Source of the DNA: Ktedonobacterales bacterium
Lineage (GTDB): Bacteria > Chloroflexota > Ktedonobacteria > Ktedonobacterales > JADMIN01
Reading direction: 5' to 3'
Assembly (NCBI GenBank): GCA_030167145.1
Contig: CP126532.1
Coordinates: 3,870,001 to 3,902,000, forward strand
DNA: 32,000 nt
Shown: positions 1-32,000 of the stretch, piece by piece
Numbering within the stretch: the stretch's first letter is position 1
Layout of the letters: every line of letters begins with the position of its first letter
Notes under the pieces: model-generated
Seen by the model: only the letters and a program-made list of their open reading frames with translations
Database searches by the model: none
Told to the model about the DNA's origin: nothing
Position numbers and translations under genes: made by a program

Positions 1-2060
1 ATTATCGGGATGAACTGCTGCGCTGCGGCGGGCACATCTTCGCTGGACTGGCGCGCAAACAACTGCTGGCGCTGCTGCAACGCCGCTGCGCTGAACTGGG
101 CGTCAGCATGCGCTTCAATACCGAGGTTGCCGATGTCGCGGCGCTCGATGGCGGCTACGACCTGCTGATCGCCGCCGACGGCGTGAATAGCCTGGTCCGC
201 AAGACGTTCGCCGATATCTTTAAGCCGAGCCTCGTGCCTGGTAAGGCGCGCTACATCTGGCTCGGCATGGAGAAGGTGCTCGACGCTTTCACCTTCATCT
301 TTCGCGAGAATGAGCATGGTCTCTTTCAGGTGCATTCCTATCCGTTCGACGGCACGACCAGCACCTTCATCGTGGAGTGCGATGAGACGACATGGCGGCG
401 CGCGGGATTGGACGCCGCCAGTGAGGACGAGAGCATCACATACTGCGAGCGCCTCTTTGCGCCGGAGCTAGCTGGGCGGCGGCTATTGCCGAATAACTCG
501 AAGTGGATCAACTTCGTCACGGTGAAGAACGCGACGTGGCGGCATGGCAACATCGTGCTGCTGGGCGACGCCGCGCACACCGCGCACTTCTCCATCGGCT
601 CCGGCACCAAACTGGCGATGGAAGACGCTATCGCGCTGGCGAACGCGCTGGATACGCACCCCGACCTGGATACCGCGTTGGGCGAATATGAAGCGGAGCG
701 ACGGCCGGTGGTGGAGCTTTTCCAGGCGGCGGCGGCTGAAAGCCAGAGCTACTTCGAGAACGTCAAACGCTACACGCGACTGACTCCGGTTGAGTTCACC
801 TTCAACCTGCTGACGCGCAGCAGGCGCATCACCTATGACGACCTGCGGCTGCGCGACCCGCGCTTCGGCAATATCGTGGATCGTGAGTTCGAGCGACGCT
901 ATTGGGCGGGGCAGGGGCGCAGTATCTTCACGCTGATCGCACCGCCGCCGATGTTCGCGCCGCTGACGCTGCGCGGGCTGCGGGTGGCGAATCGCGCCGT
1001 CTTCACGCCGGCTACGACGGGCCAGGCGGTGAGTGGCGTGCCCTGCACCGGCGACGCGCTGGAGCTGGCGCGGCTGGCCCAGGACGGCGCGGGCATGGTG
1101 CTAACCGAGCCAGTGGCCGTCGCCACTGAAGGGCGCATCACCTCCGATAGCGCCTGTTTGCACGAGGATGAGCATCTGCGCGCGTGGACGCGCATCATTC
1201 AGGCGATTCATACGCAATCGCCCGCCAAGGTCGCTATGCCGCTCAACCACGCGGGATGGCGCGGCGCGACACGTCCGCGCGGCATGGGACTCGACCGTCC
1301 GCTACGCGACGGCGCGTGGCCGCTCGTCTCCGCCTCTGCGCTGCCCTATACTGAGCGTAGCCAGACGCCACGTGCGCTCGACCGCGCTGGAATGGAGGGA
1401 ATGCGCGACGTCTTCGCGCATTCGGCGCATCTCGCGGATGCGGCGGGCGTGGACCTGCTAATCCTGCACATGGGGCACGGCTATCTGCTGTCGAGCTTCC
1501 TCTCACCGCTGACGAATCGTCGCGATGACGAGTATGGCGGCACGCTGGAGCAGCGCATGCGCTTCCCGCTGGAGGTCTTCGACGCGGTACGCGCGGCGTG
1601 GCCGCATGAGAAGCCGCTGGCCGTCGCGCTCAACGTCACCGATAGCGTGCGCGGCGGCTTTGGGCCGGACGACGCGGCAACCGTTGCGCGGACGCTCAAA
1701 GAGCATGGCTGCGATCTGCTGGTGGCGCTGGCGGGGTATGTTGTGCCGCAGACGGAGATGCCCTACCGGCGCGGCTTCCTAACACCGCTGAGCGAGCGCA
1801 TCCGCAATGATTCCGGCCTGCCCACGCTGGTCGGCGGCTACCTGACCACGGCGGACGAGGTGAACACGCTGCTGGCGGGTGGCCGCGCCGACCTCTGCCT
1901 GATGCTGCCGCCGCAGGAGACGCGCACGCGCAGCCGTAGCGCGCCGACAGTGGCGACAGACGCACGAGAAGCGCGCGCAACGGCAGATGTCCGTGAGGAA
2001 AGTATGCCGGAGGCTGGTACGCCCGCACGCGAGGTGCGCCGGGTGGAGAAGAAGGAGTAG
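1..2060 (+). CDS. Bifunctional FAD-dependent aromatic acyl-CoA monooxygenase fused to an Old-Yellow-Enzyme-like flavin reductase (2-aminobenzoyl-CoA monooxygenase/reductase or salicylyl-CoA 5-hydroxylase family); 5' partial
   Basis: The frame is open from nt 3: YRDELLRCGGHIFAGLARKQLLALLQRRCAELGV precedes the first listed Met at 108, so the CDS runs off the left edge. The N-terminal part has FAD-monooxygenase motifs (DLLIAADGVNSLVR; LLGDAAHTAHFSIGSGTKLAMEDA). The C-terminal part is OYE/TIM-barrel-like (HMGHGYLLSSFLSPLTNRRDDEYGG). Stop is TAG at 2058-2060. The tail is low-complexity and rich in R, E and A. Confidence 0.8.
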   Translation, partial: YRDELLRCGGHIFAGLARKQLLALLQRRCAELGVSMRFNTEVADVAALDGGYDLLIAADGVNSLVRKTFADIFKPSLVPGKARYIWLGMEKVLDAFTFIFRENEHGLFQVHSYPFDGTTSTFIVECDETTWRRAGLDAASEDESITYCERLFAPELAGRRLLPNNSKWINFVTVKNATWRHGNIVLLGDAAHTAHFSIGSGTKLAMEDAIALANALDTHPDLDTALGEYEAERRPVVELFQAAAAESQSYFENVKRYTRLTPVEFTFNLLTRSRRITYDDLRLRDPRFGNIVDREFERRYWAGQGRSIFTLIAPPPMFAPLTLRGLRVANRAVFTPATTGQAVSGVPCTGDALELARLAQDGAGMVLTEPVAVATEGRITSDSACLHEDEHLRAWTRIIQAIHTQSPAKVAMPLNHAGWRGATRPRGMGLDRPLRDGAWPLVSASALPYTERSQTPRALDRAGMEGMRDVFAHSAHLADAAGVDLLILHMGHGYLLSSFLSPLTNRRDDEYGGTLEQRMRFPLEVFDAVRAAWPHEKPLAVALNVTDSVRGGFGPDDAATVARTLKEHGCDLLVALAGYVVPQTEMPYRRGFLTPLSERIRNDSGLPTLVGGYLTTADEVNTLLAGGRADLCLMLPPQETRTRSRSAPTVATDAREARATADVREESMPEAGTPAREVRRVEKKE

Positions 2061-2067
2061 CGCGAGC

Positions 2068-2859
2068 ATGAGCGATGATCTCTCGCTGCGCGGCAAGCGC
2101 GCCGTGGTGACGGGCGCGAGCCGTGGCATTGGCCGCGCTATCGCGCTGGCGCTGGCTGAGGCGGGCGCGGATGTCGCCGTCAGCGCGCGCACCAAGAGCG
2201 AACTGGACGAACTGGCCGAGATGATACACGCGATGGGTCGGCGCGCTATCGCCGTCGCCTGCGATGTGACGGATCCGCAGCAGGTCGCGGTCCATCTCGC
2301 GGGCGGCGTGTTGGGCGAGTTCGGCGGCATAGATATTCTGGTGAACAACGCGGGGGCGTCGGGTAGCGCCAAGTTCGTTGGGCATCCCGATGAGCTATGG
2401 CACCGCATGCTGGCGATGAACATGACCAGCGTCTACTACGTCAGCAAGGCGTTCGCGCCTGCGATGATCGCGCAGCGTTCCGGGCGGATCATCACCATTG
2501 CCTCGATTGCCGCGCGGGTGGGCGCGAAGTATATCGCCGCCTACACCGCCGCCAAGCATGGCGCGCTGGGGCTGGTGCGCGCGCTGGCTGTCGAACTGCT
2601 GCCCTATAACATCACCGTCAACGCGATTTGCCCCGGCTATGTGGATACGCCGATGACGCAGGCGAACATCGCCAACATGGTGCAGCGCACCGGCATGAGC
2701 GAGCAGCAGGCGCGCGAATCGTTGGAGCGGATGAGTCCACAGCAGCGGCTGATTACGCCGGAGGAGGTGGCGCGGGTCGCCGTCTTCCTGGCGCAAGACG
2801 CCGCTGCCAGCATCACCGGCCAGGCGATCAACGTGGACGGCGGCGCGATCATGTCGTGA
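2068..2859 (+). CDS. Short-chain dehydrogenase/reductase (3-hydroxyacyl-CoA / 3-oxoacyl reductase-like)
   Basis: ATG at 2068 lies 8 nt after the upstream stop, with GAAGGAG at 2051-2057. Contains TGASRGIGRAIA (the TGxxxGxG cofactor motif) and the catalytic YTAAKHG (YxxxK). The listed ORF start at 1987 would overlap the upstream gene and has no RBS. Confidence 0.85.
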   Translation: MSDDLSLRGKRAVVTGASRGIGRAIALALAEAGADVAVSARTKSELDELAEMIHAMGRRAIAVACDVTDPQQVAVHLAGGVLGEFGGIDILVNNAGASGSAKFVGHPDELWHRMLAMNMTSVYYVSKAFAPAMIAQRSGRIITIASIAARVGAKYIAAYTAAKHGALGLVRALAVELLPYNITVNAICPGYVDTPMTQANIANMVQRTGMSEQQARESLERMSPQQRLITPEEVARVAVFLAQDAAASITGQAINVDGGAIMS

Positions 2860-2908
2860 GCGCCCGCTCTTACCCATGCGGGAGACGAGGAATATTCAGG
2901 AGTCTTCG

Positions 2909-3700
2909 ATGGCATACGACTTTGATTTCGTGGTGGACGACGGCGTCGCCACGCTGACGCTGAACCGCCCGGAGGTGATGAACGCGCTCACATTCGATGT
3001 GTACGCGCAGCTACGTGACCTGTTTGCGGACATGCGCCACGACGAGAGTGTGCGCGCCGTCATCCTCACTGGCGCGGGTGACAACTTCTGTTCCGGCGGC
3101 GACGTGCAGGAAATCATCGGCGAACTCTTGAAGCGTGACATGAAGGGCCACATCGAATTCACGCGCTTGACCGGCGCGGTGGTGCAGAACATGCGCCTGC
3201 TCGACAAGCCGATCATCGCCGCGCTGAACGGCATGGTCGCGGGCGCTGGCTCGGTGCTGGCGCTCGCCTCGGACCTGCGTATCGCCTCGGAGCGGACGCG
3301 CTTCGCGTTCCTCTTCACCAAGGTCGGCCTGACCGGTGCGGATATGGGCGCGGGCTATTTGCTGCCGCGCATCGTCGGGCTGGGTCGCGCCTTCGAGCTA
3401 TTGTTGCTTGGCGATACGATAGACGCGCCCACTGCCGAACGCTACGGCCTGGTCAACCGCGTCGTGCCGCACGACGACCTGATGGGGACTGCGCGAACCT
3501 GGGCGCGGCGCATCGCGGATGGCCCCACGCTGGCGCTTTCGATGACCAAGCGCATGATTACCAACGAACTGGGCATGGATCTCGTTTCCGCCATCGAAGC
3601 GGAGGCGCAGGCGCAGGCGCTGCTGCTGATGGGCGAAGATCACCGCGCCTTCTACGAGGCGTTTACGGCGAAGCAGAAGCCGAAATGGACGGGACGGTAG
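2909..3700 (+). CDS. Enoyl-CoA hydratase/isomerase (crotonase) family protein
   Basis: ATG at 2909 is preceded by CAGGAG. Crotonase motifs are present: LTLNRPEVMNAL, FCSGGDV and ALNGMVAGAGSVLALASDLRIA. Confidence 0.85.
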   Translation: MAYDFDFVVDDGVATLTLNRPEVMNALTFDVYAQLRDLFADMRHDESVRAVILTGAGDNFCSGGDVQEIIGELLKRDMKGHIEFTRLTGAVVQNMRLLDKPIIAALNGMVAGAGSVLALASDLRIASERTRFAFLFTKVGLTGADMGAGYLLPRIVGLGRAFELLLLGDTIDAPTAERYGLVNRVVPHDDLMGTARTWARRIADGPTLALSMTKRMITNELGMDLVSAIEAEAQAQALLLMGEDHRAFYEAFTAKQKPKWTGR

Positions 3701-3703
3701 CGT

Positions 3704-4141
3704 ATGACAAGGCAGATCATCACGCCGCCACAGCTACCCAAGCCGCGCGGCTTCAATCATGGCATTCTGGTGACGGGCGGCAAGCTGCTGTTCCTCGCCG
3801 GGCAGGATGCCAGCGACGCGAAGGGGCGGATCGTCGCGCCGGGTGATGTGGTGGCGCAGCTTGAGCAGGTGCTGAGCAATCTCCGGGCGGTGGTGCGCGC
3901 GGCGGGCGGCGAGATGCGCGACATCGTCAAGCTGAACATCTTCGTGCGCGACCGCGATGATTACGTGGCGAAGCACAAGCCGCTCGGCGTGGTCTTTCGC
4001 GCGTACTTCGGCGACTACTATCCGGCGCTGGCGCTCTTCGAGGTCACGGGCTTCTTCCAGAAGGACGCGCTGATCGAACTGGAAGGCATGGCGGCGCTGG
4101 GCGCGGACGCGGAAGCAGAGGAGGCTACGGGTGGACTTTGA
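3704..4141 (+). CDS. RidA/YjgF/L-PSP family enamine-imine deaminase-like protein
   Basis: ATG lies 3 nt after the crotonase stop. Size and sequence fit the family (GFNHGILVTGGKLLFLAGQ ... KLNIFV ... PALALFEV ... LIELEGMA), with a short acidic C-terminal extension. Confidence 0.8.
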   Translation: MTRQIITPPQLPKPRGFNHGILVTGGKLLFLAGQDASDAKGRIVAPGDVVAQLEQVLSNLRAVVRAAGGEMRDIVKLNIFVRDRDDYVAKHKPLGVVFRAYFGDYYPALALFEVTGFFQKDALIELEGMAALGADAEAEEATGGL

Positions 4142-5285
4142 GTTGACGCCCGAACAGCGGCGCATCCAAACGCTGGCCCGCGAGTTCGCCGAGAACGAGG
4201 TCGCGCCGCTGGCACGCGAGGCCGACGCGACGCGCACCTTCCCGATGGCGCTGGTGCCGCGCATGGCCGCGCTGGGGCTGCTGGGCGGGTCCGTCGCGGA
4301 GGAGTATGGCGGCACAGGAATGGACGCGATCAGCTTCGCGCTGGTCTGCGAAGAACTGGGGCGGGCCGATTCGTCGGTGCGCGGCTTCCTGACAGTGCAT
4401 GCGGGGTTAGTGGCAAGTTGCATACAGCGATGGGGCAGCGACGAGCAGAAGCGGCGCTATCTGCCCCGGCTCGCCAGCGGCGAGTTCATCGGCTGCTACT
4501 GCCTGACTGAGCCGGAGGCTGGCTCCGACGCCGCCAGCATCACCACCAGCGCCCGCGAAGACGGCGACGGCTACGTGCTCAACGGCGAGAAGATTTGGAT
4601 CACCAACGGCAATATCGCCAGCGTGGCTATCGTTCTCGCCCAGGCCAATCCCGAAGCGCGGCACAAGGGCATCTGCGCCTTCCTTATCGAGGCGGATACG
4701 CCTGGCTTCTTGCGCGAGAAGATGCCCGGCCTGGAGCTTGGTCACCGCGCCTCGGACCACGCGCACATCACCTTCGCGGATTGCCGCGTGCCGAAAGCGG
4801 CGCTGCTTGGCGCGGCGGGCGAGGGCTTCACGGTGGCGATGTCCGCGCTGGACCGTGGACGGCTGGGCGTGGCGGCAGGCGCGGTGGGCGTGGGGCAGGC
4901 GTGCCTGGATGCATGTGTCGCCTTCGCGCGGGCGCGGCGGCAATTCGGCCAGCGCATCGGCGACTTCCAGATGGTGCAGGCGACGTTGGCGGAGATGGCG
5001 GCGGAGATCGAAGCGGCACGGCTGCTGGTCTACCGCGCGGCGTGGCTGCAAGACCAGGGGCAGCCCGCCACCCGCGCGGCATCTATTGCCAAGCTCTACG
5101 CTACCGACGCCGCCGCCCGTGCCGCCTCGGAGGCGGTCTCGCTGCACGGCAATCGCGGCTACTCGAATGAGTATCCCGTCGAACGCTTTTACCGCGACAT
5201 CAAGGGGCTGCAAATCTACGAGGGGAGCACCAATATCCAGCGCATCATCATTGCCCGCGATCTGCTGGGTCGCGAGCAGAAATGA
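4131..5285 (+). CDS. Acyl-CoA dehydrogenase
   Basis: GTG start overlaps the RidA end by 11 nt. ACAD motifs are present: CLTEPEAGSD, FGQRIGDFQ and YEGSTNIQRIIIAR. Confidence 0.9.
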   Translation: MDFELTPEQRRIQTLAREFAENEVAPLAREADATRTFPMALVPRMAALGLLGGSVAEEYGGTGMDAISFALVCEELGRADSSVRGFLTVHAGLVASCIQRWGSDEQKRRYLPRLASGEFIGCYCLTEPEAGSDAASITTSAREDGDGYVLNGEKIWITNGNIASVAIVLAQANPEARHKGICAFLIEADTPGFLREKMPGLELGHRASDHAHITFADCRVPKAALLGAAGEGFTVAMSALDRGRLGVAAGAVGVGQACLDACVAFARARRQFGQRIGDFQMVQATLAEMAAEIEAARLLVYRAAWLQDQGQPATRAASIAKLYATDAAARAASEAVSLHGNRGYSNEYPVERFYRDIKGLQIYEGSTNIQRIIIARDLLGREQK

Positions 5286-5341
5286 CCGCCAGCCAGTCGC
5301 GCATCCGCGCCTGCGGACTTCGCGGCCAGTGGCATGTAATC

Positions 5342-5364
5342 GTAGGGGCGTCCGGCGGACGCCC
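5342..5364 (-). repeat. REP-like hairpin element, copy A (consensus GGGCGTCCGCCGGACGCCCCTAC on the - strand)
   Basis: The + strand reads GTAGGGGCGTCCGGCGGACGCCC. It has an 8-bp stem (GGGCGTCC/GGACGCCC), a 3-nt loop and a CTAC tail. It is intergenic, between the ACAD and ligase genes. Confidence 0.85.
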
Positions 5365-5388
5365 GGCAATTCAGGAGGGTGACGTAGC

Positions 5389-6735
5389 ATGGCCTACTCC
5401 GCGTACTGGAATCCCAAAGCCGAAACCCTACCCAGGGAGCAGTTGCACGCGCTGCAACTGACGAAGCTCCAGCGCATGTGCGACTGGGCGTACACCAATA
5501 GCGCATTCCACCGCCGCCGCTTCGACGCCGCTGGCTTCAATCCGGAGCAGCTTCAGACGCTGGACGACCTGCGGCGCATGCCGATGATGACGCGCGAGGA
5601 GTGGATGGAATCGCTGGTGGCGCAGCCGCTCTTCGGCGATCTGCCCACCACTGACCACGCCAACGCTATCCGCTACCACCTGACCTCTGGTACCAGCGGG
5701 CGCACGCCGATTCGCGTGCTAGACGGCATGAAAGACTGGGAGTGGATCGCGGAGATGTGGTGCTACGGCTTCTGGGGGTTCGGTGTCCGGCCAGAAGATA
5801 CGGTCTATTTCGCCTTCGGCTATGGCTCGTTCATCGGCTTCTGGGGCGCGCACTACTGTTGCGAGAAGATCGGCGCGCTGGTCGTCCCTGGCGGCGCGCA
5901 GACCACGGAGCAGCGGGTCAAGCAGATTGTCGAGCTAGGCGTCACCACGGTCTGCTCGACCCCCACGTATGCGCTGCGGCTATGGCAGCAGGCGACGGAG
6001 ATGGGAATTGACCTGGCCAACGATAGCAAGGTCAACAAGGTGATTCTCTCTGGTGAGCCAGCCGGTTCGATTCCGGCGGTGAAGCGGCAGCTCGAACAGG
6101 CCTGGGGCGCGAAGGTCGGCGATACGGCGGGGATGACCGAGCTTGGCACGATCATGATCTTCGAGTGTTCGCACCAGCCCGGCGGCACGCATATCATTGA
6201 GGACCATTACATCGAAGAGGTCATCAACCCCGAAACCGGCGAGCCGGTCCCCTACGGCGAGATGGGCGAGCGCGTCGTCACCTCGTTCGGGCGCGGCTTT
6301 ATCCCGGTGCTGCGCTATCGCACCAAAGACCTGGTGCTGAAGGTGCCGCACATCACCTGTGACTGCGGGCGCACCGGCGACATCTACCAAGGCGGCATCC
6401 GTGGGCGCGTGGACGATATGAAGCTGATTCGCGGCACCAACGTGTATCCGCGCGCAGTTGAGGCGATTGTGCGCGAGCACGACGCGATTGACGAGTTCCA
6501 GATCTACGTCTGGCGGCGTGACGAGATCCGCGACGAGATCACCATCAAGATGGAACTCAAGCCGGGGCACGAAGATGCATGGCCCGCGCTCGGCGAGGAG
6601 ATTGCCAAAGAACTGGCCGCCGCGCACGAGGGGCTGCACTTCCTGATCGAGTTGATGCCCGCTGGCAGTCTGCCGCGCTTCGAGTTGAAGGCCAAGCGGC
6701 TGGTGGATGACCGACCCGTCGCGATCTATTCGTGA
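5389..6735 (+). CDS. Phenylacetate-CoA ligase (PaaK) / F390-synthetase family aryl-acid CoA ligase
   Basis: AGGAGGG lies upstream of the ATG. The N-terminus is typical of PaaK-like enzymes (AYWNPKAETLPREQLHALQLTKLQRM...FHRRRFDAAGFNPEQLQTLDDLRRMPMMTREEW). The LTSGTSGRTP adenylation loop is present. Confidence 0.85.
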   Translation: MAYSAYWNPKAETLPREQLHALQLTKLQRMCDWAYTNSAFHRRRFDAAGFNPEQLQTLDDLRRMPMMTREEWMESLVAQPLFGDLPTTDHANAIRYHLTSGTSGRTPIRVLDGMKDWEWIAEMWCYGFWGFGVRPEDTVYFAFGYGSFIGFWGAHYCCEKIGALVVPGGAQTTEQRVKQIVELGVTTVCSTPTYALRLWQQATEMGIDLANDSKVNKVILSGEPAGSIPAVKRQLEQAWGAKVGDTAGMTELGTIMIFECSHQPGGTHIIEDHYIEEVINPETGEPVPYGEMGERVVTSFGRGFIPVLRYRTKDLVLKVPHITCDCGRTGDIYQGGIRGRVDDMKLIRGTNVYPRAVEAIVREHDAIDEFQIYVWRRDEIRDEITIKMELKPGHEDAWPALGEEIAKELAAAHEGLHFLIELMPAGSLPRFELKAKRLVDDRPVAIYS

Positions 6736-6748
6736 TTTAGGGGCGCGC

Positions 6749-6771
6749 GGGCGTCCACCGGACGCCCCTAC
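6749..6771 (+). repeat. REP-like hairpin element, copy B
   Basis: GGGCGTCCACCGGACGCCCCTAC, located 14 nt after the ligase stop. Same stem as the consensus, with loop ACC. Confidence 0.85.
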
Positions 6772-6780
6772 GACATGCAC

Positions 6781-6803
6781 GGGCAGACAGGAATGTCCGC
6801 CCC
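6781..6803 (+). repeat. Second hairpin repeat family (GGGCAGACAGGAATGTC core), copy 1
   Basis: GGGCAGACAGGAATGTCCGCCCC. The 17-nt core is identical to 11725-11741. It forms an imperfect GACA/TGTC hairpin with a GGAA loop. Confidence 0.7.
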
Positions 6804-6825
6804 ACCAGTGAGGGGTGAAAGTCGG

Positions 6826-6860
6826 ATGCCCTATGCCCTATGCCCTATGCCCTATGCCCC
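6826..6860. repeat. Heptanucleotide microsatellite: four copies of ATGCCCT plus one ATGCCCC
   Basis: Read directly: ATGCCCT ATGCCCT ATGCCCT ATGCCCT ATGCCCC. It is intergenic, about 125 nt upstream of the small ORF at 6986. Confidence 0.95.
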
Positions 6861-6985
6861 TATTCACAGGAGGCGCAATCATGGCGTTCTTGCTGCGCCT
6901 GCCATTTCGCCGCAAGCGGCAGGCCGTTTCGCAACTGGCCGTAACATCGGATACACTATCCACTGACCCCGGAGGAGCGATACCC

Positions 6986-7201
6986 ATGGCTGATACCGCG
7001 ACCACTGATTTGCTGGGAACCGCACTGACTGAGCGCGAGCGCGAGCTGCTCAGCGCGTACCAATCGCTGAAGGCGCTGGCCGCGAGCGATGACCTGCCGC
7101 CCTGCGCCGCGCGCAATGTACGGAAGGCGCTGGCGGCGATGTGGCAGGTCACAAACGATCTGGGGCTGCAATTCGAGCAACTCTACGACCTGGGAGTCTG
7201 A
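6986..7201 (+). CDS. Small hypothetical protein (71 aa), helical, precedes the PRiA4_ORF3 gene
   Basis: GGAGGAG at 6971-6977 lies 8 nt before the ATG at 6986. The longer listed ORF (start 6815) would read through the microsatellite and the REP region and has no RBS. GC3-rich codon usage resembles the neighbouring genes. Confidence 0.5.
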   Translation: MADTATTDLLGTALTERERELLSAYQSLKALAASDDLPPCAARNVRKALAAMWQVTNDLGLQFEQLYDLGV

Positions 7202-7254
7202 TCGGCGCTTGCGTCCGGCTGCTGGGCGTCGCGCGGGCGAAGAGGAGGCCAACT

Positions 7255-9072
7255 ATGGCGAAGCGAGTGAAACCCTCGAAGACCAAAGTGGCGCAACTGG
7301 GCCGGACACCGCGCCGGACGGAACAGGTGATCGCCGGTGGCATCCGTCCCCTGGTGGGCACGGCCAATACCGCCCACGCGGCGGATGCGCCGCTCATCGC
7401 CATCTGGCTGGATGCCGCCACCAACGCTGTACGCGCGGCGAAGCCCATCAAGCCGGGGCTGTCCCCGGATGAGACCTGGGGCGAGGCGTTGGATGCGCTC
7501 GCGGATGCCTGCCTCGCGCCGGTTCCTGGCCCGTTCATCGGCGGTGACTCCGACGATGAGTACGCGACAACGAATGGGATGCTATTTTCGCTGCCGGTGT
7601 CCTACCTGCCGGGGAAGATCATCGTCAACGACGAGGGGCTGGCGCAGGCGGCGCGGACTATCTTCGCGCCGCTTGGCGTGCCTATCGAATATAGCGCGTC
7701 ACCGCCCGGCTTCGATGCGGCGTATACGTCGCTCACCTCGTTCATGGGACTGGATGAGGAGCCGCCAGAGCCGTTCGCATGGAATGTGGATGAGGTGCTG
7801 TTGCAGCCACTCTACGCCGCCGCGCGCAAGTATTGGCAGGCGGCCCCATGGGAGATGCTGCCTGACCATCCGCCGGTGGAGGTTGCGCTCGGCGAGTTGG
7901 GGCCAGAGCGGGGCGTCGAGACGCTCTTCGGCGCGATCATCGGCGCGGGCGGCGAGGCGTTTGGCGTGGCGCTCTACTATTCGCTCGACGACTATCTGGA
8001 AAGCCTGGAGCGCGGGGCGGAACTGAGCGCGAACGACGCCGATGTGGATGAGATGATCGAGATGCTGCGCCAATCCGGAGCGCCAGTGGAAGGGCTGCCG
8101 CCGGAGGTGTTGCGCGGCGCGGTGGGGTCGCTGATGGGCAGGATGGACGCAAAGAGCGAAGGCGCGGCGGATAGCGAGGAAGAGGATGATGACCTGGATG
8201 ACGCGCATCTGCCCGATAACATCGCCCTGATCTTCATGGAAGCCAGGGAGACCGACCCCACCTATCTGGACTGGCTCAAAGCGCGCGGATTGAAATACCC
8301 ATCCCGCAAGGCGGTGCCGCAGTTCTTGCGCGTCAGTCCCGATCATGACCCGCGCGCGCTGACGAACCGCGAGGCGCAGGCGATGATGCTGTCGGTGGAG
8401 GCAATCACGGCTTTCACGCAGATCATGGCGCCGGTCTTCACGCAGGGCATGATGCCCGCCGAGCCGCTGACGCTGCCCATTTCCGTCAAGGAAGGCGACC
8501 AGACGCGGACGATCAGGGTGACGTTCCCGCCGCCGGGGCGCGACTGGTCCGAAGACTTCGCGACGGTGGATGAGGAGGTGGAGGAGCCGGAGCAGCCCGC
8601 GACCGAATCGGGGCGCGCGACGCTGTATCGCTTCAAGGTAACGCTGGAAGTGGACCCGCCGATCTGGCGGCGCATCGAGTTGCGCGGCGACCAGACGCTG
8701 CACGACCTGCACAGCGCGATTCAAGAGGCGTTCGAGTGGGATGACGACCATCTCTACGCCTTCTACCTCAGCGGCAAGTATTGGGATCGGACCACAGAGT
8801 ACGGCAGCCCGTTCAACGACGAGGAGCAGCGCAGCGCCGCTGGCTTCCGCCTGGAACATCTGCCGCTGACGCAGGGCCAGACGATTGGCTATATCTTCGA
8901 CTTCGGCGACGAGTGGCGGCACCGGGTGAAGCTGGAGAAGATCGTCCCCGACGGTGTGCGACCGAACGCTATCTTCCCGCGCATCACCGAGGTTCACGGC
9001 GACGCTGTGCCGCAATATCCCGACTACGACGAGGAAGATGATGAGGAGAAGGACGGCGAACCGGAAGAGTGA
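7255..9072 (+). CDS. PRiA4_ORF3 (plasmid pRiA4b ORF-3 / MM3350-like) domain protein with a large uncharacterised N-terminal region
   Basis: GAGGAGG lies 5 nt before the ATG at 7255. The C-terminal part, LYRFKVTLEVDPPIWRRIELRGDQTLHDLHSAIQEAFEWDDDHLYAFYL...IFDFGDEWRHRVKLEKI, matches my recollection of the PF07929 signature. The N-terminal part contains APWEML...LFGAIIGAGGEAFGVALYYSLDDY, which is typical of uncharacterised DUFs. There are acidic runs in the middle and at the C-terminus. Confidence 0.75.
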   Translation: MAKRVKPSKTKVAQLGRTPRRTEQVIAGGIRPLVGTANTAHAADAPLIAIWLDAATNAVRAAKPIKPGLSPDETWGEALDALADACLAPVPGPFIGGDSDDEYATTNGMLFSLPVSYLPGKIIVNDEGLAQAARTIFAPLGVPIEYSASPPGFDAAYTSLTSFMGLDEEPPEPFAWNVDEVLLQPLYAAARKYWQAAPWEMLPDHPPVEVALGELGPERGVETLFGAIIGAGGEAFGVALYYSLDDYLESLERGAELSANDADVDEMIEMLRQSGAPVEGLPPEVLRGAVGSLMGRMDAKSEGAADSEEEDDDLDDAHLPDNIALIFMEARETDPTYLDWLKARGLKYPSRKAVPQFLRVSPDHDPRALTNREAQAMMLSVEAITAFTQIMAPVFTQGMMPAEPLTLPISVKEGDQTRTIRVTFPPPGRDWSEDFATVDEEVEEPEQPATESGRATLYRFKVTLEVDPPIWRRIELRGDQTLHDLHSAIQEAFEWDDDHLYAFYLSGKYWDRTTEYGSPFNDEEQRSAAGFRLEHLPLTQGQTIGYIFDFGDEWRHRVKLEKIVPDGVRPNAIFPRITEVHGDAVPQYPDYDEEDDEEKDGEPEE

Positions 9073-9079
9073 GGTGAAC

Positions 9080-10192
9080 TTACTCCATGACGCCTTCGCG
9101 GGTTTCGGCGATGAGTTGGTCTACGACGGCTTTGAGGTCGCCGGTGCGGGCGTAGGTAGCGAGCTGGCGGTCGGCGCTGGTGCCTTCGTCGAGGATGCGA
9201 TAGGCGTACTCGACCTCTTTGCGTGTGCCTAGCTCGTCTAGCACGTCATCCAGGAACCATTCAATCATCTCGCGGATCAGGTCGCGGGCGGGGAACTCTT
9301 CCTGTTTGCCGAAGTCTATCAGCTTGCCATCCAGGCCATAGCGGACCGCGCGCCACTTGTTCTCCTCGATCAGTTCCATCGGATAGACGCGGAAGGTCAG
9401 GTTGTCGCGGCGCAGCTTCCAGAGTTTGGCGATCAACGCCTGGAAGAGCGCGGCGATGCAGACCGCTTCATCTACGCGGGTGCAGACATCGCAGATACGC
9501 ACCTCCAGCGTGGGATAGCGGTGGTTGGGGCGGATGTCCCACCAGATTTTGGTGCCGTCCTGGATGGAGCGGGTACGCGCCAGGGTATCTACCAGATAGG
9601 TGAAGTCGGCCCAGGAAGCGAAGGTGCGCGGGATGCCGCTGCGTGGGAAGTTGCGGAAAATGACGCTGCGATAGGATTTCAGGCCGGTCTTGCGGCCAAT
9701 CCAGAACGGCGAACTGGTGGAGAGGAGCAGCAGGTGCGGCAGCAGGTAGCGCACGACGTTCATCGCGTCTATCATGAACTCGCGGTCTTCGATGCCGATG
9801 TGGACGTGGGTGCCGAAGATGAGCAGTTGGCGGGCGAGGTCTTGCATATCCTCTTGCACGCCAAGGTAGCGCTCGAACGGCGTGATCTCCTGGGTCATCC
9901 ATGAGGAGAACGGGTGCGTGCCAGCGGCGGCGATACGCATGCCCTTCTTCTCTGAGACTTCGATGATGCCGCGTCGCAGGCGGATCAGTTCGCGTTTCAC
10001 GTCGGCGGGGGTCTGGCAGATTTCGGTGCCGATCTCGACGATGGATTGATGCAACTCCGGCTTGACCGCCTCGCGCAGCACGAGCCTGCCTTCCTCCAGA
10101 ATCTCGGTGATGAAGGAGCGTAGCTCGCGGGTTTCGGGGTCAATGATCTGGTACTCTTCTTCGACGCCAATCGTCAGGGATGGAGGTTGCAT
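9080..10192 (-). CDS. Carboxylate-amine ligase, YbdK / glutamate-cysteine ligase family 2 (GCS2)
   Basis: GAGGAG lies upstream of the ATG at 10192. The N-terminus [21 protein letters not shown] and the length of 370 aa are typical of YbdK-type ligases. Confidence 0.85.
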
Positions 10193-10223
10193 CGTCTGGC
10201 TCCTCGTCTACGTCAACTCAGCA

Positions 10224-11612
10224 TCAACGCGGTTCCACGATAAAGGTTGGCACCGTCGAGCCGCCGCCCGCCGTCACGTTCACCAGCGCCAGCGTGGAGA
10301 GCCGCGTGAGCGAGCCATCCACATAGGCGCCGCCGAAGACGAAGGGGGCGGTATCGAGAATGCGGTCGAAGATGTGTAGCGTGCCGTCTACCAGCGTCGG
10401 GTACGGCTCGCTGGGGATAGCGACGCGCTCCTGCACGACGAACGGCTCAGTGAGGGCCGTTTGTACCGCGCGCTCCCACTCGTCGGCGGGCGTCTCCCAG
10501 CCCAAGTAGATGCCCTTGCCGCCGTACTCGTCGTTGGCCTTCAGCACCAGCCGCTCGCGCTGCGCCAGGATGAAGGGCACGAGGTCTACCGACTGGCCAG
10601 CGTAGTCGGTGCGGCCCTCCTCGGAACGGCTCGGAGGGGCCGCTGTGCGGCGCTCGGTGACGACGCGGGTCCAGGGGATGTGCGCGGCGATGGCGCGCTG
10701 CTCGTCGGCGGAGAAGAGATGCGCGTTGCGCTCGTCGCTGAGTACGGCGAGGCTGGCCTTTTTGTGCAAGATCTTGCAGCGGAAGGGATTGACCATGCAG
10801 ACCGCGCCATCGCGCACGGCGCGGACGACTGGCGAATCCATGCCCGCGCGCTCGATGAGTTCGCTGATGAGCACGCGCTTGTAGATCAGAGTGATATGAA
10901 AGTCGCCAGCTATGAGTTTGCCGTCGCGATACTCCACGGCGCGCGGGTCGGCGGTGATGGTCGGGTAGCCGTGGGCGTTGAAGTAATCGGCGAAGAGGAG
11001 GTGTTCGCTGTAGGTGGGCACTTCGCGCCAGTCCAGAATGGCGATCTGCGGCGTCTCGGTGCTGCGGCCCCATTGCTCGTAGGAGGTGAGCAGTGCGTGG
11101 AGGACGTTGTGGCGCGCGGGAAGCGGGCGCACGGCGTAGTCGCGCAGGAAGTCGCGCATGATGGGCAGCGGCAGGAAGACTTCGGTGAGCACGTCGTTGT
11201 AGGCGGGGGCGGCGGGCGTTTCCGCGTTGTACTCGACCATCTTCAGTTCGCTGGCGTCGTCGTTGAGGAAGGTATCGAGGCGTCCGGTGGGGCTGGGTTG
11301 CCCGAAGCCAGGGTCTTGGGCGATGAGTTCTTCTTCCCAGGGCAGCAAGCCGAACTGGGCGCGGATGCCAGTATCGGCGAGTGCGGCGCGATACGCCTTC
11401 TGGAAGGCGCTGAGCAGTGGGCGGGTCTCGCGCTGGAGGGTGGCGTATTGCTGTGGGGTGAGGAAGCGCGGGCGCAGCACGGAGCAGAGCGGGCGCTCAC
11501 CGAAGAAGAGGCCACGACGGCGCATCTGCTCGTCAAGCTGGCCTTGCGTCTCGGCGGCACGGTCGCTGGTGAGCAGATCGTGATAGGCGGCGATGATGTC
11601 GCGCAGCGCCAT
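10224..11612 (-). CDS. ATP-grasp-type amidoligase (circularly permuted / glutathionylspermidine-synthase-like class)
   Basis: AGGAGG lies upstream of the ATG at 11612. Contains LVLKANDEYGGKGIYLGWE and FVVQERV (an ATP-grasp-like nucleotide-binding core), plus MVEYNAETPAA and NPFRCKILHKKASLAVLSDE. The subfamily assignment is from memory only. Confidence 0.65.
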   Translation of the reverse strand: MALRDIIAAYHDLLTSDRAAETQGQLDEQMRRRGLFFGERPLCSVLRPRFLTPQQYATLQRETRPLLSAFQKAYRAALADTGIRAQFGLLPWEEELIAQDPGFGQPSPTGRLDTFLNDDASELKMVEYNAETPAAPAYNDVLTEVFLPLPIMRDFLRDYAVRPLPARHNVLHALLTSYEQWGRSTETPQIAILDWREVPTYSEHLLFADYFNAHGYPTITADPRAVEYRDGKLIAGDFHITLIYKRVLISELIERAGMDSPVVRAVRDGAVCMVNPFRCKILHKKASLAVLSDERNAHLFSADEQRAIAAHIPWTRVVTERRTAAPPSRSEEGRTDYAGQSVDLVPFILAQRERLVLKANDEYGGKGIYLGWETPADEWERAVQTALTEPFVVQERVAIPSEPYPTLVDGTLHIFDRILDTAPFVFGGAYVDGSLTRLSTLALVNVTAGGGSTVPTFIVEPR

Positions 11613-11647
11613 GGCAGTCCTCCTATCCCATGTCAGAAAGCGGGCGG

Positions 11648-11687
11648 TTGAAACCGCGCGACGGGCGCACGCCGTGCGCCCCTACAG
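11648..11687 (+). repeat. Composite REP element: TTGAAACCGCGCGAC module plus hairpin variant GGGCGCACGCCGTGCGCCCCTAC
   Basis: The 5' module is identical to 19165-19179. The stem is changed from TCC/GGA to CAC/GTG, so pairing is preserved. Confidence 0.85.
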
Positions 11688-11723
11688 ATGGAGTGCCGCC
11701 GCGAAACCAGCCTGCGCGGGTTA

Positions 11724-11747
11724 GGGGCAGACAGGAATGTCTGTCTC
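11724..11747 (+). repeat. Second hairpin repeat family (GGGCAGACAGGAATGTC core), copy 2
   Basis: GGGGCAGACAGGAATGTCTGTCTC, with a CAGACA/TGTCTG stem and GGAA loop. It is preceded by TTAGGGGC, as is the copy near 6737. Confidence 0.7.
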
Positions 11748-11813
11748 ACTAGAAGCTGAGGGTTGATGTATTCGCCTTGCATATTGACCTCCGATTTTCC
11801 GCCGTTGTGGAAC

Positions 11814-11837
11814 GGGCGAGGCGGGCCTCGCGCCTAC
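11814..11837 (+). repeat. REP-like hairpin, AGG/CCT stem variant (one mismatch)
   Basis: GGGCGAGGCGGGCCTCGCGCCTAC. Its CTA at 11834-11836 supplies the stop codon (TAG on the - strand) of the ATP-grasp gene. Confidence 0.75.
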
Positions 11838-12784
11838 GAGATTTCCGGTTGCCAGGCGCGGTCGCTGGCGAGCAGGCTGCTCCAGCGCGTCTCGCGCAGT
11901 TGTGGGCGCGGGTGCGTGGCCAGGCGGATGGCCATGTCGGCCATGTGGGTGACGGCCCACTCGAAGTAGTGCGGGGTGAGCGAATAGATGTCCATGTCGG
12001 GGGCGGGATTCATGAAGTCTATGGCGTAGGGCACGCCGTCGCGGATGGCCCACTCCATCGAGTCCATGTCGTAGCCGAGCGCGCGTACGAGGGTAAGGGA
12101 GTCGCGAACGATTTGCGCGCCAAGCTCCGGCGTGAGGTGGTCGTGCTCGACGTGGTATTTGCGCTCGCGTGGGTCGTACTTGATGGGCATGACCTCTTCC
12201 TGGCCGAGGCAGATGCAGCGCACGAACTGGTCCCACTCAATGAATTCTTGCACGACCATGGTGAGCAGGCCGGAGTGGTCGTAGTGGTGGATCAGTTCGT
12301 CGAGCGAGTGGCAGATGTAGACTTCTTTCCAGCCGCCGCCGTGGGCGTCTTTGAGGACGCAGGGCAGGCCGATGTAGTCTATCAAGGCCTGCCAGTCTAC
12401 ATGCTTGAGGTTGCGGAGGCTGTCGGGGTGGACGATTCCGGGGACGTAGTCTTTGTTGGGGAGGGCGACGGTTTTGGGGCTGGCGACGCCGAGTTTGGTG
12501 GCGAGCGAGGCTTCGAAGAACTTGTCGTCGGCGGTCCACATGAAGGGATTGTTGACGACGGTGACGCCTTGCAGCACGGCATGTTTGAGGTAGGTGCGGT
12601 AGTAGGGAACTTCGTGGGAGATGCGGTCAATGATGACGGCGTAGTCGCAGGGTTCATCCATGCTGACGGCGCCGATCTCGACCAGTTCGGCAACGACGCC
12701 CTGGTCGCGTTTGTTGACTTCCTCGATGAAGGCGGGCGGGAAGGACCATTCTCGTCCGACGAAGAGACCGACCTTCAATGCCAT
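11834..12784 (-). CDS. ATP-grasp domain protein (RimK-like amidoligase)
   Basis: ATG at 12784 is preceded by GAAGGTGA. The listed GTG at 12793 lies inside that RBS. The core PCVLKDAHGGGWKEVYICHSLDELIHHYDHSGLLTMVVQEFIEWDQFVRCICLG has the ATP-grasp K...GG...V...QEFI pattern. Confidence 0.7.
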   Translation of the reverse strand: MALKVGLFVGREWSFPPAFIEEVNKRDQGVVAELVEIGAVSMDEPCDYAVIIDRISHEVPYYRTYLKHAVLQGVTVVNNPFMWTADDKFFEASLATKLGVASPKTVALPNKDYVPGIVHPDSLRNLKHVDWQALIDYIGLPCVLKDAHGGGWKEVYICHSLDELIHHYDHSGLLTMVVQEFIEWDQFVRCICLGQEEVMPIKYDPRERKYHVEHDHLTPELGAQIVRDSLTLVRALGYDMDSMEWAIRDGVPYAIDFMNPAPDMDIYSLTPHYFEWAVTHMADMAIRLATHPRPQLRETRWSSLLASDRAWQPEIS

Positions 12785-12803
12785 GGGTGTCACCTTCGCT
12801 TTC

Positions 12804-12907
12804 GGGCGTCCGCCGGACGCCCCTACGGATGCGATTGCGGGCGTCTGCCGGACGCCCCTACAATGCGATCACTTCGTTCAGACGGGCGAGGCGGGCCTCG
12901 CCCCTAC
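12804..12907 (+). repeat. Cluster of three REP-like hairpins in a single 137-bp intergenic gap
   Basis: Copies are GGGCGTCCGCCGGACGCCCCTAC (12804-12826), GGGCGTCTGCCGGACGCCCCTAC (12839-12861) and GGGCGAGGCGGGCCTCGCCCCTAC (12884-12907). All three are in the same orientation. Confidence 0.9.
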
Positions 12908-12930
12908 ACTGCTACAGTGCGACACTGCAT

Positions 12931-13650
12931 TCAGTCGTGGCCGCCGATGTAGCGTTGGACCATCTGCCGCCACCAGGGCCAGTCGTGCGCCCAGCCATCC
13001 CAGATGCGCAGGGCGTGCCAGATGTCTTTGCTCCACAGCAGGCCAGAGAGATATTCGTTGTTGCCGCAGGCGCGGTCGTCGCGCCCGATGGCGAGGATGA
13101 TGTCGAGATGGCGAAGCGCGGCCACGCGGGCCGGGTCGTGCTCGTTGGGGATGTAGGCGCAGGGATTGTTGAAGTAGACGGCGTCGTCGGAATAGCCGTC
13201 TACAAAGCTGGCGATGTCGTAGAGGCCGCTCATGCCGAGCGCGCGGTCTACCACGTCGGGGTGGCGGAAGGCGAAGTTGATGGCATGATAGGCGCCGAAG
13301 CTGGCGCCGGTGGCGATGAGGTAGGGGTTGTTGTTCTGCGTTTTGGTGAAGGGCAGCACTTCGTCGTGCAGGTAGGCATCGTACTGGTTGTGGCGTGCGG
13401 CGCGTTCGGCGGGGGGACGGCCTTTGGCGTACCAGCTTTCTTCGTCCACGCTATCCACGCAGAAAAGTTGTAACTGCCCCTGCTCTAGCTGTTCGCCCAA
13501 GGCTTCGATCACGCCGAAATCTTCCCACTGGAAGTAGCGGCCCATGGAGGTGGGGAAGGCGAGCACGCGCGCGCCCGCGTGACCGAAGCTGAGCAGTTCC
13601 ATGTCGCGGCTCAGGGCCGGGCTGAACCATTTGGTATATTCTCGCCGCAT
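12931..13650 (-). CDS. Esterase / alpha-beta hydrolase (putative esterase family)
   Basis: ATG at 13650 (MRREYTKWFSP...) is preceded by GGAGGTGA. The 93-aa N-terminal extension of the listed ORF has no RBS and atypical composition. GASFG forms a nucleophile elbow (GxSxG). Confidence 0.75.
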   Translation of the reverse strand: MRREYTKWFSPALSRDMELLSFGHAGARVLAFPTSMGRYFQWEDFGVIEALGEQLEQGQLQLFCVDSVDEESWYAKGRPPAERAARHNQYDAYLHDEVLPFTKTQNNNPYLIATGASFGAYHAINFAFRHPDVVDRALGMSGLYDIASFVDGYSDDAVYFNNPCAYIPNEHDPARVAALRHLDIILAIGRDDRACGNNEYLSGLLWSKDIWHALRIWDGWAHDWPWWRQMVQRYIGGHD

Positions 13651-13735
13651 GCGCGCCTCACCTCCCCGCGTCACATCCGCGCTTGCCGGTGGATTTATGG
13701 GTGTATGGGCATGGTATGCCACAGAAGCGGAGCTG

Positions 13736-14356
13736 TCAATCGGCGGAGGGGTGGACAGCGGGAACGTATCCTGCCGCAATCGTGCGCGCCGTGGCGTGTG
13801 GCGTGAGAACGGGTACCTCGCCATACGCTGGACGTGGCTGGCGCTGGTCATATCCGCTTGCCGTCCAGTGAAGCAACGCCGATTGCCAGAGCAGCCACGC
13901 TTCACCCTGATGGAGAACGAAGACGCCATCGGCGAGGGAGGCGATATCAGCGCGGTAGACCCTCTTCACGCCTGGGGCCGTCAGGCGGTCCTGGTGCAAT
14001 TGGGCATCTATCTGGTCGGCGGACGGGAGTATGCTGGAGGAGCCGTCGGGCATGGCGGCCCAGCAGCGCCGAAATTGCTGGTAATCCGGGTGGCGGCACT
14101 CGGCGCAGGGGCGGTGCCCGGCTGCGAGGGCGGTCGCTTCGTCGAGAAAGAACAGTTCGGTGTAGAGGCCGGGCTGCATGACGGCGCGATGGCGTCCACG
14201 AAATTCCAGGACGCACACGATCCAGCGCCGCCCCTGATTGTAGCGTACAATCTGCTGGCGGTGATTGTGCAGCACGCCGCGATTACCGAACATCAGTCCG
14301 CGTTCGGGGGTGGCGATGAGATCACCGAAGGGCGTAACGCGGTTTTGTAGCGGCAT
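13736..14356 (-). CDS. Conserved hypothetical protein with an Ada-like AAGHRPCAECR cysteine motif
   Basis: AAGGAG lies upstream of the ATG at 14356. Codon usage is GC3-rich and coherent. It is the only long ORF here that is not shadowed by a better gene. Confidence 0.65.
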   Translation of the reverse strand: MPLQNRVTPFGDLIATPERGLMFGNRGVLHNHRQQIVRYNQGRRWIVCVLEFRGRHRAVMQPGLYTELFFLDEATALAAGHRPCAECRHPDYQQFRRCWAAMPDGSSSILPSADQIDAQLHQDRLTAPGVKRVYRADIASLADGVFVLHQGEAWLLWQSALLHWTASGYDQRQPRPAYGEVPVLTPHATARTIAAGYVPAVHPSAD

Positions 14357-14620
14357 CCGAAACTCCTTGCACGTAATGAAGAAGCTAGGGAGCTCGTAGC
14401 ATAAATGCCACGGATAATCCCGCGCGGGCGAGTGGTATGGAGGGCGAGCGGGTGGTAAAGGAAGCTCTCGGCATGAATGCCGCGGCTAATCCTGCTCTTG
14501 CGTCTGTCGCGTGATTCAGCGGTTGTTCTCTTGGTATGGGATGAGCCACTGGCCTTCAGGCTGACGACCTGCCATACACCTATCGTGCCCAGCGCGGGAA
14601 TCCAGTGCGGGTGATAACAG

Positions 14621-15160
14621 CTATTCGGTGAGGATGGGCCGGGTGAGGATGGCGAGATTCTGACGCCACGGGCCGACGGCATCGGCGTATTGGCGCGACA
14701 TGACTTCGACGATCTGGCCAATGTGGTTGAGGTCGTGAACGACCCAGGTAGCGAGCAATTGGCTCAGCGTGACGGTTCCCAGCGCGGGATGCGTGCCCTT
14801 GAGGGTAAGTTGTTCCGGGGTGATGTGTAGCTCGTCGAGCGCCGCCAGATTGTTCGTGCGGGCCTGCGCGAAGGCGGTGAGGAGCTGGTCGAGTGAGGCG
14901 TCCTGATATTTCTCGAACATGGCGGTGCGGTCGAAGGAGTCGAAGGGGCGCGTCTCGCCGTGATCGAGGATGTTGCGGGCGCGTGCAATCCAGTTGGCCT
15001 CTTCGCCATGCAGCAGGTGGCCGACGATGTCGTAGGCGCTCCAGGTATCCTGCCCCTCGGTACTGCGGGTCCACGCATCGGGTAATCCGCGCAGCAGCGC
15101 CGCGAGGGTGGCTGGCGTGCGGCGCAGAATCGCGACAGCTTCGTCGTACTGGTACTCCAT
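14621..15160 (-). CDS. DinB-family (DinB_2-like) metal-dependent protein
   Basis: ATG at 15160 (MEYQYDEAVAILRRTPATL...) is preceded by AAGGGAG. Histidines are placed as in the four-helix DinB fold (DIVGHLLHGE, VVHDLNHIGQI). Confidence 0.8.
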   Translation of the reverse strand: MEYQYDEAVAILRRTPATLAALLRGLPDAWTRSTEGQDTWSAYDIVGHLLHGEEANWIARARNILDHGETRPFDSFDRTAMFEKYQDASLDQLLTAFAQARTNNLAALDELHITPEQLTLKGTHPALGTVTLSQLLATWVVHDLNHIGQIVEVMSRQYADAVGPWRQNLAILTRPILTE

Positions 15161-15346
15161 GGGTGATCTGCTCCCTTCGCTGGTGATTCGGTAGCGTGCG
15201 CCACCGCGATCACGGGCCATCGCTATTGTACCCGATGCGCGCCACCCTTGTCCGCCTCGCCCGGCTACCCATCTCATCTCCCCAGAAGACCGTACACAGA
15301 AATCACTTGTGAGGTGCGGGACGCGAACGCAAGTAGGTGTTGGGCG

Positions 15347-16258
15347 CTAGCCGCGGAAGGCGTTGCTGGCGATGAAGATCAGGTTGGCGGGACGCTCGGC
15401 CATGCGACGGGTGAGGTAGGGATACCATTGGGTGCCGTAGGGAATGTAGACGCGGACGTTGTAGCCCTCACGCGCGAGTTTCTCTTGGAGGTCGCGGCGG
15501 ATGCCGTAGAGCATCTGGAACTCGAAGCGGGCTTTGCTGATGTCGTGCGCGGCGGCGAAGCGTTTGGTTTCGGCGATGATGTGCTCGTCGTGGGTGGCGA
15601 TGGCGGGATAGGCGCCGCGTTCGAGCAGGGCGTGCATACATTCGACATACTTGGCGTCTACGTCGGCTTTGCGCGGATAGGCGATGGCGGACGGCTCCAG
15701 ATACGCGCCCTTGACGAGGCGCACGCGCGTATTGGTGGCGATCAGCGCTTCTACGTCTTTGGGGGTGCGGTGGAGCATGGATTGCAGCACGGTTCCAACC
15801 TGGTCGAAGTCTTTGCGTAGCTCCAGCACGAAATCCATGGTGCGCTGGGTGTAGGCTGAGCCTTCCATATCCAGGCGGACGAAGATGTTGAGGTCGCGGG
15901 CGCGGCGCATGAGCAGCAGCAGGTTTTCGCGGCAGAGGTCTTCGCTGATGTCGAGGCCGAGCGCGGTGAGCTTGATGGAGATGTTGGCTTCGACGCCTTC
16001 GGCGCTGATGCGGTCGAGGATGGTGATGTAACCCTGGGCGGTGGCGCGGGCCTCGGCGGCGTCGGCGACGTTTTCGCCAAGGTGATCGAGTGAGACGCTG
16101 ATATGCTGCTGGTTGAGCGGACGGGTGGCGGCGATGGCGTCGTCGAGGGTTTCGCCGGCGACAAAGCGGCGTGACATGCGGCGGGCCGCGCCGTTGGTGC
16201 TGACGAAGCGGCGAATGCTCTCTTGCCGCGCCAGGTACAACATCGTATCTTTCAGCAT
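15347..16258 (-). CDS. Proline dehydrogenase (monofunctional PutA-like)
   Basis: GAGGAG lies upstream of the ATG. At 303 aa, with VSLDHLGENV...ISIKLTALG...VRLVKGAY...YGIRRDLQ...YIPYG, it is typical of monofunctional PRODH as I recall it. Confidence 0.85.
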   Translation of the reverse strand: MLKDTMLYLARQESIRRFVSTNGAARRMSRRFVAGETLDDAIAATRPLNQQHISVSLDHLGENVADAAEARATAQGYITILDRISAEGVEANISIKLTALGLDISEDLCRENLLLLMRRARDLNIFVRLDMEGSAYTQRTMDFVLELRKDFDQVGTVLQSMLHRTPKDVEALIATNTRVRLVKGAYLEPSAIAYPRKADVDAKYVECMHALLERGAYPAIATHDEHIIAETKRFAAAHDISKARFEFQMLYGIRRDLQEKLAREGYNVRVYIPYGTQWYPYLTRRMAERPANLIFIASNAFRG

Positions 16259-16335
16259 GTCGGGTCTCCTCGTCGTTGAGTGAGCGCATCAGCGGACTTC
16301 AGCGAATCGTGCGAACGGCGCAACGCGCCACTCCT

Positions 16336-16363
16336 AGTATACATCTGCTGAAAAGCCGTGCAA
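16336..16363 (-). promoter_or_regulatory. Candidate sigma-70 promoter for the proline dehydrogenase gene
   Basis: The - strand reads TTGCAC - 16 nt - TATACT, about 75 nt upstream of the ATG at 16258. Confidence 0.35.
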
Positions 16364-16474
16364 ACGGGTGGGCGCACTCGGCTATACATGGCCGGAGCAT
16401 GGCGGCGAAGGGGCATGCATGCCGAAGAATCGCGTGCGGGCGGAAGCGCTGTGGGCAAGCTCTTGTGCCACGGG

Positions 16475-17707
16475 TCACGAGCACGTGACGGTGTAGGCGA
16501 CGCTGGCGGAGCCGTCGGCGGAGGTGATGGCGAATGTGCCGTGCGCCGCTTTGCGGCTGGTGACTTTCACGGTGATGGTGGCGGTTGCGCCGGGTTTGAG
16601 TGTGCCGTGCATGGCGGAGAGGCTGAGGCCGCTGGGGGCTTTGGTTGACCAGTTCAGCAGCGTTGCGCCGGTGTTCTTCAGTGTCAGGGTGAGCGCGGCG
16701 CTCTTGCCGGTGCAGGTCAGCGCCAGTTTGGTGGGCGTGACGGCGAGGTGCGAGACTGGTGTGGGGATGGGCGTTGGCGCCGCCGAATGGGTGGCGTAGG
16801 CCAGCAGCGCCGTGCCACCCGCGAGCGACAGCACGGCGACGGCGACCACGATCCACTGGAAGGGGCGAAGCCGCTGCGCCTGCTGGCGTATACGTTGTTG
16901 TGTCCGCGTGAGCGTTGCGGCCAGGCTGCGCGGGCGCGCCGTGCTGTCGCTTGTTGTCGCCGCGCCGAAGGCGAGCGATTGGCGTCCCGCTGCCAGATAG
17001 TCGCGCAGGCGCAACGGACGCGACGCCTCATCGGTGGCTGAATCGGTGGCTGGCGGCGGTGATGATGGCGCGGCTGCCACTGCTGCCACCGCTGGCTCTC
17101 CCGGCGCAGGTGGCACGGCTGGCTGAGGGGCGGAGGTGGGTGCGGGCTTGGGCTTGGCTGCGGGTGGGGCGTCGAGCGTGCGCCATTCCTCGCGGGTCAG
17201 CGGGCGGATGAAAGGGCCGAGCGCTTCGAGGTCGCCCAGGGCGCGGGCCATGCTATCGAGCTTCGCGCCCGCGCGTCCATCGGCGAGTGCGCGCTCCAGC
17301 GGGGCGTCGCTGCGTTCGCGGGCGGGCACGAGCCGCAGCCGCTGTGCGACGATCCGCAGCGCGCGGACGACATCGAGCAGAATCAGCGTCTCATTGAGGA
17401 ATTCGCCGAAGGCAGTTGCGTCGCCACGCAGCCAGTGCGGTCCATTGCCAGCGGAGAACTCGGCCGCACGGGAGACGAGGGCATCGAGCGTGATGTCGGG
17501 GAATTGGTCGGAGAGCCGCGAGAGGCGCGCATCATCGGCGAGCCATTCGCGTGCGGGCAGCCCTGCCGCAACGATGGCGTTGCCAAACTGGGTGACGGCT
17601 TTGTGCAACTCGTCGAGCAGCTTGAGTGTTTCTTCCATTACCTTCGGCGCGTTGGAGAGCGCGGCATATTCGTCGGTCAAACCTTCTGACGAAAACTCGT
17701 CGTCCAT
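16475..17707 (-). CDS. Single-pass membrane protein: cytoplasmic helical domain, Pro/Ala-rich linker, TM helix, extracellular Ig-like beta domain
   Basis: The TM helix is FQWIVVAVAVLSLAGGTALLAYA. The C-terminal roughly 95 aa has an alternating beta pattern (LALTCTGKSAALTLTLKNTG...ATATITVKV...ASVAYTVTC). The start is uncertain: candidates are 17707 or 17731. The listed start at 17773 reads through a REP copy. Confidence 0.6.
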   Translation of the reverse strand: MDDEFSSEGLTDEYAALSNAPKVMEETLKLLDELHKAVTQFGNAIVAAGLPAREWLADDARLSRLSDQFPDITLDALVSRAAEFSAGNGPHWLRGDATAFGEFLNETLILLDVVRALRIVAQRLRLVPARERSDAPLERALADGRAGAKLDSMARALGDLEALGPFIRPLTREEWRTLDAPPAAKPKPAPTSAPQPAVPPAPGEPAVAAVAAAPSSPPPATDSATDEASRPLRLRDYLAAGRQSLAFGAATTSDSTARPRSLAATLTRTQQRIRQQAQRLRPFQWIVVAVAVLSLAGGTALLAYATHSAAPTPIPTPVSHLAVTPTKLALTCTGKSAALTLTLKNTGATLLNWSTKAPSGLSLSAMHGTLKPGATATITVKVTSRKAAHGTFAITSADGSASVAYTVTCS

Positions 17708-17747
17708 CGTCCCCCCGTCACCTGTCCCCATTGTCTGTCTTCGCCAC

Positions 17748-17770
17748 GGGCGTCCGCTGGACGCCCCTAC
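17748..17770 (+). repeat. REP-like hairpin element
   Basis: GGGCGTCCGCTGGACGCCCCTAC, located in the divergent intergenic region. Confidence 0.85.
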
Positions 17771-17985
17771 CAATCCACATCACTCGCATTGTACACATAT
17801 CATTCGTCCCTGGCTACTCAGGCTACCCACTTGTGCTGATGCTCGTATGCTGCCGCGCGTGGTATGCTGTTTGGTAGGGGTATGTGATGAGAGTGGAATG
17901 CATATTGGTACATCGGTGAGATGATGCGGGGTATGGAAAGTAGTGGCATACAAGGACGGCATTGGAGGAAATTGGAGAGATTGCT

Positions 17986-19107
17986 ATGACTCAGAGAGCA
18001 GAGAGTAATGAGTTAACACAGGCGAATGGGCACAACGGGCACGACGGAGGAAATGGTCGGAATGGGCGTTGTACCTATGGCATTGGGGCCAGCGACTTGC
18101 TGGATGGGCATATTCAGCCGCTGAGCGTCTTGCCGGAGGACGGCATCAGGCGGCCACGCTGGCGCGGCTATACGGCGTTCGTGCTCTCTGGCGGGGGCGC
18201 GCGGGGGGCGTTGCAGGTTGGCGGGCTGCGGGCACTGCTGGAAGCGGGTGAGCGGCCAGATGTAATCGTGGGGACATCTATCGGCGCGTGGAATGGCGCG
18301 GTGCTGGCGCGGACGCCGACGCTCGAAGGGGTGGACATCATCGAACGGGCGTGGCGCCGGGCGCACCCGACACGGGTGTTGCTGGGCACCGATCCGCCGC
18401 TGAGTTCGTCGTCGCAGGCGCTGGCGGGGATGCGGCTGCTGACGGCGGTGCGCCGCCTGGCAGGGGGGCAGCCGTCGCTCTATGGCGATGCGGGTATGCG
18501 GCAGTTTCTGGCGCAACTCGTCGGCGACACGACATTCGAGGATGTGCCAGTGCCGCTGCGGGTGATCGCGACGGACATCACCCATGGCACACGCGCCATC
18601 TTCGGCTCAGGTCCGGTCGCGCCCGCTGTGCTGGCGTCGTCGGCGATTCCGGGGATCTTTCCGCCGGTGCGTATCGGCGATAGTGTGTATGTGGATGGCG
18701 GGGCGCTGGATAACGCGAGCATCGAGACGGCGTTGCGGATGGGCGCGCGGCGCCTCTTCGTGCTGGATGTGGGCTACGATGAAGGCGGTACGGGGTCGTG
18801 GCTGTGGTCGGAGGCGCAGGCGGAGGAGACGACGCGCCGCCGCAACCTGGGGATGCTGGCTATCGCGGCGGTGCTGGAACGCACAACACAGGTGGTCAGC
18901 CGCTATCAACTCGACCGCGCGCTGAAGCATATTCCGCGCGGGGTGGAGGCGCATGTGCTGCGGATGGGCGTGAGCAGCGGCGGCGCGCTGGACTTCGAGA
19001 AGGCTGGCGAGTGGATTGATCGCGGCTATGCGATCACCCGCGACTATCTGGAACTGGCGAGCGGGCAGCGCGAGCAGGAGCCGACCGAGGCGGTGAGCGC
19101 GCCGTAG
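17986..19107 (+). CDS. Patatin-like phospholipase
   Basis: GGAGAGA lies upstream of the ATG at 17986. Contains the oxyanion motif SGGGARG, the nucleophile motif GTSIG (GxSxG) and the catalytic Asp motif VDGGALDN. Confidence 0.85.
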   Translation: MTQRAESNELTQANGHNGHDGGNGRNGRCTYGIGASDLLDGHIQPLSVLPEDGIRRPRWRGYTAFVLSGGGARGALQVGGLRALLEAGERPDVIVGTSIGAWNGAVLARTPTLEGVDIIERAWRRAHPTRVLLGTDPPLSSSSQALAGMRLLTAVRRLAGGQPSLYGDAGMRQFLAQLVGDTTFEDVPVPLRVIATDITHGTRAIFGSGPVAPAVLASSAIPGIFPPVRIGDSVYVDGGALDNASIETALRMGARRLFVLDVGYDEGGTGSWLWSEAQAEETTRRRNLGMLAIAAVLERTTQVVSRYQLDRALKHIPRGVEAHVLRMGVSSGGALDFEKAGEWIDRGYAITRDYLELASGQREQEPTEAVSAP

Positions 19108-19164
19108 CTGGTTGGATGGGAGTTGCGCGCCATTGCTGGCCCGCCTTCTGCACAATGTTGGCGA

Positions 19165-19216
19165 TTGAAACCGCGCGACGGGCGTCCGCCGGACGCCCCT
19201 CCGGACGCCCCTACAG
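19165..19216 (+). repeat. Composite REP element: TTGAAACCGCGCGAC module plus hairpin with a duplicated 3' arm
   Basis: TTGAAACCGCGCGAC GGGCGTCCGCCGGACGCCCCT CCGGACGCCCCTACAG. The 3' arm and tail occur twice. Confidence 0.85.
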
Positions 19217-19302
19217 AAGCGTGGCGCCGCGAAGTTGGTCTGCGGGGATGCGGCGAGATTGACTTTAGGTGGCAGAGTCGGCGAGACGCCAGGAGGCGAC
19301 GC

Positions 19303-20088
19303 ATGGCCAGCAGCGAGTATTATCGCGCAGCGCAAGTGCCGGCGCGTGTGCCACAAGCGCGGCAGGCGCAGCCTCGGCAGCAGCCGCGTGGGGATGAGAT
19401 GGTGCGGTATGCGCTGCGGCTGTTGGATAGCTACGCGCTGGTGCTGGCGCTGCTGGTGGTGGATTACCTGGCGTTCGCGGCATGGGGTGGTGCGCCGTGG
19501 GGGAGCGTGGTGGTGGTCCTCTTGATTGGCACGACGCTGCTGCTGGCGATCCAAATTTCACGTGCGGGGCAGATTTGGATTTTGCTGGCGGGGCTGTGTT
19601 TCAGCGCGGGTGCGCTGGCTGCCGTGACGAATGCGCTGGTAGGCAGCGCCAATGTGAACGGCACGGCTTTCAAGGTGGTGTATTATCTCGCGGGCGGCGC
19701 GCTGCTGCTGATCGCGGCGCTGGCGATTCTGAATCGCATTGGTAGGTATGTGGTGGTGCGGTTGGATCCGCTGCTGGGCGCACTGTGTGTGTATATGATG
19801 TTCAGCATATGCTTCGCGTTCGTCTTTTCAGGCGTCGCGCCGCTGACGCCGCAGGGATTTTTCGTGGGGCATGCGCAGGCGAGTAGCAACGAGTATCTGT
19901 TCTTCAGCTTTGGCATGCTGACGACGACGGGTGGCGGGGACCTCGCGCCCGCTGGCGGAGTGGGGCGAACACTGGCGAGCATCGAGATGCTGCTGGGCGT
20001 GTGCTATGTGGCGCTGGTGGTGGCGCGGCTGGCGGCGCTGTGGGTGGCGGGGAAGCGACCCGGAGGCAGAACGCCAGCCGCGAGATAG
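19303..20088 (+). CDS. Ion-channel protein (two-TM pore / Ion_trans_2-like) with atypical filter TTTGGGD
   Basis: AGGAGG lies 6 nt before the ATG at 19303. The listed start at 19123 reads through the REP element. Several TM helices are followed by YLFFSFGMLTTTGGGDLAP and an inner helix (LASIEMLLGVCYVALVVARL), which is the K-channel pore architecture. Confidence 0.7.
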   Translation: MASSEYYRAAQVPARVPQARQAQPRQQPRGDEMVRYALRLLDSYALVLALLVVDYLAFAAWGGAPWGSVVVVLLIGTTLLLAIQISRAGQIWILLAGLCFSAGALAAVTNALVGSANVNGTAFKVVYYLAGGALLLIAALAILNRIGRYVVVRLDPLLGALCVYMMFSICFAFVFSGVAPLTPQGFFVGHAQASSNEYLFFSFGMLTTTGGGDLAPAGGVGRTLASIEMLLGVCYVALVVARLAALWVAGKRPGGRTPAAR

Positions 20089-20207
20089 AGTTGTATTTCT
20101 TGCGACTTTTGTCAGCAATCGCTACGTAAAATAACTCTGCTCGCCTGTAATAATAGCCGGATATATGTAAAGTAAGAATGAATTTCTCGATGAGTTTTAC
20201 CAGCCCC

Positions 20208-20236
20208 TTGACAAACTCTAAAGGTCCAGCTATACT
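20208..20236 (+). promoter_or_regulatory. Near-consensus sigma-70 promoter: TTGACA, 17-nt spacer, TATACT
   Basis: TTGACA is at 20208-20213, the spacer is exactly 17 nt, and TATACT is at 20231-20236. It is preceded by about 110 nt of AT-rich sequence in an otherwise GC-rich genome. Confidence 0.55.
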
Positions 20237-20251
20237 CCTTTCAACCTATAG

Positions 20252-20276
20252 AAAGGAGGCAGAAAATATGAGATAA
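20252..20276 (+). other. Strong SD followed by a 2-codon mini-ORF (ATG AGA TAA)
   Basis: AAAGGAGG at 20252-20259, then an 8-nt spacer, then ATG at 20268, AGA and TAA (20274-20276). The repeat array starts at the very next base. Confidence 0.4.
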
Positions 20277-20635
20277 GCACCTCACCGATAGGCCTTGGCA
20301 GGACTCCCGTTTGTTTGATCCCTTCGCACCTCACCGATAGGCCTTGGCAGGACTCCCGTTTGTTTGATCCCTTCGCACCTCACCGATAGGCCTTGGCAGG
20401 ACTCCCGTTTGTTTGATCCCTTCGCACCTCACCGATAGGCCTTGGCAGGACTCCCGTTTGTTTGATCCCTTCGCACCTCACCGATAGGCCTTGGCAGGAC
20501 TCCCGTTTGTTTGATCCCTTCGCACCTCACCGATAGGCCTTGGCAGGACTCCCGTTTGTTTGATCCCTTCGCACCTCACCGATAGGCCTTGGCAGGACTC
20601 CCGTTTGTTTGATCCCTTCGCACCTCACCGATAGG
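20277..20635 (+). repeat. Perfect tandem array: seven full copies plus a 16-nt partial copy of a 49-bp unit; non-coding
   Basis: The unit is GCACCTCACCGATAGGCCTTGGCAGGACTCCCGTTTGTTTGATCCCTTC. Units start at 20277, 20326, 20375, 20424, 20473, 20522 and 20571, with a partial copy at 20620-20635. I read no mismatches. A length of 49 is not a multiple of 3, and stop codons occur on both strands. Confidence 0.95.
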
Positions 20636-20682
20636 CGCGAAGGGGGTAGGTTTGTCATGTTTACAGGAAGGGAACACTTTAG

Positions 20683-21765
20683 ATGCGAAGAACGTTGACA
20701 TGGAAGCTCACACTCCTAGTGAGCACCATCGTTGCCGCTTGCGTGGTCTCGTTTACGTCCGCCGTGTATGCGGGAGCGCCGAATTCGCCGCAGAATCTCT
20801 CGATGGGTGGTTGGACTGGTGGGCCAGGCCCGACGACCGTCCAGGATCCACAATGGGTCGCCTTGAAGCTGGCGCATCGAATCCGCTCCGGCGTTCTACC
20901 GGGTCAGGCAAAGGGCACGGCTGCTCATCCCTATGTTACCGCAGCATCCGTCGTGCCGCTGACGCCTAGTTCCTGGGAACTGACCCTCAACAATCCAGTG
21001 CCAACCATTTGGGAGCCTGGTAGTGGATGCACAGGTTGCTCGAATTTCGGATCAGGTACCGCGAACTATGACGACGCCAGACACACCTACTCTGCCAGTG
21101 CCTTTCCGAAGCTCTGCGGACCGGGCGCCGCCGACGTTGCGCTCTACTACTGGCCGGCCCCTCCCAATTTGTGGAACAACCCCAGCGTAACAGACACCTG
21201 GGATGGGGGAACTCCCACCACATGGAACGGATACGATGTTGACAGCGTGGCTCGCACACGCGGTTACATGATGAAGCTCGCCTGGCAGATCAAGGCGCCG
21301 ACCTGGTCTGCTTCTGGTATGATGAACGCGCAGCCTAAGAGTTCGGCTGTTTGGCTCCAGGTCGTGCGTGATGCCTTGAATTGGGAGGCATCTGGCGAGA
21401 ACACCAGCAACTGGACCAACTACATCTACGTCGTCGTATGGTATCCCGGCCAAGGTCAGACCGACTTCCACAACGATGTAGTTGGCGACATCTACACCAA
21501 TAACGTACCAGTTGTAGCCGAAGTCAACGCGCAGATGATGCCCAACTGGACCAACAATGGCGGCCGGACAAATCACTACATCACGATCATCGGCTACGAC
21601 GACAACGCAGGCATCTATTACTATACCGACACATGTGGCCACAGTACAGGATGTGGCTCAAAGTATGACGGTGGTGTCCGTACTGCATCTCAGACGACAG
21701 TGTGGAACGCCATCACCAACATCCCATATAACCAGAGCACTGGTGATGGCGGTTGGATCTGGTAA
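20683..21765 (+). CDS. Secreted papain-fold cysteine peptidase-like protein (C39-like domain)
   Basis: The SD GGAAGGGA lies 9 nt before the ATG. The signal peptide is MRRTLTWKLTLLVSTIVAACVVSFTSAVYA/GA. A candidate catalytic Cys sits in KLCGPGAADVALYYW and a candidate His in TNHYITIIGYDDNAGIYYYTD, which is the C39-like pattern as I recall it. GC3 is lower than in the flanking genes. Confidence 0.65.
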   Translation: MRRTLTWKLTLLVSTIVAACVVSFTSAVYAGAPNSPQNLSMGGWTGGPGPTTVQDPQWVALKLAHRIRSGVLPGQAKGTAAHPYVTAASVVPLTPSSWELTLNNPVPTIWEPGSGCTGCSNFGSGTANYDDARHTYSASAFPKLCGPGAADVALYYWPAPPNLWNNPSVTDTWDGGTPTTWNGYDVDSVARTRGYMMKLAWQIKAPTWSASGMMNAQPKSSAVWLQVVRDALNWEASGENTSNWTNYIYVVVWYPGQGQTDFHNDVVGDIYTNNVPVVAEVNAQMMPNWTNNGGRTNHYITIIGYDDNAGIYYYTDTCGHSTGCGSKYDGGVRTASQTTVWNAITNIPYNQSTGDGGWIW

Positions 21766-21790
21766 TCAATCCGCGTTGGGCTGAGCGAGA

Positions 21791-21822
21791 CACGTTCGTC
21801 AGCATCACTGCTGACGAACGTG
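21791..21822 (+). terminator. Perfect 14-bp stem hairpin after the peptidase gene
   Basis: CACGTTCGTCAGCA TCAC TGCTGACGAACGTG, located 26 nt after the stop. There is no U-tract, so it could be a terminator or a processing or stability hairpin. Confidence 0.5.
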
Positions 21823-21933
21823 CGCCATCAAAGTTTCCGCAGAGAAGAAGATGCCACGCAAGCTGTTACAGGCTGGCTGGTTAGCCCATGAGGCACTGCA
21901 GCCTGCTACCTCGTGAGAAGGGATAAAGTAGCC

Positions 21934-23154
21934 ATGCCCAAGAGGATCCATAGATTACATTTGCTGGTGGAACGCACATATGCCAGACCAATCGCCCGAT
22001 CTCTCCATTGGGCTGCCATCTTGCCGCTACTCACTCTGCTAGTTGCCGGATGCGCCCAAACGGCGGCACAGCGCCGCCCAACCACACAGTCGCCTCCCTC
22101 TCCGACGTTTGCGTCCACCACCACACCAACCCCGCCTCCCAACTTGCCGACGTTCTCCGATTGGCGTGTGGCGTATCAGTCCCCAGACGGTATTCTGCAT
22201 GCAATTACTCTTGATGGCAAGACAGATGTTGCTGGCCCGCTCCTGCCAGGATTGATCACTACTGGTAATCAAAGCACGAGCGCGGGTGCCTCGCCCAATG
22301 GCCAGATGCTCGCCTATGACGGGGACGGAGGCTTGGTGATTCTAGGGATGAGTGCGGATGCCATTGGCAGCACTAATGCGCGGGTTGCAGGAATGTATGA
22401 AATGTTCTGGTCGCCAGATGGCAGTCAGGTGGCGATTAGCGATGGTGTCGGAGGTCTCTCGGTAGTGGTCCCTGCCTCTGGCCAACCCAGGCCGATCCCA
22501 AGCCCACATGGGCATGTACTCGGCCATCTCATCGGTTGGATTGATGGTGGCCACCTTGCGGTTGAGGTGGTCAATTCTGCGACGGCAGCCACGGTCGGCG
22601 CGCTCGATGTGATCACTGGCGAATTGCGGATTATTGCGACGATTCATTCCTCCGAATTGGGCACCTACACGTACTCGCTTTCTCCTGATGGCAAGACGCT
22701 GCTCTTCTCCAATTCGATCTTGGGGAACGACCCGTATACACCGCTGGTCGCCAAGATTGATACTGCCACCGGTGTAATTACCCCATTACCACGTATTGCA
22801 AACATCAACCGATATTCGGGATTCACAAGCGCGGCCTGGCGACCGGGCACAGAAAAAATTGCGGTCTCCACTGGCTTTACGGCAAACGGCGATCTGAAGT
22901 CCTGGGTGCTAGATCTGCGCAACGACACGGCTACCCACCTGTTAGATGGCCAGTATGTGGACGGCTGGGCACCAGATAATGGGCCTTTGATTCTCACAGT
23001 GTCGCAAAAAATGCCCGATAACGACATAGTTATTGGTGGGGGGCCGTTCACCATCACTGCTGCGACGATCTCCTCGAATGGGCAGGTCTCGACGACCGTT
23101 CTCACTCAGCAGGCGATGACGTTTCCGTTCATTGGATTCGTGCGCACTGCCTGA
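21934..23154 (+). CDS. Lipoprotein with TolB/PD40-like beta-propeller repeats
   Basis: ATG at 21934. A lipobox is present (LLTLLVAGC). A Pro/Thr linker is followed by repeated motifs SPNGQMLAY, WSPDGSQVAISD, SLSPDGKTLLFS and AWRPGTEKIAVS. Confidence 0.7.
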   Translation: MPKRIHRLHLLVERTYARPIARSLHWAAILPLLTLLVAGCAQTAAQRRPTTQSPPSPTFASTTTPTPPPNLPTFSDWRVAYQSPDGILHAITLDGKTDVAGPLLPGLITTGNQSTSAGASPNGQMLAYDGDGGLVILGMSADAIGSTNARVAGMYEMFWSPDGSQVAISDGVGGLSVVVPASGQPRPIPSPHGHVLGHLIGWIDGGHLAVEVVNSATAATVGALDVITGELRIIATIHSSELGTYTYSLSPDGKTLLFSNSILGNDPYTPLVAKIDTATGVITPLPRIANINRYSGFTSAAWRPGTEKIAVSTGFTANGDLKSWVLDLRNDTATHLLDGQYVDGWAPDNGPLILTVSQKMPDNDIVIGGGPFTITAATISSNGQVSTTVLTQQAMTFPFIGFVRTA

Positions 23155-23184
23155 CGATTGCGGGGATGTTTACAGACATGCGGC

Positions 23185-23217
23185 CTGCTGGCAATCTCTC
23201 AATGAGGCTGCCAGCAG
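23185..23217. terminator. Hairpin between convergent genes (possible bidirectional terminator)
   Basis: CTGCTGGCA - 15-nt loop - TGCCAGCAG, lying between the stop at 23154 (+) and the stop at 23232 (-). Confidence 0.35.
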
Positions 23218-23231
23218 TACGGACTTTCACA

Positions 23232-23885
23232 TCAGAACAGGGTCATTTGCTGTGGGGGTGGGGGGGATTGGTCGTCGTCGTCTTGCTTTTTGGGCGCGCT
23301 GAGCTTGCCCGCTGCGGCGAGGCGTGTGGCTTCGGTGAGGGCGGCGGGGATGGCGCGCTTGAAGTCGTCTATCACAGTCTGCTTCAGCGAGGCCTGGTGC
23401 AGCGCTGCGGCGGGATGGTACATCGCCACGACGATGCGCCCGTCTATGAGCTTGGCCTGGCCGTGGATCGCGCCGATGCGTGCGCCGGGGAAGAAGCGCG
23501 CCATGGAGAAACGGCCCAGCGTGACGATGACTTTGGGGTCAATCGCGGCGATCTGCTCGGTAAGGTAGTCGCCACATGCGGCGATTTCTTCGGGTAGGGG
23601 GTCGCGGTTCTCTGGCGGGCGGTGCTTGACGACGTTGGTGATGAAGACGGTGGAGCGGTCCAGGCCGACGCTGGCCAGCAGTTCGTTGAGGAACGCGCCC
23701 GCAGGCCCGACGAAGGGGCGGCCCTGGCGGTCTTCGTGGTAGCCTGGCCCCTCGCCGATGAACATCACTTCGGCGTGGGGGTCGCCCTCGCCAGGGACGC
23801 CATTTTTGGTATTGCGGTACAGGTCACATTTGGTGCAGTCGCGCACCGCTGCCGCGATTCGTTCGAGGACTTCCTCTGCCGACAT
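23232..23885 (-). CDS. udg: Uracil-DNA glycosylase, family 4
   Basis: GAGGAGAG lies upstream of the ATG. Contains CTKCDL (Fe-S cysteines), GEGPGYHEDRQGRPFVGPAG (motif A) and MYHPAAALH (motif B). Confidence 0.9.
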   Translation of the reverse strand: MSAEEVLERIAAAVRDCTKCDLYRNTKNGVPGEGDPHAEVMFIGEGPGYHEDRQGRPFVGPAGAFLNELLASVGLDRSTVFITNVVKHRPPENRDPLPEEIAACGDYLTEQIAAIDPKVIVTLGRFSMARFFPGARIGAIHGQAKLIDGRIVVAMYHPAAALHQASLKQTVIDDFKRAIPAALTEATRLAAAGKLSAPKKQDDDDQSPPPPQQMTLF

Positions 23886-24108
23886 ACCGCGCTCTCCTCT
23901 ACAATTCTTGCTACGTAGCGATCATTATGCTGTCAGGCTGCGGGGCCGCACTGCGCTTCCGCTGGGTGGAGAAGCGCAATGGAGGTACATGCCGCTCGCG
24001 CCCTAACGATAGCACACAGGCAGGGCGCACGGCAGTCCCTATCTCAGCTATATTTCTTTCCGAGCACATGGTTTCCGGCGTATTTTGGAATCCAAGGGGA
24101 TACAGAAA

Positions 24109-24134
24109 GCCGGATGGAAAAAGATCCATCCGGC
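24109..24134 (-). terminator. Intrinsic terminator of pnp
   Basis: GCCGGATGG AAAAAGAT CCATCCGGC, a 9-bp perfect stem, located 26 nt after the pnp stop. On the - strand it is followed by TTTCTGT. Confidence 0.6.
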
Positions 24135-24159
24135 TCTGGCGCGATGCGCTGCGCGTGGG

Positions 24160-26430
24160 CTAGTAGCGGCGGCCACCGCCACCACGCTGCCCACCAGGGC
24201 CACGGTCGCCACCGGGGCGTGGGCCGCTGGGACGCGGGCCACGGTCGCCGTAGCCGCCGGGGCGTGGGCCGCGCGGACCACCGAAGCCGCCGCCACGGGG
24301 GCCGCGATCTGCCGCCAATTCTTCGGCGGAGGGCATCTCGCCGCTGAGCGCGGCTTTGCGCGAGAGGTTGATGCGTCCCTGGGGGTCCACTTCGACCACC
24401 ATGACGGTGATCTCGTCGCCCGGCTGGATCACATCTTCTGGCCGGTTCACCGGATAGTCGGCGAGTTGGCTGGTGCGGACCAAGCCCTCTTTACCGGGCA
24501 GAATTTCGACGAATGCGCCAAAGTCTACCAGCCGTCGCACGACGCCGGTGTAGATCTTGCCGACCTCCACGTCTTCGGTGAGCGCGCGCACGGTATCCAT
24601 CGCGCGCTGCATGCCTTCGGACGAAACGGCGGCGATATGCACCGTGCCGTCGTCGTCAATGTCGAGCTTGGCGCCGGTCTCATCCTGGATGCGGCGAATC
24701 GTCTTGCCGCCTGGGCCGATGACGATACCGATCTTATCCTGGTTGATCTTGATGGATTGGATCCGCGGCGCATACTCGGAGATGTCCTGGCGGGGTTCGG
24801 GCAGGGCTTCGAGCATCTTATCCATGATGAACATGCGGCCGTCTTTGGCCTGGGCCATGGCCTGGGCCAGCACTTCCGTGGTCAGGCCTTTGATCTTGAT
24901 GTCCATCTGGAGCGCGGTGATGCCGTCCGCCGTGCCCGCGACCTTGAAGTCCATGTCGCCCATGGCGTCTTCGAGGCCCTGGATGTCGGTGAGGATGGCG
25001 TACTTGTCCAGCGTCACGCCGTCGGCGGTGATGAGGCCCATCGCCACGCCCGCGACCGGCGCTTTGATCGGCACACCCGCGTCCATCAGGCTGAGAGTGC
25101 TGCCGCAGGTGGAGGCCATCGAGGTCGAGCCGTTGGAGCTGAGGATTTCGGAGACGACGCGAATGGTGTAGGGGAACTCGCTCTGTTCGGGGATCACCGG
25201 CAGCAGCGCGCGTTCCGCCAGCGCGCCGTGGCCGATCTCGCGGCGGCCCGGACCGCGCGAGGGGCGCGCTTCGCCGACGCTGAAGGCGGGGAAGTTGTAG
25301 TGGTGGATGTAGCGCTTGCCTTCCTCCGCGCCGAGGCCGTCGAGATGTTGCTCTTCGCCGGGGGAGCCGAGCGTGACGATGCTGAGAGCCTGGGTCTGCC
25401 CGCGCGTGAAGATGGCTGAGCCGTGTGGGCGCGGCAGCACGCCGACCTCGCACCAGATGGGGCGGATGTCTTTCGTGCCACGGCCATCGGGGCGGACACC
25501 TTGCTCTAGGATCTGGGTGCGGACGAACTTTTTCTCTTCTTTCTCGAAGAGTGATGTGATCTCTTTACCGCGCTCCGGATACTTCGGGGCAAGGTCGGCC
25601 ATGAGCGCCTCGGCAATTGCGCCGAAGGCGGCCTCACGCTCGGCCTTGGTCTTGTGCGCGGAGGCGGCGGCGAAGCGTGGCTGCACGAAGTCGCCGACGG
25701 CCTTGGCGAGGGCGGCGTCTGGCTCTGGCGCAGTGAAGGTTTTCTTAGGCTTGCCCGCTTTGGCGACCAGCTCGCGCTGCATTCTGACGAGTTCCTTGAT
25801 GACCTCGTGCCCCTGGCGGATGGCTTCGATCATCGTCGCTTCGGGCAGCTCTTTGGCGCCCGCCTCGACCATCACCACGGCGTCATCGGTGCCGGCGAGC
25901 GAGAGGTCCAGCATGCTGGCGGGCAATTCTGAGGCGCGCGGGTTGACGACGACTTTACCATCCAGGTAGCCCACGCGGACGGCGCCAACCGGCCCAGCCC
26001 AGGGAATATCGGAGATGGCGAGCGCGGCGGAGGCGCCGACGACGCCAAGGATGTCGGCATCGTTTTCGCCGTCCACTGAGAGCACAGTGACGACGACCTG
26101 TACGTCGTTGCGATAGCCCTTGGGAAAGAGCGGGCGAATGGGTCGGTCAACCAGACGCGAAGCGAGAATCGAGTGTTCGGTGGGGCGGCCTTCGCGCTTG
26201 ATGAAGCCGCCAGGGATTTTGCCTGCGGCATACATGCGCTCTTCCACGTCTACGGTCAAGGGGAAGAAGTCAATGCCCTCGCGCGGGGATGTGCTCATGG
26301 TGGCGGTGGCCAGCAGCACGGTTTCGCCATAGCGACAAAGCACCGCGCCATTGGCTTGCTCGGCGACGCGCCCTGTCTCAATGCTGAGGGTGCGCCCGTT
26401 GAGTGTCATTTCGACTGTGTGAAGAACCAT
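24160..26430 (-). CDS. pnp: Polynucleotide phosphorylase with an Arg/Gly-rich C-terminal tail
   Basis: GGAGG lies upstream of the ATG at 26430. It has two RNase PH-like halves, a KH domain (INQDKIGIVIGPGGKTIRRI) and an S1 domain (VGKIYTGVVRRLVDFGAFVEILPGKEGLV), followed by about 50 aa of RGG/PRG repeats. Confidence 0.95.
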   Translation of the reverse strand: MVLHTVEMTLNGRTLSIETGRVAEQANGAVLCRYGETVLLATATMSTSPREGIDFFPLTVDVEERMYAAGKIPGGFIKREGRPTEHSILASRLVDRPIRPLFPKGYRNDVQVVVTVLSVDGENDADILGVVGASAALAISDIPWAGPVGAVRVGYLDGKVVVNPRASELPASMLDLSLAGTDDAVVMVEAGAKELPEATMIEAIRQGHEVIKELVRMQRELVAKAGKPKKTFTAPEPDAALAKAVGDFVQPRFAAASAHKTKAEREAAFGAIAEALMADLAPKYPERGKEITSLFEKEEKKFVRTQILEQGVRPDGRGTKDIRPIWCEVGVLPRPHGSAIFTRGQTQALSIVTLGSPGEEQHLDGLGAEEGKRYIHHYNFPAFSVGEARPSRGPGRREIGHGALAERALLPVIPEQSEFPYTIRVVSEILSSNGSTSMASTCGSTLSLMDAGVPIKAPVAGVAMGLITADGVTLDKYAILTDIQGLEDAMGDMDFKVAGTADGITALQMDIKIKGLTTEVLAQAMAQAKDGRMFIMDKMLEALPEPRQDISEYAPRIQSIKINQDKIGIVIGPGGKTIRRIQDETGAKLDIDDDGTVHIAAVSSEGMQRAMDTVRALTEDVEVGKIYTGVVRRLVDFGAFVEILPGKEGLVRTSQLADYPVNRPEDVIQPGDEITVMVVEVDPQGRINLSRKAALSGEMPSAEELAADRGPRGGGFGGPRGPRPGGYGDRGPRPSGPRPGGDRGPGGQRGGGGRRY

Positions 26431-26680
26431 ACGTTTTCATTCCTCCGGCGGCGCACAACACTGTTCGTGTACATTCGTGAGCCGTCCGTGCCGGTCTATG
26501 TCCGGCGATGTGCTTCCTTTTTCAAAGCGCTTTTGGACGCTGGCCCGGAGCCATAGCGATGCTGAGGGGATAGCTCCCCAAGATAGCCACATGCGAGCCG
26601 GACCGTCGCGGCGCGGGGGCCGACGATGACGGTTGAGGCTCGCACAATGCGGTTCCAGGCAGCGGAGAACGTGCGGACAA

Positions 26681-26950
26681 TTAGCGCCGCAGTCCGAGCG
26701 AGGCGATCAGCGTGCGGTAGCGCTCCGGACTGGTGCGATTCAAGTACTTCAGCATGCGGCGGCGCTGGCCGACCATCTTGAGCAAGCCTCGGCGGGAGTG
26801 GTTGTCGTGTTTGTTCTCCGCGAGATGCCCTTGCAAGTCCTGGATACGCCTGGTGAGCAGAGCGATCTGCACCTCGGCTGAGCCAGTGTCGCCCTCGTGC
26901 GTTTGATACTGGGCGATGACGTCCGCTTTGTCCTCGGTCTGTAATGCCAT
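26681..26950 (-). CDS. rpsO: 30S ribosomal protein S15
   Basis: 89 aa, with [47 protein letters not shown]. It sits in the canonical rpsO-pnp arrangement. Confidence 0.95.
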
Positions 26951-27305
26951 GTGTTGGAGCCGCGCCCCTGCCGACTTTTGAGTTGGTGTTCACGCATCGG
27001 GCAGGAGTGGGCTATCTCCTTTTCAGTGCTTGCGGGAGCGCACACAGGCGCTCTCTCGGTACTGTGGGCGTCGCTCCATACTCGGCGCATGGGTCCAATC
27101 CCGCGTGCAGGTGGCGGCCTATGCTGAGCCTGGGGAAACGCCGTTTATTGCCAAAAAGCTGTCTGGCTCGTGCCTCCACGCCGGGAGAGAGGATGACCCC
27201 GCATTAGCCCGCATCAGGAAGTCGCGCGGGGGTGTCCCAACGCTATCGCCCGCCCACTACTCTTGGGCGGACCCTTTGTGTGTTCACACGTGTTAGACGA
27301 AAGAT

Positions 27306-27334
27306 AGTATAGCACAGCCCGTCGCATATCACAA
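27306..27334 (-). promoter_or_regulatory. Candidate leftward sigma-70 promoter: TTGTGA, 17-nt spacer, TATACT
   Basis: On the - strand, TTGTGA lies at + coordinates 27329-27334 and TATACT at 27306-27311. The -35 element overlaps one arm of the 27328-27347 palindrome. It lies about 350 nt upstream of rpsO. Confidence 0.3.
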
Positions 27335-27381
27335 TTAGTTTTGTGATGAAGGGAACCCACGGGCGCCTCCTTTGTTTCCTT

Positions 27382-27411
27382 GTCACGTCTATCATGGTCG
27401 CGTCTATCATG
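27382..27411 (+). promoter_or_regulatory. Tandem 15-bp direct repeat upstream of the ECF sigma gene
   Basis: GTCACGTCTATCATG followed by GTCGCGTCTATCATG, ending 47 nt before the ATG at 27459. It begins inside TGTCACG, which resembles the ECF41 -35 element. Confidence 0.35.
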
Positions 27412-27458
27412 TGAGAGGGGTCCCTTCGGTGATACCGCCCAACGAGAGGACGTGAGAC

Positions 27459-28352
27459 ATGGATGAGAACGCCTGGTTGGCCGAGCGCTTCGAGGCAAAC
27501 CGCTCCCACTTGCGCGGCGTCGCCTATCGTATGCTTGGCTCCTTGTCCGATGCGGACGACGCCGTCCAGGAAGCCTGGATCCGCCTCAGCCGCACCGACA
27601 CGAGTGAAATTGACACTATTGACAATCTCCGGGCCTGGTTGACGACGGTCATCGGGAGGGTCTGTCTCAACATGTTGCGCTCGCGCACGACGCGCCGCGA
27701 AGTGTCCCTGGAGACCCACATCCCGGATTTCATCGTGAGTCCGGAGCAGGGAATCGATCCCGAGCAGGAAGCCGTGCTGGGCGATGCCGTCGGGCTTGCC
27801 TTGTTCGTGGTCCTCGACTCCCTCACGCCCGCCGAACGGGTTGCCTTCGTGTTGCACGACGTCTTCGCCGTGCCGTTCGACGAGATCGCTTCGATCGTCG
27901 CCCGAACGCCGACGGCTGTCCGGCAGATGGCGAGCCGTGCGCGTCGCCGGGTCCAGGGTGCGCCTGTGCCCGACGTTGATCTTGATGGCCAGTGGGCCGT
28001 CGCCGACGCCTTTCTTGCCGCGGCGCATGCCGGTGATTTCGGGGCACTGCTGACCATCCTCGATCCGGACATCGTGCTGCGCTCCGACGGCGGGGTGGCG
28101 CGTCCGGATCTGATCTCCCTCGTGCGCGGCGCGCAGGCCGTCGGCGAGCAGGCGATGTCCTTCCGCCGGTTTGCGGAAACGGCGACGCGGATCCTGGTGA
28201 ACGGGATACCGGGAGGCATCGCCTGGGCGCCCGACGGGAGTCCATTTGCAGTCCTGGCGCTGACGGTCAAGGGTGGGAGGATCATCGCCATCCACGTGCT
28301 CGCGGATCCGGAGCGACTCGGCCAGATGGATCTCACCGTGGTCGCTGGCTGA
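27459..28352 (+). CDS. ECF sigma factor with a C-terminal SnoaL/NTF2-like extension (ECF41/SigJ-like)
   Basis: Region 2 is LRGVAYRMLGSLSDADDAVQEAWIRLSR. Region 4 is ERVAFVLHDVFAVPFDEIASIVARTPTAVRQMASRARRRV. About 110 further residues follow. No anti-sigma gene is adjacent. Confidence 0.85.
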   Translation: MDENAWLAERFEANRSHLRGVAYRMLGSLSDADDAVQEAWIRLSRTDTSEIDTIDNLRAWLTTVIGRVCLNMLRSRTTRREVSLETHIPDFIVSPEQGIDPEQEAVLGDAVGLALFVVLDSLTPAERVAFVLHDVFAVPFDEIASIVARTPTAVRQMASRARRRVQGAPVPDVDLDGQWAVADAFLAAAHAGDFGALLTILDPDIVLRSDGGVARPDLISLVRGAQAVGEQAMSFRRFAETATRILVNGIPGGIAWAPDGSPFAVLALTVKGGRIIAIHVLADPERLGQMDLTVVAG

Positions 28353-28384
28353 AGGTTCGCGTCCTTCAGGCGGTGGTCACGTCG

Positions 28385-28411
28385 CGTCACATCCGCGCCT
28401 TCTTGCGGGTC
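28385..28411 (+). promoter_or_regulatory. Candidate ECF41-type promoter: CGTCACA, 16-nt spacer, GGTC
   Basis: The consensus, as I recall it, is TGTCACA-N16-CGTC. The sequence here has CGTCACA at 28385-28391 and GGTC at 28408-28411, about 48 nt before the GTG start at 28459. Confidence 0.35.
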
Positions 28412-28458
28412 TTCTGTGTAGCGCCGCAAACGAAGCGACGCAAGAAGGAGACAAGCAC

Positions 28459-28935
28459 GTGAGTAATCAAATTGGGAATGTCGCAGTGGCGCCGCGTGGA
28501 GGTGTCCCACGGCGGGTTCGGGTCTTCAGCCCAATCCTGAAGTTCCTGATAGATGCTGGCATACCGTTGGGCTTCAATAAGCTCGTCACCATTCGCGGCC
28601 GGAAGAGTGGCCTGCCGCGCACCACGCCTTTGGCGGTCATTGCGGTCGGAGGCAGGCGTTGGGTCTGGTCCCCCTGGGGCGAGTCCCAATGGGTGCGTAA
28701 CCTGCGCGCGGCTGGCCGCGCGACCATCGCGGCGCGAGGCCGGACAGAAGAAGTCACTGTGACCGAGCTGGACCCGACGGAGCGCGTTGAGTACTTCCGC
28801 GACGTCCTTGGTCCGCTCGCGCGAAGCATTCCATTCGGTGTCCAGTTCATCCGCATCGTTGATGGTGTTGATCTCGGCGATCCGGTGGCAGCGGCCGAGG
28901 GCCGGCGTGTCTTCGAACTCCACCCAGTTCGATGA
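28459..28935 (+). CDS. Deazaflavin (F420)-dependent nitroreductase-family (DDN-like) oxidoreductase
   Basis: AAGGAG lies 8 nt before the GTG at 28459. RGRKSGLPRTTPLAVIAVGGRRWVWSPWGESQWVRNLRAAGRATI fits the DDN/PF04075 pattern as I recall it. Confidence 0.7.
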   Translation: MSNQIGNVAVAPRGGVPRRVRVFSPILKFLIDAGIPLGFNKLVTIRGRKSGLPRTTPLAVIAVGGRRWVWSPWGESQWVRNLRAAGRATIAARGRTEEVTVTELDPTERVEYFRDVLGPLARSIPFGVQFIRIVDGVDLGDPVAAAEGRRVFELHPVR

Positions 28936-28991
28936 CGTCCGCCGCTGAACCCGGAGGTCGAGCCAACGTCACGACCGCGGCCCACCGCTGA

Positions 28992-29170
28992 GAGGGCGAG
29001 CACTCGTCGCCAAGTTCCGCAAGGTCCACGCGAGGCCGTCCGGGGTGTCTTGGCCAGCCAACCAGCATGCATTCGCGCTGCCACAAGGCCCCGCGCAGAA
29101 AAGCGCTGGCTATAGCTGCGGGCGTGGCAGACCACGTCTGGACCATTGATGAGATCATCGCGCTGCTTGC
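28992..29170 (+). pseudogene. Possible remnant of a transposase C-terminus
   Basis: The open frame encodes ...HSRCHKAPRRKALAIAAGVADHVWTIDEIIALL. The AAGV.DHVW...E tail resembles the extreme C-terminus of several DDE transposase families, from memory only. No upstream catalytic region is present, and the fragment sits next to a tRNA gene. Confidence 0.25.
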
Positions 29171-29442
29171 GGGTCACGCACCCAAGATCGTCAGCGCGGC
29201 ACATTTCGCCGACCGTGCGCACCCGATTCTGCAGGCTAGGGATGCTGGCATGGGGGAGTTTGGGTCGTGTCGGTCCAGCAGCAACTCGGTGACGGCGTGT
29301 GTGCTCGCACGCTTCGCCGTGGACACCAAGCGCACGTTGGGGATTGGTTGGGCATCGAGGGTGTGGGCAACGGTTGCATTTGCGATTCGCCCGTGGTATA
29401 CTTTGCGGTGCGCGGCAGCGACGTTTCGACGCTTAAGCGCAT

Positions 29443-29518
<76 letters not shown>

Positions 29519-29550
29519 ACAGACAATCGAATTTTGCGCCGTTTGATGAG

Positions 29551-29580
29551 AGCCGCATCTAACCAATGGTGCGGCTTTCG
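29551..29580 (+). terminator. Hairpin after the tRNA
   Basis: AGCCGCA - 12-nt loop - TGCGGCT, followed by TTCG. Confidence 0.4.
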
Positions 29581-29789
29581 TGCGTATTGGCAGCCAAACG
29601 CATCCGCAACGCATTCGCACGTCACCCCTGACATTGCCATGGGCCAGGACTACGGCGCACGCGCTGTGCAAACCACCCTGAGCCAACCTTAGCCTACTCG
29701 TAGTCACATACTTTTTGGCAAACCTGCTCGTCATTCACTTATTGAACTTACGTTTAAGACTATGATCTTACAACGCGACAACATAGATA

Positions 29790-29818
29790 TTGACAAGCGC
29801 TTATCCGTTGTGTATACT
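29790..29818 (+). promoter_or_regulatory. Near-consensus sigma-70 promoter: TTGACA, 17-nt spacer, TATACT (same hexamers as at 20208)
   Basis: TTGACA is at 29790-29795, the spacer is 17 nt, and TATACT is at 29813-29818. Confidence 0.5.
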
Positions 29819-30019
29819 GCTCTCGTCTCAAGTTTCAAAGGAGGCGGCGAATACACACTGGAGTCGCACGTTGCATGACGCAACGTTGTGTCATGCGGCT
29901 TCCGTGATGCCTGCCAGTACGCTACATTGCGACTCACCAGTTGGCAAGATGGCGGGATAGCTAGTTCGAGCGCAGCGTAGTGGCCAAGATGCATCCAATA
30001 CTCTCGAAGGGATCTAACC

Positions 30020-30403
30020 GTGCCGACGCTCCCAGTGACACTGCTCTCCATCCCAATCAACAATCCGTTTCCCGTGACTCTGGCGCTAAGCGCAGCCGCC
30101 ATTGCTATCTTTGGTATCGAGCTGGCGGTAGCCAAGCTGCATATACATCCCCAAAATAGGATGTACTTCTTTATGGTTAGCTGCTTAGCTCTTGGGGTGA
30201 TACTCGCAGTGTGGTCTGGTTATTACGCTCTCCAAGGGCCGTCTGCCGCAGAGCCCATAATTCACGGTTCCGGCGCTCATAACACTTACTATGATTTCTA
30301 CGCAAATGTGTGGGCTGCAAATGTCGCCATCTTCCTCGTGATGAGCATACTGGTGCTAGTAATTGGAATCGCGCTGACAAGGCAAAGGAGACAGAGGGGA
30401 TGA
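30020..30403 (+). CDS. Small integral membrane protein (3 predicted TM helices)
   Basis: GTG at 30020 has GAAGGGA 7 nt upstream. Hydrophobic segments are FPVTLALSAAAIAIFGIELAVA, YFFMVSCLALGVILAVWSGYYAL and ANVAIFLVMSILVLVIGIALT, followed by RQRRQRG. The start is uncertain. Confidence 0.5.
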   Translation: MPTLPVTLLSIPINNPFPVTLALSAAAIAIFGIELAVAKLHIHPQNRMYFFMVSCLALGVILAVWSGYYALQGPSAAEPIIHGSGAHNTYYDFYANVWAANVAIFLVMSILVLVIGIALTRQRRQRG

Positions 30404-30603
30404 GGCTATGCGCTATGCAGGCGCTTCCGCTCCACTACTAGGCCTATGGCTGATTCATCCAACGGTGGAGCACCCGATGCCAGTCCTTCTATCTCGCACT
30501 TCCAGCAAACAGTGCTGAGCCGAGTTTTCGGATGTGCCATGTAGCGAGGGCACAGTAGCAATCGAGGTAGTCTACTTGCCTCGACAGTCGACAGGAGGCG
30601 AAT

Positions 30604-31344
30604 ATGTCGCGAGCATCTGCCCTATTAAGACTGGTATTAGTGGCACTCGTCGTTACAACCGGCTTTACGATGCTTACGTCGAAATCTGCCTTTGCCTACT
30701 CCTGCGACGGATACTTTTGTCACTACCATATGTGGGCAAATTCAGGTTCTGGCGCAAACGGCACGCGAGGATACATAACTGCTCCGACAAGCATCTCTGG
30801 CATTTCAAGCCAGAATGAGGACACCCTGACGTTGTCAACTTGGATGTGGGGATCAGCTGGGACTGGATACCAATCCTCAGTCGAAGCGGGATTAGCCTAC
30901 GGTTACGCAAGTTACTGTGGAACCTACGTAGCCTACTGGCATCCTTATGGCACCAAAGACAACGGCGGTACTGGACAAGAGGCGTGCGGCACACATCTTT
31001 ACGGAGGGACGTCCTATCTAACATCTGCATATCACTCGGGAAGCAACGCCCATTCTCGGGTGCAAGATGGATCAACCATCGTTTTCGATTATAACTGGGG
31101 ATCATACAGCGATATCTTTGGATTTGACAACATGTCCCAATACGAAGTATGGGCGACGCAAGGGCAATCCGTGCCTTCGTGGGGAAGCTCGAGTATTGGG
31201 GGGTTGCAGTGGGAAGACTCCAACGGCAACTGGAACTACTGGGGATTTTTGAACACAAGTACAGACAATCAAAATGGTTGTCCATACACCTCGCTCAAAT
31301 TGAGCAGCATCGCTTTCCAAGGATATAAGTCATCCGGGTGCTAG
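30604..31344 (+). CDS. Secreted hypothetical protein, rich in G/S/Y/W, with 6 Cys
   Basis: AGGAGG lies 5 nt before the ATG. The signal peptide is MSRASALLRLVLVALVVTTGFTMLTSKSAFA/YS. I recognise no family with confidence. Confidence 0.7.
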   Translation: MSRASALLRLVLVALVVTTGFTMLTSKSAFAYSCDGYFCHYHMWANSGSGANGTRGYITAPTSISGISSQNEDTLTLSTWMWGSAGTGYQSSVEAGLAYGYASYCGTYVAYWHPYGTKDNGGTGQEACGTHLYGGTSYLTSAYHSGSNAHSRVQDGSTIVFDYNWGSYSDIFGFDNMSQYEVWATQGQSVPSWGSSSIGGLQWEDSNGNWNYWGFLNTSTDNQNGCPYTSLKLSSIAFQGYKSSGC

Positions 31345-31353
31345 TCGAAAGGG

Positions 31354-31387
31354 AGAGCCATCTCGAGCGGCAATTCGAGATGGCTCT
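31354..31387 (+). terminator. Perfect 13-bp stem hairpin after the secreted-protein gene
   Basis: AGAGCCATCTCGA GCGGCAAT TCGAGATGGCTCT, located 10 nt after the stop. There is no clear U-tract. Confidence 0.5.
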
Positions 31388-31419
31388 TACGGCCCACCGC
31401 ATGGAAAGAGACTCTAACA

Positions 31420-32000
31420 ATGCGCATACAGTGGACAAACAATGGTAACACACATAACAGGAGCTTACCCCTCTCGTTTGCAGGTGTGTTGATAGTTGTC
31501 TTGGTACTGGCAGCATTTAAGTTGACATCATCACCACAGGAGATGCAGCCTACAGCGCTAACCTTGCAACAGGGTGACGTCGGACAAGATTTTCGCTTGA
31601 TGGTGAACGCACAATCAGGCCCAACACAGAAGGCGCTAATCGCACCATCCTACCAAAAGCAGTTCATAGGGGGAAATCTCAAATATTACATGAACGTAAA
31701 TGTATTTGAGCAGAGCAGCCTCGACGAAATCAACAACTGGGCCAAGGCGCATAGTGTGCCGGTGACCTACCCTCCTACCATTGAAGGCTCGTATGTCGTT
31801 GATCATCACGGAATCTTTGCGATTACCAGCCAGGTTTTGCTTTATGCCGATGAGAAGTCTGCGATAGCAGACTTTCACTGCTGTACTTATGTAGGCAGGC
31901 AGGATAGTTTTTCAGGGTACAGAGATATTTCAGTCCAAATTGGCAATGAAGCAACTGCTTTCGGCGGTATATTAGATTCACCTGCACATGCTCCTGCATA
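31420..32000 (+). CDS. Membrane-anchored hypothetical protein, 3' partial (absent from the supplied ORF track because it has no stop in the window)
   Basis: My own translation from the ATG at 31420 gives MRIQWTNNGNTHNRSLPLSFAGVLIVVLVLAAFKLTSSPQEMQPTALTLQQGDVGQDF... It stays open for 193 codons to the window edge and has one N-terminal TM helix. Confidence 0.5.
   Translation, partial: MRIQWTNNGNTHNRSLPLSFAGVLIVVLVLAAFKLTSSPQEMQPTALTLQQGDVGQDFRLMVNAQSGPTQKALIAPSYQKQFIGGNLKYYMNVNVFEQSSLDEINNWAKAHSVPVTYPPTIEGSYVVDHHGIFAITSQVLLYADEKSAIADFHCCTYVGRQDSFSGYRDISVQIGNEATAFGGILDSPAHAPA

What the first reader, a model, noticed from the sequence alone, without database searches (positions are those of the whole stretch)
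20208..20698. Consensus promoter, SD plus 2-codon mini-ORF, then 7.3 perfect 49-bp non-coding repeats carrying an anti-SD tract, all in the leader of a secreted peptidase gene
Seen in sequence: (1) TTGACA-17 nt-TATACT at 20208-20236. (2) AAAGGAGG lies 8 nt before ATG AGA TAA (20268-20276). (3) Seven identical 49-bp units directly abut that stop codon (20277-20619), followed by a 16-nt eighth start. (4) The array cannot be coding. Its length of 49 is not a multiple of 3, TAG and TGA occur on the + strand and TGA on the - strand, and the track lists no ORF there. (5) I read no substitutions between copies. (6) The + strand RNA would be pyrimidine-rich (31 of 49 nt are C or T), and I find no stable hairpin within a unit. 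(7) Every unit ends in TCCCTTC, the exact complement of GAAGGGA (20667-20673), which is the SD 9 nt before the ATG at 20683 of the signal-peptide-bearing peptidase gene. (8) The junction GATCCCTTCGCACCTCACC loosely recalls the 16S 3' tail GGATCACCTCCTT. (9) The last CCCTTCGC (20614-20621) can pair with GCGAAGGG (20637-20644). (10) A 13-codon uORF (ATG 20657 to TGA 20698) overlaps the peptidase SD and start codon. Inference: the leader is about 440 nt long. It may act as a multi-copy cis anti-SD trap, or as a C-rich unstructured Rho-loading tract. In either case it could be gated by a mini-ORF whose only sense codon is AGA, a codon that the GC-rich genes of this window almost never use. Alternative explanations are a stand-alone repeat ncRNA, a protein-binding array, or an expansion-prone minisatellite that tunes expression. 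I know of no described element with this architecture.
Basis: partly seen in the sequence, partly recalled or inferred. Interest (0 to 1): 0.8.

Follow-up and report, generated by a model that had tools for sequence, protein, structure and literature searches.

The report
Variable 49-bp repeat in gene leader
The perfect 49-bp repeats are a real, non-coding, copy-number-variable minisatellite in the 5' leader of a secreted-peptidase gene of a soil Ktedonobacterales bacterium; a related genome has only one copy, so this is a new example of the known repeat-based "expression dial" rather than a new kind of element.

Summary
A near-consensus promoter, a strong SD with ATG-AGA-TAA, then 7 perfect 49-bp units plus a 17-nt partial copy (20277-20636) precede a signal-peptide-bearing C39-like peptidase gene. 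The array is non-coding and matches no Rfam family.

A related genome (L050, flanks 86-90% identical) has the same promoter, SD, mini-ORF and leader but only 1.3 copies of the unit. A second lineage repeats the pattern: L013 has at least 6 perfect copies of a 21-bp unit, and its relatives L173/L174 have 1.6. Both units contain GCAGGAC and ATCCCyTCGC. So this is a copy-number-variable leader minisatellite (VNTR).

Folding models predict that the SD becomes occluded as copies are added (46% accessible at 1 copy, under 1% at 7), and that this depends on TCCCTTC. The same test on the 21-bp array shows no such effect, so SD trapping is at most lineage-specific.

The AGA mini-ORF gating idea is weak, because AGA-TAA lies inside a conserved GATAAGCA leader motif that occurs without a start codon elsewhere. 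The 13-codon uORF and the post-array hairpin are not conserved.

Closest precedents are the H. influenzae hmw 5'-UTR repeats and the M. tuberculosis promoter tandem repeats. Verdict: a new member of a known kind, of moderate interest.

The parts
20208..20236 (+). Sigma-70-type promoter, TTGACA-17 nt-TATACT. The TSS near 20243 is inferred.
   Evidence: It matches 11 of 12 consensus positions. It is conserved in L050. Comparable consensus promoters precede most orthologues. Transcription itself was not tested.
20252..20276 (+). AAAGGAGG, an 8-nt spacer, then the two-codon mini-ORF ATG AGA TAA (20268-20276).
   Evidence: Read directly from the sequence. It is one of only two such SD-preceded mini-ORFs in the window. 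It is conserved in L050 only.
20272..20279 (+). GATAAGCA, a conserved motif near the 5' end of the leader that overlaps the mini-ORF stop codon and the first bases of the array.
   Evidence: The motif occurs 5 times in 586 kb of homologous loci. Four of those lie 9-35 nt downstream of the -10 box of this gene's promoter, in the window, L050, L014 and L023.
20277..20636 (+). Tandem array of 7 perfect 49-bp units plus a 17-nt partial unit. The unit is GCACCTCACCGATAGGCCTTG-GCAGGAC-TCCCGTTTGTTTG-ATCCCTTC. GCAGGAC first occurs at 20298-20304 and TCCCTTC at 20319-20325, and both recur every 49 bp.
   Evidence: TRF gives 100% identity with score 720. Seven exact copies were found against 0 expected. 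It is non-coding and has no Rfam match. The orthologous site in L050 has 1.3 copies.
20637..20644 (+). GCGAAGGG, complementary to CCCTTCGC at the end of the last unit. It forms the predicted local hairpin.
   Evidence: It pairs in the MFE and centroid folds. It is weakened to GCAAAGCGG in L050.
20663..20675 (+). ACAGGAAGGGAAC, which contains the presumed SD GAAGGGA (20667-20673) 9 nt before the start codon.
   Evidence: Read from the sequence. It is identical in L050. L013 and L173 carry the related TCAGGAAGAGACC. In models it is occluded by the TCCCTTC copies.
20683..21765 (+). Secreted C39-like cysteine peptidase gene of 360 aa, with its signal peptide at 20683-20772.
   Evidence: The Pfam Peptidase_C39_2 hit is weak, E = 0.002 and below the curated cut-off. 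It has 122 homologues, mostly from Ktedonobacterales, some named C39 family peptidase. Cys145, His298 and Asp316 are invariant.
21913..23154 (+). Second cassette gene, a PD40-like putative lipoprotein that co-occurs with the peptidase in homologous loci.
   Evidence: Pfam PD40 hit. The same gene pair is present in L001, L003, L009, L010 and L050.
20773..23154 (+). Hypervariable low-GC cassette (mature peptidase, spacer and PD40-like gene) headed by the conserved leader and signal peptide.
   Evidence: It is 47-65% identical to L050, against 86-90% for the flanks, leader and signal peptide. GC is 52-59% against 62-70% in the flanks.

Best explanation
The array is a copy-number-variable minisatellite (VNTR) inside the transcribed 5' leader of a two-gene cassette in a Ktedonobacterales (Chloroflexota) genome. 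The cassette encodes a secreted C39-like peptidase and a PD40-like protein.

Shown:
- The 49-bp unit is an ordinary piece of the orthologous leader. A related genome carries it once, plus the 17-nt partial copy.
- In this genome it has been amplified to 7.3 perfectly identical copies.
- A second lineage of the same gene family shows the same thing with a 21-bp unit, 1.6 copies against at least 6.
- In the single-copy relative, both copies of the flanking 17-mer carry the same two substitutions. This indicates repeated expansion, contraction and homogenisation.

Inferred:
- Expansion and contraction occur by replication slippage or unequal recombination between the direct repeats.
- Because the promoter lies upstream and no other promoter or terminator is detectable, the array is transcribed as part of the mRNA leader.
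- Each added unit lengthens an untranslated, unstructured, pyrimidine-rich leader and adds one more UCCCUUC tract that can pair with the GAAGGGA Shine-Dalgarno sequence.
- With one copy, that tract is taken up by the local partner GCGAAGGG and the SD stays open. With three or more copies, spare tracts sequester the SD.
- Copy number would then act as a heritable, reversible dial that lowers expression of a fast-evolving secreted protein, as in a contingency locus.
For: Array anatomy:
- The array is perfect and non-coding.

Lineage A, the window against L050:
- L050's promoter, SD, mini-ORF, unit, post-array leader and signal peptide are 87-90% identical to the window's, but L050 has 1.3 copies.
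- The L050 contig runs straight through the site. The k=31 assembly of the window's own organism breaks exactly at the array. L050 is therefore a true low-copy state.
- Both 17-mers in L050 read GCACACCACC, where the window's copies read GCACCTCACC.

Lineage B:
- L013 has at least 6 perfect 21-bp units (GCAGGAC-CGC-ATCCCCTCGC-C) at its contig end, 36 nt before the gene.
- L173 and L174, from two different samples, have the identical unit in 1.6 copies, although their cassette genes are only 71% identical to L013's.

Lineage C:
- All 16 contigs carrying P0003, and the contig carrying P0002, begin at the same point 96-100 nt before the gene, inside a repeated 30-mer that contains GGCAGGA.

Transcription context:
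- Consensus promoters precede most orthologues.
- No terminator-like site and no second + strand promoter-like site lies between the array and the gene.

SD occlusion model:
- Mean P(unpaired SD) is 0.49, 0.46, 0.29, 0.024 and 0.008 for N = 0, 1, 2, 3 and 7 copies.
- Mutating TCCCTTC restores it to 0.41-0.47.
- The opening energy is 11.1 kcal/mol, against 5.0 +/- 1.5 (maximum 8.9) for 30 shuffled-unit arrays.
- The native L050 leader is predicted open, at 0.45.

Precedents:
- hmw1A expression is inversely proportional to the number of transcribed 5'-UTR repeats, which pair with a downstream G-rich region (PMC12721329).
- M. tuberculosis has 54-58-bp promoter tandem repeats with variable copy number (PMC12817950).
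Against: - There are no expression, transcript or population data. Transcription through the array and any effect on expression are inferred.
- SD occlusion rests on equilibrium folding of a 470-nt RNA, which ignores co-transcriptional folding, ribosomes and proteins.
- The 22-nt opening energy stays high in the TCCCTTC mutant (9-10 kcal/mol), so other contacts contribute.
- The L013 21-bp array does not occlude its SD beyond shuffled controls (0.23 against 0.30 +/- 0.09). SD trapping therefore cannot explain why arrays recur in this leader.
- The direction of the effect is uncertain. A long unstructured pyrimidine-rich leader could instead serve as a ribosome standby or S1-binding site and raise translation.
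- The copy number of 7.3 comes from a single assembly.
- I could not scan the rest of the 5.07-Mb genome for other copies of the unit.
Confidence: 0.6

Rival explanations
1. Functionally neutral minisatellite. The array is a by-product of slippage between direct repeats in a tolerant intergenic region, and copy number has no meaningful effect on expression.
For: Perfect identity implies a very recent expansion. Other orthologous leaders carry unrelated small tandem duplications, such as 14 bp x 3.9 in L018, 2 x 19 bp in L014 and 12-bp duplicates in L010, which suggests a generally slippage-prone region. The window has another perfect leader repeat, ATGCCCT x 4.9 at 6826-6859. The motif sharing between the 49-bp and 21-bp units is only modestly significant, about 1.4-2.7% of shuffles.
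Against: Arrays or their 1.x-copy remnants persist at the same leader position in at least two, and probably three, lineages whose proteins are only 45-60% identical. GGCAGGA recurs in the repeated part in all of them. The real unit occludes the SD far more than composition-matched shuffled units do.
Confidence: 0.2
2. Rho-loading tract. After the ribosome leaves the mini-ORF, about 400 nt of untranslated, unstructured, C-over-G RNA acts as a rut site. Longer arrays would give more premature termination before the peptidase gene. This could act together with SD occlusion.
For: C/G is 1.55 and pyrimidines are 63%. The leader is less structured than all 100 shuffles, z = +4.2. It has no long ORF and no intrinsic terminator-like site. 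From general knowledge, Rho needs about 70-80 nt of untranslated, unstructured, C-rich RNA, and in the E. coli tna operon the rut site adjoins the leader-peptide stop codon.
Against: The C excess is moderate, 35% C against 22% G. I did not test whether this genome has Rho. A ribosome on a two-codon ORF can shield only about 15 nt of a 360-nt array, so the mini-ORF cannot gate Rho access.
Confidence: 0.12
3. Array of binding sites for a trans-acting factor, either an RNA-binding or a DNA-binding protein that recognises GGCAGGAC and/or ATCCCyTCGC. The leader would then act as a cis sponge or cooperative operator, and a related CAGGAAGrGAmC site next to the start codon would be the regulated target.
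For: GCAGGAC and ATCCCyTCGC are the parts shared by two arrays of different unit length. GGCAGGA lies in the repeated 30-mers of L003 and L051. CAGGAAG(G/A)GA(A/C)C precedes the start codon in the window, L050, L013 and L173. An unstructured RNA is well suited to binding by single-strand-binding proteins.
Against: No candidate regulator gene lies next to the locus. The GGA motifs are not presented in hairpin loops as they are in CsrB/RsmZ. There is no Rfam match. The motif sharing can be explained by common descent of the leader, and cross-lineage alignment is otherwise poor.
Confidence: 0.1
4. Mini-ORF gating. The strongly initiated AUG-AGA-UAA senses or depletes the rare tRNA-Arg(UCU), like a lambda bar minigene, and thereby controls the downstream leader.
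For: The mini-ORF has a strong SD at ideal spacing. AGA accounts for only 10 of 498 Arg codons in 16 genes of the window, and the peptidase's own third codon is AGA. The mini-ORF is conserved in L050.
Against: AGA-TAA lies within the conserved GATAAGCA motif, which L023 carries without any start codon and L014 carries as GTG AGA GGA TAA without an SD. The L173 leader has no such mini-ORF. Conservation in L050 is no more than the local 88% identity predicts.
Confidence: 0.05
5. Stand-alone repeat non-coding RNA, or an assembly artefact.
For: A strong promoter lies directly upstream. Perfect repeats are a classic failure mode of assemblers.
Against: There is no terminator between the array and the gene and no Rfam family match. 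The homologous single-copy leader in L050 runs uninterrupted into the gene. A separately assembled short-read contig breaks exactly at the array junction, as expected for a genuine repeat of at least 2 copies.
Confidence: 0.03

Closest known systems
Haemophilus influenzae hmw1A/hmw2A 5'-UTR heptamer repeats (ATCTTTC)n (PMC12721329)
   Same: Both are pyrimidine-rich tandem repeats lying between the promoter and the start codon. In hmw they are transcribed as part of the 5'-UTR and pair with a purine/G-rich stretch further downstream, and repeat number sets the expression of a secreted or surface protein, inversely. Here the equivalent pairing is UCCCUUC with GAAGGGA and with GCGAAGGG, predicted only.
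   Different: The unit is 49 bp (21 bp in lineage B) rather than 7 bp, with 7 copies rather than 11-28. The pairing partner here is the SD itself, not a separate G-rich arm of a long hairpin. RNase III involvement is unknown. The host is an environmental Chloroflexota bacterium, not a host-adapted pathogen. Nothing has been tested experimentally.
Mycobacterium tuberculosis promoter tandem repeats / MIRU-VNTR loci such as the 58-bp lpdA and 54-56-bp cysG repeats (PMC12817950)
   Same: Both are minisatellite-sized units (about 50 bp) immediately upstream of a gene. Copy number differs between related genomes, and short-read assemblies collapse or break at the repeat.
   Different: The M. tuberculosis repeats duplicate promoter elements upstream of leaderless genes and raise expression. 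Here the unit lies downstream of the promoter and contains no promoter-like site, so any effect would act on the RNA. MIRUs are dispersed at many loci and some carry small coupled ORFs. Here I found no other copy in about 36 kb and the unit cannot be read through.
Moraxella catarrhalis uspA2 AGAT repeats in the 5'-UTR (recalled from memory: Attia and Hansen 2006)
   Same: A tandem repeat within the transcribed leader whose number modulates the expression level rather than switching it on and off.
   Different: It is a tetranucleotide repeat, and no anti-SD content has been described for it.
cis anti-SD leader elements such as ROSE and fourU RNA thermometers and riboswitch expression platforms (from general knowledge)
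   Same: A pyrimidine tract in the leader pairs with the SD to block initiation.
   Different: Those elements use a single anti-SD in a defined and conserved structure that responds to a signal. Here the anti-SD is multiplied by DNA copy number, the leader is otherwise unstructured, and no conserved fold is seen between the window and L050.
CsrB/RsmZ-type multi-GGA sponge RNAs and CsrA-bound leaders
   Same: A GGA-containing motif (CAGGA) is repeated many times, and a related CAGGAAG lies at the SD.
   Different: The GGA motifs are not in hairpin loops. There is no Rfam hit, and no terminator to define an sRNA. Whether this taxon has CsrA is unknown. See the membership test.
Phage lambda bar minigenes (two-codon ORFs causing peptidyl-tRNA drop-off; from general knowledge)
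   Same: A two-codon ORF behind a strong SD, with a rare codon as its only sense codon after the start.
   Different: There is no evidence of toxicity or tRNA sequestration. The motif is conserved without a start codon in another orthologous leader.

Membership tests
Bacterial intergenic VNTR / contingency locus | Head-to-tail tandem copies with very high identity between copies | tested here: met
   There are 7.3 copies at 100% identity.
Bacterial intergenic VNTR / contingency locus | Copy number differs between related genomes at the orthologous site | tested here: met
   The window has 7.3 copies and L050 has 1.3. L013 has at least 6 copies and L173/L174 have 1.6.
Bacterial intergenic VNTR / contingency locus | Placed where length change can alter expression (promoter or 5' leader), typically of a surface or secreted protein | tested here: met
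   The array lies between a consensus promoter and the SD of a gene that carries a signal peptide.
Bacterial intergenic VNTR / contingency locus | High-frequency reversible copy-number change within populations | not testable with these tools
   No read-level data were available. The only indirect hint is the concerted change of both 17-mers in L050.
Bacterial intergenic VNTR / contingency locus | Expression varies with copy number | not testable with these tools
   Only an in-silico prediction of SD accessibility against copy number is available.
MIRU-type interspersed repeats | The same unit is dispersed at many intergenic loci of the genome | tested here: inconclusive
   I found no other copy in the 32-kb window or in the additional 4.4 kb of L002. 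The rest of the 5.07-Mb contig could not be scanned. The unit is part of an orthologous single-copy leader in L050, which argues for a local origin.
MIRU-type interspersed repeats | Units carry small ORFs that overlap the stop and start codons of the flanking genes | tested here: not met
   49 is not a multiple of 3, and stop codons occur in every frame within three units.
hmw-type 5'-UTR repeat hairpin | Transcribed repeats pair with a downstream G-rich region | tested here: inconclusive
   The MFE and centroid folds pair UCCCUUC with GAAGGGA and CCCUUCGC with GCGAAGGG. This is a prediction only, and overall the leader is less structured than shuffles.
hmw-type 5'-UTR repeat hairpin | RNase III processing of the hairpin | not testable with these tools
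   This needs experiments.
CsrB/RsmZ sponge or CsrA-regulated leader | Multiple GGA motifs presented in hairpin loops | tested here: not met
   The leader is unusually unstructured, z = +4.2, and no per-unit hairpin presents the GGA motif.
CsrB/RsmZ sponge or CsrA-regulated leader | Match to a curated RNA family | tested here: not met
   Rfam gave no hit at the gathering threshold, and nothing across the array even at E <= 10.
CsrB/RsmZ sponge or CsrA-regulated leader | CsrA is encoded by the organism | not tested
   The genome could not be searched with the scans that remained.
Lambda bar-type minigene | Two-codon ORF with an efficient SD | tested here: met
   AAAGGAGG, 8 nt, then ATG AGA TAA.
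Lambda bar-type minigene | The ORF itself is the conserved or selected feature | tested here: not met
   The GATAAGCA motif is conserved without a start codon in L023, and with a different ORF in L014.
Rho-dependent leader attenuator | At least 70-80 nt of untranslated, unstructured RNA with more C than G | tested here: met
   About 400 nt are untranslated, C/G is 1.55 and z = +4.2.
Rho-dependent leader attenuator | Rho is present and terminates within the leader | not tested
   No rho gene lies in the window, and there are no transcript data.
CRISPR array | Repeats separated by unique spacers | tested here: not met
   The units abut directly and there are no spacers.

The most novel reading that the evidence does not exclude
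The leader of this Ktedonobacterales gene family carries an old, selectively maintained repeat module (GGCAGGAC ... AUCCCyUCGC). Its copy number would be a heritable translational rheostat for a hypervariable secreted-protein cassette. It could work either through multiplied cis anti-SD tracts or as a cis sponge for an unidentified factor that binds CAGGA and also contacts the CAGGAAGrGAmC site at the start codon. That would be a long-unit, RNA-level contingency system in free-living soil Chloroflexota, a group in which I found no description of such a system.
Probability: 0.15. Interest if true: 0.6.

Novelty: new member of a known kind. Interest (0 to 1): 0.4.

Why it matters
Repeat-number control of gene expression has been worked out almost entirely in host-adapted pathogens such as Haemophilus, Neisseria, Moraxella and Mycobacterium. 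This locus suggests the same evolutionary device operates in a free-living, mycelium-forming soil Chloroflexota lineage.

It has long units (21-49 bp) placed in the transcribed leader, and it heads a secreted-peptidase cassette that diverges much faster than its surroundings.

It also gives a simple, testable design: each unit adds one anti-SD tract, with a predicted switch between 1 and 3 copies.

There is a practical point as well. Short-read assemblies break at exactly these sites (L001, L003, L013, L051), so such loci are systematically missing from most metagenome-assembled genomes.

Tried and rejected
1. Metagenome-wide scan for GGCAGGAM x3 with 12-42-nt gaps. None encoded a peptidase homologue or matched the leader.
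2. Rfam at the gathering threshold and at a permissive E-value. Nothing was found across the array. The only weak hit (Cyano-2, 10 bits, E = 7.6) lies upstream of the array and is noise.
3. A conserved RNA structure. The + strand is less structured than shuffles, the - strand is unremarkable (z = 0.8), and the L050 leader (z = 0.6) folds differently. I built no covariance model because there is no alignable structure across lineages.
4. SD occlusion as the shared function of these arrays. Rejected because the L013 array shows no effect beyond shuffled controls.
5. The uORF at 20657-20698 and the 32-aa ORF at 20178-20276 as coding features. Their frames are not conserved in L050.
6. A promoter inside the unit, which would make this an M. 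tuberculosis-style promoter multiplication. No promoter-like site lies within the array.
7. A mobile or viral origin. The unit is absent from viral contigs and the leader has no plasmid match.
8. N-terminal peptide repeats in the 122 homologues, as a cheap way to spot more arrays. None were found.
9. The GenBank version of the same genome (protein WIG60991.1, locus tag OJF49_003739). It could not be retrieved.
10. A PDB sequence search for the peptidase family. No hit was found.


Full report
**What is there.**
- TTGACA-17-TATACT lies at 20208-20236. It matches 11 of 12 consensus positions and is the best promoter-like site between 19000 and 22500.
- AAAGGAGG at 20252-20259 is followed by 8 nt and then ATG AGA TAA at 20268-20276.
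- The array follows directly. Tandem Repeats Finder gives period 49, 7.3 copies and 100% matches over 20277-20636. A pattern search finds seven exact copies, with none elsewhere in the 32 kb and none expected by chance.
- The partial eighth copy is 17 nt (GCACCTCACCGATAGGC), not 16.
- The array cannot be coding. The longest ORFs across it are 24 aa (+) and 33 aa (-), and they recur with each unit.
- Rfam finds nothing across the array at the gathering threshold or at E <= 10.
- No terminator-like site exists between 19000 and 22500.

**Source and reality of the array.**
- The window comes from a 5.07-Mb contig of JGI metagenome 3300045419. The same genome is in GenBank as a Ktedonobacterales MAG.
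- The downstream protein's homologues are almost all from Ktedonobacterales.
- A separately assembled short-read (Logan, k = 31) contig from run SRR22113990 encodes the identical protein. It starts with exactly the last 30 nt of the array before the unique sequence. That is what a de Bruijn graph produces at the exit of a repeat of at least 2 copies.
- The repeat is therefore real. The exact count of 7.3 rests on one assembly.

**The downstream genes.**
- ORF 20683-21765 has a typical signal peptide (MRRTLTWKLTLLVSTIVAACVVSFTSAVYA/GAP) and a sub-threshold Peptidase_C39_2 hit.
- Cys145, His298 and Asp316 are invariant across 25 homologues.
- A PD40-like putative lipoprotein gene follows at 21913-23154. 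It accompanies the peptidase in the other loci too.
- "Secreted C39-like peptidase" is a fair description. No solved structure matches by sequence.

**The key comparison.** L050 is a Logan contig from another sample and represents a related species.
- Identity to the window, by segment:
  - upstream channel gene: 86%
  - region beyond the cassette: 90%
  - promoter to mini-ORF: 88%
  - repeat unit: 88%
  - post-array leader: 87%
  - signal peptide: 90%
- L050 has the same TTGACA/TATACT promoter, AAAGGAGG and ATGAGATAA. After those it has only one unit plus the 17-nt partial copy, that is 1.3 copies.
- The contig runs linearly through the site. At k = 31, a repeat of 2 or more copies would break it, as happens for the window's own organism. 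So 1.3 is a true state.
- The 49-bp unit is therefore an ordinary segment of the orthologous leader that has been amplified in the window's lineage.
- Both 17-mers in L050 carry the same CT-to-AC difference from the window's copies. That is concerted evolution, the signature of past expansion, homogenisation and contraction.

**A second lineage does the same.**
- L013 is a Ktedonobacterales MAG whose protein is 46-49% identical to the window's. Its contig ends in 6 perfect copies of a 21-bp unit, GCAGGAC-CGC-ATCCCCTCGC-C, 36 nt before the gene.
- Its relatives L173 and L174, from forest and farmland metagenomes, carry the identical unit as CATCCCCTCGCC-GCAGGACCG-CATCCCCTCGCC, which is 1.6 copies. 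Their cassette genes are only 71% identical to L013's.
- In a third group, all 16 contigs carrying P0003 and the contig carrying P0002 start at the homologous point 96-100 nt before the gene, within a repeated 30-mer..CCC..GGCAGGA(C/A).CCCGGTCGC. Their relative L049 has only a degenerate version and assembles through.
- The window unit, rotated, reads GCAGGAC-13 nt-ATCCCTTCGC-19 nt. So the two fully observed arrays share a 7-mer and a 10-mer with one mismatch, in the same order.
- Taken alone this is modestly significant, at about 1.4% of strand-wise shuffles. The recurrence of GGCAGGA in the repeated part of the third group adds to it.
- Alignment of the leaders across lineages is otherwise poor. 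Shared descent of a short leader module is the economical reading.

**What the array may do.**
- The + strand leader RNA (20243-20700) is unusually unstructured. Its MFE is -111.7 kcal/mol against -140.1 +/- 6.8 for shuffles, z = +4.2.
- The minus strand (z = 0.8) and the L050 leader (z = 0.6) are unremarkable, and the window and L050 share no fold.
- The unit is 63% pyrimidine with C/G 1.55.
- I modelled leaders with N units. The mean probability that GAAGGGA is unpaired is:
  - N = 0: 0.49
  - N = 1: 0.46
  - N = 2: 0.29
  - N = 3: 0.024
  - N = 7: 0.008
- Changing TCCCTTC to TCGCATC restores accessibility to 0.41-0.47.
- Thirty arrays of dinucleotide-shuffled units give 0.31 +/- 0.135. Their opening energy is 5.0 +/- 1.5 kcal/mol, against 11.1 for the real array.
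- The model explains the threshold. With one unit, the CCCUUCGC tract is taken up by the adjacent GCGAAGGG. Extra units supply free anti-SD tracts.
- The same test on the L013 array shows nothing beyond shuffled controls. SD trapping therefore does not explain why arrays recur in this leader family.
- The untranslated, unstructured, C-over-G leader is also a plausible Rho substrate. That would push expression in the same direction. I could not test it.

**The mini-ORF and other details.**
- AGA is indeed rare, at 10 of 498 Arg codons in 16 genes. Half of those are in the two cassette genes, and the peptidase's own codon 3 is AGA.
- However, the AGA-TAA of the mini-ORF lies inside GATAAGCA. That 8-mer occurs only 5 times in 586 kb of homologous loci. 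Four of those occurrences are 9-35 nt downstream of the -10 box of this gene's promoter:
  - the window and L050, as the mini-ORF ATG AGA TAA behind AAAGGAGG;
  - L014, as GTG AGA GGA TAA with no SD;
  - L023, with no start codon at all.
- The conserved feature is therefore a motif near the 5' end of the leader, of unknown role, and not the ORF.
- The 13-codon uORF changes frame in L050, and the CCCTTCGC/GCGAAGGG hairpin is weakened there.
- The resemblance to the 16S tail is only a 6-mer.

**Context.**
- The leader heads a hypervariable cassette. From the signal-peptidase site to the end of the PD40-like gene, the window and L050 are only 47-65% identical, against 86-90% on either side. This coincides with a low-GC stretch.
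- The L013 and L173 pair shows the same contrast, with the unit 100% identical and the genes 71%.
- A variable repeat controlling a fast-evolving secreted protein is the classic layout of a contingency locus.

**Comparison with what is known.** The nearest described systems are:
- The H. influenzae hmw1A 5'-UTR heptamer repeats. These are transcribed, they pair with a downstream G-rich region, and expression is inversely proportional to repeat number (PMC12721329).
- The M. tuberculosis promoter tandem repeats of 54-58 bp, with phase-variable copy number (PMC12817950).

This locus differs in several ways. Its unit is long but lies downstream of the promoter. Its pairing partner is the SD itself. 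It occurs in free-living Chloroflexota. A literature search for tandem repeats in Ktedonobacteria found nothing relevant. It fails the tests for CRISPR, MIRU-type coupled ORFs, CsrB-like sponges and known Rfam families, as set out in the membership table.

**Verdict.** The best explanation is a copy-number-variable leader minisatellite that probably dials expression down as it expands. That makes it a new member of a known kind, of moderate interest (0.4).

Noticed in passing
window 20773-23154 (against L050 about 895-3265): The mature peptidase, the intergenic spacer and the PD40-like gene are only 64%, 47% and 65% identical to L050. The flanks, leader and signal peptide are 86-90% identical. 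The boundaries fall at the signal-peptidase site and at the end of the second gene, and the stretch is low in GC. It looks like a hypervariable or recombinationally replaced cassette.
   Followed up: partly
L050 about 880-890 (equivalent to window 20768-20776): A 1-nt deletion (GCGGGAGC to GCGGAGC) at the signal-peptide cleavage site puts the signal peptide out of frame with the mature domain. The Logan gene call therefore starts at the uORF ATG. This is either a pseudogene or an assembly error.
   Followed up: partly
window 20272-20279; L050 689; L014 182; L023 54: GATAAGCA recurs 9-35 nt downstream of the -10 box in four orthologous leaders. It is otherwise nearly absent from 586 kb of homologous loci. 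Its function is unknown.
   Followed up: partly
window 6826-6859: A perfect heptamer repeat, ATGCCCT x 4.9, lies about 10 nt before an AGGAGG SD and the ATG at 6881. It is a second tandem repeat located in a leader within the same window.
   Followed up: no
window 5345, 6758, 12813, 12848, 19189, 19201 (exact), plus 4 sites with one mismatch: The motif GGGGCGTCCGG occurs 10 times with up to 1 mismatch, against about 2 expected. Several of the exact copies sit in short gaps between long ORFs, and some are paired as palindromes or tandem copies (TRF rows 12803-12869 and 19189-19212). It may be a REP-like dispersed element.
   Followed up: partly
window 29443-29518 and 29600-32000: A tRNA-Lys(CTT) gene is followed by a fall in GC to 47-53%. 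In L002 the stretch beyond it holds hypothetical genes and a DUF4096 gene. This may be an island integrated next to the tRNA.
   Followed up: no
L018 2775-2830; L014 245-300; L010 4505-4560: Other orthologous leaders carry unrelated small tandem duplications: ACACGGCTACAAGC x 3.9 in L018, two copies of TTGAGGAGACATTGGACAG in L014, and two 12-bp duplicates in L010. The leader of this gene family seems generally prone to repeats.
   Followed up: no
L173 2426-2555: An ATG at about 2428 (GGAGCACATG) opens a uORF that reads in frame through the 21-bp unit and ends at a TGA inside the start of the main gene (read). Because 21 is a multiple of 3, expansion in L013 would lengthen this uORF by 7 codons per unit.
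   Followed up: no
window 20683 against 20719: The JGI gene call for the peptidase is 348 aa and starts 12 codons downstream of the ATG at 20683. The Logan call is 360 aa. The 360-aa start gives a complete signal peptide and follows the GAAGGGA SD.
   Followed up: partly
window 20178-20276: A 32-aa ORF shares its stop codon with the mini-ORF, ending ...E N M R *. It starts upstream of the promoter, and a 1-nt indel breaks its frame in L050. It is probably not a gene.
   Followed up: partly
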